Shown: positions 1 through 64,000 of the stretch, one piece after another | How the letters are laid out: the number at the start of each line of letters is the position of its first letter | Numbering within the stretch: the first letter of the stretch is position 1 | NCBI GenBank assembly: GCA_963719945.1 | Contig: CAVRDX010000004.1 | Span: 256,001-320,000 of the forward strand | DNA length: 64,000 bases | From: an uncultured Thermoplasmata archaeon | GTDB taxonomy: Archaea > Thermoplasmatota > Thermoplasmata > UBA10834 | Reading direction: 5' to 3' | Translations under genes and position numbers: made by a program | Notes under the pieces: generated by a model | Told to the model about the DNA's origin: nothing | Seen by the model: only the letters and a program-made list of their open reading frames with translations | Databases searched by the model: none

Positions 1-1
1 G

Positions 2-196
2 CGGATCGCGGCCCTCAGAAAGGTCATTGGTGATTTGGAGATAATCAGCCCTGGTGTGGGTGCTCAGGGCGGGAAGGCATCGGACGCTCTAAAAGCAGGT
101 GCTGACTACATCATCGTCGGAAGGGCGATATACGAAGCCTCGGACCCGGGGAAGGCTGCATCGGATTTGGCCGCAGAGACCAAGTCCTGTATATGA
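2..196 (+). CDS. pyrF: Orotidine-5'-phosphate decarboxylase, C-terminal part (runs off window start)
   Basis: Manual translation of frame 2: ...[11 protein letters not shown]...[13 protein letters not shown]...*; PGVGAQGG and IVGRAIY are OMP decarboxylase motifs. Confidence 0.9.
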
Positions 197-337
197 TGCG
201 CGTACATCAGAGGTGCACGTTCCGAATCCATGACCTTGGCAATGCCAGATATTCGACTTCCGGGTCACCACGTCCGTAGGACGTGACCCCTAACGCTTAT
301 ATAGTGCCCCAAGCATCGCTGGTGCTACTATCACTAG

Positions 338-3300
338 GTGGAATTATCGTTGGCCGAAACAAGGGATAGTCCTGCTAGGTCCCTGTTTCCCAAGCTATTG
401 AAGGGGGAGCGGGGTCCGAGCGAATTTGGTAAGTGGATGAGGGCGAATTGGACAGCACTGCTCATGCTGTCCTTCATATTCCTCCTGGCGCTCTTTGTAC
501 GGTCGTATTTCGCATACGACACATCCGTGAACAACGGGTACTTAGTATCAGGTGGATCTGACTCGTATTACTGGGACAGAATCATCAACTACCATGTCGA
601 AACGGGCGATAGCCTCTATTTCGACCCGATGTTGAACTATCCTTACGGCGGTATCAACCCGAGACCTCCGGTCTACAGCATGGCCATTGCCATCCCGGCG
701 GTGCTCTCACAGGGTCTGTTCACATCGATCGATGATGCGACTGGGTTCATGATCGTCTGGTCGACCGCTTTCTGGGGCGCCCTGACGATAGTGCCAGTCT
801 ACTTCCTTGGGAAGGAGACATTCGGAAGACGCGCAGGTCTCGCCGCGGCGTTCTTCTTCGCCCTTATGCCTGCTCACGTCCAACGTAGCGTGTTATCCAA
901 CGCGGATCACGATGCCCTGATCCTATTCTTCATAGTGCTCATATTCTACTTCCTGCTCAAGTCGGTCAAGATCCAGGAACACAGGAGATGGGTCCAGGGT
1001 TGGAGGAGCTGGTCAAGCTTCAAGGCTGGCATGAAGGACTACTTCGCGAACAGCCACGCTCCGATTCTCTACGCGCTTCTCGCGGGTATCGCCTATGGCG
1101 TGCTGATGATGACTTGGGTGGGATTCGCATATGTGACGGTCCTTATACTGGTCTATTACATCGCGCAGTTGATCTTCAACAGGTTCAAGAACCAAGATTC
1201 GACAAGCGTGACCATTCTGATGCTCTTTACGTTCAGCATCGGCTACATCATTGCGCTCCCGTACTACATCAACTACTACGACTCCTTCATGGAGATCCGT
1301 TTCCTCGTGCCAGTCTATCTGACGTTCGGTGCTATGCTCTTCGGCGGGATGTTCGTAATCACCAGGGACTATCCATGGACATTGAGTTTGCCCGCGATTG
1401 GTGGAGTACTATCCGTCGGTGTCCTGAGTGTGCTGATACTCTACCCTGAACTGGGTGAGGCGATCATCACTGGTGCAGGTTACTTCCAGACCAGCAAGCT
1501 GTACTCGACCATCGCAGAAGCGCGTGCACCGATATTCTCCGAGCTCGCGTTGTCTTTCGGCATCGTGACATTCTTCATGTCGCTGGTCGGGCTCGTATGG
1601 GCAGTCCTCAAACTCCCGAAGCGTGCGACGACCGAATACATGTTCATAGTCGTCTGGCTCGCAGCATCAATCTTCATGGCGATCTCAGCTGGCAGGTTCA
1701 TGTTCAACGCTGCGCCCGCCTTCGCCCTATCTGCCGGTTGGGTGCTGATATTCATCGTCGACGGACTCGATTTCGAGAGTGTGCGCAAGACCATGATGGG
1801 TGCCGGCGGCTCTTTCCTGACAGTGTTCAGGAAGAGCGTGAAGATCAGGCATATCGTAGGTGTGCTCTTCCTCGCATTCCTTATCGTTCTGCCGAATGTC
1901 TGGTACTCCGTGGACGCGGGAATGCCTTCGGAAGTCAAGCGGATGTACGATAAACAGGTCTATTCGACACTGCCAGACTTCATGCAGCAGAGCGATTACG
2001 ACGAGATAAACGGGACTTACTGGTACTTCGGTGCCTTCGGCTACTCGTTGCCTCTGCCGACATACTACTATCCTGCCGCATGGTCTTGGTTCTCAGAACA
2101 GGATTCAGGAGTTTATCCGGATTCAAGCAAACCCGCCTATGTTGCATGGTGGGACTACGGTTTCGAAGCCATCGATGTGGGCGAACACCCTGCGGTGGCA
2201 GATAACTTCCAGAACGGCTATCGTATGACTGGTAATATCATCCTGGCGCAGAGCGAGGAGGAAGCCATCGCTCTGTTCGCATACCGGCTGATCGAAGTGG
2301 GCCTCTCCGAGGGCGGGGACATGGAAGTCGGCATCAATGCGCTTCTCGAGAGATACGGCATCTCGTCCGAGAGGATGTCAGAAATCCGGTTTGGTTCCGG
2401 GCAGGCGCTCATAGATGAGGTGCTCGCGGGTCCAGATGTGTACGGTCCGATGTCACAGGACCTGGATGTCGAGAACGCCCGCATAACCGTTGCGCGTGTC
2501 GAACTCGCGAAGATAGGCATGGACGGCCTGGTGGCACTGTACGATGACCTGTGTACCTTCACAGGCTGGGAGATCAGGTACTTCAATGTGGATTCCAGGA
2601 TGTTCCCTCTCTCAGGGTCGAGCACCGGCATATTCTACGCTCCTGCGAAACTGGCTGACCGGAGGTTCGCGGAAGGGTCCTCGATACCATACGACTTCTT
2701 CCGTATCGTTGCCGTGGACTCCAGCGGTGTCCAGCACGAGCTCGAGGATCTCACTTACAATATGAACATCGTGAGCTACGAGGTAGTCTACACTGAGATG
2801 TTCTACAACAGCATGTTCTACTCTGCCATGTGTGGATTCAGCGGCTCCGACCTCGGCCTCGAGAACACGGGTCTCCCTGGTTACTCGGGAGATATCCAGG
2901 GCGAGACACCGATGCCTGGATGGAACATGACACACTTCAGGATGGTCTACAGGACCGCCTATTATAACCCGTACCCGACGGACGAGATACCTTATCACTC
3001 CGACGCGACCATCGCGATAAGCTACGACGAGGCGCTCGAGATCAGCAAGAAGATCGCAGCTGGCGAGATGGAAGGGTACGTGTACGCTCCCGCTTCGGTC
3101 TACCAGAGTGGGACAGTGTTCTTGGAGTACTACCACGGTGCATACGTTAACGGTACCGTCACTACTGAGGAAGGATACCCGGTCGAGGGAATGGTTGTGA
3201 CTGTACTGGACGAGTACGGCATACCGCACCAGGTGACCACGACCAACGCCGTGGGCGAGTATTCTCTGCTCGCTCCGTTCGGGAACGTCACAGTCGTGAT

Positions 3301-6300
3301 CTCGCAAGGTTCGTATTTGACGACCTCGCTGATAGGCACAAACGAGATCGATTTCGTTCAGTTCAATGTCACTGACGACCAGGCCATGCGCGTGAAGCAG
3401 GACCAGAACGGCGACGGGATACTCGACTACATAATCACCAAGGACTTCGTGATGACCAGCACACCAGTGTCCGGCGACATCTTCTGGGATGTCGACAATG
3501 AGGGCAATTACACCGCGGGCACGGACGAACTCATCTCCGATGTGACGGTGGTCGCGGTCGACACGGTCTCTGGCAGGGCATACACATTCGACGCATCCGA
3601 TGGCACCTATGAGGGCACGCTTCCACCAGGTCAATACGACTTCAGTGCGATCGTGTTCGGCAAGAACCTGACGAACGCCGCGATGGCTAATGTCACATCC
3701 GGCTCCGAATTCACACTCAACCTGCCGATCGTTCCAGGTGGAATCACCGGCTACGCCAGCTATGCAGATGGTGAACCAGCCGCGGGCGTGGAGTTGGTAC
3801 TTTCCGACATCGCATCCGATATGCAGTTCGTCACTGTCACGGACGAGAGTGGCGAATATCTGTTCGACAGGGTCATCGAGTCCAAGTACAGACTTCAGAC
3901 GACGGATCCGGGACTGATAGTGTTCGACGAGAAGTTCCTCGTCACCACCTACACAGAGGGGCGGAACATCACTATTTGTGACAAGATTTCGATATCGTAC
4001 AGAGCATCGACCATTGACGGCGTCTCCGCGGCCTTTGCCTCGTATCTGCTTTCGGATGACTATGATGCATCCGAATTCCTGACGGGAAGCGCGGATAGAT
4101 ATGGTCGGATCAGCCTCGATCTGCCGGTGGGACATTACAGCCTGTACGTCACATACAATTCTGGTGATGTGACCTATGCAGGCGCAATCGCGATAGATGC
4201 GAGCACATCGTCGACAGGCACACTCACACTCGCCGAAGCCTACAGGATCGTTGGCGGACTCACGTCCCCTAGTGGGTCAGTTGCGAAGAGTTGCTATGTC
4301 ACATTCACATCGCAGAACGGCGCAAGGACCCCAGTCCTGAGTGATAAGTATGGCAGTCTGGAGACATGGCTCCCGGCCGGCATATACGCCGTAACGGCAG
4401 CCTCTGAGACGTACAGCGGCATCTACTCCTCCTCCCTCACTGTCAGTTCGGACATCGTGGGAACCAGCTTCAAGATGTCCAGCGCGATCACGATATCCGG
4501 GACTCTGTACATGGACTCCAATAGCGATGGGGCGATATCCATGTCTGAGGTTGGATCGGGCGGACTAATGATCTGCACCGACTCCTTCGGAAGGATGCAC
4601 TACTGGAGAGCGGATTCCGGCGGGGCGTTCTCTATCATGATCCAGAAAGGCATCAATACGGTCCTCACGAGTGGAAATGATGGATACTCGTCTTGGTCCA
4701 GCAGCATCCTCTTCGGAGACGATGTCTCAGACACCTCCCTAATAATGGTGCCTGACCAAGTCGTCGTCACTGGCAAGGTGACTTCGGGCTCCCTCGGCAT
4801 CAGAGGCGTCGATGTCTTGTTCGACCCGACGAGCACCAGCATATCCCCAGTCACTGTGGTGTCTGGAACGAACGGATACTTCTCCGTGGCAATCGATCCA
4901 TCGGAGTACACGGTCATAATCGATCAGGAATCATCCAGTGTTGAGGGCCAGTGGTATCAGTACGAATCGGATGTCGAGATACTGCCGAGTTCGGCATCCA
5001 TGACCCTGAATATTCCGGTGACCACGCGAGTCGAGGTTTCCGGCAACATCATCGGGGCATCGTCTGATCTGAGTGTCCGCTTCACGGGGCCTGAAACCAA
5101 GGAACAGTCGCTCGACCTATTCAGCTATTCCTTGCTTCTGATCCCTGGCACATATGACGTGTACGCAAGCGGGCTCACGGGAAGTTCCAGTTACGCCAAG
5201 ATGCTCTCTTTCGAAGTATCTCTCGACTCTAGGGTGTGTGATATCCATCTCGAGCTTGCACGCGACCTGTCGGGGACCATCACTATCGAGAGCTCCACTG
5301 TGACCAAGCCGGTCACTGTCACGGCTACCTCGCTGCTGGGCGTCCAGATATCCGAAGAATCCTCGAATTCTGGAGTCTACAGTCTGATTCTGCCACAAGG
5401 GACCTATGTCGTCTCGTACCTTCTGGAGAGCACTCTGGCAGATGCATCCGGCACGAAGTACATCGAATACTACGACGAGTCGATCATCGAGGTGAGTTCG
5501 GCTGACGTCATCGAGAGTCCAGAACTCAGCATGCGGTTCGACAACACGACCCTGAGTGGACAGGTCGTCAATGAATATGGCACGCCTGTGACGGCGTTCA
5601 TCCAGCTGACTCCTAATGGTAACAACGGCATCGCAACATCGTTCGCGACATCGTCATCAGGTTCGTTCTCGGCCAAGGTTCAGCCGGGAGACTATACGAT
5701 GTATGTTACTCGATCGACTGACAAGCGTGTATCTATCAGCTATATGCACATCGAGAGGAACACGCCCGTCGAGCAGACGGTCGCTCTCTCGGTCGGTGTA
5801 TACCTGAAGGGCACACTGACAGTCGCAGGTTCGGCATCGCAGGAGACTGTACTGATCTCCAATGGGGAGACGCAATTGTCCCTCGTCCCTGGAGCAGACG
5901 GATTCTTCAACGCGCTCGTGCCTAATGGCGAGTACACGGTCAGCTCTTCGGCCTCCAGGGTCGAAGGTGGCATGACTGTGAGTTACGGCCTCTCGAAAGA
6001 CGTGGTCATGAACAAGAGCGATGTCTTCGTCGATCTCTTCCTGGTGCGAAACACGAAGCGCTCGGTCGTCGGCAGCTGGGATTCCACTGCACTCAAGACG
6101 GTCGCGCTCGGAGGAGAGATCAGCTATGTGATCTCCCTTGATAACACGGGGAACGTCGCAGATACCTACACGCTCTCATCCTCGAACAGCGACTTCGAAG
6201 TGACCTTCGAGCCAGCCGAGGTGTACGCCGACTTCGGCACTTATGGCGATAAAGTATACGTCATCGCGAGGATAACGATCGGCGCCTCGCTCGAAGCGGG

Positions 6301-6922
6301 GAACAATACGCTTACCGTGACAGCGAAATCGAATTCCCAGAGCAGTGTCCGGACCGATATCAGCATGATCGTGAACGTACTGCCATCCCACTCAGTGACG
6401 ATAGAGAGCACGGGCACTGGCAGCCCCGTCAATGGGAACAGCACCGCCACGACCTTCGTCGTGACCAACACTGGCAATGTCGCTGATGAGTTCACGCTCG
6501 AAGTGTCCAACCTGCAGGCGCTGGAGTCCTCTGGCTGGACGGCTAAGGTCGTGGATGTCGGAACAGGTGTGGAAGTGACATCCGTCGAGCTCGAAGCATA
6601 TGAGGAAGCGGAGTTCAAGGTGATGTTCACAAGCATTCGCGCGACCCCGGACCCGAAGGCTGAAGCGGTCGTTCTGGCCGTCTCAACCGTCAACGACGGT
6701 GTCGAGGTGCAAGGCACGATCGCAGTCAAGCTGCCGGACCTGGTAGTGGGTGCTGGCGACCTCGAGGTCGATCGGGACGATGTTTCGTATGTGTACGATT
6801 CGAGCCGCATGTACCTTGATGTGATACTAGCAGCGATGCTCGCAGCTCTTGTGGCGATGTTCTTCATAATGAGGCGCCGCAAAGGTCTAGGCAGATCATC
6901 CGACAAGGGGGGTAAGAAATGA
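338..6922 (+). CDS. aglB: Archaeal oligosaccharyltransferase (STT3/AglB) with a very long C-terminal extension of beta-sandwich (carboxypeptidase-regulatory-like) repeats and a C-terminal TM anchor
   Basis: Multi-TM N-terminus with DSYY, DHD and TIAE motifs; WWDYG and ADNFQ; repeated G-x-V...G-x-Y...PGxY units; ends in a hydrophobic helix plus RRRK. Confidence 0.9.
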   Translation: MELSLAETRDSPARSLFPKLLKGERGPSEFGKWMRANWTALLMLSFIFLLALFVRSYFAYDTSVNNGYLVSGGSDSYYWDRIINYHVETGDSLYFDPMLNYPYGGINPRPPVYSMAIAIPAVLSQGLFTSIDDATGFMIVWSTAFWGALTIVPVYFLGKETFGRRAGLAAAFFFALMPAHVQRSVLSNADHDALILFFIVLIFYFLLKSVKIQEHRRWVQGWRSWSSFKAGMKDYFANSHAPILYALLAGIAYGVLMMTWVGFAYVTVLILVYYIAQLIFNRFKNQDSTSVTILMLFTFSIGYIIALPYYINYYDSFMEIRFLVPVYLTFGAMLFGGMFVITRDYPWTLSLPAIGGVLSVGVLSVLILYPELGEAIITGAGYFQTSKLYSTIAEARAPIFSELALSFGIVTFFMSLVGLVWAVLKLPKRATTEYMFIVVWLAASIFMAISAGRFMFNAAPAFALSAGWVLIFIVDGLDFESVRKTMMGAGGSFLTVFRKSVKIRHIVGVLFLAFLIVLPNVWYSVDAGMPSEVKRMYDKQVYSTLPDFMQQSDYDEINGTYWYFGAFGYSLPLPTYYYPAAWSWFSEQDSGVYPDSSKPAYVAWWDYGFEAIDVGEHPAVADNFQNGYRMTGNIILAQSEEEAIALFAYRLIEVGLSEGGDMEVGINALLERYGISSERMSEIRFGSGQALIDEVLAGPDVYGPMSQDLDVENARITVARVELAKIGMDGLVALYDDLCTFTGWEIRYFNVDSRMFPLSGSSTGIFYAPAKLADRRFAEGSSIPYDFFRIVAVDSSGVQHELEDLTYNMNIVSYEVVYTEMFYNSMFYSAMCGFSGSDLGLENTGLPGYSGDIQGETPMPGWNMTHFRMVYRTAYYNPYPTDEIPYHSDATIAISYDEALEISKKIAAGEMEGYVYAPASVYQSGTVFLEYYHGAYVNGTVTTEEGYPVEGMVVTVLDEYGIPHQVTTTNAVGEYSLLAPFGNVTVVISQGSYLTTSLIGTNEIDFVQFNVTDDQAMRVKQDQNGDGILDYIITKDFVMTSTPVSGDIFWDVDNEGNYTAGTDELISDVTVVAVDTVSGRAYTFDASDGTYEGTLPPGQYDFSAIVFGKNLTNAAMANVTSGSEFTLNLPIVPGGITGYASYADGEPAAGVELVLSDIASDMQFVTVTDESGEYLFDRVIESKYRLQTTDPGLIVFDEKFLVTTYTEGRNITICDKISISYRASTIDGVSAAFASYLLSDDYDASEFLTGSADRYGRISLDLPVGHYSLYVTYNSGDVTYAGAIAIDASTSSTGTLTLAEAYRIVGGLTSPSGSVAKSCYVTFTSQNGARTPVLSDKYGSLETWLPAGIYAVTAASETYSGIYSSSLTVSSDIVGTSFKMSSAITISGTLYMDSNSDGAISMSEVGSGGLMICTDSFGRMHYWRADSGGAFSIMIQKGINTVLTSGNDGYSSWSSSILFGDDVSDTSLIMVPDQVVVTGKVTSGSLGIRGVDVLFDPTSTSISPVTVVSGTNGYFSVAIDPSEYTVIIDQESSSVEGQWYQYESDVEILPSSASMTLNIPVTTRVEVSGNIIGASSDLSVRFTGPETKEQSLDLFSYSLLLIPGTYDVYASGLTGSSSYAKMLSFEVSLDSRVCDIHLELARDLSGTITIESSTVTKPVTVTATSLLGVQISEESSNSGVYSLILPQGTYVVSYLLESTLADASGTKYIEYYDESIIEVSSADVIESPELSMRFDNTTLSGQVVNEYGTPVTAFIQLTPNGNNGIATSFATSSSGSFSAKVQPGDYTMYVTRSTDKRVSISYMHIERNTPVEQTVALSVGVYLKGTLTVAGSASQETVLISNGETQLSLVPGADGFFNALVPNGEYTVSSSASRVEGGMTVSYGLSKDVVMNKSDVFVDLFLVRNTKRSVVGSWDSTALKTVALGGEISYVISLDNTGNVADTYTLSSSNSDFEVTFEPAEVYADFGTYGDKVYVIARITIGASLEAGNNTLTVTAKSNSQSSVRTDISMIVNVLPSHSVTIESTGTGSPVNGNSTATTFVVTNTGNVADEFTLEVSNLQALESSGWTAKVVDVGTGVEVTSVELEAYEEAEFKVMFTSIRATPDPKAEAVVLAVSTVNDGVEVQGTIAVKLPDLVVGAGDLEVDRDDVSYVYDSSRMYLDVILAAMLAALVAMFFIMRRRKGLGRSSDKGGKK

Positions 6923-7719
6923 AGACCTTGGCAGTCCGAGCGATGACATTGGCAGTGCTGACCGTCATGGTCCTGGCACTGTGCGTGGTCGCAGTTGATC
7001 GCGCATCGACCAACGCGGCTGCATACTCCCCGATATCGGTCTCAGTCGAAGTGGCCACCGCGGCAGAGAAATCCGCCGTCATCCCGTGCACGATCACGAT
7101 CGCAGGCGGGCCAGCATCAGATGCACCTGGCAATTACTCGTACAAGGCGGAGATCATTGCCGACAACAAGACCGGCTCATCCGTCACTTCTAGCACGGGC
7201 ACATCCTCATCTGGCAAGTTCAAACTGAACATCACCATGCCTGGATACGGTCCGCAGACAATCACGCTGAAGGTCAACGCGACCTCGAAGAACTCGGTCA
7301 CTGGCGACAGCGTCAACAAGATAAGTGAAGTGACGATCAAGGTCGTCGATCCGATCATCCTGAGAGTCACCGTACACAACACGGGTGTGGTCGATGCCAA
7401 GAACGTCACCGCTAAGTTCTACGCTGACGGGATACTCCTGAACACGCAGATATTCAATGTCTCTGCCGGTTCGTCCAAGGTGCTCAAACAGAACTGGACC
7501 TGGGTCAATATCGCTGATGGCAAGCATGTCGTATCCGTGATAATCGACGATCCGAACGGAATCGTCGAGTTCAGCGACGGGAACAATATCTATTCGATGA
7601 CGATCTACATCGGAGAGCAGAGCAACCCGATCGGTGGTGTGCTGACGGTCGGCGTGATCATTATGTCCTTGTTATTGGGATTGACCATGATGACCAAGCC
7701 GTCCCGCAGGAAGAAGTGA
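6919..7719 (+). CDS. Secreted/membrane-anchored CARDB (Ig-like) domain protein
   Basis: Signal peptide; TVHNTG...IDDPNGIVEFSDGNN CARDB signature; C-terminal TM plus basic tail; ATGA overlap with aglB. Confidence 0.75.
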   Translation: MKTLAVRAMTLAVLTVMVLALCVVAVDRASTNAAAYSPISVSVEVATAAEKSAVIPCTITIAGGPASDAPGNYSYKAEIIADNKTGSSVTSSTGTSSSGKFKLNITMPGYGPQTITLKVNATSKNSVTGDSVNKISEVTIKVVDPIILRVTVHNTGVVDAKNVTAKFYADGILLNTQIFNVSAGSSKVLKQNWTWVNIADGKHVVSVIIDDPNGIVEFSDGNNIYSMTIYIGEQSNPIGGVLTVGVIIMSLLLGLTMMTKPSRRKK

Positions 7720-7784
7720 TGGCGAGCGAGACTCGGGCCGGCATGATTGCCTATCTGGGATAGATATTATATCGCAGAAGCTCT

Positions 7785-8135
7785 TTGTGGCCAGTCAAGG
7801 ATGTGAGGCTCCTGTCAGAAGATATCGTACATCTTACAGATGCGAATTTCGAGACCGTCGTGAAATCCTCAGAAAAGCTGATAATCGACTGTTGGGCGCC
7901 ATGGTGCGGTCCTTGCAGGATGCTCGCACCGACGTTCGAAGCGCTCGCGAAGGATTACAAAGGCAAGGTCACCTTCGCCAAGCTCGACACAGACGAAGCC
8001 CCCAAGACTGCGATGTCGATGGGCATCAACAGCATACCGACCTTGATATTCTTCAAGGGCGGGAACCAGGTCGAGAGGATGACCGGTGCTCATCCGAGGG
8101 CGAACATCGAGAACACGATGAAGAAGCACTTCTGA
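7785..8135 (+). CDS. trxA: Thioredoxin
   Basis: WAPWCGPC active site and SIPTL cis-Pro loop; true start may be a few codons downstream. Confidence 0.92.
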   Translation: MWPVKDVRLLSEDIVHLTDANFETVVKSSEKLIIDCWAPWCGPCRMLAPTFEALAKDYKGKVTFAKLDTDEAPKTAMSMGINSIPTLIFFKGGNQVERMTGAHPRANIENTMKKHF

Positions 8136-8156
8136 TGGTCTCGGAAATATCGCACT

Positions 8157-8783
8157 TCAAAACTTCTTCAATACTTCTTCCAACTTTTCCTGAAGGTTCT
8201 TGGCGCTAGCGGCGACCGCCACCTCTCCACGTGTCTTCTCCAGCAGACTCCTCGCGATGTCCTGCTTCCGCCTTATGGCGACGATGGCGTCGGGATAATC
8301 GAACCTCATCAGTGCTGTGTACAGATCCTCCATCCTGTCGAGGAAGTAGTTCGCCCTGATGACGTTACTTCTCTTCAGCTCGTCAAGGGCAAGACGCCTC
8401 AACTCTCCGACCGAATCTCCGAGCGCGAGCAGATAGGCGACGCTGGATACCCCCAACTCCTCCGGTGATGGCACATCGTCCCTTTCCAGCAGTGATAGGA
8501 TAATTCCAACCTCTGCATACTCCTGGAACGCGCTCTCCACATATCCGGCGGACCATAGGTCCGGATGGTCCGCTAGCAGGCTGGACAGCATCGAAGCCTC
8601 ATCCTTCAGCTCGTCCAGGGCCTCGGCGATATCCTCGTCCCTGTGGATGCTCTTCATTATTCCTCCTGACAGTCTTACAACGGCCCTGGACGATTTCAAG
8701 GCGACCTCCCTGATCTGATCCTTCTCATCCAGTTCCTCTTCTATCTTCGTGACTACTTTCTCCAGGTTGATCATCTTGAGCAC
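8157..8783 (-). CDS. Translin/Trax family RNA-binding protein
   Basis: All-helical; QEYAE, YLLALGDSVGELRR and RRKQD motifs of archaeal translin. Confidence 0.85.
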   Translation of the reverse strand: MLKMINLEKVVTKIEEELDEKDQIREVALKSSRAVVRLSGGIMKSIHRDEDIAEALDELKDEASMLSSLLADHPDLWSAGYVESAFQEYAEVGIILSLLERDDVPSPEELGVSSVAYLLALGDSVGELRRLALDELKRSNVIRANYFLDRMEDLYTALMRFDYPDAIVAIRRKQDIARSLLEKTRGEVAVAASAKNLQEKLEEVLKKF

Positions 8784-10099
8784 CCTCTGATACCATTCAT
8801 CCTGACGACTTTCGCTTCCAGCATGACCCGCTTGCCGATGTCGTGTCTCACGAATATCTTGCCAGAGACATGCCTGATCGCGTTCTCTGCGATCCTCTCA
8901 GCCTCGTCTATCTCCTCCGAGACACCGACGATGCCCACAGACCTCGACGTGGTGGTGTAGACCTTCCCATCCTTCTCGTTCACGCTAGCATAGTACAACA
9001 CCGCGCCCTCGTCCGATATCGCCTTCTCATCGACCTTGATCTCCTCTCCTGCGAGAGGTTTGGAGCCGTATCCTGCAGGGACGACGTACTTACAGACGGA
9101 GGCTTTTCTGTGGAATTGATTGAGACCGTTCGCGAGGTTTCCGTCTGCCATCCCCTGGCATATCTTCACGAAATCGCCACGCAACAATGTGAGGACGTTC
9201 ATGGCTTCGGGGTCTCCGAACCTCGCATTGAATTCTATGACCTTGGGGCCATCCTTCGTCAGCATGAACTGGCCGTACAGGGTCCCCTTGTACGGCGCCC
9301 CCTCCTTCTTGAGGGCGCCGACGGTCTGCTCTATTATGGACACCGCCTGGTCATAATCCCCCTTGGTCAGGAACGGCAGGAGCCCATCGGACTGCGAGTA
9401 TGAGCCCATGCCTCCGGTGTTGGGCCCTTTATCTCCCTCATAGGCCCTCTTGTGATCTTGGACCGCTGGCATGGGCAGTATCCTGGTGCCATCGCAGAAT
9501 GCCTGAAGCGTGAACTCCTCGCCGACGAGCTTCTCTTCGAGGACGATCTTGCTGCCGCCTATGCGGCTCGATATTATCTCCTCCGAATAGCGCAGGATGT
9601 CTTCCTTGGTCATCATGTGTTCGCCAAAGACCTTCACTCCTTTCCCGCCTGTGAGTCCTGTCGGCTTGACGACGATCTCGTTCCCGAGCGCGTCCAGGCC
9701 TGACACGACTTCGTCCATCGTATGGGCCTCGATGAATCTCACAGATCCCTTCACACCGTATTTCTTCATCAGGTTCCGCATGAAGATCTTCGAGGTCTCT
9801 ATCCTCGCAGCGTCCTTGGACGGACTGGCTGTGGGTATGCCCGCATTCTCGAGCCCGTCCGCCAGACCGACCTCGAGAGGCGCCTCCGGCCCTACGACCG
9901 CAAGCTCGACACCCTTCCCCTTGGCGTACTCGACCACCTTCGCCACATCCATCTCGTCAACATAGAATGTGTCCTTAGCGATCCTAGCGATGCCGGGATT
10001 CCTGTTCTTCATTGCGACGAATACATCAGCGCCCGATCTCGCGAGTCCGCTAACGATCGCGTGCTCTCGGGCACCTCCCCCAACGGCCAGCACTTTCAT
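8771..10099 (-). CDS. purD: Phosphoribosylamine-glycine ligase
   Basis: VGGGAREHA, VGPEAPL, QDHKR, GPNTGGMG and EFNARFGDPE. Confidence 0.96.
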   Translation of the reverse strand: MKVLAVGGGAREHAIVSGLARSGADVFVAMKNRNPGIARIAKDTFYVDEMDVAKVVEYAKGKGVELAVVGPEAPLEVGLADGLENAGIPTASPSKDAARIETSKIFMRNLMKKYGVKGSVRFIEAHTMDEVVSGLDALGNEIVVKPTGLTGGKGVKVFGEHMMTKEDILRYSEEIISSRIGGSKIVLEEKLVGEEFTLQAFCDGTRILPMPAVQDHKRAYEGDKGPNTGGMGSYSQSDGLLPFLTKGDYDQAVSIIEQTVGALKKEGAPYKGTLYGQFMLTKDGPKVIEFNARFGDPEAMNVLTLLRGDFVKICQGMADGNLANGLNQFHRKASVCKYVVPAGYGSKPLAGEEIKVDEKAISDEGAVLYYASVNEKDGKVYTTTSRSVGIVGVSEEIDEAERIAENAIRHVSGKIFVRHDIGKRVMLEAKVVRMNGIRGCSR

Positions 10100-10212
10100 T
10101 ATATGCAACCGGCCAGGGCATCAGGCTCAGGTCTTAAGAAGATTTTCTATGGACCGGTGTTTTTTCGGTCATTCTTCTCTCCTTGCTGATGCCCAGCAAA
10201 TCATTTAAGACG

Positions 10213-11523
10213 ACTAACACCTTCTACTGCCCGATGACCTATTCTGGCCTCATCGGAAAGCTCCTGGAGGCTACAGGAACTTCCGTCGGCGATGTGATAT
10301 CCGTCACCCGTGGCAAGGAGAAGATTACGGGCGTTCTGATGCCGCACCACGAGTTCAGTTCGGAATCGGTCATCACGCTAAAGTTGTCGAACGGTTACAA
10401 CATCGGCGTCCGTATCGACAGCAATTCGCGCATCGAACTGGTTTCAAAGAAGGCTGCCAAGATATCGGTGAGTCGATCGATGCCAGCGAAGGATTCAAAG
10501 AAGGATGTCGCAGTCATAAGCACTGGCGGGACGATCGCATCATATGTCGACTATAGGACCGGCGCGGTCCATCCAGCGAAGTCTGCGGAGGAGCTGGTCT
10601 ATTCTGTGCCTGAGCTGATGGACCTGTGCAATATCCGTGCGAAGGTTCTATACTCGATTCTAAGCGAGAACATGACCGTGAAGCATTGGCAAGGCTTGGC
10701 GAACGCGGTCGCGGACGAACTCAACGCGGGAGCAACGGGCGTCATAGTGCCCCACGGCACGGATACGATGGGGTTCACTTCAGCAGCTCTTTCGTTCATG
10801 CTCAGGAACCTCTCCGGACCTGTGGTCTGCGTGGGTTCCCAGCGCTCATCTGACCGCCCCTCATCGGACGCTAGGATGAACCTGCTTGCAGCCACTCGCC
10901 TATGCGTCGACTCGGACCTGGGCGAGGTCGTCGTGGTAATGCATGGCGAATCCTCCGATTCTTATTGTCATGTCCATCGAGGCACCAAAGTCCGCAAGAT
11001 GCATTCGTCCAGAAGAGATGCCTTCAGGAGCATCAACATCGACCCGATCGCGAAGATCGAAGGGCCAGAGATGAGTTTCATGGGGAAGTATTCCAAACGC
11101 TCATCTGGCCCGGTAGAGGTGCGGGACAAGATGGACCGGAAGGTCAGCCTCCTGTACTTCTATCCCGGTTTCGAGGGAGAGCATTTCGACCTCATCGCGA
11201 GCCATGTGAAAGGCGTGGTCGTGGCTGGCACGGGACTCGGCCATGTGTCCGAGGAGATCACGAAGTCTATCAAGACGGCCGTGGACAATGGGGTCCACGT
11301 GGTCGTGACGAGCCAATGCCTGTCCGGCACAACCAATCTCAATGTCTATTCGACTGGGAGGGACATGGTCGCTGCTGGCGCCCTGCCTGTCGGTGACATG
11401 CTGCCGGAGACGGCGTACGTTAAACTCATGTGGGCACTTGGCCAGGCCAAGGACCATGCGGAAGTCAACAAGCTCATGCTGACCAACATATCCGGAGAGA
11501 TATGCTCGCGGAGGGAGGTCTGA
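10213..11523 (+). CDS. gatD: Glu-tRNA(Gln) amidotransferase subunit D
   Basis: KLSNGYNIG, STGGTIAS, HGTDT and SQRSSDRPSSD; adjacent to gatE. Start placed at ATG 10213. Confidence 0.95.
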   Translation, partial: TNTFYCPMTYSGLIGKLLEATGTSVGDVISVTRGKEKITGVLMPHHEFSSESVITLKLSNGYNIGVRIDSNSRIELVSKKAAKISVSRSMPAKDSKKDVAVISTGGTIASYVDYRTGAVHPAKSAEELVYSVPELMDLCNIRAKVLYSILSENMTVKHWQGLANAVADELNAGATGVIVPHGTDTMGFTSAALSFMLRNLSGPVVCVGSQRSSDRPSSDARMNLLAATRLCVDSDLGEVVVVMHGESSDSYCHVHRGTKVRKMHSSRRDAFRSINIDPIAKIEGPEMSFMGKYSKRSSGPVEVRDKMDRKVSLLYFYPGFEGEHFDLIASHVKGVVVAGTGLGHVSEEITKSIKTAVDNGVHVVVTSQCLSGTTNLNVYSTGRDMVAAGALPVGDMLPETAYVKLMWALGQAKDHAEVNKLMLTNISGEICSRREV

Positions 11524-11524
11524 C

Positions 11525-13399
11525 ATGGACTACAAGAACCTCGGTCTCAGGGTGGGCATCGAGATACACCAACAGCTGAGCACGGGTAAGCTGTTCTGTA
11601 ATTGCGATTCGGAGCTCGTAGACGAGCATCACAAGGAATTCGTGAGGAACCTTCGGCCCACGCAGAGCGAGCTGGGCGAGATAGACAAGGCTGCGCTCGA
11701 AGAGGCCGAGAGGAAGCTCCAGTTCAGGTATCAGACTGTCCCGTGCTCGTGCCTGGTAGAGGCGGACGAGGAGCCGCCGCACGACGCCAACAGGTTGGCG
11801 ATCGAGGCGTCCTTGGAGATGGCTCTGCTCCTGGGGACGATACCGGCGGACGAGATACACTTCATGCGGAAGATCGTGATCGATGGATCCAACACGGGAG
11901 GGTTCCAGCGAACCGCGCTCATAGCCACGAAGGGGAGCTTGGAGCTCCATGGTAAACGGTTCGGCATGTCCTCGATATGTCTCGAGGAGGACGCTGCGAG
12001 GAAGATGACCGAGCACGCGTCCGAGGTCACATACAGGTTGGACCGGCTCGGGATACCGCTGATAGAGATCGCGACGGATCCTGACATGTCGACACCTGAG
12101 GAGGCCAGGGCCGTTGCAGCCAGGTTGGGCGCGCTGTTGAGAGCTACCAAGAAGGTCAGGCGCGGCATCGGCACGATCCGCGAGGACCTCAACATATCCA
12201 TCGCTGGCGGAGCGAGGGTGGAAATCAAAGGCGCACAGGACCTGCGCCTGATACCAGTATATGTCGAGGAGGAGGTCAAGAGACAGCTCGCACTCCTGGA
12301 TGTGAAGGATGTCCTGAGAAAACGAGGTGCGAAACCCGTAACCGCCGATATCAAGGACCTGTCCGGACTCTTGAGGGGCACAAGCTGCAAGGTGCTACGG
12401 TCTGCTCTGGATTCAGGCGGCAGGGTGCTTGGCATCAGACTTCAGAAATTCGCAGGCACCCTGGGACGAACGGATGCAGGTGTCAAACGGCTGGGCGCCG
12501 AGATTGCCGCACACGCTCGTGTGGCCGGAGTCAAAGGGCTGTTCCATTCGGATGAGCTTCCAGGATATGGCATAAGCCGGTCGGAGGTCGAGGATATCGG
12601 CACGATGTTGTCTGCGGAGGCTGAGGATGCATTCGTGCTCGTGGCTGATTCCGAGGAGAGATCGAGGGCCGCCCTCATCCGCGCGGTGGACCGCGCAAAC
12701 GTCGGCATATCCGGAGTTCCTGAGGAGACCAGGGACCCGCTTCCGGATGGTCAGTCCGTGTACAGCAGACCGCTCCCGGGAAAGGATAGGATGTACCCCG
12801 AGACGGATGTGAAACCTATCCTGATCTGCGAGAAGGTGCTGAAGTGCATCGAACTCAACCTCCCCGAGTTGCCTGAGGAGAAGATCTCAAGGTTGGCGAA
12901 GGTGTATTCCATCAACAAGGAGCAGGTCGAAGCGCTGATCAACAACGCCAACGATGACGAGTTCGAGCTGCTCGCCGGTAGCATGGGAAACGCCCCAGTG
13001 GTCGCGAGGATATACCTCAACATATTCCCTGAGCTAGAGAAGGCCGGTCTGGATCCGAGCAACGTGAAGGTGGAGATAGTCCGTGAGCTGCTCTCCGCCC
13101 TCGATAAGGGGTCCTTCGCGAAGGAGGCGATTCCGGACATACTGCTCTGGATGCTCAAGAACAATGTCTGGGACGTCGAGAAGGCATCCGAGTCGCTCGG
13201 AGTGTCATCCGTCGAACTGTCCGATGTGCGCTCGATCTGCGAGCGAGTGGTGAAGGAGCGCGAGACTTTCATAAAGGAGCGGGGCAAGAGTGCCCTGGGG
13301 CCGATAATGGGTATCGTTATGAAGGAACTCCGCGGAAGAGTTGACGGAAAGGTCATCAGTGAGATTTTGAACGAGAAGATAGAACAGCTCCTGAGTTGA
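11525..13399 (+). CDS. gatE: Glu-tRNA(Gln) amidotransferase subunit E
   Basis: GIEIHQQL, KLFC, MRKIVIDGSNTGGFQRT, LDRLGIPLIEI and RMYPETD. Confidence 0.96.
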   Translation: MDYKNLGLRVGIEIHQQLSTGKLFCNCDSELVDEHHKEFVRNLRPTQSELGEIDKAALEEAERKLQFRYQTVPCSCLVEADEEPPHDANRLAIEASLEMALLLGTIPADEIHFMRKIVIDGSNTGGFQRTALIATKGSLELHGKRFGMSSICLEEDAARKMTEHASEVTYRLDRLGIPLIEIATDPDMSTPEEARAVAARLGALLRATKKVRRGIGTIREDLNISIAGGARVEIKGAQDLRLIPVYVEEEVKRQLALLDVKDVLRKRGAKPVTADIKDLSGLLRGTSCKVLRSALDSGGRVLGIRLQKFAGTLGRTDAGVKRLGAEIAAHARVAGVKGLFHSDELPGYGISRSEVEDIGTMLSAEAEDAFVLVADSEERSRAALIRAVDRANVGISGVPEETRDPLPDGQSVYSRPLPGKDRMYPETDVKPILICEKVLKCIELNLPELPEEKISRLAKVYSINKEQVEALINNANDDEFELLAGSMGNAPVVARIYLNIFPELEKAGLDPSNVKVEIVRELLSALDKGSFAKEAIPDILLWMLKNNVWDVEKASESLGVSSVELSDVRSICERVVKERETFIKERGKSALGPIMGIVMKELRGRVDGKVISEILNEKIEQLLS

Positions 13400-13544
13400 A
13401 GTCCTTCTTCGCGAGCACCGTGAGGAAGTCCTTGCAGTACTCGATTGCTGCCCCAGAGTTTTTCTCTTGGCAGGTCAGGAAGCTCTTGCAGAGCTCGTCG
13501 AGGTCTTCCTGGTTGTTGTACTTCCTCTTCTTCTCAACGGTCAC
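13356..13544 (-). CDS. Small hypothetical protein (~62 aa)
   Basis: Host-like C/G-ending codons; GGAGAGG upstream of GTG 13544; lies downstream of the HemK2 gene; 3' end overlaps gatE. Confidence 0.45.
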   Translation of the reverse strand: MTVEKKRKYNNQEDLDELCKSFLTCQEKNSGAAIEYCKDFLTVLAKKDFNSGAVLSSRSKSH

Positions 13545-13611
13545 GGGAACCCTCTCCTGAAGGGATTCTCCCAATCGGGGCTGTGCCTAATAATACTTCT
13601 CGCTTACATTC

Positions 13612-14217
13612 TCAAGGACTGCCAATCTTCCGAACCAGTCTGTACGCGAATATCGACTCGAAGAACATGTGCTTCTCCTCGATCATCACAGTCTCGTACT
13701 GCTCCCTAGCTGCCCTGAGAATGCTCCTCAAGCCTCCAAGAGATGAGAGGATCATGAATATCTCCCCTTTCGGTGAGAGATGTCTCCACGCGTCGCCTAG
13801 GAACCCGATGATGACGTCCGACCCGTCCCCCCCTCCTGCCCAGGCCTTCTCCATCCAGCTGGGTGGTCCATCCTCGTCCGGGAGATAGGGTGGGTTGAAC
13901 ACGATCACGTCGAACAGTCCCGGGACCTTCTCGAAAAGGTCACTCTCGACCACATCCATCTTCAAGTCGTTCCGCAACGCGTTCGACCGCGCACACTGGA
14001 CCGCATTCGGGTTGATGTCGACAGCGGTCACCAAGGCCCCGGATTTTGCTGCATGGAGCGCCACTATCCCGCTGCCTGTGCCCATGTCTAGGAGCCTCTT
14101 GTTCGGAGAAATCTCAGTGACCTCCAGTATCAGGTAGGAATCATCACTGGGGTTGTACACTTCTGCGGCGACCTGTATGTCTATCGAATGATCGAGCTTC
14201 ACATGGTCGGTATGCAC
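13612..14217 (-). CDS. HemK2/MTQ2-family protein glutamine methyltransferase
   Basis: VYNPSDDSYL, DMGTGSG, FNPPY and AWAGGGDG. Confidence 0.9.
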   Translation of the reverse strand: MHTDHVKLDHSIDIQVAAEVYNPSDDSYLILEVTEISPNKRLLDMGTGSGIVALHAAKSGALVTAVDINPNAVQCARSNALRNDLKMDVVESDLFEKVPGLFDVIVFNPPYLPDEDGPPSWMEKAWAGGGDGSDVIIGFLGDAWRHLSPKGEIFMILSSLGGLRSILRAAREQYETVMIEEKHMFFESIFAYRLVRKIGSP

Positions 14218-14275
14218 GCCTCCACGATTAAGACTTTACCGAAAGAGGGCATTCTCCCCATCCGGAAGCAGAACA

Positions 14276-15151
14276 ATGGAAGTATACGCCTTCGTCATAG
14301 TGGCTGCAATCATCGCTGCTATCGCCTACTCCTATCTGAAGCAGTTCAGTTTCTCCCTGGTCGCCAGCGCAACCTGCGGTGCAGTGTTCCTGTTCATGCT
14401 TATCGAGGCGGGAAGCTCGAGCCTGATACACTCACAGGCAATCTCAGAGCTCGGCCTCAAACAAAGGGACATAATCGACCCAGAGAGGTTCTACACGGTG
14501 CTCACATCTATGTTCACCCACGCCAGCTTCTTCCATGTATTCATGAACGTGCTCGCCCTGGCATTCCTCGGCATGATCCTGGAACAGCGTATCGGGACTC
14601 GTCAATACATCCTGATATTCTTGTTCGCTGGGGTGTGCGGGACACTCTCATTTGTAGCATTCAGGTGGAACGAGCCAGCAATCCTGGTCGTGGGGGCTTC
14701 CGGGGCGATAAGTGGCATATTAGGCGCGTTGCTCAGACTGTATCCACAGGAACGCATGACTCTGATGTTCTTCCCCGGGATGCCTTTGCCGCTCTGGACA
14801 ATAGTCTTCGGATTCCTGCTTCTTCAGCTTGTTATGCTGGTCGGCGATTACGGAGTCGCGGTGGAATCTCATCTGGGCGGTTTGGTCGCCGGAATGTTCG
14901 CAGCACCTTATTTCGCGAAGGCGCAGATCCGTGGCAGGGAGAAGAGGACAATCCCCGTCTCAGCATTGAGGAAACTAGCCACCACACCGGAGTTAAGAGC
15001 CATGCTGGCTAGGATAGAGGATGAGGAGATCTTTGATGTCAGGAGCGCATGGATCGAGAAGTACATCTCCGTCGCCAAGTGTCCTGTGTGCGGGGCTCCT
15101 CTGAAGTCCCGGAAGGCTGGTCTGTTCTGTGATCGAGGGCACATCCTATGA
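14276..15151 (+). CDS. Rhomboid intramembrane serine protease with C-terminal zinc ribbon
   Basis: SMFTH...H...N, GASGA, HLGG; C-terminal CPVC...CDRGH. Confidence 0.9.
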   Translation: MEVYAFVIVAAIIAAIAYSYLKQFSFSLVASATCGAVFLFMLIEAGSSSLIHSQAISELGLKQRDIIDPERFYTVLTSMFTHASFFHVFMNVLALAFLGMILEQRIGTRQYILIFLFAGVCGTLSFVAFRWNEPAILVVGASGAISGILGALLRLYPQERMTLMFFPGMPLPLWTIVFGFLLLQLVMLVGDYGVAVESHLGGLVAGMFAAPYFAKAQIRGREKRTIPVSALRKLATTPELRAMLARIEDEEIFDVRSAWIEKYISVAKCPVCGAPLKSRKAGLFCDRGHIL

Positions 15152-15741
15152 CCGAGCGGACTTCCCATCCGATCGTAAGGGTTCTCCACCATGGATGGAT
15201 CATCAGGGATGGTCCTAGAGTCGTGGATGCCTCTTCATCCGTCACCCTCATCGAGGAGGATGACCGCTGTTTCCTGGTCGATACGGGAGCGTCCACGGAC
15301 TCGCGCGCGCTCATACGCGCGCTTTTAGAGAACGGCCTTTGCCCTGAGGATATAAACGATGTGGTGAACACTCATCTGCACACCGACCATTGTGGCTGCA
15401 ACGACCTGTTCACCAACGCCCGGTTCCATGCGCACGAATCCGAGTCTCCTCCTATGGGAACCATTCGATTGACCGGGGATGTCGATCTCTCCCCCCATAT
15501 CCGCGTGGTCCATACACCGGGTCATACGAGGGGGTGCGTGTCCGTCTTCGTGGAATCGGATACAAGGTATGCGATATGCGGAGACGCCCTTCCCACGGAG
15601 GCCAATTATCTGTCATGGGGGCCTCCAGGGATACATTTCGACCGCTCCCTCGCCTTGGCGAGCATGGGGCTCATCGTCGGCTGGGCCAAAACCGTGGTCC
15701 CGGGTCACGACAAGCCCTTTAGAGTCATGGGAAAGAAGTAA
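15148..15741 (+). CDS. MBL-fold metallo-hydrolase
   Basis: THLHTDHCG, TPGHT, GD and PGHD motifs. Confidence 0.9.
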   Translation: MTERTSHPIVRVLHHGWIIRDGPRVVDASSSVTLIEEDDRCFLVDTGASTDSRALIRALLENGLCPEDINDVVNTHLHTDHCGCNDLFTNARFHAHESESPPMGTIRLTGDVDLSPHIRVVHTPGHTRGCVSVFVESDTRYAICGDALPTEANYLSWGPPGIHFDRSLALASMGLIVGWAKTVVPGHDKPFRVMGKK

Positions 15742-15766
15742 GACCAAGGACCGCAATGGACTCGTG

Positions 15767-16420
15767 ATGAAAGCAGTACCTGCGTCCATATCCGCCGAAT
15801 GTCCTATATGTCGGGAGGAGACCCTTCACGAGATACTCACGGGCAAGGTGGCAGGCAAGTCCAAAGCGGTCTTGGACTGTACCGCCAAATGTCGTCAGTG
15901 CGGACAGGTTCATCATGTCGTCTTGAGCGAGGACAAGCCGGTCGAGATACCGGTCATCGTCAGCTGGCTCGAGTCTTCCAAGAAGACCTCGGTGGTTTTC
16001 GGTCCGGACGAGATGATATTCGTGGATGATGAGATCATGTGTGCGGAGATTCCAGCGCTCATAACATCCATCGAGTCCAAGGGCGCCCGCGTGAAACGAT
16101 GCAAGGCCAAGAACATCGATACGATCTGGGCCAAGAAGTTCGACAAGATCCGCGTACCATTTTCCATCAATCATCAGGGCAAGAGCCGCTCCGATCATGT
16201 CATGGCGCTCCCGGACGAGGAGTTCTACATCGGTGACATGCTCGAGATCAGCAAGAGGCAGGTCGTCATCCACTCTATAAAGATCGAACAGAGGGTCCTC
16301 AGACGCGGCTCGGCGCTGGCCAGGGACATAGTCAGGGTCTACGGCAACATAGTCAGGAGGACGGATCAGAACATGCCGCGTCCTCCACGCCCTACGCGCC
16401 CTCCAAGGTTTAAATCGTAA
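15767..16420 (+). CDS. HVO_0476-family zinc-finger protein
   Basis: CPIC...HEIL...CRQCGQVH, ITSIE...TIWAK; directly upstream of pcm. Start reassigned to ATG 15767. Confidence 0.8.
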   Translation: MKAVPASISAECPICREETLHEILTGKVAGKSKAVLDCTAKCRQCGQVHHVVLSEDKPVEIPVIVSWLESSKKTSVVFGPDEMIFVDDEIMCAEIPALITSIESKGARVKRCKAKNIDTIWAKKFDKIRVPFSINHQGKSRSDHVMALPDEEFYIGDMLEISKRQVVIHSIKIEQRVLRRGSALARDIVRVYGNIVRRTDQNMPRPPRPTRPPRFKS

Positions 16421-16440
16421 TAGCCCCCTCTTATCGTACG

Positions 16441-17103
16441 ATGGACTTCGAAAGGGCTAGAACGGAGCTCGTGGCGCATCTGAGGCGGAGCCGCTTCCTC
16501 AAGGATGATCGGGTAGCGGATGCGATGCTGAAGGTGCCTAGGGAGGAGTTCGTCCCGAGCTCGATGCGGGAAGAAGCGTACACTGACTCCCCGCTCCCGA
16601 TCGGTTCCGGGCAGACTATATCCGCCCCTCACATGGTCGCCATGATGGCGGAAGCATCGCAGCTCAAGAGTGGGCAGAAAGTGCTCGAGATAGGCGCCGG
16701 GTCTGGATATCACGCGGCTGTGGTAGCTGAGCTTGTCCGACCAGGTGGGAAGGTGTTCACGGTCGAGCGGATATCGTCTCTGGCGAGATTCGCGGATGAC
16801 AACATAAATCGCACTGGATATGGCGATACCGTGCGGATAATCTGCGGCGACGGCTCAAACGGTCTTCCGGAGGAGGCACCTTTCGACAGGATATTCGTCG
16901 CGTGCGCCGCGCCTGATATACCTGGGCCGTTGAAGGCTCAGCTGACCGATGGCGGGAGATTGTTGGTGCCTGTCGGAGGTCGATATTTCCAGAACCTGAT
17001 GCTTGTGGAACGTAAAGGTTCGAAGTTCAATCAGGAGGATCTCGGAGGTTGCGTGTTCGTTCCGCTCATAGGTGACCACGGCTATCGAACATCGTTTATG
17101 TGA
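16441..17103 (+). CDS. pcm: Protein-L-isoaspartate O-methyltransferase
   Basis: VPREEFV, GQTISAPHMVA, LEIGAGSGY, APFDRI and FVPL. Confidence 0.95.
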   Translation: MDFERARTELVAHLRRSRFLKDDRVADAMLKVPREEFVPSSMREEAYTDSPLPIGSGQTISAPHMVAMMAEASQLKSGQKVLEIGAGSGYHAAVVAELVRPGGKVFTVERISSLARFADDNINRTGYGDTVRIICGDGSNGLPEEAPFDRIFVACAAPDIPGPLKAQLTDGGRLLVPVGGRYFQNLMLVERKGSKFNQEDLGGCVFVPLIGDHGYRTSFM

Positions 17104-17729
17104 TCCAGTATTCTGCTGAGGTCCCGTCCCTCTACCACGATATCCGCCCGCGCCCTCACATCTTCATCCTCCGGAGAGAACGCGATGCCTATCGAAGAAG
17201 CCTCGAACATCGTGACATCGTACCGGGAGTTGCCCACGCTCACGATGTCCTTCTGTTCTATCCCGAGGCGACGGGCGGTTTCGGTGACAGTGTTGCCTTT
17301 GTCCATCAGCCTCACTCGCAAGATGCCTTCACCGGACAAGCGGTCCTGGGCATCCGTCTCGAGGCCGTTTGCGAATTGCATGTCCATGCCTAGCTGCTGG
17401 CATATGCGTTCGGAAAGCAGGTCGATGCCGGCCGATACTATGATGGTTATATGACCCGCCTCCTTCAGGAGCGAGACCGTCTTTTCGGCTCCATTCATCA
17501 GGGGCGCATCATCGAGCATCTTCCTGATGGCCTCTCGCGTGATCCCTGGGTCCTTCTCACGCCACAGCTCGATGTCCCTTCGGATGAACTCGCGGTCGTC
17601 TATCTCACCTCTGAGATACGCGTAGAGTGAATGGTTGTTGTTCACGCCGAACTTGCGGTGGACGAAGACCCAAGAGCTGTCGACATCGGCGAGCACACCG
17701 TCCATGTCGAACACTACCAGCTTTGTCAC
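17082..17729 (-). CDS. HAD-superfamily phosphatase (phosphoserine phosphatase-like, subfamily IB)
   Basis: FDMDGVL, IVSAG, FAN and VGNSRYD; start at GTG 17729. Confidence 0.85.
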   Translation of the reverse strand: MTKLVVFDMDGVLADVDSSWVFVHRKFGVNNNHSLYAYLRGEIDDREFIRRDIELWREKDPGITREAIRKMLDDAPLMNGAEKTVSLLKEAGHITIIVSAGIDLLSERICQQLGMDMQFANGLETDAQDRLSGEGILRVRLMDKGNTVTETARRLGIEQKDIVSVGNSRYDVTMFEASSIGIAFSPEDEDVRARADIVVEGRDLSRILDHINDVR

Positions 17730-17783
17730 AGCCAGCCAATGGAACGAAGGTTTATTAAAAGCATCTTCCGATGGAGACCGTCG

Positions 17784-18488
17784 ATGATAACGCTGGTCGG
17801 AGTCGGGCACGTGTTTGCCATATCAGACAATCTGAAGGATATCATTCGCTCGAAGAACCCCGAAGTGGTGTGCCTGGAACTCGATGCAGCGCGGTTCAAT
17901 TCGTTGATGAGCAAGAACCAGAGCAAGAAGGTCCCGCTGCAGTACATGGTGCTTGCCAGCATCCAGCGCCGCATGGCCAACAAATTCGGGTCCGAGGTCG
18001 GCGACGAGATGTTGGCGGCCTTTGGCGCCGCCCGGGAGATCGGTGCAAAGGTGGCGTTGATCGACATGGAGGCCTCGATGGTCTTCAACAAGATGTGGCG
18101 CGCGATGTCTCTGAAGGAGAAGGTCAACTTGTTCATTGGGGCGCTCATAGGTCTGGTGGCCTCCAAAGAGAAGGTCGAGCACGAGCTGGATGCGTATGCG
18201 GGTAACGAGGCGAAGTACCTGGACACGTTGGGGGAGCAGTTCCCGTCCATCAAGAGGGTGCTCCTGGACGACAGAAACGTCTACATGGCGGAGCGCCTAG
18301 TATCGTTGGCGACCAAGCATCAGAATATACTGGCAATCGTCGGAGATGGCCACATCTCAGGCCTGACCGCTGCTTTGGCCGGCCAAGAGGTAGAGACCAT
18401 CAGACTGAAGGATGTGCGGGATGGGTCTGCAATACCCGAGGGCTCGTCCACTGATTATTCAATCAGCTACCGGTACGACATCCAGTGA
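17784..18488 (+). CDS. TraB/PrgY/GumN family protein
   Basis: LVGVGHV, VCLELD, GDEM, LLDDRNVYMA and VGDGH. Confidence 0.85.
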   Translation: MITLVGVGHVFAISDNLKDIIRSKNPEVVCLELDAARFNSLMSKNQSKKVPLQYMVLASIQRRMANKFGSEVGDEMLAAFGAAREIGAKVALIDMEASMVFNKMWRAMSLKEKVNLFIGALIGLVASKEKVEHELDAYAGNEAKYLDTLGEQFPSIKRVLLDDRNVYMAERLVSLATKHQNILAIVGDGHISGLTAALAGQEVETIRLKDVRDGSAIPEGSSTDYSISYRYDIQ

Positions 18489-18590
18489 TCCGCCGCGCGG
18501 TCCATCTTCGCCGTCAGTCATATCCGGCATCCCTCGTGAAAAGCATTTAGGTAGGTAAGTGGTTTAGCGGGACGCTCAGCGGGGATATCC

Positions 18591-19307
18591 TTGAATGTGA
18601 GATTGCTGAACTACACCAAGAACCCGGACAAGGTATGTGCGGCAGCGGCACAATCGTGCTACTCTGAGAAGGGTGCTGGTGAACTGTTCGATACTACGGC
18701 CGATGAGCGTGCCGAGAAGATGATCACGAAGGTCGTCGGTATGGGACATCTATCGGTCGTGGAGCACGCCTATTTCACATTCAGCATCGAGGGTGTATCC
18801 AGATCCCTCACGCACCAGCTCGTCAGGCACAGGATCGCCTCCTATTCTCAGCAGAGCCAGAGATATGTCGGCATGGCCAAGGCCGAATATGTGCTCCCTC
18901 CGTCGGTAGCGGGCGATGATGATGCGAGGAGGAAGTACACGCAGGCGATGGACGCGGCCTGGAAGGCCTATCGTGAACTCGCCGAGATCGTGCCCAAGGA
19001 AGATGCCCGATACGTGCTCCCGAACGCATGCCACACGAACATAACGGTCACCATGAACGCGCGCGAGCTCTGGCACCTGTTCAGGCTCCGATGCTGCCGG
19101 AGGGCACAATGGGAGATACGCATGATGGCCTGGAAGATGCTGGAAGAGGCGAAGAAGGTCGCTCCCATACTCTTCGAGAACGCAGGACCTGGCTGCTTTG
19201 CTGGACCATGCCCTGAGGGGGAGTATTCGTGCGGAAAACCCTACAGGCGCGGTCAGATGCCCTCGGACGAGGAATTGCTGGTCGAGAGCGCCAAACCAAG
19301 TGGTTGA
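18591..19307 (+). CDS. thyX: FAD-dependent thymidylate synthase
   Basis: GHLSVVEH, HQLVRHRIASYSQQSQRY, EDARYVLP and AQWEIR. Confidence 0.96.
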   Translation: MNVRLLNYTKNPDKVCAAAAQSCYSEKGAGELFDTTADERAEKMITKVVGMGHLSVVEHAYFTFSIEGVSRSLTHQLVRHRIASYSQQSQRYVGMAKAEYVLPPSVAGDDDARRKYTQAMDAAWKAYRELAEIVPKEDARYVLPNACHTNITVTMNARELWHLFRLRCCRRAQWEIRMMAWKMLEEAKKVAPILFENAGPGCFAGPCPEGEYSCGKPYRRGQMPSDEELLVESAKPSG

Positions 19308-19395
19308 ATATTCTGGCTATTATCACAACGGGAAGGCCGCTGTCCGCAAACCATATATATACCCTTCTCATTCGGAGAGTTTCACGGTGAGCCTC

Positions 19396-19587
19396 ATGGG
19401 AAACATCAGGCCGACATACATCAAGAGGGTAGCAATCGAACTGGTTCAGAAGTACCCTGAGCAGTTCTCTGGTGACTACCAACACAACAAAGAGATGGTG
19501 TCAAAACTCACTGATGTACGGTCGATCTCAATGAGGAACAAGATTGCTGGGTATGTGACGCGATACCGTACCCACTACGAAGCCTGA
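19396..19587 (+). CDS. rps17e: 30S ribosomal protein S17e
   Basis: MGNIRPTYIKR...RNKIAGYVTR; TATA-like ATATATA and GGTGA upstream. Confidence 0.95.
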   Translation: MGNIRPTYIKRVAIELVQKYPEQFSGDYQHNKEMVSKLTDVRSISMRNKIAGYVTRYRTHYEA

Positions 19588-19686
19588 TATTGCGCCTATC
19601 ATCGGCGGTCCTCAAACCGGTTGATATTTTCATCTGGGCGTACCACGCCTATATAGCCATCAAATGATGTTCGAGTGTGCATAACT

Positions 19687-20664
19687 ATGCATCAATACGC
19701 GGTCGAAACACAATCACTGACACGTGTCTTCACACCAAAGAAGCGAGACGGGGAACCAGTCCACGCCCTCAACTCAGTCGATCTCAAGATAGAGACCGGA
19801 GAGCTGTTCGGCCTGCTTGGCCCGAACGGGGCCGGCAAGACCACGCTTCTCAAGATACTCTGCACACTGCTTCTGCCGACATCGGGCAAGGCATTCGTTG
19901 CGGGTCTTGACGTCGAGACTCAGTACCATGGTATACGAACGAAGATCAACATGGTCAGTGGCGGTGAGATGTCCGGGTACGGGCTACTGACGGTCAGGGA
20001 GAACCTGTGGATGTTCTCGCAGTTCTACGGCATCAAGAGCCAGGTCGCCAAGGACAAGATAGACGGCCTTTTGGAGACCTTCGGGATGACTGACAAGAGC
20101 AAAGCGAAGTTGAGGACGCTGTCCACTGGTCAGCGCCAGAAGATGAATGTGATAAGGGGCTTCGTAACCGACCCTGATATCATATTCCTTGACGAACCGA
20201 CACTTGGTCTGGACGTCAATGCCAGTCGCGTCATCAGGACATTCATCCTCGACTGGCTTAAAGACAACCCCAGCAAAACTGTCGTTCTCACGACCCATTA
20301 CATGGCAGAGGCCGACGAGCTCTGCGACAGGATCGCCATCATCGACCAGGGTGGGATACTCGCATGTGACACCCCTGAGCGGCTGAAGCGGACTGTCAGG
20401 ATGAACACGACCCTCAGCATGGATGTGACCCTGATGAAGAACAGGAAGGTCTTCGAGGGGTTGAAAGGGGTCGAGCAAGTAACGTTCATCGATGATTCAG
20501 AACGCAATCAGACGCATGTGAAATTCGTCGTTCAGGACGATTCCTGCGTCTCGGACATAGTCTCTGGCGTGCTCGATCAGGGTTCCAAGATAATCTCGCT
20601 TCAGAAGACTGAACCGACCCTCGAGGACGTGTTCATCAAGATGGTTGGTAAGGGATTCGAATGA
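19687..20664 (+). CDS. ABC exporter ATP-binding subunit (DrrA-like)
   Basis: GPNGAGKTT, LSTGQRQK, FLDEPT, TTH and C-terminal PTLEDVF. Confidence 0.92.
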   Translation: MHQYAVETQSLTRVFTPKKRDGEPVHALNSVDLKIETGELFGLLGPNGAGKTTLLKILCTLLLPTSGKAFVAGLDVETQYHGIRTKINMVSGGEMSGYGLLTVRENLWMFSQFYGIKSQVAKDKIDGLLETFGMTDKSKAKLRTLSTGQRQKMNVIRGFVTDPDIIFLDEPTLGLDVNASRVIRTFILDWLKDNPSKTVVLTTHYMAEADELCDRIAIIDQGGILACDTPERLKRTVRMNTTLSMDVTLMKNRKVFEGLKGVEQVTFIDDSERNQTHVKFVVQDDSCVSDIVSGVLDQGSKIISLQKTEPTLEDVFIKMVGKGFE

Positions 20665-21482
20665 CAGATGGTTGGCTTATCAAGAACATGAGGGCCATCC
20701 GGGGCCGTGCATATCCTAGGGTGATCGGTGCGGGCAGGGAGCCCAGCTGGATCTTCTTCGAGATAGTGTTGCCCCTGTTCACAGTCGCCGCCTACGCGTA
20801 CATCTATAAGTTCATGGACGCGCGCGCGGAGCTGATCGGATATGTCGTGCTGGGCGGTGCCATGACCGCCTTCTGGTTGAACGTGCTCTGGAACATGGCA
20901 TCCCAATTCTACTGGGAGAAGGAGATAGGGAACCTCCAGTTGTACATGATAGCGCCTATCTCCAGGATGTCTGTGCTGGCGGGAATGGCCCTGGGCGGCA
21001 TGTTCTCGACCACACTGCACGCCGCATCGACATTGCTGATAGGGACGATGCTGTTCAACATCGCGTTCCAGGTCGTCGACCCGATCATGTTGATACTGAT
21101 ATTCGCCACGACGCTTGTGGCCCTTTACGGCATGGGCATGATGTTCGCCTCGATGTATCTGTTATTTGGTCGCGAGGCTCATCATCTCTCCAACCTGCTG
21201 ACGGACCCAGTGTATCTGGTATCGGGTTTCTATTTCCCGGTGAATTCCCTTGGGAAATATGCTGCAGCCGGCGCTTCGTTGATCCCGGTCACCTTGGGCC
21301 TCGACGCGTTGCGTCAACTGTTCTTCTCGAATGTCTCAGGGGATGGGTTCCTGCCTCTCAACATCGAGCTACTCATACTCGTCGGACTTAGCATCCTGTT
21401 CATGGTGCTCGCGAAGTACTCGCTCTCGTACATGGAGTACCTGGGCAAGACGACTGGGAGGTTGACTTTGAGATGGCAATAA
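20661..21482 (+). CDS. ABC-2 type permease
   Basis: About 6 TM; EKEIGNL, SGFYFPV and PVTLGLDALR. Confidence 0.88.
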   Translation: MTDGWLIKNMRAIRGRAYPRVIGAGREPSWIFFEIVLPLFTVAAYAYIYKFMDARAELIGYVVLGGAMTAFWLNVLWNMASQFYWEKEIGNLQLYMIAPISRMSVLAGMALGGMFSTTLHAASTLLIGTMLFNIAFQVVDPIMLILIFATTLVALYGMGMMFASMYLLFGREAHHLSNLLTDPVYLVSGFYFPVNSLGKYAAAGASLIPVTLGLDALRQLFFSNVSGDGFLPLNIELLILVGLSILFMVLAKYSLSYMEYLGKTTGRLTLRWQ

Positions 21483-22351
21483 TCCACGACCTCCGGACGC
21501 TCAAGAACGCCGCATGGCTCGGCTGGCAGATGGAGGCGAACTGGACCGACCCGTTCCTGTTCGCCACTTATTCGATAGTGAAACCCATCAGCGCGACCTT
21601 GATCCTGGTGTTCATGTACATGGTAGTGACCGGCGGGGAGACATCCACGCCCTTCTTCTCCTACATGTACATCGGGAACGCCCTCTACATGTACGTCGCC
21701 GAGGTGCTGTTCGGCGTGACTTGGGTCATCCACGACGATAGGGAGCACTACATGACCCTGAAACAGGTGTACATCGCCCCCATCAAGTTCTACATGTACA
21801 TACTCGGCCGTTCAGCGATAAAGATCGCGATAACCTCCGCGGGCGTGTTCATTACCCTCCTCTTCGGAGTGATCGTGCTAGGGGTCGGGATAGACATTGG
21901 AGCGATAGACTGGCCGCTGTTCGCAGTCTCCATGCTCCTCGGTATGAGCTGCATATGCGTGCTCGGCCTTGCGCTGGGTGGGGTCACGTTCCTCACGGCG
22001 AAGCACTCGATCGGCATAAACGAAGGTGTCGCCGGCGTGTTCTATGTGCTCTCAGGAGTCATATTCCCTATCACCGCCCTTCCCGGATGGGCACAGTCGA
22101 TATCCAAGGTCCTGCCGGTGACCTACTGGATGGATTCGATGCGCCGGGCGCTGATGCCGGAGACGATGAACGAGCTCAACTCCCTGTCGGGCATGGACGT
22201 GACCGGTCTGGGCACGTTGGACAACCTGTTCATAATGTCGTTCCTGGCACTATCCACCGCCGTCTTCTTCATGTTATCCATGGGCGTGTTCAAGTATGCG
22301 GACAACGTCGCCAGGAGGAAGGGCAAGATAGACTGGACCACTTCGTACTGA
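21473..22351 (+). CDS. ABC-2 type permease
   Basis: About 6 TM; SGVIFPITALP and PVTYWMDSMR. Confidence 0.88.
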   Translation: MAIIHDLRTLKNAAWLGWQMEANWTDPFLFATYSIVKPISATLILVFMYMVVTGGETSTPFFSYMYIGNALYMYVAEVLFGVTWVIHDDREHYMTLKQVYIAPIKFYMYILGRSAIKIAITSAGVFITLLFGVIVLGVGIDIGAIDWPLFAVSMLLGMSCICVLGLALGGVTFLTAKHSIGINEGVAGVFYVLSGVIFPITALPGWAQSISKVLPVTYWMDSMRRALMPETMNELNSLSGMDVTGLGTLDNLFIMSFLALSTAVFFMLSMGVFKYADNVARRKGKIDWTTSY

Positions 22352-22422
22352 CGCCCCAGGGAATGGTTAGTTATTTCTACCGTTCCCCGCATGGAGGTGT
22401 CCGCTCAATGAGCGCAATCATT

Positions 22423-22496
22423 GCCCGAGTGGGGTAGCTTGGATATCCTAGAAGCCTGCGGAGTTTCAGACCTGGGTTCGAATCCCAGCTCGGGCG
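22423..22496 (+). tRNA. tRNA-Arg(GCG)
   Basis: Acceptor stem GCCCGAG/CTCGGGC; anticodon arm GAAGC-CTGCGGA-GTTTC; GGTTCGAATCC; CCA not encoded. Confidence 0.95.
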
Positions 22497-22556
22497 CCTC
22501 CTTCTTTCGAATCGCAGGGCAAGAGCCATCTACACCTTAGCTCAATCCCTTGTACG

Positions 22557-23447
22557 ATGCGTCCTGAATTCGATACCATATTGAACGATCTCAGGGGAGA
22601 CAACCTCTCGGGTGCAACCGCCCTGACCATCGAGGCTTCAAAATCGCTCTGGAGAATATGCAGCGACCCGAAGACAAAACTCCAACGAAATGATGTCTCG
22701 GAGCTGGCAGTCGCTCTCGTAAGGGCCCAGCCGAACATGGGTTGCATCTGGAGCCTTGCGGATTCGTTGCTGAAGGCCGATCCCACCCCGATTGAGATAT
22801 CTCGGATGTGCGAATCGACGATCACTCATCACATGTCCGCTCCAGGCAAGCTGGCGGACATCGTCCTACCATCCATCAAGGGGAAGACCATCCTCACGAG
22901 CAGCTCTAGCAGCGCGGTTTTCAACGCACTCGTGAAAGCATCATCGGATTCGCAACTCTCGGTCTTCGCGTGTGAGTCCAGACCTCTGCGGGAGGGCGTG
23001 ATCATGGCGAGAGAACTGAGCAGCCTGGGGGTCGAAGTGACCGTGATCGCCGATGCCGCATTGGCGAAGTATTCTGCCAAGGCCGATGTCATGCTCGTGG
23101 GCTCGGATATGGTCAATGCGAACGGTGCCATCGGCAAGATCGGTATCGCTCACATGGGCCTCTCCTCCAGAGCCTATGGAACTCCGCTGCTGGTCCTGTC
23201 AGATTCCTCGAAGTTCGTGCCCGCTCCCCTCGTGGATGATTCGCGAAGACCGGACGAATTGCTCGAACCAGGTCTCACTTCAGTACGGGCGGAGAACTTT
23301 TATTTCGAGGAGGCCCCCCACGGAGCGATCTCGTCGATATTCACGGAATCCAGACAGATGACTGGTCCTGAAGCCGCCAAGATCGCTTCCGAGGTGCTGT
23401 TGGACGAGCGACTATCGGCTCTCATCGGCCGTTCTGGATCTTCCTGA
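22557..23447 (+). CDS. eIF-2B alpha/beta/delta family protein (ribose-1,5-bisphosphate isomerase-like)
   Basis: SGATAL, QPNMG, ESRPLREG, IADAA, GSD...KIG and NFYFE. Confidence 0.8.
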   Translation: MRPEFDTILNDLRGDNLSGATALTIEASKSLWRICSDPKTKLQRNDVSELAVALVRAQPNMGCIWSLADSLLKADPTPIEISRMCESTITHHMSAPGKLADIVLPSIKGKTILTSSSSSAVFNALVKASSDSQLSVFACESRPLREGVIMARELSSLGVEVTVIADAALAKYSAKADVMLVGSDMVNANGAIGKIGIAHMGLSSRAYGTPLLVLSDSSKFVPAPLVDDSRRPDELLEPGLTSVRAENFYFEEAPHGAISSIFTESRQMTGPEAAKIASEVLLDERLSALIGRSGSS

Positions 23448-24855
23448 AGAACTCGTCCAGCTTCGACAGCTCTTCCTTCGTCATCAGAGGCGTCTTCGGC
23501 TTGCTCAGTATCCTCTTCACCTCTTCGCTCGCCCTGCTGATGAGCAACCCGCGCTTGCATTCCCTCATCCTGTGCTCGATGGACGCTTCTGGACGTGCTG
23601 ATGCGATAATCTCCTTTCTGAACCTCGACATCGTATGCCTTTTGCCGATGAAATTGCCGTCCTTCGCTGCGTCCCTGATCGTGTCAAAGGAGATTGCATC
23701 GTCATCGGTGTCGAATCTTCTCGCGAACTCTTTCGCGACATCCCAGACCCACGCATCAGCCACCAGCTGCTCGAACGAGGCCCCGGTCGCCATGTCAATC
23801 CCACCGAAACCTGAGGCGAGATCCGATGGCACCATGCTCTGGATCGAGATGTGCGGCACACCCTCCCATACATTGCTCATGCCGTGTGCCAGATTCTCCA
23901 GGCCGACACCTATCACCATTGTCGGAAGTCCGTAGAATCTCCCCATCTGTCCCGCGCCGACCCTTATGAGTGGCACTTCTAGAGCGCCATAATCTATCGA
24001 GCCTGTCTTGAGGTCTCCTGGACTCGAGTCTGTGCTGTATATGAACGGGGATCCGTGCTTCGCCACCTGTGATATGACGAGGCTGGCCAGGTTCTCCGCA
24101 TTGACTTGGGCCAATGTGCCCGAAATTGTCACAGGCGAAGTCAGGCCGGTGACCGATGCGGCCATCGCGACTATCGGTATGCCGCCACGCGAGAGTTCGA
24201 CCTGCCCTTCCACCAATCCTTTCTCGAAGGTCAGAGGCGATATCGGGCATTCCACGGCCGAGAAGATGGGTCTCTTCGCGAGCCCCTCCTCCCCACCAGT
24301 GAAGATCGAGGCCATCTCGATCATCCATCGAGCCTCCTCAGTGCCGGTTGCCATGGCCTGGATGTGTTTCGTCGTGTGCATCAGTGAGATCTTGAGTTCG
24401 GTTATTCCCTTGAGCCTCACGGACTGTTCGAGTGCCCCGACCATGGGCCAGAAGAAATCTATCTGGGGGAGTTCGTTGACCAGTATAGCGAAATCCCTGA
24501 GATCATCGGATGTGGCCTGCCTCGACTCACCGGTCACCAGGTCCTTTACGAAGACCCCTTCGCCGCCGTTGGTGACATACATCCTATCGAGTGAGGGTAT
24601 GCTGATGTCGTTCTTCCCGTCCCTGGATGCCAGAAGCACTGGTCGCTTCGCATCGGCTACAGCCGACATGACGATCCTCTCGTCCAGAAGCAATCTCTTG
24701 CCGTCGTCAGACCGCCGGGCGCCTGCCTTTTCGAGCATCTCAGACACTTGCTGGCTATGGACAAGTATGCCCACTTCGTTCAGCAATCTCAACGATGTCC
24801 TGTGTATGCGCGCTATCTCCTCCTTGTCCAAGAACTCCATACGCCCTCTCGCCAT
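23422..24855 (-). CDS. Trimethylamine methyltransferase (MttB) superfamily protein, pyrrolysine-free
   Basis: IHRTSLRLLNEVGI, ISPL, PVTISGTLAQVNAENLA, G-PFIY, YGLP and SFEQLVAD; no in-frame TAG; GAGGTG upstream of ATG 24855. Confidence 0.85.
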   Translation of the reverse strand: MARGRMEFLDKEEIARIHRTSLRLLNEVGILVHSQQVSEMLEKAGARRSDDGKRLLLDERIVMSAVADAKRPVLLASRDGKNDISIPSLDRMYVTNGGEGVFVKDLVTGESRQATSDDLRDFAILVNELPQIDFFWPMVGALEQSVRLKGITELKISLMHTTKHIQAMATGTEEARWMIEMASIFTGGEEGLAKRPIFSAVECPISPLTFEKGLVEGQVELSRGGIPIVAMAASVTGLTSPVTISGTLAQVNAENLASLVISQVAKHGSPFIYSTDSSPGDLKTGSIDYGALEVPLIRVGAGQMGRFYGLPTMVIGVGLENLAHGMSNVWEGVPHISIQSMVPSDLASGFGGIDMATGASFEQLVADAWVWDVAKEFARRFDTDDDAISFDTIRDAAKDGNFIGKRHTMSRFRKEIIASARPEASIEHRMRECKRGLLISRASEEVKRILSKPKTPLMTKEELSKLDEFFRKIQNGR

Positions 24856-25037
24856 CAGCAACACCTCTCCTCTAAGCGGAACACCTGAAGCTTTCCATTT
24901 TGAATAATGTTTTGCTATTTTCGTCATTTTTGGCCAGATGTCGGTCGGATTCCGTTCAGCCGTATCGTGGATAGTGCGCAATCGATGATACTTTGATATT
25001 GACTGGCACCATTAGGCCAGCGAGGAGAATCCGGTAC

Positions 25038-25346
25038 ATGGAAGCTGAATGGCGCAAAGCCCTGTTCAGATTTCTTCTGAACAACATCGGGCAGCTCGAT
25101 CAGGACGAGTTCGATGCATGGGTCGACGATGATTTCGATATGGCGCCTCTGCTCGCTCCGTTCCTGAAGACGATGTCTGCGCATAGGGACAGGATATTGG
25201 CGGAAATGCATCAGATCTTCCCTGCAGAGGTGTTCGACAGGTTCAAGGTCGAACACCCGGAGATCGCTATCGCATCGGCGGACAGGGTTGTATTCAAGAT
25301 CGGCAAGGAACTTGAGGCGATAAAGTCCATCGTGAGTTCGCTGTGA
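25038..25346 (+). CDS. Hypothetical protein (~102 aa, helical)
   Basis: GAGGAG upstream of ATG; host-like codon usage; no recognised motif. Confidence 0.65.
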   Translation: MEAEWRKALFRFLLNNIGQLDQDEFDAWVDDDFDMAPLLAPFLKTMSAHRDRILAEMHQIFPAEVFDRFKVEHPEIAIASADRVVFKIGKELEAIKSIVSSL

Positions 25347-25660
25347 TGACTAATTCTACGTGCGAACATCGTCGTTAGAATCCGTCTACTGCCAGTGTAT
25401 TCGACCTTTTCTGGACGTCTTGGCCTAATGTTGTACGTATCGGATGTTCACGCCCTTCGTTGATGGAGAATGAATGAATCGCATACGCATCTTGATCATT
25501 TACGGATGCCAGCTATCGGTTTGGCGGACTTGTGTGTACGTGCAAAACCGTTATTATTCGGAATGGGATTTTGTTAATGAACCAGATGACAAATAATGAA
25601 GATCAGTCTGTTGATGCGGACAAGAAATGTCCATCAAAATCTCATTTTAGCCCACATTTG

Positions 25661-27511
25661 ATGGCCGATTGGCAGGAAAAGTACCGCGAGAAAGTGCGAA
25701 CGGCCGAACAGGCGATATCCACCATCCGTAGGGGAGACAAGGTCTTCATCGGGTCAGGTGCCGCAGAACCCCAGCACTTGGTCAAGGCATTGATAGATTC
25801 TGCGGGGAGGCTCGCAGATACCAGGATCATGCACATCATGACCCTCGGTGTCGCACCATACACTGAGGAGAAGTTCACGGACCAGTTCAGACATAACGCG
25901 TTCTTCATCGGCGCCAACACTAGGAAGGCGGTTTCAGAGGGAAGGGCAGATTACACTCCAGTGTTTCTATCGGAGATACCTGCGTTGTTCCGTTCGGGTC
26001 AGAGCCCGATCGATGTCGCACTTATACAGGTCTCACCACCAGACAAACACGGCTACTGCAGTTACGGAGTCTCCACAGATGTCGTGAAATCGGCTTCGGA
26101 GTCTGCCACTAAGGTGATAGCTGAGATCAATCCGCAGATGCCACGAGCACTTGGGGACTGTTTCATCAACATGGATGAAATCGATCTGGTCATCCCGATA
26201 GATGCGCCGCTCCTCTATTCCAAGCGGGACCGGGCGGATGATATTGCGAAGAAGATCGGGAAGAACATCGCAGACCTGATCGAGGACGGATCAACGATCC
26301 AGATGGGCATAGGAACGATTCCCGATTCGGTGCTGTATTATCTCACCGACAAGAAGGATCTGGGTATACACACTGAAATGTTCTCTGACGGACTTATGGA
26401 GCTTGCTCAGCGGGACGTCATCAACAACTCGAAGAAGACCTTGCACAAAGGAAAGACGATAGCATCGTTCTGCATGGGCAGCCGCGCGCTGTACGATTTC
26501 GTGGACGACAATCCTGCTATCGAGTTCCACCCGACAGAATACACGAACGACCCGTTCATCATATCGCAGAACGACAAGATGGTTGCGATAAACTCCGCAA
26601 TCGAAGTCGACCTCACAGGCCAGGTATGCGCCGACTCACTCGGTACCATGTTCTACTCCGGCATAGGAGGTCAGGTCGATTTCGTCCGTGGGTCGGCTAG
26701 GTCAAAGGGCGGGAAACCGATCATCGCACTGCCCTCGACCGCCAAGGACGATACGGTCTCCAGAATATCCGTGCACCTCCACGAGGGCGCTGGCGTCGTC
26801 ACGACTAGGGGAGATGTCCACTATGTGGTGACCGAATATGGAGCTGCGTACCTGCACGGAAAGAACATACGTGAGAGGGCGATGTCGCTCATCAGCATAG
26901 CACATCCCAAGTTCCGTCAGGATCTGATGGAAGCTGCGAAGGAACTGAACTACGTCTACGGCGACCAGAAGCTCGCGCCTCAGACGACCAGGTATCCAGA
27001 GGAATTCGAGACGGTCATGCGAGAGAAGCAGGGTAGCGATCTCCTCGTGAGACCGATCAAATCGACTGATGAGGAAATGCTCAGCGACATGTTCTACGAT
27101 CTGAGCGATCAGACTATCATCAACCGTTTCTTCAGCATGCTCAAGTCGATGCCGCACAGGAGACTCCAGGAGTTCTGTGTGATAGACTACGAATCTGAGA
27201 TATCCCTGGTGGTTCTGAAGGGCAAGGGGCCGAAGCAGAAAATGATTGGCGTGGGAAGCTATCACCTGAACCCTTCCACAAAACGCGCGGAAATAGCATT
27301 CCTTGTCGCCGATGAATGGCAGGGAAGAGGTATCGGGACATACTTGATGCATGAGCTGGTCAAGATTGCGCGACAGAAGAAGATCAGGGGATTCACCGCG
27401 GAGGTCCTGAGGGACAATGTGGCGATGATAGCCCTGATGCACAAGTCCGGCGTTCCGCCGAAGTCCGCGATTGTGAATGGAAGCTATCTGTTCACGATGG
27501 ACTTCGAATAG
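25661..27511 (+). CDS. Acetyl-CoA hydrolase/CoA-transferase fused to a C-terminal GNAT domain
   Basis: GAAEP, DYTPVFLSEIP, QMGIGTIP, HTEM, SGIGGQVDF and VVTEYG; GNAT WQGRGIGT. Confidence 0.9.
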   Translation: MADWQEKYREKVRTAEQAISTIRRGDKVFIGSGAAEPQHLVKALIDSAGRLADTRIMHIMTLGVAPYTEEKFTDQFRHNAFFIGANTRKAVSEGRADYTPVFLSEIPALFRSGQSPIDVALIQVSPPDKHGYCSYGVSTDVVKSASESATKVIAEINPQMPRALGDCFINMDEIDLVIPIDAPLLYSKRDRADDIAKKIGKNIADLIEDGSTIQMGIGTIPDSVLYYLTDKKDLGIHTEMFSDGLMELAQRDVINNSKKTLHKGKTIASFCMGSRALYDFVDDNPAIEFHPTEYTNDPFIISQNDKMVAINSAIEVDLTGQVCADSLGTMFYSGIGGQVDFVRGSARSKGGKPIIALPSTAKDDTVSRISVHLHEGAGVVTTRGDVHYVVTEYGAAYLHGKNIRERAMSLISIAHPKFRQDLMEAAKELNYVYGDQKLAPQTTRYPEEFETVMREKQGSDLLVRPIKSTDEEMLSDMFYDLSDQTIINRFFSMLKSMPHRRLQEFCVIDYESEISLVVLKGKGPKQKMIGVGSYHLNPSTKRAEIAFLVADEWQGRGIGTYLMHELVKIARQKKIRGFTAEVLRDNVAMIALMHKSGVPPKSAIVNGSYLFTMDFE

Positions 27512-27550
27512 GTTATACACCTCGTACGCAGATTACCGTCCGGGTTTCCG

Positions 27551-28393
27551 ATGCTATTGGGCGCGCATGTATCCATCACGGGAGGCGTTCAGAACGCTCC
27601 TCAACGCGCACGTGAGGTCACGTGCGATTGTATGCAGATATTCTCTAAGAACCAGATGCAATGGAAATCGAGACCTCTCGAGGCGACCGAGATCTCCCAC
27701 TTCAAAGAGGACATTGGGAAGTTCGAGATTCGCGAGACAGTCATACACGATTCATATCTGATCAACCTAGGAAGTCCTGACAAGGAGCTATTGGCGAAGT
27801 CGAGAAACGCCTTCCTGGACGAAGCGGTCAGGGCGGATCAGTTGGGTGTCAGATATCTGATATTCCACCCTGGCGCCCATGTGGGTTCCGGCGAACAGAC
27901 CGGGCTGAAGACCGTTGCGGAATCGTTGAACTGGGTGCGGAAGGAATTGGGTTCGAGCCAGGTGGAGTTCATAATCGAGATAACAGCAGGTCAGGGCAGC
28001 GTCCTCGGCCATTCTTTCGAGCAGCTTTCAAAGATAATAGATATGTTGGACGATCAGAAGCGCGCGGGCATATGTTTCGACACCTGTCACGCGTACGCTG
28101 CCGGGTACGATGTGAAGACCAGGTCCGGATACGAGAAGACATTCGTCCACCTGGACGAAGTCTTGGGGGTAGATATGGTCAAGGCCATGCACCTCAACGA
28201 TTCCAAGGGCAAGTTGGGGTCCCATCTCGACAGACACGACGAGATCGGGAAGGGTTTTCTCGGCATCGAGTGTTTCAAGCATATCGTGAACGACGACCGG
28301 TGGGAGTCCGTGCCTATGGTCCTCGAGACGCCTCAGGCCGAAAAGAATTATGCCAATGAACTCAAGACTCTCCGTTCACTCATCGAGAAGTGA
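27551..28393 (+). CDS. nfo: Endonuclease IV
   Basis: GAHVS, HDSYLINL, FHPG, CFDTCH, HLNDSK, DRH and LETP. Confidence 0.95.
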   Translation: MLLGAHVSITGGVQNAPQRAREVTCDCMQIFSKNQMQWKSRPLEATEISHFKEDIGKFEIRETVIHDSYLINLGSPDKELLAKSRNAFLDEAVRADQLGVRYLIFHPGAHVGSGEQTGLKTVAESLNWVRKELGSSQVEFIIEITAGQGSVLGHSFEQLSKIIDMLDDQKRAGICFDTCHAYAAGYDVKTRSGYEKTFVHLDEVLGVDMVKAMHLNDSKGKLGSHLDRHDEIGKGFLGIECFKHIVNDDRWESVPMVLETPQAEKNYANELKTLRSLIEK

Positions 28394-30302
28394 GTTCCTT
28401 GATGTCGATACCCGAGCTCTCCAATATGTCGACATCGCCTGGGGGCATGATGCTCTGTATCTCTTCAATCGGCACTCCGAGCCTGTCTGCCAGCACCTTC
28501 GCGAACCTGTTCTTCTCTAGCTGACCTGGGCGAATGACCACGAACTTCGTGCACTTCGCTTTGATCGCGGAGACGGGCCCACACATCATCTTGCGTTCGT
28601 TCTCGAAAATGATCTCGCCGACTGCGAGTTTGATATCGATCTTGTCGGTGTAATTCCTCTTACCTCGGATCACGAAAGCTCCCTTGGCGAGATACTCTCC
28701 ACTCTGCGGGGTCTTGCTGACCTGTTCTGGAAGCACCCAATAACCGGCCGCGGATCCTATCTTCGCGTTCCATGCTTTCGAGGTTGCGACCGCGAACTCG
28801 CATGCCTCTCTCAGGGTCTCCTCGCCCACGCCATCCTTCATCTTGACGACGATGCTCGGAGCACCGTGCATGTCTGCATGGGCGTACCTATCGCCATCGT
28901 CGAGATGCTTCTTGACAAGCATGTCGTTGCTCTTCGCGTCCTTCCCGCCGAGGACGACCGCGCCCTCGCTTGATATGAACCATCTGTATCTCTCGAACCA
29001 GAATCTCTTGGTCGGTTTGTGCTTGGTCTTCTCTGCATCGGAGGCCTTCATCTTCTTCTGCTGTTCTATCTCCTTTCTCGTCTCCACAAGGACGACGAGG
29101 AGGCCTTCGAGCTTCTTCTTGGCCTTCTTCGCATCTTCATAATATCGTTGAGCGTTGGATTCGACAGTTCCTTTTATGTCGAGCTTGTATGTTGAATCGG
29201 CGATCTTCACGGTCAGGATCGAGGACTTCTTGTCGAACGAAACCACACATGGCATGTCGCCCACTTCTCCAGATGCGTCGACGTTCCGTTTCGCAGTCGC
29301 AATGATCGTGTTGACCTCACCATATATCGCGTACAACGCATCTCCAGCAGCCTGCGAATCATTGCTCTCATTCTGGAGGCTCGTCACTGCAGCTTCCTGC
29401 TGAGCAATCTTCCTCTTTAGCTTTCCGGAATCCTTCGATTCTTCGGCGACCTTCTCCTTCTTGGTCGCGGGTTTCATCGATATGTATCCTTCAATAGCTT
29501 CCGAGAACGATGGGAATTCGCTCGTCTCTCCACCATCGTATGTCTTCATGTTGATGGGGACGACGTCTTCTACCACACCGCCTTTCTTGACGATTATCCC
29601 CTTCTCCGATTCCTTCGCCTCTTTCATCAGAGTTTTTATCATGCCGAGGATAGCGGAGGATTCCTCCACCGAGACATTCGCTGCCTCAGTGTGTGGATCA
29701 ATACCGAGTCGAGCGCACGCTTCCTCGCTGTATCTCCCTCCGAGGTTCATCCTGGTCGCTAGGGTCCTCACGATGTCTGCATCGGATGCTCTCATCATCT
29801 CAGAGATCGATTCCTGGGTCATCTCGGAAGGGTCCGGTATGGGCGGCGGGAACGCGAACTCCCTCCTCGCCCTGACGATCCTATGCTTCCAAGTACGGCT
29901 GATGAGTGGTTGGACTATGATGCCATCCTTCACGAGGACGACGTTCCCCTCGGCGAAGAGTTCCAGGACGAGTTCGTACCTGCCATCCTTCTCGAGCGTG
30001 AGCACGACTATCCTCTCGAAGCCCTGCTGTCTCACACCCGTCAACCTGGCGTTCGACACCCTCTTCCTGAGCATCATCGCGAAGTCCGTAGGCTGCTGTG
30101 GCATCTCCTTTGATTTGGCTGACCTAAAAAGCCATTTTCCGACGAAGAAATGTATGAACTCCTTTCCCTCGCCACGGCTCTTCAAGGCGAGGATCAGATG
30201 TTCCCTCGTAGGCTGATATACCTTGTCGAGGTTCCAATCGACGTACCGCTGGAGTTCCTTCACGACCGCGGTCACATCGAAACTGCTCAAGGCTTCCTTC
30301 AT
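28380..30302 (-). CDS. rqcH: Ribosome quality-control protein Rqc2/NFACT
   Basis: SSFD, FAMMLRK, ELFAEGN, WFERYRWF, GGKDAKSN, HADMHGAP and GAFVIRGKRNY. Confidence 0.92.
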   Translation of the reverse strand: MKEALSSFDVTAVVKELQRYVDWNLDKVYQPTREHLILALKSRGEGKEFIHFFVGKWLFRSAKSKEMPQQPTDFAMMLRKRVSNARLTGVRQQGFERIVVLTLEKDGRYELVLELFAEGNVVLVKDGIIVQPLISRTWKHRIVRARREFAFPPPIPDPSEMTQESISEMMRASDADIVRTLATRMNLGGRYSEEACARLGIDPHTEAANVSVEESSAILGMIKTLMKEAKESEKGIIVKKGGVVEDVVPINMKTYDGGETSEFPSFSEAIEGYISMKPATKKEKVAEESKDSGKLKRKIAQQEAAVTSLQNESNDSQAAGDALYAIYGEVNTIIATAKRNVDASGEVGDMPCVVSFDKKSSILTVKIADSTYKLDIKGTVESNAQRYYEDAKKAKKKLEGLLVVLVETRKEIEQQKKMKASDAEKTKHKPTKRFWFERYRWFISSEGAVVLGGKDAKSNDMLVKKHLDDGDRYAHADMHGAPSIVVKMKDGVGEETLREACEFAVATSKAWNAKIGSAAGYWVLPEQVSKTPQSGEYLAKGAFVIRGKRNYTDKIDIKLAVGEIIFENERKMMCGPVSAIKAKCTKFVVIRPGQLEKNRFAKVLADRLGVPIEEIQSIMPPGDVDILESSGIDIKELTSR

Positions 30303-30430
30303 CTGGATGATGAATCCTTGGACTCGCTATTAAATTATGTGTATGCGCCCAGTATGGTCAAAATAGGCCCCTCCGTCCTCAACAACCTTTTAATATGCCC
30401 GGCAAGATGACTTGCGGCCGGGCGCAGGAT

Positions 30431-30505
30431 GCCACTGTGGCTTAGAGGTATAGCGACGCCTTGGTAAGGCGTAGGTCGAGGGTTCAATTCCCTCCAGTGG
30501 CTCCA
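30431..30505 (+). tRNA. tRNA-Thr(GGT)
   Basis: GCCACTG/CAGTGGC acceptor; ACGCC-TTGGTAA-GGCGT; GGTTCAATTCC; encoded CCA. Confidence 0.95.
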
Positions 30506-30602
30506 TCTCTTCTCCGATATCCTGCAATTTCGCTTTCTACATCTCACATATCGAAAAATACGAAAATTGAAAGGGTTTTCAGAGTTTTCGACTACCGCCA
30601 GC

Positions 30603-33600
30603 TCACTCGACCACGGTTATCAGGATCTCGATCCTGAACATGCTCGAGGATCCGAGGAACCCGAAGGTCGCCGCACCAACATATGTCCCAGGGATGGCGG
30701 GCATGCTGTAATCGATGCTGAACGAGTACAGGCCAGACGAAACTAACGGTTCTATCCCGATCGCTGTTGTATAGGTCCCTTCGACACCTATCTGGACGTT
30801 CAGTCCGAAGTATCCAGGGTTGCCGACCACCGTGTAGCCGAGAACCTTCACCAGGTATGTTCCATCAGCCACATCCCTCAAGGTGAGGCTCTCGTCCGAT
30901 CCGCCTGCTCCGACATACCAGTACGGCTCCGTCAATGACGCTATGCCGTCCTCGTTGGCATCGTACCAGACTCCCATATCGATGTCCGGGCAATCAGACA
31001 CTTCCCATACCGACACCTTCAGCAAGGCTGCGCTCTCGACATAGATCGGCATCGTGTATTCTGCATTCGCAAGGTCGGAGTCGAAGTTGCTGCTTAGGAC
31101 GCCCTGGTATATGGGCTCGTTCTCCCACAGGTACGATCTGGTCGGGTCCTCGCCGCTTCCGCTAGCCTCTATCTCGCCGTCAAGGTTCACATCGAACCAC
31201 GCAGGTATTGATCCCGCCAACGGATCTCCATCCGAGAGGTCCAGTTCGAATTCGACCGCGGACGGTTCAAGACCGTTCAGAACGATCATCTTCGTGTATC
31301 CTTCGAGTGTCTCTGTCGGCGCATCGCCTGATATGAGCGGACACCTTGTGACGACCGCGAACGGAGCAGGAGAGCCTACTGCGGTCTCATATGCACCTAG
31401 TGGAGCTGCTATCGCTTCCTTAGGTCCGCCCGTGTTCGTCCATGAGCCGAATATGCCCGCGCCCATGTACCGCTCGTCACTGGATGCGATACCTGTCTCA
31501 TAGTATCCCGGTCCATATGGGTCATCGAACACTCCACTCCATTCGCTCTCTGGATCAGTCGCGACTGGCGCGAGGATGTGTATGTTTATGTCGGTCGGCA
31601 GGTCTGTCCATTCGACGCATGTCAATAGGTACGCGTTCGGATCGGGCAGTTCCGTCGGAAGCGACCAGTATATTCTCCAGTCGCCTACCTCGAACCTCCA
31701 GTATTTGTCAGTCACACCAGTCACCTCGTTGTTGTATGGAGTGTCGAAGTAGGATTCACCGCCGAATTCGAACTCGTATGATTGCGCAGGCACGTGTATG
31801 ACGATCGGCATGCATTGCATCCTCTCGCCATCGTCTATGTAGACAGCTGCACCGTACGAGCCAACATATGCATCATCGGGTACCGAGACGAGCAGTTCCC
31901 ACGCGAGTTGTCCTCCCGCTGGGACTGTTGCGGTCAGGCTGGATGACCATTCCCCCGTCCCTGCCGCCCTCACTTTCGCCCATGGGAATTCGTCCAGTTC
32001 GTAGTAGTCCAACTGGAGGCTGACTTCCGTTCCCGCCATCGGGGCGATCGACCTTACCCTGACGATCAGACCATCGGATGTCCTCTCGATCGGGTCCTTG
32101 AGCATTATCTGGTTGGCGTTGCATTGCGAGCCGTCCACACTGTACCTGAACAGTTCCCAGTTCCCGGTGCTCGTGCCTATTACACCATTGCCATTCAGAT
32201 CTATCCAGTCGTGCATCTCGAGCCAATACTCGACATTCTGAACATAGTCCTGTTCAGGGTCGGTCTGCTCGTACGGGATGTACATAGTGACCTCCAGGAG
32301 GTCCGTGGATGCAGGCACGTAAGTCGTGATATCGACATATATGTCTGATCTGGGCTTTGTGACGAAGTTCAGGGTGTCACTGCCGGTCTTGAGCAGGATC
32401 TCTGGCGATACGACCACCTCAGCATCCTCTGTGCCGAAGTTGTTCGAAGTCACTCCCTGGATCGCTTCCTGTCCGGGCAGCATGAAGTTCGGGAACATCT
32501 CGTAGCTCTGACCGTAGACATCGCCTGGATAGACGACACCCTCGGTGAAGACCTCTCCCTGAGTCGTGGAAACCACGCCTGCTGCACCGCTCATGGCATC
32601 GGTGAAAGTCTTCGCGTTCAGCCAGCCAGATCCTTGCTTGAACGGATCGAAGTGCATGTCATCGGCAGATGCTAGCAGGACCGCCTTGGCGTAATCCTTC
32701 ACAGGTATCGCGCCTTCGTTCGCGAGCTTATATGCCTGGTATCCGAGAGCTGCGCCTCCTGCTGCAGTCGGCGTCGCATGGCTCGTCCCGCTTCCAAGCT
32801 GCGAGTGCCTGTACCCGTTCCCTATTGCTTCGTTCACCATGACGCTCATGCTCGGGTCATAGTTGAGCGGAGCCGGTTCCATGGAGTACATGCCAGAAGC
32901 GATGATCTCGGAGTTCAGCTTGCCGTTCCTTCCAGGTCCGGAGTTCGAGAACGGCGCCACGTCTCCCCACTGCGCATTGCCTGCGGGTTCGTAGCCCATG
33001 ATGCCTCTGTACTGCATCGTCGTACCCGCACCAACATGGACCGAGGTGTAATCGGTCACACTGTGAACAGTACCGTATCCGGGCCCACCGTTTCCGGAGG
33101 ACCAGAACCATAGTGTCGGTCCTGACATCGAGATCGTGGTGGCGATCATATCTATCAGCTGATAGCCCGCGGCCACAGTGGTATCTGACCATCCGTAGCT
33201 GTTCGTGACTATGTCGGCCTCATCGCCGGTTCCCAGGATCCCATCAACACCGAATTGCGCAAACAGCCACGCGTTCACCGTACTTCCGGTGAATGGTATC
33301 GCTATGAGCTTCGCACCTGGTGCCATGCCCTCCAGCTGTCCGCCGTAGGTATAGCCATTCGCCAATGCTGCGGATGATGTCATAGTCCCATGCGTTCCCG
33401 CATAGGCTCCCATGAATGCTACCGCGTCGCCTGAGCCTGCAACGAACTCCGCTCCGTATGTCCATTCGGATGCGGGGTATTTGTTGACACCATCGCTGAT
33501 CCAGTAGACCATTCCACCGGAATAGTCGGCATATCCATCGCCAGCGTTCCATGCGGAGAAGTCGCTCTTCCCGGTGCTGGCATTGTACGCATCGAAATAC

Positions 33601-34586
33601 GATATCTCATCGCCCATGACGCACGCCTTGTCGTTGGTGAAATCGAAATCGCGTGTGACATCGACGTAGACCGTATCGTAGACGCCGGCCACCTGTGAGT
33701 CAATGACCAGTACCGCGATGGGTCCTCCCCAGAGCTGCTCAAGGGTCCAGTCAGGGCTGTATCCCATGTGGACCACACCGCTCTGGCTCGATAGAGCGTT
33801 GCCATCGACATCGGTCAGTCCCTTAATCAGGTACTTCGTGCCGTCGAACTTCACGTACTTGCTATTCTTGACTGTGATCTCGGTCGAAGTGTCTACCACG
33901 CCTCCGCCCGTGCTGCCGCTCGCCCATTGGCTGGCGGCATAGTCATCGTAGCAGATGGGCCATCCGGCATATGTGCCGGACTCATACCTTGCCTGCTGTC
34001 CTTGCAGGTCTGGATGAGCCATGTCGAACCCGTCGTCGATGTCGGCCAACAGTATCGTCTCGCCCGTGTAACCGTCCTCCCATGCGGCCACCGCGCCATG
34101 TACCTCATCTACATCGATATCCTCTGGCTGCGGTGCAGCTACAGCGGCGACCTCTTCCCTCGCGAGGTCTACTCTGTACGAATCGACCATTGGTCTCTCA
34201 TAAGCAAGGATGCTGGTCACTCCATCACTGTCTCCGAGCGCAAGGACCGTCTCCTTGTCCAGAGTCATGAGGCTCGTCAATTGGATGCCTGGAAATTCTT
34301 TTGCCTTTATCGGAGACAATCCTTCAGAGACCAGGAGTTCATTGACCATCTCCTTGTCCGATACGATCACATAGACTTCGAAGGGCCCGTCAGATTCCGA
34401 CAAATCATTCAAGAGTCCGGAATCGATCTTGGACCCGCCCACATAACCCACACTTCTCGCTACATCTCCGTTCACCGCTGCCTGCTCCGCAGCTATCGGT
34501 GCGGAGCCGAGAACGACGAACGATGTCATTACCATCAGAGATGCTAGCGCGAAACTCAGCGCGGCTTTCCTGAAAAACGTATTCAC
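30603..34586 (-). CDS. Large secreted S8 (subtilisin-like) serine peptidase
   Basis: Signal peptide; catalytic D (IDDG), H (HGTMTSS), oxyanion N (SGNGG) and S (SGTSHATP); long C-terminal beta domains. Confidence 0.9.
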   Translation of the reverse strand: MNTFFRKAALSFALASLMVMTSFVVLGSAPIAAEQAAVNGDVARSVGYVGGSKIDSGLLNDLSESDGPFEVYVIVSDKEMVNELLVSEGLSPIKAKEFPGIQLTSLMTLDKETVLALGDSDGVTSILAYERPMVDSYRVDLAREEVAAVAAPQPEDIDVDEVHGAVAAWEDGYTGETILLADIDDGFDMAHPDLQGQQARYESGTYAGWPICYDDYAASQWASGSTGGGVVDTSTEITVKNSKYVKFDGTKYLIKGLTDVDGNALSSQSGVVHMGYSPDWTLEQLWGGPIAVLVIDSQVAGVYDTVYVDVTRDFDFTNDKACVMGDEISYFDAYNASTGKSDFSAWNAGDGYADYSGGMVYWISDGVNKYPASEWTYGAEFVAGSGDAVAFMGAYAGTHGTMTSSAALANGYTYGGQLEGMAPGAKLIAIPFTGSTVNAWLFAQFGVDGILGTGDEADIVTNSYGWSDTTVAAGYQLIDMIATTISMSGPTLWFWSSGNGGPGYGTVHSVTDYTSVHVGAGTTMQYRGIMGYEPAGNAQWGDVAPFSNSGPGRNGKLNSEIIASGMYSMEPAPLNYDPSMSVMVNEAIGNGYRHSQLGSGTSHATPTAAGGAALGYQAYKLANEGAIPVKDYAKAVLLASADDMHFDPFKQGSGWLNAKTFTDAMSGAAGVVSTTQGEVFTEGVVYPGDVYGQSYEMFPNFMLPGQEAIQGVTSNNFGTEDAEVVVSPEILLKTGSDTLNFVTKPRSDIYVDITTYVPASTDLLEVTMYIPYEQTDPEQDYVQNVEYWLEMHDWIDLNGNGVIGTSTGNWELFRYSVDGSQCNANQIMLKDPIERTSDGLIVRVRSIAPMAGTEVSLQLDYYELDEFPWAKVRAAGTGEWSSSLTATVPAGGQLAWELLVSVPDDAYVGSYGAAVYIDDGERMQCMPIVIHVPAQSYEFEFGGESYFDTPYNNEVTGVTDKYWRFEVGDWRIYWSLPTELPDPNAYLLTCVEWTDLPTDINIHILAPVATDPESEWSGVFDDPYGPGYYETGIASSDERYMGAGIFGSWTNTGGPKEAIAAPLGAYETAVGSPAPFAVVTRCPLISGDAPTETLEGYTKMIVLNGLEPSAVEFELDLSDGDPLAGSIPAWFDVNLDGEIEASGSGEDPTRSYLWENEPIYQGVLSSNFDSDLANAEYTMPIYVESAALLKVSVWEVSDCPDIDMGVWYDANEDGIASLTEPYWYVGAGGSDESLTLRDVADGTYLVKVLGYTVVGNPGYFGLNVQIGVEGTYTTAIGIEPLVSSGLYSFSIDYSMPAIPGTYVGAATFGFLGSSSMFRIEILITVVE

Positions 34587-34605
34587 TGTTTACTCCCCCT
34601 ATACC

Positions 34606-34626
34606 TGACCACTCTGAGAGTGGTCA
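34606..34626. promoter_or_regulatory. Perfect inverted repeat in the 5' region of the S8 peptidase gene
   Basis: TGACCACTCT-G-AGAGTGGTCA, just upstream of the GGGGGAG ribosome-binding site. Confidence 0.5.
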
Positions 34627-34876
34627 TAACCGGTCAGTCCGAAACCGCAATTAGCGGTATTATACTCTATCGGTCAAAGGGTGGGGTCAGTAGTACGAAA
34701 ACTGAAGGAAATCGGTGCGTAAATGAACATGTGCGCGATTGCTGTCAAATCCCACTTTTCATGCCGTAAAATGTCGGAGATAGTCAATCGAAAGACGGTG
34801 TCACTTATCAATATTAAAGTACGAAGACGATTTCCCGTCCATTATAATCATCGGAGTCCGAGAATGGAATGATACA

Positions 34877-36451
34877 ATGAACAAGTACTCTCCAAAACCT
34901 TGGATCGTCCATGGCGCGAATGAGCCCAGTGATAGAATCACTGCCAAACGGATTGGGAAATTGCTCCTCAGCAAGCAGAGGATCGGCCTCTTGCTAGGCC
35001 CTCTGATGTTCGCAATCATCGTGCTCATTCCAGAGCCACAGTCCATGATAGACGCTGCATCGAACGTTGGTGCATCTGATCGTGCTCCTCAGATTGCATT
35101 GGGCACACTTCTCTGGGTCCTCATCTGGTGGGTCTCGGAATGTGTTCCGCTGGGGATTGCCGCGTTGATCCCTCCGATAGTCTTCTCGATGTCGCGGATA
35201 GTCGGCTGGAAGACATCGCTCACATCCTTCACTGACCCAATAATTTGGATATTCATGGCCGGTTTCGTTCTTGCTGCGGCATTCAGGAAGTGGGATCTGG
35301 ACCGCCGAATCGCGGTGAAGCTAGGCCTGCTGTACAAGGGCAAGAATCCCATGATAGCCGCATTCTTTGTCGCGGCCTTGCCTGTCTTCATACTCACGCT
35401 TACCGGTTCCATCACGGCATCGACTGCAGTCGTGTTCCCTTTCCTGATCGCATATCTCTCGATGGCTGGAGTCAAATCCGGTGGCAGGTACAGTGAGGCT
35501 TGTATGCTCGTGCTCGCTCAAGCGGCGACCGCAGGCGCGATGCTGCTCCTCATCAGCACTCCACCCAACTTGATTGCCAAGAGTACTGCAGCGGAATTCG
35601 GGAACATCGACATCACTTTCTTGGACTGGCTAATTATCGGGACACCCCATGCTCTGATCGGCCTTCTCATCACTTGGGTGGTCGTTTTCAAAGTCTTGAA
35701 GCCCGAGGAGAAGAGTGTCGCCGTGGACCGCGACAAGATGATTGCTCTGTCCAAACAGCTTGGCCGTATGAGTAAGGGGGAGAAGGTTGTAGTCGGCCTG
35801 TTGCTCACAGCGATCAGCTTGTGGGTGCTCCCCTCAGTAGTCAAGATACTGGCGGGCTACAACGAAGGTCTTCAGCCTCTTTCCAACGATCTGACTGCCA
35901 TAATGCCGGAGGCGATGCCTGCGGTCTTGGTGATTCTGCTGGCTGGTCTCATAAAGGTCAAGGGAGAACCGGTTCTCAAATGGGAGGAGCTTGCTCGAGG
36001 TATTGACTGGAACATCGTCTTCCTATTCGGAGGCGGCATCGCTCTGGGCATCGGACTCGCAGAGAGTGGGTTCGCGAATTGGCTCGCTACTGGCGTCAGT
36101 AGCGCCCTGGGGCCGGATCCGAGTGCATGGGCGATCTTCGCGATGTCATGTGTGCTCGGGTTCTTGTTGACATATGCTGCATCGAACACGGCCGCTGCGT
36201 TGATCACCTGTCCCATAGCTGCGACCCTCGCATTAGGTGCAGGAGTGTCCCCGATCCCGCCGATCATTGGAGCCGCCCTCGCCTGTTCCATATCTAGTGC
36301 CATCCCGTCGACGACGCCCCCGATGGCGATCGTCTACAGCTCGGGATATGTCAAGATGTGGAGCATGTTCAAGGTAGGGATCATTTCAGATTTGCTCAGG
36401 CTGGGCGTGTTGATATTGATCGGCCCATTCCTTGCCAATCTGCTGCTGTAA
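34877..36451 (+). CDS. SLC13/DASS family anion (dicarboxylate/sulfate) symporter
   Basis: WWVSECVP, TPPN, IDWNIVFLFGGGIAL, ASNTA and TPPMAIVY. Confidence 0.9.
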   Translation: MNKYSPKPWIVHGANEPSDRITAKRIGKLLLSKQRIGLLLGPLMFAIIVLIPEPQSMIDAASNVGASDRAPQIALGTLLWVLIWWVSECVPLGIAALIPPIVFSMSRIVGWKTSLTSFTDPIIWIFMAGFVLAAAFRKWDLDRRIAVKLGLLYKGKNPMIAAFFVAALPVFILTLTGSITASTAVVFPFLIAYLSMAGVKSGGRYSEACMLVLAQAATAGAMLLLISTPPNLIAKSTAAEFGNIDITFLDWLIIGTPHALIGLLITWVVVFKVLKPEEKSVAVDRDKMIALSKQLGRMSKGEKVVVGLLLTAISLWVLPSVVKILAGYNEGLQPLSNDLTAIMPEAMPAVLVILLAGLIKVKGEPVLKWEELARGIDWNIVFLFGGGIALGIGLAESGFANWLATGVSSALGPDPSAWAIFAMSCVLGFLLTYAASNTAAALITCPIAATLALGAGVSPIPPIIGAALACSISSAIPSTTPPMAIVYSSGYVKMWSMFKVGIISDLLRLGVLILIGPFLANLLL

Positions 36452-36578
36452 TCGGTCGCGTAATCATCTGGCGCGCGTCCGTTGAGCGCATGCCCGAGCG
36501 CGTGCGCGCGTGGCCAAGTGTGCCCATCATGCATGCTTAAATACGATTGGAACACAAGTGTACGTATAGGGATGCACG

Positions 36579-37736
36579 ATGCCACTGGATTTCATCAGCA
36601 GCGCGCTTAGCAGGAATAGTGAGCGTTCGTCTTCCGAGCAATCGAATGACGATCTTGAGATTGAGAAGATTGCAGCGGGCCTAAATGTCCGTATCAAACT
36701 TGTTGGCTGTGGCGGAGCTGGTTCGAACACCGTCACCAGGTGTTACGAGGACGATCTCTCTGGCGTTGAGATGATCGCGATCAATACCGATGCCAAACAT
36801 CTTCTATCCGTCAAATGCGGTCGGAAACTACTAATCGGAAAAGTCCTCACCAGGGGAATGGGTGCCGGTGCTAGACCAGAGATCGGTGAGAAGGCCGCGA
36901 TGGAGAATGAGCGCGAGATAGGCGAGTTCATGAAGGAGGCGCAGATCGTCTTTGTCACCGCCGGTATGGGTGGCGGAACCGGCACGAGTTCATCGTTCGT
37001 CGCGTCGCGTCTCGCAAAGGAGGCACGCGCACTCACCATTGGTATCGTCACTCTTCCGTTCAAATCCGAAGGGCAGATGCGAATGGATAATGCGCTGTCA
37101 GGATTGACGCGCTTGTCGAAAGTATGCGACACTACGATCGTGATACCGAACGATACGCTGCTCGAACTAGTCCCCAACCTTCCTGTACAGGCTGCGTTCA
37201 AAGTAGCTGACGAACTTCTTCTGCAGACAATTCGGGGATTGACCGAGATGCTCACTCGCTCAGGATTGGTGAATGTTGATTTCGCGGACCTGAGGACGAT
37301 CATGGATGAAGGCGGAGTCTCGTTGATCGGTGTGGGTGAGTCAGATAGTGCTCCAGGCGACAGGATGGATGAAGCAGTCAACGAGGCAATGACTTCGCCG
37401 TTGCTGGGAATGATGGATCTGAAAGAGGCCAAGGGTGCATTGATCAGGGTCGTTGGCGGTCCGGACATGACCATCGAAGAAGCAGCGAGGGCTGCGGAGA
37501 TCATCTCAGGTAGACTGAGGCAAAATGGTCGGTTGATCTGGGGCTGCTCCCTCGAACCGGAGATGTCTGGCCGAGTCAAGATACTACTCATAGCGACAGG
37601 GGCGAAATCGCAGTACGTGCTTCGGAGAGATGGAGAAGATCCGGTCATGCAGTCGGCATGCCAGGATTACCGTGGCGAAATCAACCTGCCACCGGATATC
37701 CGTTCGGACGAAGACCTTGCGATGTTCGTCAGATGA
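36579..37736 (+). CDS. ftsZ: FtsZ-family tubulin-like GTPase (divergent paralogue)
   Basis: GCGGAGSN, NTD, GMGGGTGT, PFKSEG and T7 loop NVDFAD. Confidence 0.92.
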   Translation: MPLDFISSALSRNSERSSSEQSNDDLEIEKIAAGLNVRIKLVGCGGAGSNTVTRCYEDDLSGVEMIAINTDAKHLLSVKCGRKLLIGKVLTRGMGAGARPEIGEKAAMENEREIGEFMKEAQIVFVTAGMGGGTGTSSSFVASRLAKEARALTIGIVTLPFKSEGQMRMDNALSGLTRLSKVCDTTIVIPNDTLLELVPNLPVQAAFKVADELLLQTIRGLTEMLTRSGLVNVDFADLRTIMDEGGVSLIGVGESDSAPGDRMDEAVNEAMTSPLLGMMDLKEAKGALIRVVGGPDMTIEEAARAAEIISGRLRQNGRLIWGCSLEPEMSGRVKILLIATGAKSQYVLRRDGEDPVMQSACQDYRGEINLPPDIRSDEDLAMFVR

Positions 37737-37743
37737 ATCCGTG

Positions 37744-39648
37744 TCATATCCCTAGAATGATGTGAGCCGCTGTTCCCATGATGAGCGCTATTGAGACGGA
37801 TCCCAACGCGACTAGGACTGTGCTCTTCATACCGAACTCCTTCACCATCACAGCGAACGCAGCGATGCACGGCAGGAATATGGCCATCACGAGTGCGAAC
37901 ACGAACATCTGTTCAGGGGACAGCTGAAGTGCGAGGTTGCTCGTTCCGAACAGTATCATCAACATCTGCAGTGCCATCTCCTTCCTGAGTATGCCGAACA
38001 CCAATGCGATCACGGTGACACCAGGAAGTCCTAGCAGAGTCATCATGAACCATTCGGATGGACCTATCAATTTGTCCAGCCAGCCGATCACCATCATCGT
38101 CTCAAGGACGATGCTGCCTGCAAGCAGAAGCGGGAAAGCTATCGTGAGGAACTCCTTGACGCGTAGGTATGTTTTCGACAAAATCTGCATCAAGGATGGA
38201 GTTCTCAGATCGGGTATCTCGAGGAATAATCCCGTCGGTTCGAACTTGATAATCTTATGCATCGCATAGCCGAGCGCGACCAGGATGCCCCCTAGTATGA
38301 AATATATCAGTAGCGCCCACCAGACACCTGCGTAATTCCCGACGGTTCCGATGATGATTGCAGTCTGCGCAGAGCAAGGCACCGCTATCGTGATGAGGGT
38401 GGCGAGGATCAGTCGCTCTCTCTTCGACCCCATCGCCCTGGTGGCGAGTATTGCCGGCACATTGCATCCATACCCAACGACCATCGGGATTACAGCTCGT
38501 CCGTGAAGGCCGAATCTGTGCATGACGCCATCGAGCAAAGAGACGACCCTTACGAGATATCCAGTGTCTTCAAGGACTGCAAGCATCAGGTAGAATACCA
38601 GTATGTACGGAACGACGATTGCTAGCATAGCCTCGATGCTAAGGTAGATCCCTTCGACGATTCCTTTTGCGATATCACTGGATAAACCGTTTTCAAAATC
38701 GTTGAAGGGTTGTCTAGCAAGGTCTGAATATGTCCCCACTAGCAATCCCTCGATTGCACCGCCGACGAATACCAGGATCAGGAATATTGACGCCAGTACC
38801 GCTACGAGGATCGGGATTCCAGTCGCGGGTCGAAGGGTCAAGTCTGAGATCAGGCTCCTGTCACGCCTCGCCGTGGCAACCTTACCGATGGCTTCATTCG
38901 AGATTCTGCCAGCTTCCCCAAATCTGTCCCTTTGAATGTGGACTATGACATCCTCGCCATGCTGCTTTTCGAAGTTCTTCCGCATCTCCTCAATGAGTGT
39001 TGCGACCTCTGGCGTGGTCTTCTCCATCACCTTCGGATCCCCGCTCAGCAATCTGATAGCGGCTGCTCTCAACGGGATGTCCCATCTACTTTCATCGAGT
39101 CGGGATTCGATCTTTCTGATCATCTCTTCTATGTGCGAATCGTAGCGGACCTTGAACTTGCTCTTCTTTCTAAGCTGGACTGAAGTGAACAAAAGCGAAT
39201 CGATCCCTTCTCCAGTGGTTGCCACTGTCGGGATGACTGGAATCGATAGAATCCTTTCGAGTCGCTCGACATCGATTATGAGCTTCTTCTTCCTCATGAT
39301 GTCGTACATGTTCAGCGAAGCGACGACATTGTATCCCGATTCTATGAGCTCGAAGAGGAACACAAGATTCCTCTCCAATCTAGAGGAATCGAGCACTGCA
39401 ATGACTGTATCTGGCCTTCTTTTGAAGAGAAGATCCGTGGCGACCCGTTCGTCATCAGTATTTCCGTCGAGTGAATATGTTCCCGGAAGGTCGATCACCG
39501 TGATAGTTGACCCCATGAACTTTGCCTGTCCTTCTGAGAATTCGACCGTGGTTCCAGGATAGTTGGAACTGATTACTCCTACTCCAGTCAGTTTTCCGAA
39601 TATCTGGCTCTTGCCAACATTCGGGTTCCCTGCGAGAGCGATCTCCAC
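37744..39648 (-). CDS. feoB: Ferrous iron transporter B
   Basis: GNPNVGKS, NYPGTTVE, DLPG, LEDTGY, GYGCNVPA, PCSA and RKE. Confidence 0.95.
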   Translation of the reverse strand: MEIALAGNPNVGKSQIFGKLTGVGVISSNYPGTTVEFSEGQAKFMGSTITVIDLPGTYSLDGNTDDERVATDLLFKRRPDTVIAVLDSSRLERNLVFLFELIESGYNVVASLNMYDIMRKKKLIIDVERLERILSIPVIPTVATTGEGIDSLLFTSVQLRKKSKFKVRYDSHIEEMIRKIESRLDESRWDIPLRAAAIRLLSGDPKVMEKTTPEVATLIEEMRKNFEKQHGEDVIVHIQRDRFGEAGRISNEAIGKVATARRDRSLISDLTLRPATGIPILVAVLASIFLILVFVGGAIEGLLVGTYSDLARQPFNDFENGLSSDIAKGIVEGIYLSIEAMLAIVVPYILVFYLMLAVLEDTGYLVRVVSLLDGVMHRFGLHGRAVIPMVVGYGCNVPAILATRAMGSKRERLILATLITIAVPCSAQTAIIIGTVGNYAGVWWALLIYFILGGILVALGYAMHKIIKFEPTGLFLEIPDLRTPSLMQILSKTYLRVKEFLTIAFPLLLAGSIVLETMMVIGWLDKLIGPSEWFMMTLLGLPGVTVIALVFGILRKEMALQMLMILFGTSNLALQLSPEQMFVFALVMAIFLPCIAAFAVMVKEFGMKSTVLVALGSVSIALIMGTAAHIILGI

Positions 39649-39657
39649 CCCATCACC

Positions 39658-40326
39658 TCAAGAAGCCCTCATGATCCGAAGGGTCGCTCCGATATCCCTG
39701 GCGATCGCCACCTTCGTGCCTTTCACGGAGACGATTATTGGTCCTCCCATTGGGATCTTCTTCTCCATCTTCACCTCAGAGCCCGGAACGAACCCCATCG
39801 CTAGTATCCTGCATAATTCGTCCTTGTTGGTCGACTCCAGATGTGAGACGGTTCCCACCTCTCCCTCGTCGAGATCCAGCAGAAGCACAGTATCGTTCGC
39901 GCATTTCTCACAAGGTATCCCCCGACCACATTTCGGTATCTTCTTGCCGTGGGGACATTCGGATGGATGGTTCAACAATCTGCAGAGCTGCTGTTCCGCT
40001 TCATCTGACAATGCATGCTCCATCTTGCACGCCTGTTCATGTCTGGAATTGCCTCTGATCCCAACATAATCATGCAGGAACCTTTCGAGGAGTCTATGCT
40101 TTCTGGTGACATTGCACGCTATTCTGCGCCCCTTCGGCTTAAGGGTGACTCCCTTGTACTTTTCATGACTGACATAGCCCTGCTTGGCGAGTTTCTGTAT
40201 CATCTCGGTCACGGAGGCGGGTGAGATGGCCAGTGCCTCCGCTATGTCCGAAGTCCTTGCCAGGCCGCCATCCTCTGTCAGGCTGTATACTATCTTGAGG
40301 TACTGCTCAGTTATCTCCGAGGCCAT
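39658..40326 (-). CDS. DtxR/MntR-family metal-dependent repressor with C-terminal FeoA domain
   Basis: EQYLK, SPASVTEM, RKHRLLERFL, ACKMEH, CPHG; FeoA-like MGFVPG...GGPI. Confidence 0.92.
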   Translation of the reverse strand: MASEITEQYLKIVYSLTEDGGLARTSDIAEALAISPASVTEMIQKLAKQGYVSHEKYKGVTLKPKGRRIACNVTRKHRLLERFLHDYVGIRGNSRHEQACKMEHALSDEAEQQLCRLLNHPSECPHGKKIPKCGRGIPCEKCANDTVLLLDLDEGEVGTVSHLESTNKDELCRILAMGFVPGSEVKMEKKIPMGGPIIVSVKGTKVAIARDIGATLRIMRAS

Positions 40327-40336
40327 CTGAAGGGAA

Positions 40337-40350
40337 TTAGGCTGACCTAA
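40337..40350. promoter_or_regulatory. Putative DtxR-family operator
   Basis: TTAGG-CTGA-CCTAA palindrome between a TATA box (TTTATAA, minus strand) and the ATG of the DtxR gene. Confidence 0.7.
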
Positions 40351-40415
40351 ATTATAAACCTTGCTCCTGTGTGTGATCAGCTCCGAGGTCGTTCAACCTG
40401 GGTTCTGAGCTCTTT

Positions 40416-40625
40416 TCATTTCCGATGGTCAAGGTACCTCTTGAATGGGTATGTCTTCAGCTTGATGTCCCTCTCCCCATCAGGAGGATATTCCTCATTA
40501 TATTCCATCTTAGCAACATCGAGTTCCTTCTCGTTCAGAGAGGATGGTTTTATTCCATAATTCTGAACGAGCCAAGTCTCAAAATCGAATTTCAGCCAAA
40601 CCACCATAAATGGAAGCACTAACAT
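40416..40625 (-). CDS. Small hypothetical protein
   Basis: Open frame filling the gap; start uncertain. Confidence 0.35.
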   Translation of the reverse strand: MLVLPFMVVWLKFDFETWLVQNYGIKPSSLNEKELDVAKMEYNEEYPPDGERDIKLKTYPFKRYLDHRK

Positions 40626-40640
40626 GGGAATTAAACCCTT

Positions 40641-41538
40641 TCATGAAACGTCAGTTTTTTCGAGTAGCCCGGATAATCGCTCCCAACACTCGTTCATCGC
40701 ATCGATGGCAGGACATTTCAATCGATCATCGATGACGTTTCCCTTTTGCCATCTCTTTCGCCAAGATCTCATCGTACGGTATCTTGCCAAGGAAATCAAC
40801 GCCTCTCTCCATTGCCATTCTCTCAATGGAACCCGTGGCGTCAGCGTTGATGTCTGCCCTATTCACGACGATGGCAGCTCTGATCCCAAAACCATGTACC
40901 AGGTCCAGTATTCTCTCGAGATCGCTGAGGCCAGAATTGGTCGGTTCAGTGACAACCACAGCAATGTTCGCGCCTGACAATGATGATATGACCGGGCATC
41001 CAACTCCCGGTGGTCCATCAACGAGAATGAATGGAAGATCATGTTCTCTTGCCATCATCCGGGCTTTTTGTTTTACTATCGCCACCAGCTTTCCCGAGTT
41101 CTCGGCACCTGGTTCCAGGAGCGCATGTATCATTGTTCCGCAGTCGGTTTCTGAGACGAACCAATCACCGACATACCTGTCCTTCATCTCGACTGCCCCA
41201 TTGTCACATATCCTGGCACATAGAGCGCATCCTTCACACGCATCTGCATCTATTCTGACCTTGCCAATGCCAGGATTGCCTGTGCTTAGTATGGCATCGA
41301 ATCTGCATGCAGGGATGCACCAACCACAACTGGAGCACATGGTATCATTTATCTCCGCAATCTTCGAACCGATGAAACGCTCACTCTGAACCATCTTTGG
41401 CCTAAGCATCAGATGAAGGTTCGGCGCATCGACGTCACAATCCGCCAGCACTTTATCATGCATCACAGAGGCCAGAAATCCTAGAAATGTGGTCTTGCCA
41501 GTTCCACCTTTTCCGCTTATTACGACGATTTCCTTCAT
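40641..41538 (-). pseudogene. MinD-like P-loop ATPase with inserted 2x[4Fe-4S] domain (COG1149), +1 frameshift near 40738-40747
   Basis: SGKGGTGKT, DCDVDAPN, CxxCxxCxxxC twice, DGPPGVGCP; natural C-terminus (...PAIDAMNECWERL) continues in another frame. May be a sequencing error. Confidence 0.8.
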
Positions 41539-42419
41539 CGAGATGCCTCCTTCAGAATGCAGTCTCTTAGCTCCGAGAATACACTAGCATATTCCGGAAG
41601 GTCCGAGATGATTCCTCCTTTCGAGTAGATCTCGGCAATCCTTCTATCAAGGGGTAATGTGCCAGCTACTGGCACATCTAGCGATTCACATAGCTTGCGG
41701 ACATTTGGGCCGGGGAGACCATACTTGTTGATGAACACCATCGTGGGTATGTCGAGCTTTCTTGTCACGTTTAGCGCCAGCTTCAGGTCATGGATCCCAA
41801 ACGGAGTGGGCTCGGTCACCAGAACGCAGATGTCTGCTCCTCTGATGCTCTCCACCGCTGTGCATGCTGTCCCAGGCGGGCAATCTATTATCGTTACATA
41901 ATCGCCAGGGATCGCCCTCTTCACCTTCTTTATCAATGAGGTAGCCGTTGCCTCGCCCACCTTCAACCTCCCATACAGGAGGTTCAGTATGCCTCCATTC
42001 GCTCTGACGATGGCACCCATCATATGGTCCTTCTCAATGATCGCATCTTCCGGACAGAGCATCGTGCATGCGCCACAGCCATGGCAGAGTTCTTCGAATA
42101 CCATGACTTCCTTGGGCAGCACGACGATGGCATGGAATTCACATACTTTGCCGCAATTCCCGCATAGCGTGCATTTGTCTCGGTCTATTTTTGGCACGGG
42201 TCTGTAGGCAGCTTGCTCCGAATTGGAGGTGGCGCCTGCAAAGATGTGGCAGTTGGGCTCTTCCACATCCAGATCAACGAGAAGAGAACCATCAGTCACT
42301 GCTGCGAGGTTGGTGGCGACCAGGGTCTTTCCAGTCCCTCCCTTTCCGCTGGCTATCGCTATTCTGATTGGATCTCCTCCATTACACGAGGGCATGATCA
42401 GTGGTGATGATCCTTGCAT
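41535..42419 (-). CDS. MinD-like P-loop ATPase with inserted 2x[4Fe-4S] domain (COG1149)
   Basis: IAIASGKGGTGKT, DLDVEEPN, CTLCGNC/CHGCGAC, DCPPGTAC and TEPTPFG; start uncertain. Confidence 0.9.
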   Translation of the reverse strand: MQGSSPLIMPSCNGGDPIRIAIASGKGGTGKTLVATNLAAVTDGSLLVDLDVEEPNCHIFAGATSNSEQAAYRPVPKIDRDKCTLCGNCGKVCEFHAIVVLPKEVMVFEELCHGCGACTMLCPEDAIIEKDHMMGAIVRANGGILNLLYGRLKVGEATATSLIKKVKRAIPGDYVTIIDCPPGTACTAVESIRGADICVLVTEPTPFGIHDLKLALNVTRKLDIPTMVFINKYGLPGPNVRKLCESLDVPVAGTLPLDRRIAEIYSKGGIISDLPEYASVFSELRDCILKEASR

Positions 42420-42757
42420 GCGATATCATGTGTCGCTGGCTGCAGCTTACCCTCGGTCCACAGCTTGATTGCGTCTCTCGCAGTTCCGGTCGCTCCTACG
42501 AATACTTCGATGTTGAACGACTGGAGCATGTCGATTGCCCTTGGTCCAAGGCCAGCGCATAGCATGATCCGAGCACCGGTTTTCGCTATGTGCTCTGGTG
42601 GTTTTCCAAGGCCACCCATGTGCTCGCTCCTGTTCTTCACGATCAAAACATCGTTGCTGTCGAGGTCCACTACCGTGAACGTCGGCGCGCGGCCGAAGTG
42701 ATCGCTCACAAGATCATCCAATCCACCTTTGTCCATTGTTGGTATGCAGAGTTTCAT
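42398..42757 (-). CDS. NifB/NifX family (FeMo-cofactor-binding-like) protein
   Basis: HFGRAPTF, GLGPRA and His-rich end CKDHHH. Confidence 0.88.
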   Translation of the reverse strand: MKLCIPTMDKGGLDDLVSDHFGRAPTFTVVDLDSNDVLIVKNRSEHMGGLGKPPEHIAKTGARIMLCAGLGPRAIDMLQSFNIEVFVGATGTARDAIKLWTEGKLQPATHDIACKDHHH

Positions 42758-42915
42758 CTGTTAGCACTCCTGTTCTTTTCGATCTTATCTTTGAATCGCA
42801 TCCTCCACCCTTCTCTGAGTATTTTGGTGGAGCCGCAGCAAAAGCATTTATCGGGTTTCTCGGGCATGGCAATATCGAGTCCGCATGCACCACATCTGAA
42901 TCTGAGGATTCTCAA
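42754..42915 (-). CDS. Small zinc-ribbon/rubredoxin-like protein (53 aa)
   Basis: FRCGACG...PDKCFCCGS; TTGA and ATGA overlaps with both neighbours. Confidence 0.65.
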   Translation of the reverse strand: MRILRFRCGACGLDIAMPEKPDKCFCCGSTKILREGWRMRFKDKIEKNRSANR

Positions 42916-43379
42916 TTCGTCCCCTTCTTGGTTTTTGAATTTCTTCCTTCGCAATCTCTTATTGCATTCCTGAACGCGATTATGGCGAGGTTGGCGCAAT
43001 GCCTGTGATCCTCCGGAAGCCCTCCCAGCGAGTGTTCGAGTTCCTCCGCCCTCAGCTTCTTTGCCTCGTCGATGGTCTTGCCAGAAACCATCTTTGTCAG
43101 CCGACTTCCGCAGGCTATAGTCGCGCCGCAGCCATCAGTATAGAATACACATCGCGTTATGCGGCCGTCCTCCACTCTTATCCATATCTCCATTGTGTCC
43201 TTGCATAGACCATCTGCGATGCCATTCCCATTTGCTTCGTCGATAGGACCTACGTTCGCCGGATTCCTGAACTCAGCGATGACCTCTTTTGAATAGATCG
43301 CTGATTCATCCGCATCGATTACGGCCATTATGTTATCGACGAGTCTGTCGAGTTCGGAGGCTTCTTGTTCGTCGCTCAT
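42912..43379 (-). CDS. IscU/NifU-like Fe-S cluster scaffold
   Basis: YSKEVIAEFRNPANVG, GLCKD, TDGCG and LGGLPEDHRHCA. Confidence 0.88.
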   Translation of the reverse strand: MSDEQEASELDRLVDNIMAVIDADESAIYSKEVIAEFRNPANVGPIDEANGNGIADGLCKDTMEIWIRVEDGRITRCVFYTDGCGATIACGSRLTKMVSGKTIDEAKKLRAEELEHSLGGLPEDHRHCANLAIIAFRNAIRDCEGRNSKTKKGTN

Positions 43380-43386
43380 GGCACCC

Positions 43387-43809
43387 TCATCCATTTGGAT
43401 TCGGCCCATGCGGACCACGACCATGATGCCCAGGGGATGTCCATGACGCCATCTGCGTCAGTTCTCCTTTCTTGAATGCATCAACTGCAGACCCGACCGT
43501 CCCTACGCATCTCGTGAATGCAGCGACACCGCTGCCGTTCAAAACCATGAAAGCGTTAGGTCCAAGATGTCCAGTGATCACCACTCCGACTCCAAGGTCC
43601 ACGACCTTCTGAGCCGCCTGAGTGCCGGCTCCACTGCCGGAGTCCTGGCCAGGGTTTCTTACCGCTCGATGTGATCCATCTGTCTCGAACACGACGAAGT
43701 AATTGCATCGGCCGAATCGTGGATCAAGAGGTGAATCTATCGAATCACCAGTCGCACTCACTGCTATGCATCGCTTGTCTTCGTCTCTTGCAGACTCTCT
43801 CGAATTCAT
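43387..43809 (-). CDS. NifB/NifX family protein
   Basis: LDPRFGRCNYF, GAGTQAAQ, ITGHLGPNA and His/Gly tail; start at ATG 43809. Confidence 0.88.
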   Translation of the reverse strand: MNSRESARDEDKRCIAVSATGDSIDSPLDPRFGRCNYFVVFETDGSHRAVRNPGQDSGSGAGTQAAQKVVDLGVGVVITGHLGPNAFMVLNGSGVAAFTRCVGTVGSAVDAFKKGELTQMASWTSPGHHGRGPHGPNPNG

Positions 43810-43813
43810 GTAT

Positions 43814-43987
43814 TCACTCCCAACATTGAGTCCCACGCATTCTTGAGCCACAATATGGACACAAAGTCCTGTTGCATGGCACGCCTCTTGTTGCGTGAGG
43901 CACTCGTTTCCCGCACTTCGGGCACACGCATAAGGTGGACCCGAACTCGGAACAGTCGTCACTTGAGGATTCTTGGTTCTCCGCCAA
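43814..43987 (-). CDS. Small Cys-rich metal-binding protein
   Basis: CVCPKCG-PH-RGVPC-CPYCG motif; GGAGG 7 nt upstream of TTG 43987. Confidence 0.7.
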   Translation of the reverse strand: MAENQESSSDDCSEFGSTLCVCPKCGKRVPHATRGVPCNRTLCPYCGSRMRGTQCWE

Positions 43988-44144
43988 TCCTTCCCCTCCA
44001 GAATCTTTGAGGGCGCATCCGTCTCGGATTGCCAAGATTGCATCCACACTGACATGGTCTGCCTCTAGATCCGAATCCTGGGTCACCGGATTTGTGATAT
44101 TCGCGGTTGTATCCAGCACCACGTCCTCCGATACCTCTCCTCAT
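43959..44144 (-). CDS. Small Gly/Arg-rich protein with CxCxC
   Basis: ATG immediately after the mrp stop with GAGGTG upstream; GRGAG and CQCGC. Confidence 0.5.
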   Translation of the reverse strand: MRRGIGGRGAGYNREYHKSGDPGFGSRGRPCQCGCNLGNPRRMRPQRFWRGRIGGEPRILK

Positions 44145-45005
44145 CTAGCTCACCTCTTTTTCAACCAACTTGATGATCCTGTCCGTGATTGGTTCGAAAG
44201 CCTTTGACGCACCATTCGAGCCACCTGCAAATGGCTTGCCCTCATCACCGCTCTTGGCAATCTCGGGATCGATAGGAAGCTTTCCAAGGATTGATATGGA
44301 GAGATCTTTGACAGCTCTCTCGACGCCGCCGTCCTCGAACAGCTTTATTTCCTTTCCACAATGCGGGCATTGCAGGCCATACATGTTCTCAACAAGTCCC
44401 AGTGTTCTCAGTCCGACTGCCTTCGCGAAATTGATGGATTTCCTGACGCTGAGGAGGGCGACATCCTGAGGCGTGGTCACTATGATTGTCCCGTCGGGGG
44501 ATGGGACGAGCTGGGCCACGCTCAATGGCTCATCTCCAGTCCCTGGAGGCAGGTCGACGATCAGATAATCAAGTTCACCCCAGGATACCTCTTCGAGAAA
44601 CTGCTTTATCGCGCCCATCTTCACAGGCCCTCGCCAGATCACCGGCGAGTCTTTGTCCTTGAGCAAGAATGCAATCGAAACGACCTTGATCGATGATCCG
44701 AAGATGGCAGGCATGATCTTGCCGTTCTCGTCTATGTTCAATGGCAGATTCGGCAATCCCAACATTTTGGGCACGCTTGGGCCATGCATGTCCGCATCAA
44801 GCAGACCGACTTTCCTTCCTTTCTTGGCTAATCCTGCAGCGAGATTCACGGCAACAGTGGATTTCCCAACGCCGCCCTTGCCGCTCATCACTATGATCTT
44901 GTGTTTGACCCCTCTGAGGTTCTCCTCTGCGCTGTTGCCGGATTTATCCTTGGAGGGAGCTGTCTGCTTTCCAGTGAATGCGTTCATACTATCGACACTC
45001 TCCAT
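44145..45005 (-). CDS. Mrp/NBP35 (ApbC) Fe-S carrier ATPase
   Basis: SGKGGVGKST, DADMHGPS, WRGP, DLPPGTGD and ENM...CPHC. Confidence 0.93.
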   Translation of the reverse strand: MESVDSMNAFTGKQTAPSKDKSGNSAEENLRGVKHKIIVMSGKGGVGKSTVAVNLAAGLAKKGRKVGLLDADMHGPSVPKMLGLPNLPLNIDENGKIMPAIFGSSIKVVSIAFLLKDKDSPVIWRGPVKMGAIKQFLEEVSWGELDYLIVDLPPGTGDEPLSVAQLVPSPDGTIIVTTPQDVALLSVRKSINFAKAVGLRTLGLVENMYGLQCPHCGKEIKLFEDGGVERAVKDLSISILGKLPIDPEIAKSGDEGKPFAGGSNGASKAFEPITDRIIKLVEKEVS

Positions 45006-45010
45006 CTGAT

Positions 45011-45397
45011 CTAGCAGGTGAACACTCGGTCTGCATCAGCAGCCTCAGCAGCGAAATCCATGAGGTTGATGAACTCGACTCCCTCGATGAACGCTTTCTT
45101 GTCTATGCCCCTTGTTTCAAGGCAAGGGATGCAGACCTGGACTTTGCCACCGCTCTGCACGAACGCGTCGATCATCTGCTTCACAGGTGCCATGCCCTCT
45201 ACCGACTTGAGCTTCTCCGCAAAACCCTTCTGGACAAGCTTGACCCCGCTTCCGGTCAAGAACACCTTCGTCTTGATGCCAAGCGCGGATGATGCGCCTG
45301 CACAAGCGAAGGTCATGGTCGCTCTTTCGACATCCTCGTCTCCGTGCGTTCCAACAACGATGAACGACTTCTTGCTGTAATCTTTAGCTTCTGACAT
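45011..45397 (-). CDS. DsrE/DsrF-like family protein
   Basis: VFLTGSGV...VCIPCLETRG; 128 aa. Confidence 0.8.
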   Translation of the reverse strand: MSEAKDYSKKSFIVVGTHGDEDVERATMTFACAGASSALGIKTKVFLTGSGVKLVQKGFAEKLKSVEGMAPVKQMIDAFVQSGGKVQVCIPCLETRGIDKKAFIEGVEFINLMDFAAEAADADRVFTC

Positions 45398-45442
45398 TCT
45401 GATACCTATGTGATACTAGCGGCATCAGGGTCAAGTCAGGAA

Positions 45443-45460
45443 CGGCGAACAAGTTCGCCG
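45443..45460. other. Perfect 8-bp intergenic hairpin
   Basis: CGGCGAAC-AA-GTTCGCCG between the DUF1847 and DsrE genes. Confidence 0.45.
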
Positions 45461-45471
45461 CCCGCCAAATA

Positions 45472-46065
45472 TCAATCTTCAGAAAGGCCAAACCTGTTCT
45501 CCTTGTAGTACGCGCTGTATATGGCTCCAATTGGGTTGTGCGCGAGCACTCGATCCTTCACTATGAGTGTCGTCACAGGTGCCTTCGAGTGTTTCGTGAA
45601 GAGTATGTCGTGCCCGATGCACAGGCCGATCGCGATGTTCATTTCAGTGCCTACCTCTGCGAGGCACATGGCTTGACCGATTGGATTGCAGACTGCTTCA
45701 TTGGCGCTATCTCCATGCATCTTGACCACTCCAAGGTCAGCCTTGTCTATTCCGCAGACCTTGCAGCATACTGAATGGACTTCGAAGTCGTTCTTCTGCA
45801 GGATATCCGTGATGGTTCTTGCCTCCGATGAAAGGCCGACACAGAATGCCACCCCGAGCTTCTTCATTCCCATCTCTTTCGCGTAGATGATCAGCTCTTC
45901 GAGTCTCGTTAGCTTCATGTAGTGCTCGGCTTCGATCTTGCCTGAGACGAGCATGGATTCGAGGTCGAACCCTTCGTACTCTCTCTTGGCCTTCTGCGCC
46001 AAACCGAAGCAGTCTTTACCCTCGTAGCAGTCCTTCTTGTCGCAATGCGCGCAATCCGTTCGCAT
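45472..46065 (-). CDS. DUF1847 family Cys-rich putative metal-binding protein
   Basis: TRLEE, GVAFCVGL, SVCCK, CNPIGQA, GLCIGHD and VKDRVLAHNP; start at ATG 46065. Confidence 0.88.
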   Translation of the reverse strand: MRTDCAHCDKKDCYEGKDCFGLAQKAKREYEGFDLESMLVSGKIEAEHYMKLTRLEELIIYAKEMGMKKLGVAFCVGLSSEARTITDILQKNDFEVHSVCCKVCGIDKADLGVVKMHGDSANEAVCNPIGQAMCLAEVGTEMNIAIGLCIGHDILFTKHSKAPVTTLIVKDRVLAHNPIGAIYSAYYKENRFGLSED

Positions 46066-46096
46066 CTTCCACACCTTCCTTCGTCTCGCAGCAGTA

Positions 46097-46741
46097 TCAG
46101 CAGATCTCTCCAATATGGCTCGCAACAAGCTTCCTCTCAGCCCTTCGCAAGATGACATCGAGAGTCGCTTTTGATATCTCCAACTTCTTCGCGAGCTTAT
46201 CGAGCGTGACCTTCCTCGGAATTTCGAAATATCCTGACTGGAACGCGATCTGGAGCACTTTCTCCTGGGCAACAGTCAGTTCGGAGGCGGTTCTCATGAC
46301 CGATACTTTCTCCACCTCGACGGTGCAACCCAAATCCTTGACCTTGGCCACAAGGTCTGTCAGAACCGCAGCATTTGGAGCTATCACGTTCCATTGCATG
46401 ACGCCGTTCTCGCGGTTGGATGCGGAATCTAGAAAACATCCAGAATCGGCCATCAATCTGCAGGCTGCACAAGTCTGGAGTTCCACGGTGCCGATGTGTC
46501 GACCAGGCCCTGCGCTTGTGAGCTGCACGTTGCAGTTCGGTTCGATGGCGCGTATCTTATCGACAAGCTCCTCTTGCGTGATCCCAGGATCCGTATCTAT
46601 CTGGAGGAGGCTCTGTCCGCCGGTACCGTTCTTCGGTATGCATCTGAGTATCTTCACTGAGAGGTCGCAACTGCTCGCGAGGCACCCTATCCAGTTGCCT
46701 GGTATCTTGATAAGAAGTGACGCGAATCTCAAACCGATCAT
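46097..46741 (-). CDS. Bat-like HTH (HTH_10) transcriptional regulator
   Basis: LTVAQEKVLQIAFQSGYFEIPRKVTLDKLA...LRRAERKL; start uncertain. Confidence 0.85.
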   Translation of the reverse strand: MIGLRFASLLIKIPGNWIGCLASSCDLSVKILRCIPKNGTGGQSLLQIDTDPGITQEELVDKIRAIEPNCNVQLTSAGPGRHIGTVELQTCAACRLMADSGCFLDSASNRENGVMQWNVIAPNAAVLTDLVAKVKDLGCTVEVEKVSVMRTASELTVAQEKVLQIAFQSGYFEIPRKVTLDKLAKKLEISKATLDVILRRAERKLVASHIGEIC

Positions 46742-47095
46742 CCGTTTCCTTCTGCCGTCGTCTCGATCGATTCTGACTCCGGTCCTTTCGAGCGGACGGG
46801 TCGATTGTATGCGGGACATTCCTCGCGAATCTTGAGTGCAGAACCGTCGATCAACGATTTTGCCGCCTTATATCTGGCGCTCGACAATATTCGATTAAAT
46901 GTCGGTTGTGACACGTCCATCTTCTCTGCGGATTGACCTTGTGAAAATCCTTCCAGATCCGACAATCTGAGTGCCTCTAGTTCATCCAAGTTCCATCTCT
47001 ATGCTTGATAGTTCGTTCAAGGGAGTCCCTTGTGGTTTGAATATCTTGTAATTGGGGTCCAGGCAGACCTTTCTGCATCTCTTTGGTCTAGGCAC
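46738..47095 (-). pseudogene. DUF134 family DNA-binding protein, +1 frameshift near 46986-46994
   Basis: GTG-PRPKRCRKV...FKPQG (manual translation) joins DELEALRLSDLEG...SQPTFNRIL...G..LKI in the next frame. May be a sequencing error. Confidence 0.85.
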
Positions 47096-47096
47096 G

Positions 47097-47118
47097 GTTA
47101 TGAATAATAATTCATAAC
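47097..47118. promoter_or_regulatory. Palindromic operator at the start of the DUF134 operon
   Basis: GTTATGAAT-AATA-ATTCATAAC, perfect 9-bp arms, 1 bp upstream of the GTG. Confidence 0.7.
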
Positions 47119-47514
47119 TACTTTAATCTTGTCCATGAATAACCTCGAGGTCGAGCAGTCATACCGAACCTCAGGCTAGGCATCTGCGTCGATCATCACG
47201 AACGTGTCCCGATGGAATTGAAAATCATCGTCGATTATTATGCATCATTTATATAGTCAAATGATGACCTCAGATGCTTTGATTCCTGATGCGTGTTTTA
47301 TGAGTGAGGCGAAACCATTAACACCCGTAAACCTCCATATCTATTCCTAGGACTCTTGGCATTCGCTGAGAGGGTAGGTGGTTTGTTTCATGGAGCGACC
47401 AGTAGATCGGTCCACCGGTGCCTCTGCATCCAGAGGCCGGGGAACCCATTGAGCTGACAGGCTACCGACTGTTGACCATCTCCGTCCGGTTCAGAGATGG
47501 TGCATGGAGGTGAG

Positions 47515-47973
47515 ATGGTGGATAGACAGAATATTGGAGACCCGATCAAAATATTGTTGGTGGAGGACAATCCAGGGGATGTTCGACTCACCGTAGAACT
47601 CTTCAAGGAATGCAAGATAAGAAACGACATGTTTGTCGTCAACGACGGCATAGAAGCAATGGAATACCTGAGACACGCGGGGAAGTACGCCGATTCGAAA
47701 CATCCGGACTTGATACTTCTGGACCTCAACCTTCCACGTAAGGATGGACGCGAGGTTCTAAAAGAGATCAAGACCGATGAGAAACTGAAGCGGATCCCCG
47801 TTGTCATCCTGACCACGTCCAGGGCAGAGGCGGACATAATCAGGACCTACGATTCATACGCAAATTGCTATGTCACGAAACCTGTGAACCTCGACGAGTT
47901 CATGAAAGTCGTTCAATCTATCGAGTCATTCTGGCTTTCTATAGTGAAGCTGCCTCCTGATGGCACGAGGTGA
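47515..47973 (+). CDS. Stand-alone response regulator (Rcp1-like REC)
   Basis: [22 protein letters not shown] and ANCYVTKP; GGAGGTG upstream. Confidence 0.92.
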
Positions 47974-47983
47974 ACCTTAGGGT

Positions 47984-49838
47984 ATGTTGAGCGTACTGCT
48001 TATAGAAGACAACCAGGGCGATGTCCGCTTGATTCGGGAAATGATCAGGGAGAGAGAGACCGTCTCTCTATTCGCCCTCGAATACGTATCGACATTAGAG
48101 GACGGACTGGAGGCCATCGACAATGGACACTTCGATATCATCCTACTCGACTTGGGATTGCCAGACAGCCAGGGATTGAATACCCTGAGGACGTTGCGGT
48201 CCAAAGCCCCGAAGTCGCCTATTGTCATCATCACCGGACTTGCGGATGAAGTCACTGGGATATCTTCCTTGGAAATAGGCGCAGATGATTTTCTGAATAA
48301 GAGGGAGCTGAACGCAAGCTATCTGACCCATGCGATATTGTATGCGATTCAGAGAAAGGCCTTGACTGAGAAGTTGAAGCTGAGCGACGCATCGGTCGAA
48401 TCTGCGAACAGCGGGCTTATTGTAGCTGGACCGAAGTGGGAGATACAACATGCGAATTTGTCCGCTTCACAATACCTAGGCTACACCCAGACAGAGCTTC
48501 ATAATCAGTTATTGACCAAGTTCTCGAAGGATGAATCTAAACTCGTTGCTGGGCTGAGATCCGTTGTGATGACTTCAAGCTGGAGCGATGAGATCGAGAT
48601 GATTCGAAAGGATGGCGATCCGTTGCTGGCCGAAGTGTCAGCCACCGCTGTCAAGGACGAATCTGGCAAAGTCACGTACATAATCGTCTCCTTCTCGGAC
48701 ATTTCTGCTCTGAGGGCTGCGGAGCATGAGCTTCAAGCCACAGAGAAGAAGTATCAGCACCTATTCACTATTGCAATGGAAGGATTCTGGGTGATTGATC
48801 CTTCTGCCAAGACTATCCTAGCTAATCCCAGGATGGCTGAGATGCTCGGATACACTTCTGAGGAAATGGCTGGCAGAAGCCTCTTCGAGTTCATGGATGG
48901 CGAGAGCAAGGAGCTCATCAATATGCTCCTGCGGCCGCGGAAGTCTGGCATGTCTGAGAAACACGAAATCACTTTCGTGAAGAAGGACGGATCCGCGCTG
49001 TATGCCCTTCTGCACGCCACGCCGATCATGGATCCGGATGGTTCGTATTCTGGAGCACTTGCGTGCGTCGCAGACATATCTGATCGCAAGCGATATGAGA
49101 TTGAGCTTAAGGAACGAACCGAAGAGGCCGAGGCGCAGCGGCAGCGGGCTCGCACATATTTCGATTTGCTGGCACACGACATTGCAAACCTGATCTCGCC
49201 TATTCAGCTATATTGCGATCTCACCCGCCTTGAGAAGAATCATTCCTCGGAGACTCTGCTTCGGGCTAAGCGTTTGTCAGACCAATCGAAAAGAGCATCA
49301 TCATTGATCATCAACCTCAGAATGCTGGAGGAGCTTGAGCGAGTCGGCCCAGGGAACGTCGAATCGATCGACCTCATTGAAGTAATTGCGGATGTGAACG
49401 AGAAGGCAAGGTCGGAGTATTGGTCGAAGAGCGTCAGTCTGAAGATCGTTGGTCACAAAGGGGAAAGCGTCCATGTTAAAGGTGGCACATGGACGAAGCA
49501 TGTCATATCCGAGATTATCAACAATTCGGTCAAGCACTCCGATAGCAACGCTGTCAATATCCGCATCAGCATTTCAGAGGTTGACTGTGGGTCCGGAATT
49601 GAAGGTTGGCAGATTGATTTCAGTGACGATGGCCCTGGCATTCCAAACGATATGAAGGATCTTCTCTTCTCTACGTTTCGACCCAATGAGGCGTTTCAAG
49701 CGAGGAGTCGCTACGAACATGTCTTTCTGTTCCAGTTTCGTCAAGCATTTTGGAGGCGAGATAATAATCGGCGACCGAATTGAATCCCACCCTGAGAAAG
49801 GTGCCAAGATCACATTGAGATTGCCAAAAGGTGAGTGA
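47984..49838 (+). pseudogene. Hybrid REC-PAS-PAS-histidine kinase, +1 frameshift near 49676-49696
   Basis: REC (LLDLGLPD), two PAS domains, H-box AHDIAN, NNSVKH and DDGPGIP; C-terminus FGGEIII...GAKITLRLP lies in the next frame, stop at 49838. Confidence 0.82.
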
Positions 49839-49839
49839 C

Positions 49840-50277
49840 TTGAAAGCAGGAATATTCGTTGTCGAAGATGAGGCAGCCTTCTTCGAGATATACAATGCGG
49901 TATTTTCGTTGCTTGGGCTCGAATTGGTCGGTTGGGCGTACAGCGGCGAGGAGGGCATTGACAAGTTCAAGCAACTGGATGCCTGTCCCGCGCTGGTCAT
50001 AATGGATCACAGGCTTCCTGGGAAGAATGGCATAGAGACGATGCTCGAGATGTCTCGCATATGGCCTGATGTCAAGACGTTGTTTGTGAGCGCGGACGGA
50101 TCGGTTAGGGGAGATGCGCTTTGCCATGGTGCGCTTGACTTCATTCAGAAACCGTTCGAGTTGCGTGATTTCATGGTAGCGATCAAAAAGAGCATACCGG
50201 GGTTCTCCACCAAGATTGACGGTGAGAAGGCCAACGTTCGGAAGTTGAAGTCAGACCATGTCATTGAGTCAACCTGA
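49840..50277 (+). CDS. Stand-alone response regulator (REC)
   Basis: VVEDE, IMDHRLPGKNG, VSAD and FIQKPF; likely TTG start after AGGTGAG. Confidence 0.88.
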   Translation: MKAGIFVVEDEAAFFEIYNAVFSLLGLELVGWAYSGEEGIDKFKQLDACPALVIMDHRLPGKNGIETMLEMSRIWPDVKTLFVSADGSVRGDALCHGALDFIQKPFELRDFMVAIKKSIPGFSTKIDGEKANVRKLKSDHVIEST

Positions 50278-50329
50278 GGACCATTATCATTTGGATGGTG
50301 ACACTCTGATCGACGGATTATTTCCAGGG

Positions 50330-52313
50330 TCATGCAATTCCTGTCGATCCCTCTATTCCATCCGGTATGCTGAAAATAAACCTTGCTCCTTTTCCGGGCT
50401 CAGATTCTAACCAGATCTTGCCGCCATGCCGCTCGACTATCTTCTTGCATATCGCGAGTCCGATGCCTGTCCCGGAATATTTACGACCTGCGTGCAATCG
50501 CTGGAATATGATGAATATCCGTTCCGAATATTGCGCTTCAATTCCTATCCCATTGTCCTGGACTGAGAATACCCATTCGCCAATCCCTCGTTCTGCAGAG
50601 ATGTGGATTCGGGGGGTGTCATCCCCTCGGAATTTCATTGCATTGCTGAGCAGATTCTGGAGCAACTGCACGAGCTGACCTGGATCGGCTACAACAATCG
50701 GAAGCGGGCCAGTAGTGATGATGGCCCCGTTGTCTTCTATCGCCATCTTCAAATTGAGCATTGATTCCTTGAGGACATTATTGAAATCGATCTTGGAGAA
50801 CTGCTTTCCTCGCGTTCCAACCCTCGAGAATGCAAGCAGATCATTTATCATTCCTTGAAGCCGGTTTGCTCCATCAACAGCATATCCGATGAATTCATCC
50901 GCATCGTCATCCAGCTTCCCTTCGTATCGTCGAGACAGGAGTTCCAGATAGCTGGCGATCATGCGAAGCGGTTCCTGCAAATCATGAGATGCGATATATG
51001 CGAATTGCTGGAGCTCGTCATTGGACCTCTTCAACTCTACATTGGCCAAGTCTAGTTCCACGGTCCTCTCCTGTATCTTCTTCTCCATGTCGTCCCGATA
51101 CTCCTTGAGGCTCGCGGTCATCTCGTTGAATGTGGATGCGAGCTCACCGATCTCGTCTCTGGAACTGTATGTCGACCCTCCTATCGAGATTCCCTCCAGA
51201 AACGTCTCGAGCTGCTCCCGTGAACAGTCTGATAGGTCTTATGACGGATCGCATCGAGAAATATGCTACGACCCCTCCTAATGCCAATAGCACCGCTGTT
51301 ATCTGTATTGCGACATTGCGCAGCTCGTGTGCGGGAGCGAGCACTTCGTTGAGGTTGTAGCCGACGAGGATGATCCATCCGAATCCACCATAATTCAGAT
51401 ATCCTGGCGAAGTGGCATAGGAATAAAGCACATCGCATCCTCCTTCAGTCGTGACGAATGATCCAGTCTCGCCATCCAATTGTACAAAGTAACTCTTATC
51501 CGAGATGTTTTCCAAGGTGGCATATGCATCCGAAGAGTACAATAGTCTACCATCTGGAGTGACCGCCTTGATCACTCTGCTGGCATATGGTGACGGCGTC
51601 AGTTCTATCTCGGTTTCCCTGACAATGCCAATCAGGTTCACGATGCCCTTCATGACGCCGACCATGGTTCCGCTACTATCTTCTATTCTCACACATACGC
51701 TGACTCCGTATGTGCGAGAGCAATCATCGTAGCCCATGTCGCTGATGTAACTCCCGTTCTCCACAGTAGCGTGCCACCATTCATCATCCTGCAGATACTC
51801 GGTCACTCTAGAAGACATAGCAATAGTCGCTCCATACATGTTGGTGATGAGGACATTATTGTAGACATCGTATCCTCTCTCCACGAGGTTTTTATCAACC
51901 AACCGTTCCTTGATTATTTTGGAAAGGTTATTGTTCTCGATTGATTGAATGAGCTCTGAAGTCTCATCGAACGGCACGGAGTGCCACTCAGAATCGATTT
52001 CTGCGATGTATGCTTCGAGATCCGGTAACTCACCGAAATCAATGTTCGATTGTGACACAGCATCGACGAGTTCCGAGTCTTGGGACAGGAGGTCGATGGC
52101 ATAATGTTTCAATAATATGCCTCTATCCAGGCTGAACGAGGATTTCCACGCGACAGCAATCGTGCCCTCCGCAGTTGTGTTCTTCAGGGTTTCGCTGTTC
52201 TGTATAAGAACCAACCATGTGAGTCCGCTCATTAAGACAAGTACAGCTATGAATCCGACACCCAACTTGAATGTCACACCGGATCCGAACTGGAGTTTGG
52301 TATCGCTGGTCAT
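50330..52313 (-). pseudogene. Membrane sensor histidine kinase (TM-Cache-TM-HAMP-HisKA-HATPase), +1 frameshift near 51161-51164
   Basis: Removing one base restores HAMP IQSRDEIGELASTFNEMT; ASHDLQEPLR, NAMKF, DNGIG and GTGIGL. Confidence 0.88.
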
Positions 52314-53566
52314 TGATACACCAACTCTTCATTGATTACCTTTGCTGGGAAGAGGGGGATTGCGAAGTTGTGGTCACCAGGAGACACGCATATATTTCCA
52401 AGGACCCCGTTGTAGACGAAACCTTTCAACAGCAGGTTGCGCACGTTCTCCCTCGACACCTCTTGGTCGATAAGGAGGCTGGATAGGAATTTGATTGCAT
52501 CATATCCAGATGCACCTTGATGCGTTATCGAACGGTTATACAAGGCCTGGAAGCTGTTCTCGAGCCGGTCAGAGTACGAATAGGCTGGCCGGTATATGTT
52601 CGGCGCTGAAACATAAGCCCCGTTCGCGACCATTAGTTCTCTGACGGACGGAGTGGCTGCTCCGCTCCCGAGGAAGATGTGTCCCGCGTAGTCGGAATCT
52701 CTTAGCTCCTGGAGTATACCTTCATAGTAGCTAGTCAATCCGACCGCGAAGATCGCGTCATTCTCGGAAAGGTTCTGTACCTGCAATGAGAAATCATCCG
52801 CCCATGGCTCAAATCCTTCGTACTCGAACTGAATTCCTCTCGACTCGATTTCGGGTAGGAATGCGTTGAGAACCGAGTTGCCATACTCATCGTTGATATA
52901 GATGAGTCCCAGCTTCCCGATTTCAAGGGAATCCATCTTGATCAGGGCTGGTCGGACTTCCTCCTGCGCACCGAAGTAGTATCGGAAGACCCAATCCCTT
53001 CCGGCTGTCACGGTGTCAGATGAAGTGACAACCGCGACAAGAGGCGTTTCATTCTCTTCCGCGAGCGGCGCGAGTGCAATGGAGATTGAGCTCACTGCCG
53101 AGATGTACATGAGGGGATGGTACTCGTTCTCGATATCTGCATAGATTTCGACTGCCTTCGATGAGTTGGACTCGCAATCCCTTATGATTAGCTGAATTTC
53201 CCTTCCGTTCAGATGGTTTCTTGTATTGATTTCGTCAACTGCGATGAGCAACGCATCCCTGACGTCTATTGTGGATGCAGCTCCTGCGCCAGTAAGCGAG
53301 AGTATGACGCCTATCCTGATAGGTTCCTTATTCCCATCAACAAAATATTCCACGGAGAAGAACGCCGTGGCTGAGAGGATTATGATTATGAACACTGCTA
53401 ATAATCGATAGTATGTGCGGCCATTCGCATTCTTTTGCTTGCTCCGCAACCTTCTCTGCCTAGTTTTCTCTACTGGATCTGTAATGCTTTCCACCATTCC
53501 AGATAGCGTGCGTCGCGCTGCTAATCCGACTGATTGGTCGGATCTCATCGAACCCAGCCCCCCCAT
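52310..53566 (-). CDS. Membrane-anchored LivJ-type (type 1) substrate-binding protein
   Basis: One N-terminal TM; IRIGVILSLTG, DEIN, RDCES, NDEYG and GYDA; ATGA overlap with the kinase; start uncertain. Confidence 0.85.
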   Translation of the reverse strand: MGGLGSMRSDQSVGLAARRTLSGMVESITDPVEKTRQRRLRSKQKNANGRTYYRLLAVFIIIILSATAFFSVEYFVDGNKEPIRIGVILSLTGAGAASTIDVRDALLIAVDEINTRNHLNGREIQLIIRDCESNSSKAVEIYADIENEYHPLMYISAVSSISIALAPLAEENETPLVAVVTSSDTVTAGRDWVFRYYFGAQEEVRPALIKMDSLEIGKLGLIYINDEYGNSVLNAFLPEIESRGIQFEYEGFEPWADDFSLQVQNLSENDAIFAVGLTSYYEGILQELRDSDYAGHIFLGSGAATPSVRELMVANGAYVSAPNIYRPAYSYSDRLENSFQALYNRSITHQGASGYDAIKFLSSLLIDQEVSRENVRNLLLKGFVYNGVLGNICVSPGDHNFAIPLFPAKVINEELVYQ

Positions 53567-53690
53567 CTATCGACAAGAGGCACAATAATGATATCGGTGA
53601 GCTGTGCGTCTTTGGATATCATATCCACTCACCCGCCCGCCCTGGCTGACTGTAGGGTGTGTATTTGTTCAGCCGCAGAAACAATGGATA

Positions 53691-53763
53691 TGGGCCCAAC
53701 CGGATTTGAACCGGTGATCTACGCCGTGTAAGGGCGTTGTCATAACCGCTAGACCATGGGCCC
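53691..53763 (-). tRNA. tRNA-Val(TAC)
   Basis: Reverse complement GGGCCCA...TGGGCCC-A; ACGCC-CTTACAC-GGCGT; GGTTCAAATCC. Confidence 0.95.
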
Positions 53764-53817
53764 GTTGGGGCGGACCAGTTTATGCCCTACCTGTTCTTAA
53801 AACATTCTCAGCCCGGT

Positions 53818-54399
53818 TCAGCGTTTCGCAGCATCGAAGCCCATGGCGAATGCCTGGAGGTTCTCCTCGAGCTTCCTCGGTATATTCATCTTTACCGAGT
53901 TCTCGAAATGCTCCCTTGGGATTCCTGTTACACCGGTCCCTGCCAGCGCTCCGACCATGACGACGTTCGATGATATCGGCACGCCAGCCTTCTCTGCGAT
54001 CTCCCCCGAGTCGATCATGAAGACTCGGGCCGAGGTCTCTTCCATCTTCTTCTTGATCTCTTCGAGCTCCGGATACCTCATCTTCTGCGTGGACACGCTC
54101 AGGGGCACGACCCTCTCAGTGGAGCTGATGACCACGGTCTTCTTAGATGACTTGCAGACCGCTCTCTCGGTCTCCAAGAGTTCAAGCGAGAGTATTACAT
54201 CCGCGTCGCCATCGGTTATCAATGGGCTTGCATGGTCGCCGATCCTCGCAGTGCAGACGACGGACCCGCCTCTCTGGGCCATGCCGTGCGTCTCGCTCAT
54301 TATCACGCCTTTGCCCGCTAGGATCGCTGCATCGCCGATTATCTTGGATGCGGTGATTATCCCCTGGCCACCAACACCTACGAGGTAGATGTCGACCAT
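53818..54399 (-). CDS. iorB: Indolepyruvate:ferredoxin oxidoreductase beta subunit
   Basis: GVGGQG, SETHGMAQRGGSV and NVVMVGAL; TGATG overlap with iorA. Confidence 0.93.
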   Translation of the reverse strand: MVDIYLVGVGGQGIITASKIIGDAAILAGKGVIMSETHGMAQRGGSVVCTARIGDHASPLITDGDADVILSLELLETERAVCKSSKKTVVISSTERVVPLSVSTQKMRYPELEEIKKKMEETSARVFMIDSGEIAEKAGVPISSNVVMVGALAGTGVTGIPREHFENSVKMNIPRKLEENLQAFAMGFDAAKR

Positions 54400-56249
54400 C
54401 ACTGCACCTCCTTGATAGCATTGTATGGACAGACATTCGCACATACTCCGCAGCCCGCGCATTGAGCCTCGTCTATGGTCTGCACCTTGTCGACGCTCGA
54501 TATCGCTGGGCATTGGAACTTCGTGACACAGGTCCTGCACTTCTTGCAGTCGGCCTGGTCGATGAAGTGCTTCTTGATGATGGCCCCTTTCTCGTCCCTC
54601 TTGACGATGAGGGCGCATTCTCTTCTGGCGATTATGACTGTGATGCTATCCTGAGCGAGTGCCTCTTTGATGGTCTCGGTCATCAAAGCGACATCATACG
54701 GATCGACGGTTCTGATCCACTTCACCCCACATCCCTTAACGACATCCTCTATCGGCAGGGATATCGCTTCGGGATTGCAGGGGTCTCTGCCGCTTCCAGG
54801 GTGAGGTTGATGCCCGGTCATCGCGGTCGTGCGGTTGTCGAGGATCATCAACAGGAACTTGTGTCTCTGATGGACCGCATTCAACAATCCCGGTATACCG
54901 GAGTGGAAGAATGTCGAGTCGCCTATGAATGAGATGATCGGCAGATCGTTCACCTTTGCGAGTCCTCCCGCGGTACCGACGCTGGAGCCCATGCATACGA
55001 GGAAGTCCGCGGCGCTGTACGGCGGCGCGACCCCCAATGTGTAGCAGCCGATATCCGATGCGAAGATCGCCTTCTTGTTAGTGGCCTTGTTGACCGCGAA
55101 GTAAGTCGCACTGTGTGGGCATCCTGCACATAGTACTGGCGGGCGCTTTGGCAGGTCTTCAGGGAGTTCGCATTTCTTCTGGTCTCCCGCGCTTCCAAGA
55201 CCGAATGCATTTCTCAAACCTTTCGCCACGATATCCTGATCGAATTCGTGCGCTCTCGGGAACACTCCATCGAGCTTCCCTACCACCTTGGTCTTCAACC
55301 CATCTCTCTGGATGATAGCCCTTATCGCAGTCTCCAGGATCGGCTCGAGCTCCTCGACCACAGTGACGATCTCGTGGGACTTCAGGAATTCTGTAACTTT
55401 TCTGACAGGCAGCGGATTGGAGAATCCTAGCTTCAGTAGGTCGACTGATAGTGAAAGGCTGACCGCTGCATCCGAAGCGTAATTCGCGGCGACGGAGGAT
55501 GCTATCATACCGAACTTCTCGGAACCGCCTTTTATTTTGATGGATCGGTTGAACTCTGAAACCTCAGCGATCTCTTGAGCCTTCTTGAGCTGCTCGAGCA
55601 ACACCAAGTGCCTGACCCGGGCGACTGCAGGGACCGTCACGAATCTCGTGGGGTCCTTGATGAACTCCTTCTTCTTTGGACCTTGGACAATCTTACCTAC
55701 ATTTACGGGTCCGCGCACGTGCGACACGCGCGTAGTCGTACGTAGCATCACAGGTTGCTCGAGCTTCTCAGAGATCTCGAACGCCTTCTTCGTCATCTCG
55801 TAGCATTCCTGTGGTGATGCAGGCTCGAAGAGCGGGAACCCTCCGAGAAGTGAATAGTACCTGTTGTCCTGTTCGTTCTGACTCGAGTGACATGACGGAT
55901 CATCCGCGGTAACTAGCACGAAGCCGCCTCTGGTGCCCGTGTACGCGAAAGTCATCAGAGGATCCGCGGCTACGTTGACCCCTACATGTTTCATGCTGAC
56001 GATGGCTCTCACGCCTGAAGCAGCCGCCCCCATGGCAATCTCGGCCGCGACTTTCTCGTTGACCGAATATTCGAAGTATATTCCCGCATCCTTGGCCACG
56101 CGCGCGAGCGTGTCACCTATCTCAGACGCTGGCGTGCCTGGATATGTTGTGGCGACTGATATCCCTGCCTCCAAGGCCCCCCTCGCGATCGCCTCATTTC
56201 CGAGTAGAAGGATCTTGGACCCTGGTTCGGATGACAGAACCTTGTCCAT
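54399..56249 (-). CDS. iorA: Indolepyruvate:ferredoxin oxidoreductase alpha subunit
   Basis: LGNEAIARG, YPGTP, MKHVG, SSQNEQD, RPPVLCAGCPH, DIGCY, GDSTFFHSG and C-terminal ferredoxin. Confidence 0.95.
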   Translation of the reverse strand: MDKVLSSEPGSKILLLGNEAIARGALEAGISVATTYPGTPASEIGDTLARVAKDAGIYFEYSVNEKVAAEIAMGAAASGVRAIVSMKHVGVNVAADPLMTFAYTGTRGGFVLVTADDPSCHSSQNEQDNRYYSLLGGFPLFEPASPQECYEMTKKAFEISEKLEQPVMLRTTTRVSHVRGPVNVGKIVQGPKKKEFIKDPTRFVTVPAVARVRHLVLLEQLKKAQEIAEVSEFNRSIKIKGGSEKFGMIASSVAANYASDAAVSLSLSVDLLKLGFSNPLPVRKVTEFLKSHEIVTVVEELEPILETAIRAIIQRDGLKTKVVGKLDGVFPRAHEFDQDIVAKGLRNAFGLGSAGDQKKCELPEDLPKRPPVLCAGCPHSATYFAVNKATNKKAIFASDIGCYTLGVAPPYSAADFLVCMGSSVGTAGGLAKVNDLPIISFIGDSTFFHSGIPGLLNAVHQRHKFLLMILDNRTTAMTGHQPHPGSGRDPCNPEAISLPIEDVVKGCGVKWIRTVDPYDVALMTETIKEALAQDSITVIIARRECALIVKRDEKGAIIKKHFIDQADCKKCRTCVTKFQCPAISSVDKVQTIDEAQCAGCGVCANVCPYNAIKEVQ

Positions 56250-56540
56250 GGTGTTCCTGTTAACGATTTCCAAAGGAAATACCTTTTCGAGTGACCATTA
56301 TCGTGCATTCGACTGATTTAGCGACCGAGAAATAGGATGGCTCGGCACCTAAAAATAGGGACATCGCAGATTCTCCCTCGTCTGCGATTCTAGCGAACTT
56401 CGATTACTCCAGGGGACATATACATGGATCACGGTGCCAGGGACAACAGTCTTAACAGTGGACAGGGATTCTACGGAAGCAACTACAAGGGAACACAACA
56501 TAAGGTGATCAAATCCAAGACGGTCGATCATCAGAGGCCA

Positions 56541-58082
56541 ATGAACCGCAGATTTGTACAGAAACGATTGGTTCTGGCGTTCGTATCATTTGGCATCGTC
56601 GCATCAATGGCACTTCTTGCTTTGAATGGCCTTCACCTTCCATCATTCGGCAAGGCACCTTCTGTGCCTGACTCTGACGAACCGGTATATTCTTACGACT
56701 GGCCAGTCGACTACCTCAACGACACTGTGATACCTATTGGCACTATCCATTCTGATTTCTCGACCTATGATGAGACTGATGTGGCTGTTCAGGGAAATGT
56801 GACGGCTGCCCCTGACGAATATGACAATGGTTGCTTTTTCATACAGGATTCCACAGGCGGACTCATGGTACGGACCGCAGGTTCGGGATTCACGTTCAAC
56901 CTCAACAGAGGGGATTATGTTAGATTGTATGGGACGGTGGCGCAGACTGTCCAGGGCATGCACGTGATAGAGGATGCCCAGAGCTATTGGCTGATGGGTA
57001 CCGGTAACACCGTCTATGTACAGCACATGTACAACTCATCGCTCGTGGCTGCATCGGATCAGGGGATGCTTGTCAAGATGAACGGATACCTGACCAACTT
57101 CAGCTACGACAACACTTCCCATACCGTTCCAGATTGGGAGAAGGTTTCGTGCACATCCACCCTGTGGATGTATAGTCGCAACTTCACAGTGCAGGCGACA
57201 AACTTCACACTCTCTGATTACGATGGATTTGCGATGGTGACCGGAGTGATGTTCTATGTTGATGGTTCATACGCACTGAATCCGCGGTCATCCTCGGACA
57301 TAGATCATGGTGACGGGCCTTATTGGACACCAAACGTTGATGGCTATCTTGACGATTGGACCTCGTCCGAGATGGCCGTCGACGATTCTGACAGCGATGC
57401 CAATATCGTTGGCTACGAAATGAAGTGTTTGTACACAACGTGGGACTCAGAATTCCTTCACATAGGTGTAGAGTATGCCATCGGAGAATACGGTTCGGCA
57501 ATAGTGTATATTGACGCAATCCCTGGGCAAGGGGCTAGTAATGTGTCAGCCTTGACAGATATGTGGGGATGGGATCCGTTTGCTTGCTCCAGGCACCTGG
57601 AGTTCCGAGACGGTTTCGAAGCGGATTATATGCTTCTCAGATACGAGGACGGATATCCTGTCCTCCTCAGGTTGATCTCGAACGGATTGTATGAGGACGC
57701 GACATTGGGGATGGCTGCCTTGGCCACCGGAACCGTGGATGGTGGGAGTGCATTCATCGAAGCAGCAATCCCCTGGACTACGATATTTGGAATGGATCCT
57801 GGTGAAGTCCCACTCGGGTCAACCATCCGCATGGTTGCAGTGGTCACTGGTGGATCGGATACCAATGTATTCGACTCCGCGCCAGATTCCGTGCTAATAC
57901 CAACATGGTACGACTGGACCAAGCTGTACTACTTCTACGACTTCTGCATAGATTGCGATCTTGACGGTTACCCTGATGATTACAGCTCGGGATTCGCGAT
58001 ACCCGAATTTTCCATCCTGATAGTCGTCCCGATGATGGTCGCGATGGTGTTGGTGGTTCGCGCTAGAAGGAAGAAGACCTAG
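56541..58082 (+). CDS. Secreted surface protein with OB-fold-like and beta-sandwich regions and a PEF-CTERM-like sorting signal
   Basis: N-terminal hydrophobic helix; FFIQDSTGG; VDGYLDDW; ends IPEF plus TM plus RARRKK. Confidence 0.78.
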   Translation: MNRRFVQKRLVLAFVSFGIVASMALLALNGLHLPSFGKAPSVPDSDEPVYSYDWPVDYLNDTVIPIGTIHSDFSTYDETDVAVQGNVTAAPDEYDNGCFFIQDSTGGLMVRTAGSGFTFNLNRGDYVRLYGTVAQTVQGMHVIEDAQSYWLMGTGNTVYVQHMYNSSLVAASDQGMLVKMNGYLTNFSYDNTSHTVPDWEKVSCTSTLWMYSRNFTVQATNFTLSDYDGFAMVTGVMFYVDGSYALNPRSSSDIDHGDGPYWTPNVDGYLDDWTSSEMAVDDSDSDANIVGYEMKCLYTTWDSEFLHIGVEYAIGEYGSAIVYIDAIPGQGASNVSALTDMWGWDPFACSRHLEFRDGFEADYMLLRYEDGYPVLLRLISNGLYEDATLGMAALATGTVDGGSAFIEAAIPWTTIFGMDPGEVPLGSTIRMVAVVTGGSDTNVFDSAPDSVLIPTWYDWTKLYYFYDFCIDCDLDGYPDDYSSGFAIPEFSILIVVPMMVAMVLVVRARRKKT

Positions 58083-58115
58083 ATTTGAAATAGTCATGGT
58101 CTGATTGAGAATGCG

Positions 58116-59378
58116 TTGACTGGAAGGACGATCGCGGAGAAGATTATAGGCAGGTCAGCGGGTTATCCCGAGGCGAGGGAAGGGCAGATCCTCGAAGCTT
58201 CCCCAGATCTGGTGATGTCTCACGAGAACACGTTCCTGGTGAACAAATCATTCTCGGAGCTCGGCAGAGAACGCCCTTGGGACCCTGAGAAGATTGTCAT
58301 AGTCCTCGATCACCGTACCCCGGCAAACACTACGCAGACCGCGACGGTGCACTCGAAGATCAGGGAGATAGTGAAAGGCTTTGGCATCAATAGATTCTAT
58401 GATGCCGGGGAAGGGATATGTCATCAGCTTCTGGTGGAGAAGCGGCTTGCACGCCCTGGCCAATTGATTCTGGGCACGGACTCCCACACTACCACGGCAG
58501 GCGCAATCGGAGCATTCGCTACAGGCATTGGCGCCACCGAGATGGCGGGTGTCTGGGCAACTGGCCGCATATGGCTGAAGGTTCCTAAGTCCATCATGAT
58601 CAATATATTCGGTACGATGCCGAAAGGAGTATTCGCCAAGGATATTGCGTTGTACCTTGCAGGAATAATGGGTCCGTCTGGGGCAGAGTACAAGTGCATG
58701 GAGTTCACTGGAGAACTCATCCCTTCGATGTCCATCTCGAGTAGGATGGTTCTCTGCAACATGAGCATGGAGATGGGGGCGAAGGGTGCGGTGATGCCTT
58801 GTGACGATGTCACTCGGTCGTGGTATCGAGGTCACACGGATTCCGAACTGATTCCAGTCTCCTCGGATGAGAATGCGCGTTACGATAACTGGATCGACAT
58901 CGAAGTCGATGGCCTCACGCCGATGGTGTCTGGTCCTCACAAGGTGGAAGCCGTCAAATCTGTTGAGAAGATGAAGGGCAAAGTAATCGATCAGGCCTTT
59001 ATAGGTACCTGTACAAATGGACGACTAGAAGATCTCGAGGCGGCAGCGATGATCCTGAAAGGCCAGAAGGTCTCACCCAACTGCAGGTTGATAGTCGCTC
59101 CAGCTTCGAGGGATATCCTGACGGAGGCTGCAGACAGAGGATACGTGCAGATCATACTGAAAGCGGGCGGAACCATTCTACCACCTGGATGCGGACCGTG
59201 TCTCGGGTCTCACGGAGGAGTCCTCGGGCCGAAAGAGGTGTGCATATCGTCCAGCAACAGGAACTTCCCAGGAAGGATGGGATCCGACATCGCCGAGATA
59301 TACCTCGCTAGTCCAGCAACCGTGGCTGCGAGCGCGATCGTCGGAAGGATAACCGATCCGAGGAGTGTGATGCGATGA
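58116..59378 (+). CDS. 3-isopropylmalate dehydratase/homoaconitase family large subunit
   Basis: DH, GICHQ, DSHT, GTCTNGR, GCGPCLG and NRNFPGRMG; LeuC versus HacA not resolved. Confidence 0.93.
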   Translation: MTGRTIAEKIIGRSAGYPEAREGQILEASPDLVMSHENTFLVNKSFSELGRERPWDPEKIVIVLDHRTPANTTQTATVHSKIREIVKGFGINRFYDAGEGICHQLLVEKRLARPGQLILGTDSHTTTAGAIGAFATGIGATEMAGVWATGRIWLKVPKSIMINIFGTMPKGVFAKDIALYLAGIMGPSGAEYKCMEFTGELIPSMSISSRMVLCNMSMEMGAKGAVMPCDDVTRSWYRGHTDSELIPVSSDENARYDNWIDIEVDGLTPMVSGPHKVEAVKSVEKMKGKVIDQAFIGTCTNGRLEDLEAAAMILKGQKVSPNCRLIVAPASRDILTEAADRGYVQIILKAGGTILPPGCGPCLGSHGGVLGPKEVCISSSNRNFPGRMGSDIAEIYLASPATVAASAIVGRITDPRSVMR

Positions 59379-59878
59379 ACGTAAAGGGCAGAGTCTGGTT
59401 GTTCGGTGACGATGTGAATACCGATTTGATAATCCCGGGCCGATACCTTGACAATTACGATCCTTCGCACCTTGCAGCGCACGCGATGGAGGGTGCGAAT
59501 AAGGAGTTCGCGTCGAAAGTCTCTCCTGGAGATATCGTTGTCGCGGGGTGCAATTTCGGATGCGGTTCGAGCAGGGAACAAGCAGTGATCGCCTTGAAGC
59601 AATCTGGCGTGTCGGCCGTGATCGCGAAGTCATTCGCGAGGATATTCTACAGGAACGCGATCAACCTCGGCCTTCACGCAGTGGAATGTGATGATGCAGC
59701 TAGCGTATTCTCGGATGGCGAGATCGCTCTGCTGGATATCGATGCTCATACGATGTGCTCCGAGAACGGATCCAGTCGCGTGGAGCTCAAAGAGATCCCA
59801 CACCACGCAAAGAAGATCATCGACTCCGGAGGACTCATACCTCATCTGAAGTCTCAGATCGGAAAGAGGGAGCATTGA
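59375..59878 (+). CDS. 3-isopropylmalate dehydratase/homoaconitase family small subunit
   Basis: DDVNTDLIIP, NFGCGSSREQA and SFARIFYRNAIN. Confidence 0.93.
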   Translation: MNVKGRVWLFGDDVNTDLIIPGRYLDNYDPSHLAAHAMEGANKEFASKVSPGDIVVAGCNFGCGSSREQAVIALKQSGVSAVIAKSFARIFYRNAINLGLHAVECDDAASVFSDGEIALLDIDAHTMCSENGSSRVELKEIPHHAKKIIDSGGLIPHLKSQIGKREH

Positions 59879-60094
59879 CGGTCGAAACGAACCAGAACGG
59901 TGGAATCATATTCTTCATTTAGCCCGATCTCCTATCGAAATGGCAGACTTCGTGGTCGAGGACACTTTCGGATATCTCGGGCTAGCGATACTGTTATTCA
60001 TAGTCGTTTACGTGATTTTGCGCCTTCTGACGCATCGGCACTGACGCTCCCATCCTGCAAAGGCTATTATATGCCAGACTAATCACCGCATTGC

Positions 60095-60171
60095 GGGCCC
60101 GTGGGGTAGTTAGGATATCCTTCTGGCCTTCGAAGCCGGTGACGTGGGTTCAAATCCCACCGGGCCCGCCA
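60095..60171 (+). tRNA. tRNA-Arg(TCG)
   Basis: GGGCCCG/CGGGCCC acceptor; CTGGC-CTTCGAA-GCCGG; GGTTCAAATCC; encoded CCA. Confidence 0.95.
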
Positions 60172-60986
60172 GACTTCCCAAATACTTATTGTGGGAAGGG
60201 TCATATAGGTGGAATTGGGTCGTAGCGTGGGGACATGGCATCGAAAGCGCGACTATTTCAAGTAAATCGACGAATGCTGTACGGAATTCTGGCTCTCGCA
60301 GTTGCCGTTACTGTGATTTTGGCTGGTATCTTGTACTATCTGGATGCCCACCGATACCCGTCCGAAGAAACTCCTCTCGTGTTGCGCTCCTGGGGAATCA
60401 GCTGGGTCATGGAGCAGGAAGATCTCGATCATCTATTTCTAGTGTCTCCGTTTGAGAACATTAGTTTGTTGTGGACCGATTTCGGTGGCGTCTATTACGG
60501 GAGCCCACCTCTGAATTCGACATTCCCTCGGGTGAGCATATCTCAATTCGAGCTGCCGGACAACGTGACAACATTGTTCGAGACTTACATCGTCGGTTGG
60601 CATTCCGACAACACTGTGAATGGAGTCCGCATCATTGGCGCGTACGGAGTCTTCATAACGGACGAGAATGAGAACGGCTTGTTTGACTATGGGGACGCAA
60701 TCTCTCTCTTCTATGGAGTCTATGAGAATGGCACACTGACTCAACAGGGATTTCAAAGCGCTACTGAATATGGCATAGGACTATACTCTTCAGAAAATCT
60801 CTTGCATTCATCCATACAGTTCAAGTACGCAATCCATCACGAAAGGCTTTACGCCTGGGCATCAAATTAGCCTGAAGATTGGATGGAAAGAAAGAGGGTT
60901 TTGTGCCCGAGTGCATCTTCCCCGTGATTGAATCTCTGAGTTAGACTACTGGTCTAGCGGCATGGCGATACCCACCGGGCCCGCCA
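60156..60986. mobile_element. Putative integrase-free mini-element/cassette A (815-bp unit)
   Basis: Bounded by direct repeats CCCACCGGGCCCGCCA (60156-60171, 60971-60986); one ORF; conserved arm at the right end. Confidence 0.6.
60235..60870 (+). CDS. Hypothetical single-TM membrane-anchored protein (cassette A cargo)
   Basis: 211 aa; N-terminal TM; DENENGLFDYGD Ca-binding-like loop; lower-GC codons by eye. Confidence 0.7.
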   Translation: MASKARLFQVNRRMLYGILALAVAVTVILAGILYYLDAHRYPSEETPLVLRSWGISWVMEQEDLDHLFLVSPFENISLLWTDFGGVYYGSPPLNSTFPRVSISQFELPDNVTTLFETYIVGWHSDNTVNGVRIIGAYGVFITDENENGLFDYGDAISLFYGVYENGTLTQQGFQSATEYGIGLYSSENLLHSSIQFKYAIHHERLYAWASN

Positions 60987-60988
60987 CC
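60897..60988 (+). repeat. att-like repeat copy 1 (arm plus tRNA-Arg 3' end)
   Basis: TGCATC..TGATTGAA-11-GACTACTGG-9-ATGGCGATACCCACCGGGCCCGCCACC; aligns with 62560-62650. Confidence 0.9.
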
Positions 60989-62648
60989 ATCCATAGCCAG
61001 TAATCAAGTCTCGCTTCTCAATCAGGGTCTTTAGTGTGCCGGGGTTCCTACCATTTACCGAAGGTTCGTGGGCCAAGGATTCGGTTTGAATCACCGGTCC
61101 TCATGAAGTCCCGTGACATCCATCCATTCCTGGTGTTCTCTCCTCTTCCTACGTCTATGCATTATTAGGCCCACGACCGCGACAGCAACGAATCCGACTA
61201 GAGCCGTCCGCAAGCCAGAATCGTACAGCGCGTACTCAAATCGATCTGGGTCGAGCTGGCTGGTCACATAGACAGTCACAGAAGTCTCGCCACTATCTGG
61301 AATGCGCACCTTTTGATAATAGACCACGTGTACATCCCGGCTCTCATCTGTCGCGATCGCGATGCTCTCCTCCCAAGACCATCCTTGACAATCGTCTAGT
61401 ATCTGCACCTTCCATGCTCCATCTGCGTTCGTACAGTATCTCACGGTGTGGTTGGCAGTCTCTCCATCATAGTCCTCGACAAAATACCCCATGTGGATAT
61501 CTCCGTCTGAGTCGACTGTGATCGCCACACCTGTACCATATCCTTTCTCATTTCCCCCATATGCCACATCTTCGCTTTCCCAATCGCCATCAGCATTGGT
61601 GAAGTAGCATAAGCTGTAATTGTCTCCCTTGCTTCTGTAAGCGCTGATGTACGCATTACCTGAGGCGTCATGACAGAGCGATTTCTCGCCAGGGTATCCG
61701 CCCAGATTTGGAATAACGGTGGCGTCAGTCAACTCGCCGTTCGATATGACACTGTAATTGAGTTGCCATGAGATGATAGTGTCCCATCCTAACAGGTCGT
61801 AGGTCGTATAGATCATGCCTATTGATCCGTCCGGGCGACTGTCGACATCATCGATTGAGAATACTCTGTACGGAATATATGACTCCTTTAGAATCGTGCT
61901 GTCCCAGCCTTGCGGAGTGCGTATCATATCGATGATGGATGAATTCATGTTCACGGTTGACTGCCCGGTATCTCTTGAGTAAATCAGGTGGACATTGTCC
62001 TGAGCATCGATTGCAACCTTGGCAGACGAAGGGTACCCCGTTATGTTGATCATCTCGCTTTCCCATTCACCGCCAGCGTTTGTGGCAAATAAGATGTGCT
62101 GACCATATAAGTTCATGACCGGTTTGTACAACGATGTGCACACGTATACTCTATCTTGGGAATCCAGTGCTATCGAAGCACCCTCATGGTCCCAGGATAG
62201 ATATGACAAGCAGGTGAGGTCCCATTCGCCTCCTACTCTCTGTCCGTAAAGGAGTGCATAATATGGACCGTATACTCCGATGTATGCGAGCTGAAGCTCT
62301 CCTTCAGAATCCCACGCCAACTGGTAGAACCCGTCTCCGGCAGATGTGTAACCGAGTTCTTGAGTTGGCCACCGAGAACTTGTCATGTACTCCCAGGCAA
62401 AGCTCGATGTGAAAACCAGGGCGGCTACGACAACTATGCCAACAGTTGCTTTCCTAGTTGTGTCCATTTCCACTCCACCGTGCAAATCCCAAGATGCTTT
62501 TTCAGTATTAAGAATCCACGTGTGCTGCAGAGTCGATATGCACGAAGAGAACTGTAAGTGGTTTGTGTCGAATGCATCATACCCATTGATTGAACCTCCG
62601 TGTCTGACTACTGGCACGGAATGATGGCGATACCCACCGGGCCCGCCA
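60971..62648. mobile_element. Putative integrase-free mini-element/cassette B (1662-bp unit)
   Basis: Bounded by core repeats 60971-60986 and 62633-62648; inverted arm motifs at both ends; one ORF. Confidence 0.65.
61091..62467 (-). CDS. Surface beta-propeller protein with N- and C-terminal TM helices (cassette B cargo)
   Basis: About seven blades of type SIALDSQDRVYV / VAIDAQDNVHLIY / ITVDSDGDIHMGY; C-terminal TM plus RRRKRR; GGTGGAG upstream of ATG 62467. Confidence 0.8.
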   Translation of the reverse strand: MDTTRKATVGIVVVAALVFTSSFAWEYMTSSRWPTQELGYTSAGDGFYQLAWDSEGELQLAYIGVYGPYYALLYGQRVGGEWDLTCLSYLSWDHEGASIALDSQDRVYVCTSLYKPVMNLYGQHILFATNAGGEWESEMINITGYPSSAKVAIDAQDNVHLIYSRDTGQSTVNMNSSIIDMIRTPQGWDSTILKESYIPYRVFSIDDVDSRPDGSIGMIYTTYDLLGWDTIISWQLNYSVISNGELTDATVIPNLGGYPGEKSLCHDASGNAYISAYRSKGDNYSLCYFTNADGDWESEDVAYGGNEKGYGTGVAITVDSDGDIHMGYFVEDYDGETANHTVRYCTNADGAWKVQILDDCQGWSWEESIAIATDESRDVHVVYYQKVRIPDSGETSVTVYVTSQLDPDRFEYALYDSGLRTALVGFVAVAVVGLIMHRRRKRREHQEWMDVTGLHEDR

Positions 62649-62650
62649 CC
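62560..62650 (+). repeat. att-like repeat copy 2 (arm plus tRNA-Arg 3' end)
   Basis: Same motifs and spacing as copy 1, offset 1662 bp; last 27 bp identical. Confidence 0.9.
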
Positions 62651-62768
62651 CTTTCATCATGGGTTGAGCTAGTGAATCTCTATGTGGGCGAACACAATCA
62701 AAGACAGCTATTAATTGCTCCACATGGTTCTGCAGTACGATGATTGGTCGTGATGCGGAGAACGATGT

Positions 62769-63770
62769 ATGATGTCTAGAAGAACTCATGCGGGTTGGCA
62801 AGTACGCCGAGCATCTTCTGACGATGCAGGGCCCATAGTGGCGCTAATCAACGCCCACGCGCGGCACTACTATGGCGAGGACCGTATTGGATTGGATGAA
62901 GTGAGGACGTGGTTCACCTCCCCGGGCGTAGGACAGGACGACACGCAATCTTGGTGGTGGGATGACGGCACGCTTGTGGCTTATGCACAGGTCTACCGAC
63001 CTGGATTTCCGGGTATGTGGGACGTACTACACGATGTTACGGTTCACCCAGATGAGGCTGGTAACGACGAGCTTTGGAACGATGCCTTTGCATGGTGTGA
63101 CCAGTATCAATGGAAGCTGCGACATCAGTCTAGCACATCACATACGAGCATGGTCTGCGGGGCTCGCATCCATGAGAACGACGTAGACAAGCGTAGACAA
63201 TACGAATCACGGGACTTCAAACATATTCGAAACGAGACTCTGATGCGGATTAGATTTCCAGAGGTCGTGTCGAAGGACGTGGCAAATCCAAGCGGGGTCA
63301 CGATACGCGAACTCGACCTGGAGACTGATATGGATGCCTATGCGATGGCTTATGGAGAGGCGTTTCGCGATCACTGGGGCCACGTCGACATTCCGCAAGA
63401 CGAGCAGGTGCGCAGAAAGAAGGCGGAGTTCAAGTCCTGGGGTCAGATGTACGTGCCAGGCCTGTGGTTCGTCGCTCTTGACGGTGACACAATCGTGGGG
63501 AGCGTCGGCAGCTTCCTGAACTTCGGCAATGTCCCAGGACGCTGCTATCTCTATCATGTATTCGTGCGTCGCGCCTGGCGTAACCGCAGGATAGCTACGA
63601 CGCTTCTCCGCACCACATTCCATGAGCTGCAGCAACGCGGTGGGAGGATCGTTGAGCTGCATGTCGATTCTGACAACATGACGTACGGCCTTGAGCTCTA
63701 TCGCGGTCTTGGTATGAAACCGGTTTGGCACCAACGTTTGTACGAGAAGGCGGTCCCGATATCCTGCTAA
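62769..63770 (+). CDS. Tandem-domain GNAT acetyltransferase (MshD-like architecture)
   Basis: VHPD, EAFRDHWG, VRRAWRNRRIA, LHVDSDN and LYRGLGM. Confidence 0.85.
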   Translation: MMSRRTHAGWQVRRASSDDAGPIVALINAHARHYYGEDRIGLDEVRTWFTSPGVGQDDTQSWWWDDGTLVAYAQVYRPGFPGMWDVLHDVTVHPDEAGNDELWNDAFAWCDQYQWKLRHQSSTSHTSMVCGARIHENDVDKRRQYESRDFKHIRNETLMRIRFPEVVSKDVANPSGVTIRELDLETDMDAYAMAYGEAFRDHWGHVDIPQDEQVRRKKAEFKSWGQMYVPGLWFVALDGDTIVGSVGSFLNFGNVPGRCYLYHVFVRRAWRNRRIATTLLRTTFHELQQRGGRIVELHVDSDNMTYGLELYRGLGMKPVWHQRLYEKAVPISC

Positions 63771-63899
63771 CAGCCATCGTCTTCATGCTATTCTCATCGT
63801 AGCTCGCCCTGGTATGATAGAGCCTCCCTGAAATATCTCCGCTGATAACCGTTGCATCGATAATCCATATCTTTTCAGTCACTGCCAGTATCTGAATGA

Positions 63900-64000
63900 C
63901 TAGGCGAGTTCCTTCTCGCGGAACAGGTACGCGCCGAGGACAAGGAATATGATCGTCAGAACGATTATCACGAGGACTGAGTCGAAGAAGCCAGTGGCCT
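63900..64000 (-). CDS. C-terminus of a membrane protein, probably an ABC-2 permease (partial)
   Basis: Manual translation ...DSVLVIIVLTIIFLVLGAYLFREKELA*. Confidence 0.6.
   Translation of the reverse strand, partial: ATGFFDSVLVIIVLTIIFLVLGAYLFREKELA

Follow-up and report, generated by a model that had tools for sequence, protein, structure and literature searches.

We find that the region downstream of a tRNA-Arg(TCG) gene in the window (the whole 64,000-nt stretch of DNA that was analysed, from an uncultured Thermoplasmata archaeon) is divided by exact copies of the tRNA 3′ end into two small units of one gene each. On balance, and with modest confidence, we favor reading the locus as a hot spot at which integrase-less one-gene mini-elements are stacked at tRNA-Arg(TCG) and can be exchanged through tyrosine-integrase recombination at the repeated cores. 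The genome that holds the window (G000) is a 1.78-Mb assembly, 87% complete. The locus is laid out as follows:

60095–60171, + strand: tRNA-Arg(TCG) gene (ARAGORN; Rfam RF00005, 59 bits)
60156–60171, + strand: core copy 1, putative attB/attL core, the final 16 nt of tRNA-Arg(TCG) (pattern search)
60172–60234, + strand: left end of cassette 1 (read from the sequence; the arm model has no match here)
60235–60870, + strand: cargo gene of cassette 1, 211 aa
60894–60970, + strand: P arm of cassette 1 (model R1, 86.6 bits)
60971–60986, + strand: core copy 2, putative attR of cassette 1 and attL of cassette 2 (pattern search)
60987–61048, − strand: P′ arm of cassette 2 (reverse-strand arm matches directly after the core)
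61091–62467, − strand: cargo gene of cassette 2, 458 aa
62555–62632, + strand: P arm of cassette 2 (model R1, 86.4 bits)
62633–62648, + strand: core copy 3, putative distal attR (pattern search)
62769–63770, + strand: GNAT acetyltransferase gene (PF00583, 59.5 bits)

Pattern search finds the core, CCCACCGGGCCCGCCA, without mismatch at + strand positions 60156, 60971 and 62633; 0.03 matches are expected by chance, and at least three copies arose in 0 of 100 shuffles. No other copy is present anywhere in the 1.78-Mb assembly. Direct repeats of the tRNA 3′ end bound the inserts, as in tandem islands, and the start-to-start spacing of the cores is 815 bp for unit 1 and 1662 bp for unit 2. Core copies 2 and 3 lie in an identical stretch of 27 nt, ATGGCGATACCCACCGGGCCCGCCACC, and each is preceded by a homologous arm of ~95 nt that lies outside the tRNA sequence (78% identity over 89 nt; within-genome E 2e-12). 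There is a single ORF per unit, on the + strand in unit 1 and on the − strand in unit 2, and both cargo proteins carry transmembrane (TM) anchors. Because these orientations are opposed, each cassette must use its own promoter. All of this bears out the anatomy described by an earlier, sequence-only reading of the locus, which had noted the exact tRNA-end repeats at 60971 and 62633, the two unit lengths, a homologous arm before both core copies that is absent from the tRNA, and one membrane or surface gene per unit in opposite orientations.

Closer analysis of the arms reveals a composite site. The P arm of cassette 1 contains block A (GCCCGAGTGCA), block B (CCCCgTGATTGA) and block C (ACTACTGG); the same reading had picked out three blocks from the two window arms, and they are indeed conserved positions family-wide, with the consensus TGATTGA, TaCTGGC and gCG across 51 distinct arm copies. 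On the other side of the core, the P′ arm of cassette 2 repeats part of the P arm in inverted orientation, CATAGCCAGTAAT ... TTCTCAATCAGGG ..., and the P′ consensus is also found after tRNA-Arg(TCG) in G006, G005, G026, G036, G027 and G015. P arm, core and inverted P′ together make up an attP-like site of ~180 bp. The left end of cassette 1 carries an inverted repeat, CTTCCCA..TGGGAAG, and the arm-model search of the locus recovered no recognizable P′ arm there, so that cassette 1 may be what remains of the right-hand part of a larger element. An M-like motif, GGTCATATAGGTGGAA, lies in this left end at 60199–60214, ~20 nt upstream of the start codon of the cargo gene, and the motif recurs in other copies, after cores and before P arms.

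The arm is by no means confined to this locus. The profile search proposed by the sequence-only reading recovers further copies at several tRNA ends: model R1, a sequence model of the arm, has matches in 39 of the 46 genomes available for this Thermoplasmata family; in a comparison across the class, it matches 11 of 15 family genomes versus 0 of 135 sampled from 28 other families. In the family genomes these arms often form same-strand runs with a spacing of about 0.9–2.5 kb. The 3′ ends that carry a fused arm belong to different tRNAs: Arg-TCG, Arg-CCT, Ala-TGC, an Ala-like core and a CCCTCTGCCCCCA core. The complete genome G018 has Arg-core arms at distances of 70 kb to 1.3 Mb from the tRNA gene, and arrays are therefore not always tRNA-anchored. 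A pattern scan of IMG/VR for the arm gave no match, leaving a viral origin unsupported. The sequence comparisons support reading the repeats as putative att cores and the arm as a probable attP-type arm of a family of tyrosine-integrase elements.

Arm plus core might instead be a structured RNA gene, or a tRNA-like or split-tRNA piece, with no function as a recombination site, since it terminates in the tRNA acceptor and T-stem strand with CCA and is conserved over 95 nt. However, Rfam returns no match, neither a stable fold nor a covarying helix is found, the T-arm partner strand is absent, and the arm is fused to unrelated tRNA ends and also occurs inverted across the core, which together make such a gene extremely improbable. 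A structured RNA or attC-like fold was also rejected on the basis of RNAalifold on 9 arms (covariation term −0.2), ssDNA folds of 18 arms against shuffles, and Rfam; compensatory hairpins around the ACTACTGG block were lost in the 51-copy alignment. A coding arm or SSV-type split integrase was discarded as well, with stops in all three + frames of both window arm copies and, on the − strand, checked in one frame only, a stop in arm copy 2. In SSV-type elements attP lies within the integrase ORF, and Int(N) and Int(C) fragments are left on the two sides of the insert; such an element does not fit units that have no integrase similarity, in a family whose integrases are intact beside the att site. 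Lastly, a MITE/TIR transposon with target-site duplication, which would enter varied targets and duplicate a different short sequence each time, was dismissed: the flanking repeat is always a tRNA 3′ end, and the inverted arms are best read as attP arms around the core.

Integrons comprise an IntI integrase, an attI platform and attC cassettes. Their attC sites are imperfect hairpins recognized as folded single strands, and most of their cassettes lack a promoter of their own, share one orientation and are read from a common promoter. The present units resemble integron cassettes in being mostly single-gene and recombinase-less, in having a conserved end site and in varying in content between relatives, but the locus has no IntI, attI or folded-strand signature, is anchored at a tRNA 3′ end and carries genes in both orientations. 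A true integron analogue, with the arm as an attC-like folded single-strand site, a dedicated platform and a common promoter, would account for stacked single-gene units with a conserved site after each and for the short self-complementary stretches in some arms. Yet 18 arms folded as ssDNA had no helix in common and gave z from −1.8 to +1.0, RNAalifold pairs are only weak, the cassettes are oppositely oriented, and the integrases are ordinary tRNA-targeting tyrosine recombinases at att sites and not IntI by attI. We consider such an analogue very improbable, and the integron likeness drawn by the sequence-only reading is not supported in its strict sense. Since the arms lack a single-strand fold and the genes are opposed, the units would behave like cis-mobilizable elements (CIMEs) stacked by tandem accretion, and not like an integron.

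No integrase accompanies the two units. A Pfam search finds no PF00589 or PF00239 recombinase on the window's contig, and tblastn of two family integrases gives no match within either unit, in line with the earlier remark that the window lacks one. The G000 genome has two PF00589 matches, both off this contig, and no serine recombinase. Its sole member of the integrase family sits at a tRNA-Leu(CAG) att site, where the order on contig C2 is integrase, arm, tRNA-Leu(CAG) 3′ end, and no Arg-type integrase is found in the 87%-complete assembly. Members of this integrase family are present in 38 of the 46 genomes, typically abutting a tRNA; an integrase lies within 1.5 kb at 1 of the 30 tRNA-Arg(TCG) loci examined. 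G027 shows the order LeuC, LeuD, tRNA-Arg(TCG), P′ arm, integrase, and this integrase (38% identity to that of C2; PF00589, 45.8 bits) matched only G027 itself when searched against the genome contigs. At tRNA-Arg(CCT) of G004, an integrase-bearing element of 6.9 kb comes first, and behind it lie two units without integrase, of 1.3 and 2.3 kb, both of which terminate in arm plus core. A tyrosine recombinase next to the arm, which had been proposed as something to look for, is thus found in G027, G004 and C2 of G000: in these autonomous members the integrase lies beside the att site and scores above the PF00589 cut-off.

The mechanism that we favor would operate as follows. The 3′ end of tRNA-Arg(TCG) would serve as an integration hot spot for family-specific integrative elements, which would recombine through a tyrosine integrase with the 16-bp repeat as the recombination core. 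The P arm, with blocks A, B and C, and the P′ arm would provide the protein-binding blocks of the attP-like site, and the integrase would act on these arms. Both units would be miniature integrase-less elements consisting of one gene plus att arms, stacked through successive site-specific recombination at a core, and recombination between any two cores would remove or exchange units. The integrase would be supplied from elsewhere, by an autonomous element landing at the same tRNA or in trans. The units would then move as units and not only decay in place, and they may still be mobile in G000. Weighing against this mechanism are the absence of an Arg-type integrase from the G000 assembly, the single integrase among 30 tRNA-Arg(TCG) loci, the missing P′ arm of cassette 1 and the distance of Arg-core arms from the tRNA gene in G018; nor did any circle junction or excision product come to light.

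Comparison of the cassettes at tRNA-Arg(TCG) across species, in line with the earlier proposal to compare strains, reveals that their content varies with breakpoints at the cores. Four sister species have identical flanks and differing unit sets, and homology breaks at the cores:

G000: [c1][c2] GNAT
G010: [c1][c2′] plus 5 genes
G006: [u1][c2′] plus 2 genes
G005: [u1′′]

Every congener diverges at the first base beyond the tRNA end, ...GCC(A), and in G006, whose cores are degenerate with 3–4 mismatches, the tRNA is joined directly to what in G010 is the sequence after core 2. Breakpoints in these comparisons are resolved no finer than arm plus core. In G009, the c2 gene (67% nt identity) lies in a complete 1699-bp unit at a different tRNA core, in the order core, P′, gene on the − strand, P arm, core.

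Homologous recombination alone, between the ~110-bp arm-plus-core repeats, within the array and with incoming DNA, could also exchange units with no site-specific recombinase acting on them. The arms are 75–96% identical over about 100 nt and have 27 identical nt at the core, and the breakpoint resolution goes no further than arm plus core. However, this process leaves unexplained why the repeats end exactly at several different tRNA 3′ ends, why one integrase family abuts these arms, and why the first junction falls exactly at the tRNA end in every congener; we consider it improbable as the sole cause.

The evidence supports both cargo genes encoding membrane-anchored proteins. The c1 protein has one N-terminal TM helix (residues 12–39) and belongs to no Pfam family, with sub-threshold matches only; the c2 protein has a TM or signal segment at its N-terminus and a TM anchor at its C-terminus, together with weak BNR/beta-propeller matches below the Pfam cut-offs. 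Both cassettes have a lower GC content than their flanks (c1 gene 48.0%, c2 gene 50.1%, window 53.6%). The c1 ortholog in G010 is 91% identical at the amino acid level, with dN/dS 0.34 and dS 0.125, and three flanking genes compared between the same genomes have dS of 0.21–0.55 (Fisher p = 4e-5); the lower dS of c1 suggests a later exchange. We note that c1 occupies an identical position in G000 and G010 and so gives no direct evidence of transposition. A more distant c1 homolog in G036 (27% identity) is also followed by an arm. Homologs of c2 (64% aa identity in G009 and G019, 55% in G065) are all at tRNA-linked sites. A role of the site in varying the cell surface would fit this cargo.

These data also bear on the reading in which the units are relics: larger, integrase-bearing elements would have been internally deleted in place, leaving fossil att copies that were never mobile as small units. 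C-terminal fragments of the integrase are frequent in the family, where many matches cover the C-terminus alone, and decay in place does therefore occur. In addition, the integrase of integrase-bearing elements lies directly beside P′, so that joint loss of the two would yield exactly the anatomy of cassette 1, the G006 cores are degenerate, and G000 is without a cognate integrase. Against this, neither unit holds an integrase remnant, cassette 2 retains both arms and perfect cores, and the 1.7-kb gene-plus-arms unit recurs in G009 at another core with matching boundaries, which independent deletions are unlikely to produce. The clustering of same-strand arm spacings near 0.9–2.5 kb across many genomes and the low dS of c1 relative to the flanking genes point the same way. 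We regard the relic origin as unlikely, although it carries appreciable weight.

Among described systems, CIMEs, relatives of ICESt1 and ICESt3 in streptococci, are without integration genes but keep attL and attR, and they accrete in tandem at the 3′ end of the target gene, beside or awaiting a usable integrase-bearing element (PMC5704250). Similarly, the window units hold no integration or transfer genes, with one ORF each and no recombinase domain; cores lie at both unit ends, the P arm is homologous to integrase-adjacent arms, and P′ is present in cassette 2, not in cassette 1. The G004 array, one autonomous element followed by integrase-less units, extends the likeness. In contrast to CIMEs, the host is archaeal, the units are numerous and far smaller (0.8–1.7 kb, one gene), and conjugation genes are absent; that the 1.7-kb unit is found again at a second tRNA core further suggests spread as a small unit and not decay alone.

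In Prochlorococcus, tycheposons are tyrosine-recombinase elements whose integration at tRNA genes leaves partial tRNA copies behind, and successive integrations displace older elements inward, scattering degenerate remnants and extra partial tRNAs through the islands (10.1101/2020.12.28.424599). The present locus shares the partial tRNA copies, the stacking and the probable tRNA-site integration. However, tycheposons belong to bacteria and encode an integrase of their own, often together with replication modules, and no ~95-nt arm conserved on every tiny integrase-less unit is described for them (10.1101/2020.12.28.424599). In archaea, tyrosine-recombinase elements re-use a single tRNA site and form arrays (PMC6563490; archaeal integrases are reviewed in PMC8371274). 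The arrays described so far are made up of multigene, integrase-encoding proviruses, plasmids or cryptic elements, whereas the window contains ~1-kb integrase-less single-gene units with a common arm family.

More tentatively, this Thermoplasmata family may run an independently built cassette system, a functional analogue of integrons. Its single-gene mini-elements, with mainly surface and defence genes as cargo, would each carry a double-stranded attP of ~180 bp made of P arm, tRNA core and inverted P′, and a few trans-acting tyrosine integrases would capture, stack, excise and exchange them at several tRNA genes. Little is understood about gene flow in uncultured archaea. If the units move as integrase-less cassettes, they would offer a cheap, modular way of swapping single surface-protein genes at tRNA genes, in parallel to integrons and to the island-building elements of marine cyanobacteria. 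The arm itself is searchable; it flags recently acquired genes in metagenome-assembled genomes, and it accounts for assembly breaks at such loci.

In a metagenome scan for strain variation, the one contig recovered was of the G006 type and covered 600 nt downstream of the tRNA, and it yielded no population evidence. Finally, the GNAT gene beyond core copy 3 has a host-like GC content (55.1%) and no arm after it in G000; it is either chromosomal flank or an older third cassette without its right arm. In G001, a 70%-identical GNAT homolog has a degenerate core on one side and, on the other, an arm plus core that is likewise degenerate, and the core-like sequence before the homolog matches core copy 3 in position.

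Two short units stand in tandem behind tRNA-Arg(TCG) in the source genome (G000; 1.78 Mb, 4 contigs, 87% complete; the window is C4:256001-320000). Exact copies of the last 16 nt of the tRNA gene (the core) start at 60971 and 62633, and the assembly has no others; by chance, 0.03 matches would be expected. At core copies 2 and 3, 27 nt are identical, and the arm upstream of this stretch (P arm, ~95 nt) is 78% identical between the two over 89 nt. The units measure 815 and 1662 bp and hold one gene apiece, with a GC content of 48-50% in the cassette genes versus 53-55% in the flanks. A search of the window's contig returned neither a tyrosine nor a serine recombinase. The copied tRNA ends, the homologous arm, the single-gene units in opposite orientations and the missing integrase, all noticed in the sequence-only reading, are indeed present.

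60095-60171, tRNA-Arg(TCG)
Unit 1, + strand, c1, 211-aa product with a single N-terminal TM helix
Unit 2, - strand, c2, 458-aa product with N- and C-terminal TM segments and a weak resemblance to beta-propellers
62769-63770, GNAT gene

The GNAT gene may be a third, older cassette. Its homolog in G001 has a degenerate core on one side and a degenerate arm and core on the other, and no arm remnant lies downstream of it in the source genome.

Comparison with relatives reveals the varying cassette content that the sequence-only reading anticipated. In four sister species the flanks are conserved at 90-96% nucleotide identity, with LeuC-LeuD-tRNA to the left and a 252-aa ABC-2-type gene plus its neighbours to the right; the content between the flanks differs.

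Content between the shared flanks (units in brackets; c2', u1 and u1'' are sister-species units)
G000: [c1][c2] GNAT
G010: [c1 at 93%][c2'] and five genes
G006: [u1][c2' at 85%] and two genes
G005: [u1''], then a 387-aa gene

From these layouts, c1 pairs with c2 or c2', and c2' with c1 or u1. The 57 nt directly after the tRNA in G006 match the 57 nt after core 2 in G010 at 96% identity, and in all nine congeners examined divergence starts at the base after the tRNA end. The locus of G008, a more distant congener, may represent an empty site, with no arm and, within about 120 nt after the tRNA, a homolog (34% identity) of the 387-aa gene.

The c2 cassette also recurs as a complete unit elsewhere. 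Homologs of the c2 protein are found in G009 and G019 (64% each) and G065 (55%), and none was detected in the species closest to the source. In G009 the homolog sits inside a complete 1699-bp unit laid out as in the window (core, P' arm, - strand gene, P arm, core; P' being an inverted partial copy of the arm), with the core GGTTCAAATCCCTCTGCCCCCA and a second P' arm beyond it. The G019 homolog lies immediately behind tRNA-Arg(TCG); the one in G065 follows tRNA-Ala(TGC) and is accompanied by remnants of the arm. In G036, an arm and a GGTTCAAATCCCTCTGCCCCCA core come after a relative of c1 with 27% identity. Between G000 and G010, c1 has a dN/dS of 0.34 and a dS of 0.125, below leuD (0.45), the leuC 3' end (0.55) and the ABC-2 gene (0.21; pooled Fisher p = 4e-5); this would fit a later exchange of the cassette, and dS also differs among genes for other causes.

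Further copies of the arm, which the sequence-only reading had proposed to seek with a profile, were found with R1, a sequence-only covariance model of arm and core built on 9 copies from five genomes. Within the source's family, R1 matches 39 of 46 genomes, usually in several copies, with same-strand runs common at a spacing of about 0.9-2.5 kb. In a class-wide sample, 11 of 15 genomes of this family were positive and none of 135 among 28 other families. Across 51 distinct copies, the conserved blocks are AAgGGGTTT, CCGAGnGCA, TGATTGA, TaCTGGC and gCG, separated by variable spacers; the three blocks picked out from the window are among them. The 3' side varies, joining ends of tRNA-Arg(CCT), tRNA-Ala(TGC), an Ala-like end and a ...CCCTCTGCCCCCA end besides Arg(TCG). 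Immediately 3' of many cores lies the inverted copy P' (CATAGCCAGTAAT ... TTCTCAATCAGGGG ... TGCACTCGG), which is present after window core 2 and after the tRNA itself in G006, G005, G026, G036, G015 and G027. The whole site therefore comprises P arm, core and inverted P' arm, about 180 bp.

The motif CCATAGGGGCGGAAGA, often extended by AAGCCCTTAAG, repeatedly follows cores and precedes P arms at short distance (window 60199-60214; G000:C1:902699, 903894, 904613, 862613 and 479419, all -, and 88191, +). Its best genome-wide matches all fall within tRNA-linked islands; at 3 mismatches the total is no commoner than in shuffled controls, and only close matches count. Its role might be that of a cassette promoter or of a further binding site.

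The proposed likeness to integrons finds no support in the strict sense. Folded as single-stranded DNA, 18 arms gave z from -1.8 to +1.0 and shared no helix, unlike an attC-like hairpin, and the opposite gene orientations exclude a common promoter. A structured RNA is likewise rejected (RNAalifold covariation term -0.2), and Rfam recovers only the tRNA. Nor is the arm part of a split integrase gene, as both window copies carry stops in all three + frames, and copy 2 in one - frame. Taken together, the most plausible reading of the arm is a series of putative protein-binding blocks on double-stranded DNA.

A tyrosine recombinase flanked by the same arm, the enzyme sought in the sequence-only reading, lies on source contig C2 (365 aa; PF00589, 32.9 bits; weak SAM-like N-domain match), where its gene is followed by a window-family arm and a tRNA-Leu(CAG) 3' end. 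Relatives of this enzyme, forming one family, are present in 38 of 46 genomes, and full-length members typically adjoin a tRNA gene (Leu-CAG, Ile-GAT, Val-GAC, Val-TAC or Arg-CCT). Many matches span the C-terminal 50-70 residues only and are therefore taken as decayed integrase genes. In G027, the conserved LeuC, LeuD, tRNA-Arg(TCG) neighbourhood is followed by a P' arm and an integrase (38% identity to the C2 enzyme; PF00589, 45.8 bits) whose ORF ends 3 nt from the tRNA. The enzyme class acting on the window sites is best represented, as a candidate, by this integrase. Among 30 tRNA-Arg(TCG) loci, no other has an integrase within 1.5 kb.

The array of G004, of the same genus (L140:3438-14100, G004:C34), illustrates the coexistence of an autonomous element with small units. 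A 6.9-kb element (tRNA-Arg(CCT), P' arm, 377-aa integrase, cargo, P arm and core) precedes integrase-less units of 1.3 and 2.3 kb, each closed by an arm and core. Cores are mixed within this array, the middle one being a degenerate end of the tRNA-Ala(TGC) type.

The best-supported reading of the window locus is tandem accretion at a tRNA attachment site by a tyrosine integrase, with the two units as integrase-less mini-elements equivalent to CIMEs (cis-mobilizable elements, which lack integration genes and keep attL and attR; PMC5704250). They may move as small units. The conserved G009 unit, the perfect cores, the clustering of sizes at ~1-2 kb and the low c1 dS count for such movement, whereas the lack of P' in cassette 1, the decayed integrases elsewhere in the family and a cognate integrase missing from the 87% complete assembly count against it or at least make it less certain. 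On the same side, homologous recombination between arms could also shuffle units, and no excision product was observed.

CIMEs and accretion are known in Firmicutes (PMC5704250), tyrosine-recombinase element arrays at one site in archaea and bacteria (PMC6563490), and tRNA-flanked islands with partial tRNAs in Prochlorococcus (bioRxiv 10.1101/2020.12.28.424599). Our literature search returned no account of integrase-less single-gene units of ~1 kb that share a conserved arm and form runs at archaeal tRNA genes throughout a family. We therefore judge the kind known and the variant new.

Related arrangements were observed at other loci. A long distance separates Arg-core arms from the tRNA-Arg(TCG) gene in G018, a complete genome, so arrays can become detached from their anchor. 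One 2.55-kb unit there, between two Arg-core arms, holds an ABC transporter ATPase and permease pair (G018:C1:366686-369331; L018:4687-7332), 1.3 Mb from that gene. In the same genome, a family integrase adjoins tRNA-Val(TAC) (L141:3252-4581, G018:C1), and its surroundings are syntenic with those of tRNA-Val(TAC) in the window, 53691-53763; G005 has an arm with a tRNA-Ala-type core some 200 nt away from tRNA-Val(TAC).

The C2 gene is the only family integrase in G000 (L007:997-2180; G000:C2:21651-22828), with the arm, the tRNA-Leu(CAG) 3' end and a host-like hydrolase gene downstream. Contig C1 ends 5.6 kb from the intact tRNA-Leu(CAG), which is followed by a P'-like arm (G000:C1:900492-906198). 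The C1 end and C2 start may therefore form one integrated element of at least 28 kb, with further arms with tRNA-Ala cores inside.

Outside the window, at G000:C1:139110-155738, tRNA-Leu(CAA) has seven more copies of its 3' end (ATCCGGGCCCTCGCACA) downstream at a spacing of 1.0-7.5 kb, each preceded by a ~100-nt AT-rich arm of a family different from the window's. Several further sequences surfaced only as second tRNA 3'-end copies and are missing from the ARAGORN listing of G000 (C1:~861500-861595; C4:~19760-19870, ~16810-16930 and ~108100-108220). They probably represent tRNA genes with introns (Val, Glu, Ser, Thr), since an insert separates complete 5' and 3' portions of a tRNA.

Follow-up and report, generated by a model that had tools for sequence, protein, structure and literature searches.

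Haloarchaeal elements of the SNJ2 type sit at tRNA genes, with a 3'-end core of 13-14 bp, and their P and P' arms are conserved (Wang et al. 2018, PMC5861418). The CIMEs of streptococcal ICE/IME systems are bounded by att sites, have lost their recombination genes and accrete in tandem at one target (PMC5704250), and the heterobivalent attP sites of lambda, P2 and mv4 consist of inverted half-sites around a 7-8 bp overlap, with distal arm sites on both sides (bioRxiv 10.1101/2023.11.06.565760). Few archaeal att sites have been defined past the identity block (review, PMC8371274). The locus described here lies in a window of 64,000 nucleotides (the whole stretch of DNA that was analysed) from an uncultured Thermoplasmata archaeon and includes a 139-base stretch that is the joint of two small integrase-less gene cassettes, A and B, stacked behind a tRNA-Arg gene. 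The dyad symmetry of this stretch probably reflects a composite attachment site in which the attR of cassette A is fused to the attL of cassette B, with an origin in a tyrosine-integrase family and with arms that are putative binding sites.

The 16-nt core is present three times in the window, and the tRNA gene itself is intact (Table 1). Cassette B consists of a P' arm, a P arm and one ORF, and cassette A of a P arm and one ORF, no P' arm being found at its left end. Neither cassette contains a recombinase gene, and no tyrosine integrase gene was found within the window itself. The core-proximal 18 nt of the P arm of A contain TGGCG (60963-67), which mirrors the tRNA end; in the P' arm of B, blocks 3' (60997-61005) and 2' (61018-24) are intact and block 1' is decayed. 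Three other genomes have homologues of the cargo of B, located behind tRNA-Trp, tRNA-Arg and tRNA-Ala.

Table 1. Features of the tRNA-Arg(TCG) island, in coordinates of the window.
Feature	Position	Strand	Evidence or remarks
tRNA-Arg(TCG) gene	60095..60171	+	intact by ARAGORN; homology with G005, G006 and G010 stops exactly at 60171
attB-type core (last 16 nt of tRNA-Arg(TCG))	60156-60171	+	
Cassette A body	60172..60886	+	hairpin directly 3' of the tRNA, then ORF
Cassette A ORF	60235-60870	+	211 aa; N-terminal membrane helix; no family match
P arm (right-end arm of cassette A)	60887..60970	+	nhmmer P model, E 3e-27; model R1, E 1.3e-15; alignments
P arm of A, block 1 CCCGAGTGCA	60907-16	+	
P arm of A, block 2 TGATTGA	60925-31	+	
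P arm of A, block 3 GACTACTGG	60944-52	+	
Core copy 1	60971..60986	+	16 nt identical to tRNA 3' end: T-stem 3' strand, acceptor 3' strand, discriminator, CCA
P' arm (left-end arm of cassette B)	60987..61050	-	P' model; aligned integrase tails; G058 remnant
Cassette B body	61051..62547	-	single ORF
Cassette B ORF	61091-62473	-	460 aa; signal/TM at both ends; weak BNR-type repeat match
P arm (right-end arm of cassette B)	62548..62632	+	same three blocks and spacing; 78% identity to P arm of A
Core copy 2 (attR of B)	62633..62648	+	no P' arm after it
Further variable segment	62649..63903	+	right end without recognisable att site
GNAT acetyltransferase gene	62769-63770		in variable segment 62649..63903

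Homology with relatives is interrupted at the tRNA end or at a core: synteny with three related genomes (G005, G006 and G010) breaks precisely where the tRNA ends, cassette A is common to G010 at 92% up to 61003, and the conserved flank common with G005 begins at 63904. Relatives have tRNA plus P' (attL), P plus core (attR) and complete P-core-P' joints, all of the same family. The sequence-only reading had taken core copy 1 for a P-O-P' junction of stacked elements and copy 2 for an attR, and both assignments are supported by the relatives, by the synteny breaks and by in silico excision of B. Copy 2 does have the left arm only, with no match of the P' model beyond it, and is the last recognisable att site; calling it the terminal attR goes too far, as the variable island continues to 63903. 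Nothing recognisable as an att remnant was found at the island's right edge (63771-63903 and its G005 counterpart).

The dyad is centred on 60974.5, where 32 of the 70 mirrored positions in the 139-base stretch are complementary, compared with 17.5±3.8 over all window axes (ungapped, +/-70 nt); a score of 32 is attained at 20 of the 63,859 window axes. The best axis of local shuffles attains the observed value in 0.5% of cases, so that the single site is only moderately significant. All three motif pairs that had been placed on this axis were recovered, namely TGGCG/CGCCA (60963-67 and 60982-86), GACTACTGG/CCAGTAATC (60944-52 and 60997-61005, 8/9) and TGATTGA/TCAATCA (60925-31 and 61018-24), and identity with the tRNA end (60156-60171) does start at 60971, where the central 8 bp begin on the left. 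The expectation that excising B regenerates a symmetric site was borne out in silico, as joining 62562-62648 to 60987-61056 gives 32/60 on the same axis, a value reached by 0 of 300 shuffles. Ungapped mirror scores fail at the reconstructed sites G010 B, G006 E2 and G058 owing to small indels, and gapped alignments were therefore used instead. The dyad of copy 1 is real, and its retention in relatives is stronger evidence for it than the window statistics.

Homologous sites retain the inverted motifs and their spacing, as had been anticipated. BLAST with the 64-nt right arm alone returned only five family sites and was too insensitive, so profile models were used; the P-arm model R1 gave about 190 matches in 42 of 46 family genomes, and the P model also matches P' arms on the opposite strand. 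The P arms and reverse-complemented P' arms of 20 elements align colinearly with three blocks in common (CCGAGTGC, TGATTGA and ACTGGC), which stand at fixed distances on both arms in nine natural joints involving at least four different tRNAs. Block 3 lies 18 nt from tRNA position 61, which in turn lies 22 nt from the P' block, and the symmetry centre coincides with tRNA positions 61-68 in all joints, with tRNA identity beginning exactly at this centre in the shortest cores. The CTGG...ATAGCC spacing is 40 nt in 8/8 parsed joints and in the G009 tRNA-Trp joint, despite differing tRNA cores; across the family the core repeat is 14-24 nt long. TGGCG/CGCCA flank the centre, the inner pairs vary with the tRNA end, and every core has the central 8 bp within its identity block. 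Both arms shift together between subfamilies, block 1 being of two types and block 2 having a TGATTTC/GAAATCA variant in tRNA-Trp elements. TGATTGA is almost invariant in P arms, which are non-coding, indicating constraint at the DNA level.

Two further sites stand apart. A 42-nt match to the right arm in an adenosylhomocysteinase gene (C4:188652-188693, E 1.3e-4) is apparently a chance coding resemblance (...IAGYGW... codons against ...ITGYGW in the relic). No element was found downstream of the tRNA-Arg of G018, where a decayed P' arm alone precedes host ABC-transporter genes.

The P' arm of B, judged from sequence comparison, is the relic end of a tyrosine-integrase gene (its last ~20 codons), an identification that is new here. 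The integrase gene of autonomous relatives runs antisense into the tRNA. Directly after tRNA-Arg(CCT), G004 encodes on the opposite strand an intact 377-aa integrase (PF00589), which ends in ...PLIEPRADYTGYA before its stop codon and whose last codons (...NSPLIEPRADYTGYA) are the P' arm; the P arm and a 19-nt core of this intact element lie at its far end, 7 kb off, followed by two integrase-less cassettes. The minus strand of the P' arm of B reads ...LIEKRDLITGYGW, its stop having been lost (TAG to TGG). At the protein level the window relic and the intact integrase are alike over 12 residues only (E 0.097), so the link between them depends on the nucleotide profile together with intermediate remnants. 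In 20 of 30 loci the P' model matches the integrase gene at its 3' end, the P' arm of B has 90% identity over 39 nt to an integrase remnant at the tRNA-Arg(TCG) of G058, and fragments of the same integrase gene adjoin tRNAs in 37 of the 49 genomes of the order.

No integrase with the conserved tail was found in the source genome, which is 87% complete. The only family integrase found there, C2 (365 aa), is without the conserved tail and without an adjoining tRNA, and is located on a different contig. Host XerA, which had been suggested as a recombinase for this site, gives way to the dedicated integrase family, whose gene end forms the right arm, as the likely enzyme. The closest solved structures to the integrase are of XerA; the integrase scores 53.7 bits, far short of the 220-bit XerA cut-off, and the XerA gene of the source genome is located elsewhere. 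Pfam gave no arm-binding domain in the integrase. A 234-aa protein with Resolvase and HTH_7 domains and a catalytic-serine motif adjoins the integrase in five loci, and this resolvase-type serine recombinase could be an arm binder, or even the enzyme.

These arrangements suggest that elements of the family enter tRNA 3' ends by site-specific recombination through the tyrosine integrase. Their free site (attP) would comprise two mirror-image arms of ~65 bp each around a 44-bp centre, the P' arm being the 3' end of the integrase gene, antisense toward the tRNA, and the P arm repeating that gene end in inverted, non-coding form. With P an inverted copy of the P' gene end, every P-core-P' arrangement would be dyad symmetric, whether in a free circle or at a tandem-insertion joint. 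The blocks may be sites where the integrase, a partner protein or both bind duplex DNA and would build a two-fold symmetric complex, and strand exchange would occur in the central ~8 bp, presumably 60971-60978. Cassettes A and B kept their arms and lost the integrase, so that they would be mobile only with an integrase in trans; given one, they would act as cis-mobilisable cassettes.

Two mechanisms had been proposed for the symmetry, and conserved blocks, non-complementary spacers and inconsistent fold energies favour duplex recombinase binding sites over a folded strand like that of attC. It is improbable that the arms pair mutually in a single-strand or cruciform substrate and that the recombinase reads this hairpin, as integron integrases do on attC, even though the minimum-energy fold of the joint is a single long hairpin on the dyad axis, some joints fold well (G010, z -7.8), and blocks 1 and 2 change jointly on both arms, as expected of a paired hairpin. 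The fold of the window joint is weak (ssDNA -20.5 kcal/mol, z -1.28; RNA z -2.23), z-scores over 11 sites extend from +1.2 to -7.8, and the RNAalifold covariation term for the arms is -0.03; the sequence of the paired blocks hardly varies and the 12-nt spacers between them are without complementarity, the opposite of attC, where structure is conserved and sequence is free. A hairpin would also place the tRNA-identical crossover region in the apical loop instead of a stem, and the family integrase reaches 22.8 bits against the 265-bit cut-off for integron integrases (IntI, TIGR02249), an identity that was rejected. The RNA fold of the window joint would also suit a role at the RNA level, in which integrase mRNA of the excised circle would continue across the core and on into P, the inverted counterpart of the gene's transcribed end, and would gain a 3' hairpin that is absent when the element is integrated and acts as a terminator or, by analogy with the 3' retroregulator hairpin of lambda int/sib, as a retroregulator. 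There is only a slight chance of this, given inconsistent fold energies, covariation only as subfamily switches, exact arm distances to tRNA position 61 that an RNA hairpin would not need, and arms kept by integrase-less cassettes. The chance is just as slight that the neighbouring small serine recombinase of resolvase type, instead of the tyrosine integrase, acts on the dyad. Dyad-symmetric sites are typical of serine recombinases, and the 234-aa protein directly adjoins the integrase where it occurs, but most family integrases lack it as a neighbour, and none of the integrase-remnant joints has it; resolvase sites are ~30 bp, and 14-24 nt direct repeats of tRNA 3' ends at a site overlapped by an integrase gene are a tyrosine-integrase hallmark. 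Finally, P' and P form inverted repeats at element ends, the tRNA 3'-end repeat is 14-16 nt in some cases, and casposons target tRNA ends in Thermoplasmatota, so that the arms might be terminal inverted repeats and the core a target-site duplication in the style of family-2 casposons. This is very unlikely indeed, because the repeat varies between 14 and 24 nt where a duplication of fixed length is expected and one arm is made of a tyrosine integrase gene. Its casposon form was rejected, as Cas1 (PF01867) was not found in the source genome or in 23 of 24 family genomes (40 relatives searched), and no arms lie near Cas1 loci.

The same anatomy would also result if A and B were fixed remnants whose symmetry is inherited and no longer used, a reading that we consider possible and rather doubtful. 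Its plausibility derives from the lack of a tailed family integrase among the genes found in the source genome, the decay of the stop codon and block 1 in the P' relic, the unchanged position of cassette A relative to G010, and the decaying arms of orthologous cassettes in G017, G019 and G050, by which the window joint, too, may be an inert scar. Against it, the P arm of A is intact, as are blocks 2 and 3 to the left and right of the core, the source genome is incomplete, and the cassette after copy 1 differs from that in G010 though the P arms are 94% identical, which indicates exchange at the same joint after the lineages split. Cassette order differs between relatives, G006 E2 equals G010 B' with different neighbours, and in metagenome contigs other P' arms directly follow 60171 and 60986. 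The contigs of four metagenome runs (59800-63000) contain no B-less or circular form, an uninformative result since B is largely uncovered and contigs drop rare forms.

The composite attachment site provides a concrete anatomy for an archaeal integrase site, in which each arm has three blocks, tRNA position 61 lies at fixed distances of 18 and 22 nt from the blocks, and strand exchange is predicted in an 8-bp region. This anatomy accounts for one set of arms serving at least six different tRNAs and for array-internal joints resembling complete attP sites. A wider and more tentative proposal is that this Thermoplasmata lineage practises tRNA-anchored gene capture, in which two constant mirror arms, one of them doubling as the integrase coding end, would be read by a dedicated integrase, perhaps with a resolvase-type partner, around an exchangeable 44-bp centre copied from the end of the particular tRNA targeted, and integrase-less single-gene cassettes with nothing but the arms would be actively shuffled in trans among arrays at many tRNAs. 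If true, this would be a functional analogue of the integron with another enzyme and another site logic. Were the integrase-less cassettes still mobilised, the lineage would have an integron-like route to collect surface and membrane protein genes, and the arms would be a ready marker for such cargo in metagenomes.

Among described systems, the SNJ2-type elements share with this family a short tRNA 3'-end core (here 14-24 nt), P and P' arms, an integrase C-terminal coding sequence over the core-adjacent arm and a wide distribution within one archaeal lineage. They differ in their partners, a coiled-coil protein and a MarR-like protein there (PMC5861418) and a resolvase candidate here; that paper says nothing of inverted repeats or symmetry, and reports no integrase-less single-gene cassettes. 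No SNJ2 or archaeal virus was among the 15 matches listed, of 38, in a tblastn search of a phage collection with the G004 integrase (E<=1e-3). The streptococcal CIMEs are alike in that internal joints are attR/attL hybrids and in being movable in principle by a related integrase in trans, but they are bacterial and tens of kb long, whereas the present archaeal cassettes are of 0.5-2 kb with a single gene, form many arrays per genome and have mirror-symmetric internal joints.

The mv4 system likewise has a tRNA 3' end as its target (bioRxiv 10.1101/2023.11.06.565760). The arm sites of lambda, P2 and mv4 are copies of one motif in an asymmetric arrangement, whereas here three different blocks on each arm stand in mirror order and the integrase gene end makes up one entire arm. 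Archaeal Xer/dif likewise combines a tyrosine recombinase with a dyad-symmetric site, but the 28-bp dif site has arms of 11 nt and a spacer of 6 nt, compared with ~65-nt arms and a 44-nt centre here. Integrons resemble this family in having recombinase-less single-gene cassettes in arrays, with an imperfect inverted repeat of 60-140 nt at each joint. Their anchor is attI/intI and here it is a tRNA gene, the conserved blocks and unpaired spacers replace the conserved structure and free sequence of attC, and crossover would fall at the dyad centre, not at the base as in attC, with the tRNA core as cassette boundary in place of the attC R boxes (GTTRRRY).

The last 16 nt of the window tRNA-Arg(TCG) gene are repeated in two downstream core copies, and about 85 nt to the left of both are common to the two (78% identity). 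At copy 1, the joint between the stacked integrase-less cassettes A and B, the right flank mirrors the left. The three inverted motif pairs described in the sequence-only reading were recovered at their places on the common axis 60974.5, about which 32 positions within ±70 nt are complementary, against a mean of 17.5±3.8 for all window axes; a score of 32 is reached by 20 of 63,859 axes. The lowest-energy fold is a single hairpin on this axis, but it stands little above shuffles (z of -1.3 as ssDNA and -2.2 as RNA). On its own the dyad is modestly significant, and the case is carried by comparison with relatives.

A search of relatives and profile models of both arms place the arms in a lineage-wide family. 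The left arm of the joint (P, the right end of cassette A) always lies left of a tRNA 3'-end copy; a model using sequence only places about 190 P sites across 42 of 46 family genomes. The right arm (P′, the left end of cassette B) lies directly 3' of a tRNA gene or tRNA-end copy. In the source genome, P′ arms follow tRNA-Ala(CGC), tRNA-Gly(GCC) and tRNA-Ala(TGC), and P arms also precede copies of other tRNA ends. Natural P-core-P′ joints are present in the relative genomes G010, G006 (two), G043 (two), G055, G024, G004 and G009. The inverted motifs and their spacing are kept at homologous sites: P and reverse-complemented P′ arms of 20 elements are colinear and share, at constant spacing, three blocks, CCGAGTGC (or the variant AGCTCCGG), TGATTGA and ACTGGC, of which block 3 is nearest the core. 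Block 3 lies at a constant distance from its mirror image: the span CTGG...ATAGCC is 40 nt in 8/8 parsed joints and again in the G009 joint at tRNA-Trp, with cores from at least four tRNAs. Direct reading of the sequences gives 18 nt from P block 3 to tRNA position 61 and 22 nt from there to the P′ block, which centres the symmetry on tRNA positions 61-68. In the 16-nt Arg-TCG core, as the sequence-only reading observed in the window, and likewise in the 14-nt Gly-GCC core, tRNA identity starts exactly at the left edge of the central 8 bp; these two cores are the shortest.

The P′ arm of G022 and of G004 forms the 3' end of an opposite-strand tyrosine integrase gene (PF00589), which heads toward the tRNA and has its stop 2 nt from it. 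The G004 integrase is intact (377 aa; catalytic region ...LGHSSTLTTERYY..., tail ...NSPLIEPRADYTGYA and stop), and in its tail block 2 encodes LIE, block 3 TGY and block 1 the preceding APAP/CPSA. Of 49 genomes of the order, 37 contain relatives of the last 139 aa of the G022 integrase, and many of these relatives are short C-terminal remnants adjoining tRNA-Arg, -Trp, -Ala and -Pro. The window right arm, which reads ...LIEKRDLITGYGW on the minus strand, is an integrase relic of about 20 codons with its stop mutated from TAG to TGG, and matches the integrase remnant behind the G058 tRNA-Arg(TCG) at 90% over 39 nt. The P arm is non-coding, placed after or before cassette ORFs, and retains the blocks and frame spacing of the integrase end, with TGATTGA nearly invariant. 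P thus repeats the end of the integrase gene as an inverted pseudo-copy, under constraint at the DNA level. An adenosylhomocysteinase gene has a stretch in common with the dyad right arm, in codons for ...IAGYGW..., probably a chance coding likeness to the ...ITGYGW integrase-tail relic.

Pfam detects no arm-binding domain in the family integrase, which begins with a strongly basic N-terminal region (RRGRKRG in the G004 protein; RGRPRR in the source-genome copy). In five independent loci a resolvase-type serine recombinase with a catalytic-serine motif directly adjoins the tyrosine integrase; its candidate roles are partner protein, multimer resolution and directionality control. The sole family integrase found in the source genome (87% complete) has an intact catalytic region and ends before the conserved ...PLIE...GYA tail, on a contig without a tRNA, and is followed by an alpha/beta-hydrolase gene.

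Coordinates of features in the window, in contigs (C) of the source genome and in extracted loci (L) of it and relative genomes (G)
Feature	Location	Details
tRNA-Arg(TCG)	window 60095-60171	
Core copy 1	window 60971-60986	
Core copy 2	window 62633-62648	
Variable island	window 60172-63903	
GNAT acetyltransferase segment	window 62649-63903	after copy 2
Hairpin 3' of tRNA	window 60174-60198	CTTCCCA...TGGGAAG
Family integrase	C2:21789-22787 (L073 766-1863)	365 aa
Adenosylhomocysteinase match	C4:188652-188693 (L003 about 1500-1545)	42 nt, 83%
tRNA-Leu(CAA) array	C1:139110-157850	18.6 kb
tRNA-Gly(GCC) mini-cassette	C1:299485-300129	556 bp
P arm and core, second tRNA-Arg(CCT)-array cassette	G004:C34 L084 8397-8500	
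Resolvase-type serine recombinase	L055 2635-3339 (G004:C34); also L058, L071, L078, L049/L069	PF00239 + HTH_7, 234 aa

Strand crossing would fall within the tRNA-identical stretch, and the comparison favours predicted duplex binding sites, two-fold symmetric about a central exchange region. The sequence-only reading had offered recombinase sites or a folded single strand, and the former is favoured. In an RNAalifold alignment of nine joints the mirror pairs reappear, with a covariation term of just -0.03; block sequences are conserved and the 12-nt spacers are not complementary, fold z scatters from +1.2 to -7.8 over 11 natural or reconstructed sites, and a hairpin would put the tRNA-identical stretch in its apical loop, all of which speaks against an attC-like fold. 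Both arms switch jointly between subfamilies (two types of block 1; a block 2 variant in tRNA-Trp elements) and the innermost mirror pairs track the tRNA-end sequence, patterns predicted by duplex and fold models alike that do not discriminate. The window joint itself may be a scar, since the lone integrase is tailless and on another contig, the P′ relic is partly decayed and cassette A has no P′ arm.

Homology of the window locus to G005, G006 and G010 ends exactly at 60171 and the G005 flank resumes at 63904, delimiting a variable island. G010 has cassette A in common up to 61003 and a different cassette thereafter, one present in G006 behind another neighbour. Homologues of cargo B, the ORF of cassette B, occur in 3 of 45 other family genomes (55-64% amino acid identity), each directly behind a tRNA (tRNA-Trp in G009, tRNA-Arg in G019, tRNA-Ala in G050). 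In metagenome contigs, positions 60171 and 60986 are each followed directly by different P′ arms, and the cassette A body is also seen joined to another P-arm subtype. Relatives' synteny, cargo B placement and metagenome contigs together show insertion and replacement at cores. In G004 the intact element begins at the tRNA and reaches to a P arm and 19-nt core 7 kb off; behind it come two cassettes that have P arms and no integrase. At the end of the second cassette in the tRNA-Arg(CCT) array of G004, the P arm is followed by a core resembling a tRNA-Ala end, not the Arg(CCT) end, and cassettes thus seem to pass from the array of one tRNA to that of another.

The GNAT segment is missing from G005, which has an unrelated secreted protein (387 aa) in its place, making it a third variable unit of the island; no right-end att site was recognisable in this unit. 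Directly 3' of the tRNA CCA, where a P′ arm would be, the window has a hairpin, and similar palindromes occur at other tRNAs behind the final att copy (…TTCTTCTGAGAAGAG…, …GGCCATAGGGG…); these may be native tRNA trailers. A tRNA-tail scan of the source genome found arrays at tRNA-Leu(CAA) and tRNA-Val, the former with eight direct copies of the last ~16 nt, each of which has before it a conserved ~70-nt arm belonging to a different family. Behind tRNA-Gly(GCC) lies a complete mini-cassette (P′ arm, one small ORF, P arm, 14-nt core), the smallest unit observed in the arm family.

The family integrase is a distant Xer relative scoring far under family cut-offs, and the best 15 of 38 phage-collection records matched by the G004 protein (tblastn) are weak matches to bacterial phage integrases, with no SNJ2 or other archaeal virus among them. 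Assignment to integrons, casposons or Xer/dif is contradicted in each case by at least one defining feature. A review of archaeal tyrosine recombinases gives att identity blocks of 8 to 243 bp, and its att-site account does not describe long dyad-symmetric arms (PMC8371274). The known counterparts of the cassettes without an integrase are cis-mobilisable elements and tandem accretion (PMC5704250). [quoted passage not shown] What is added here is the anatomy of the attachment site and the origin of its arms.
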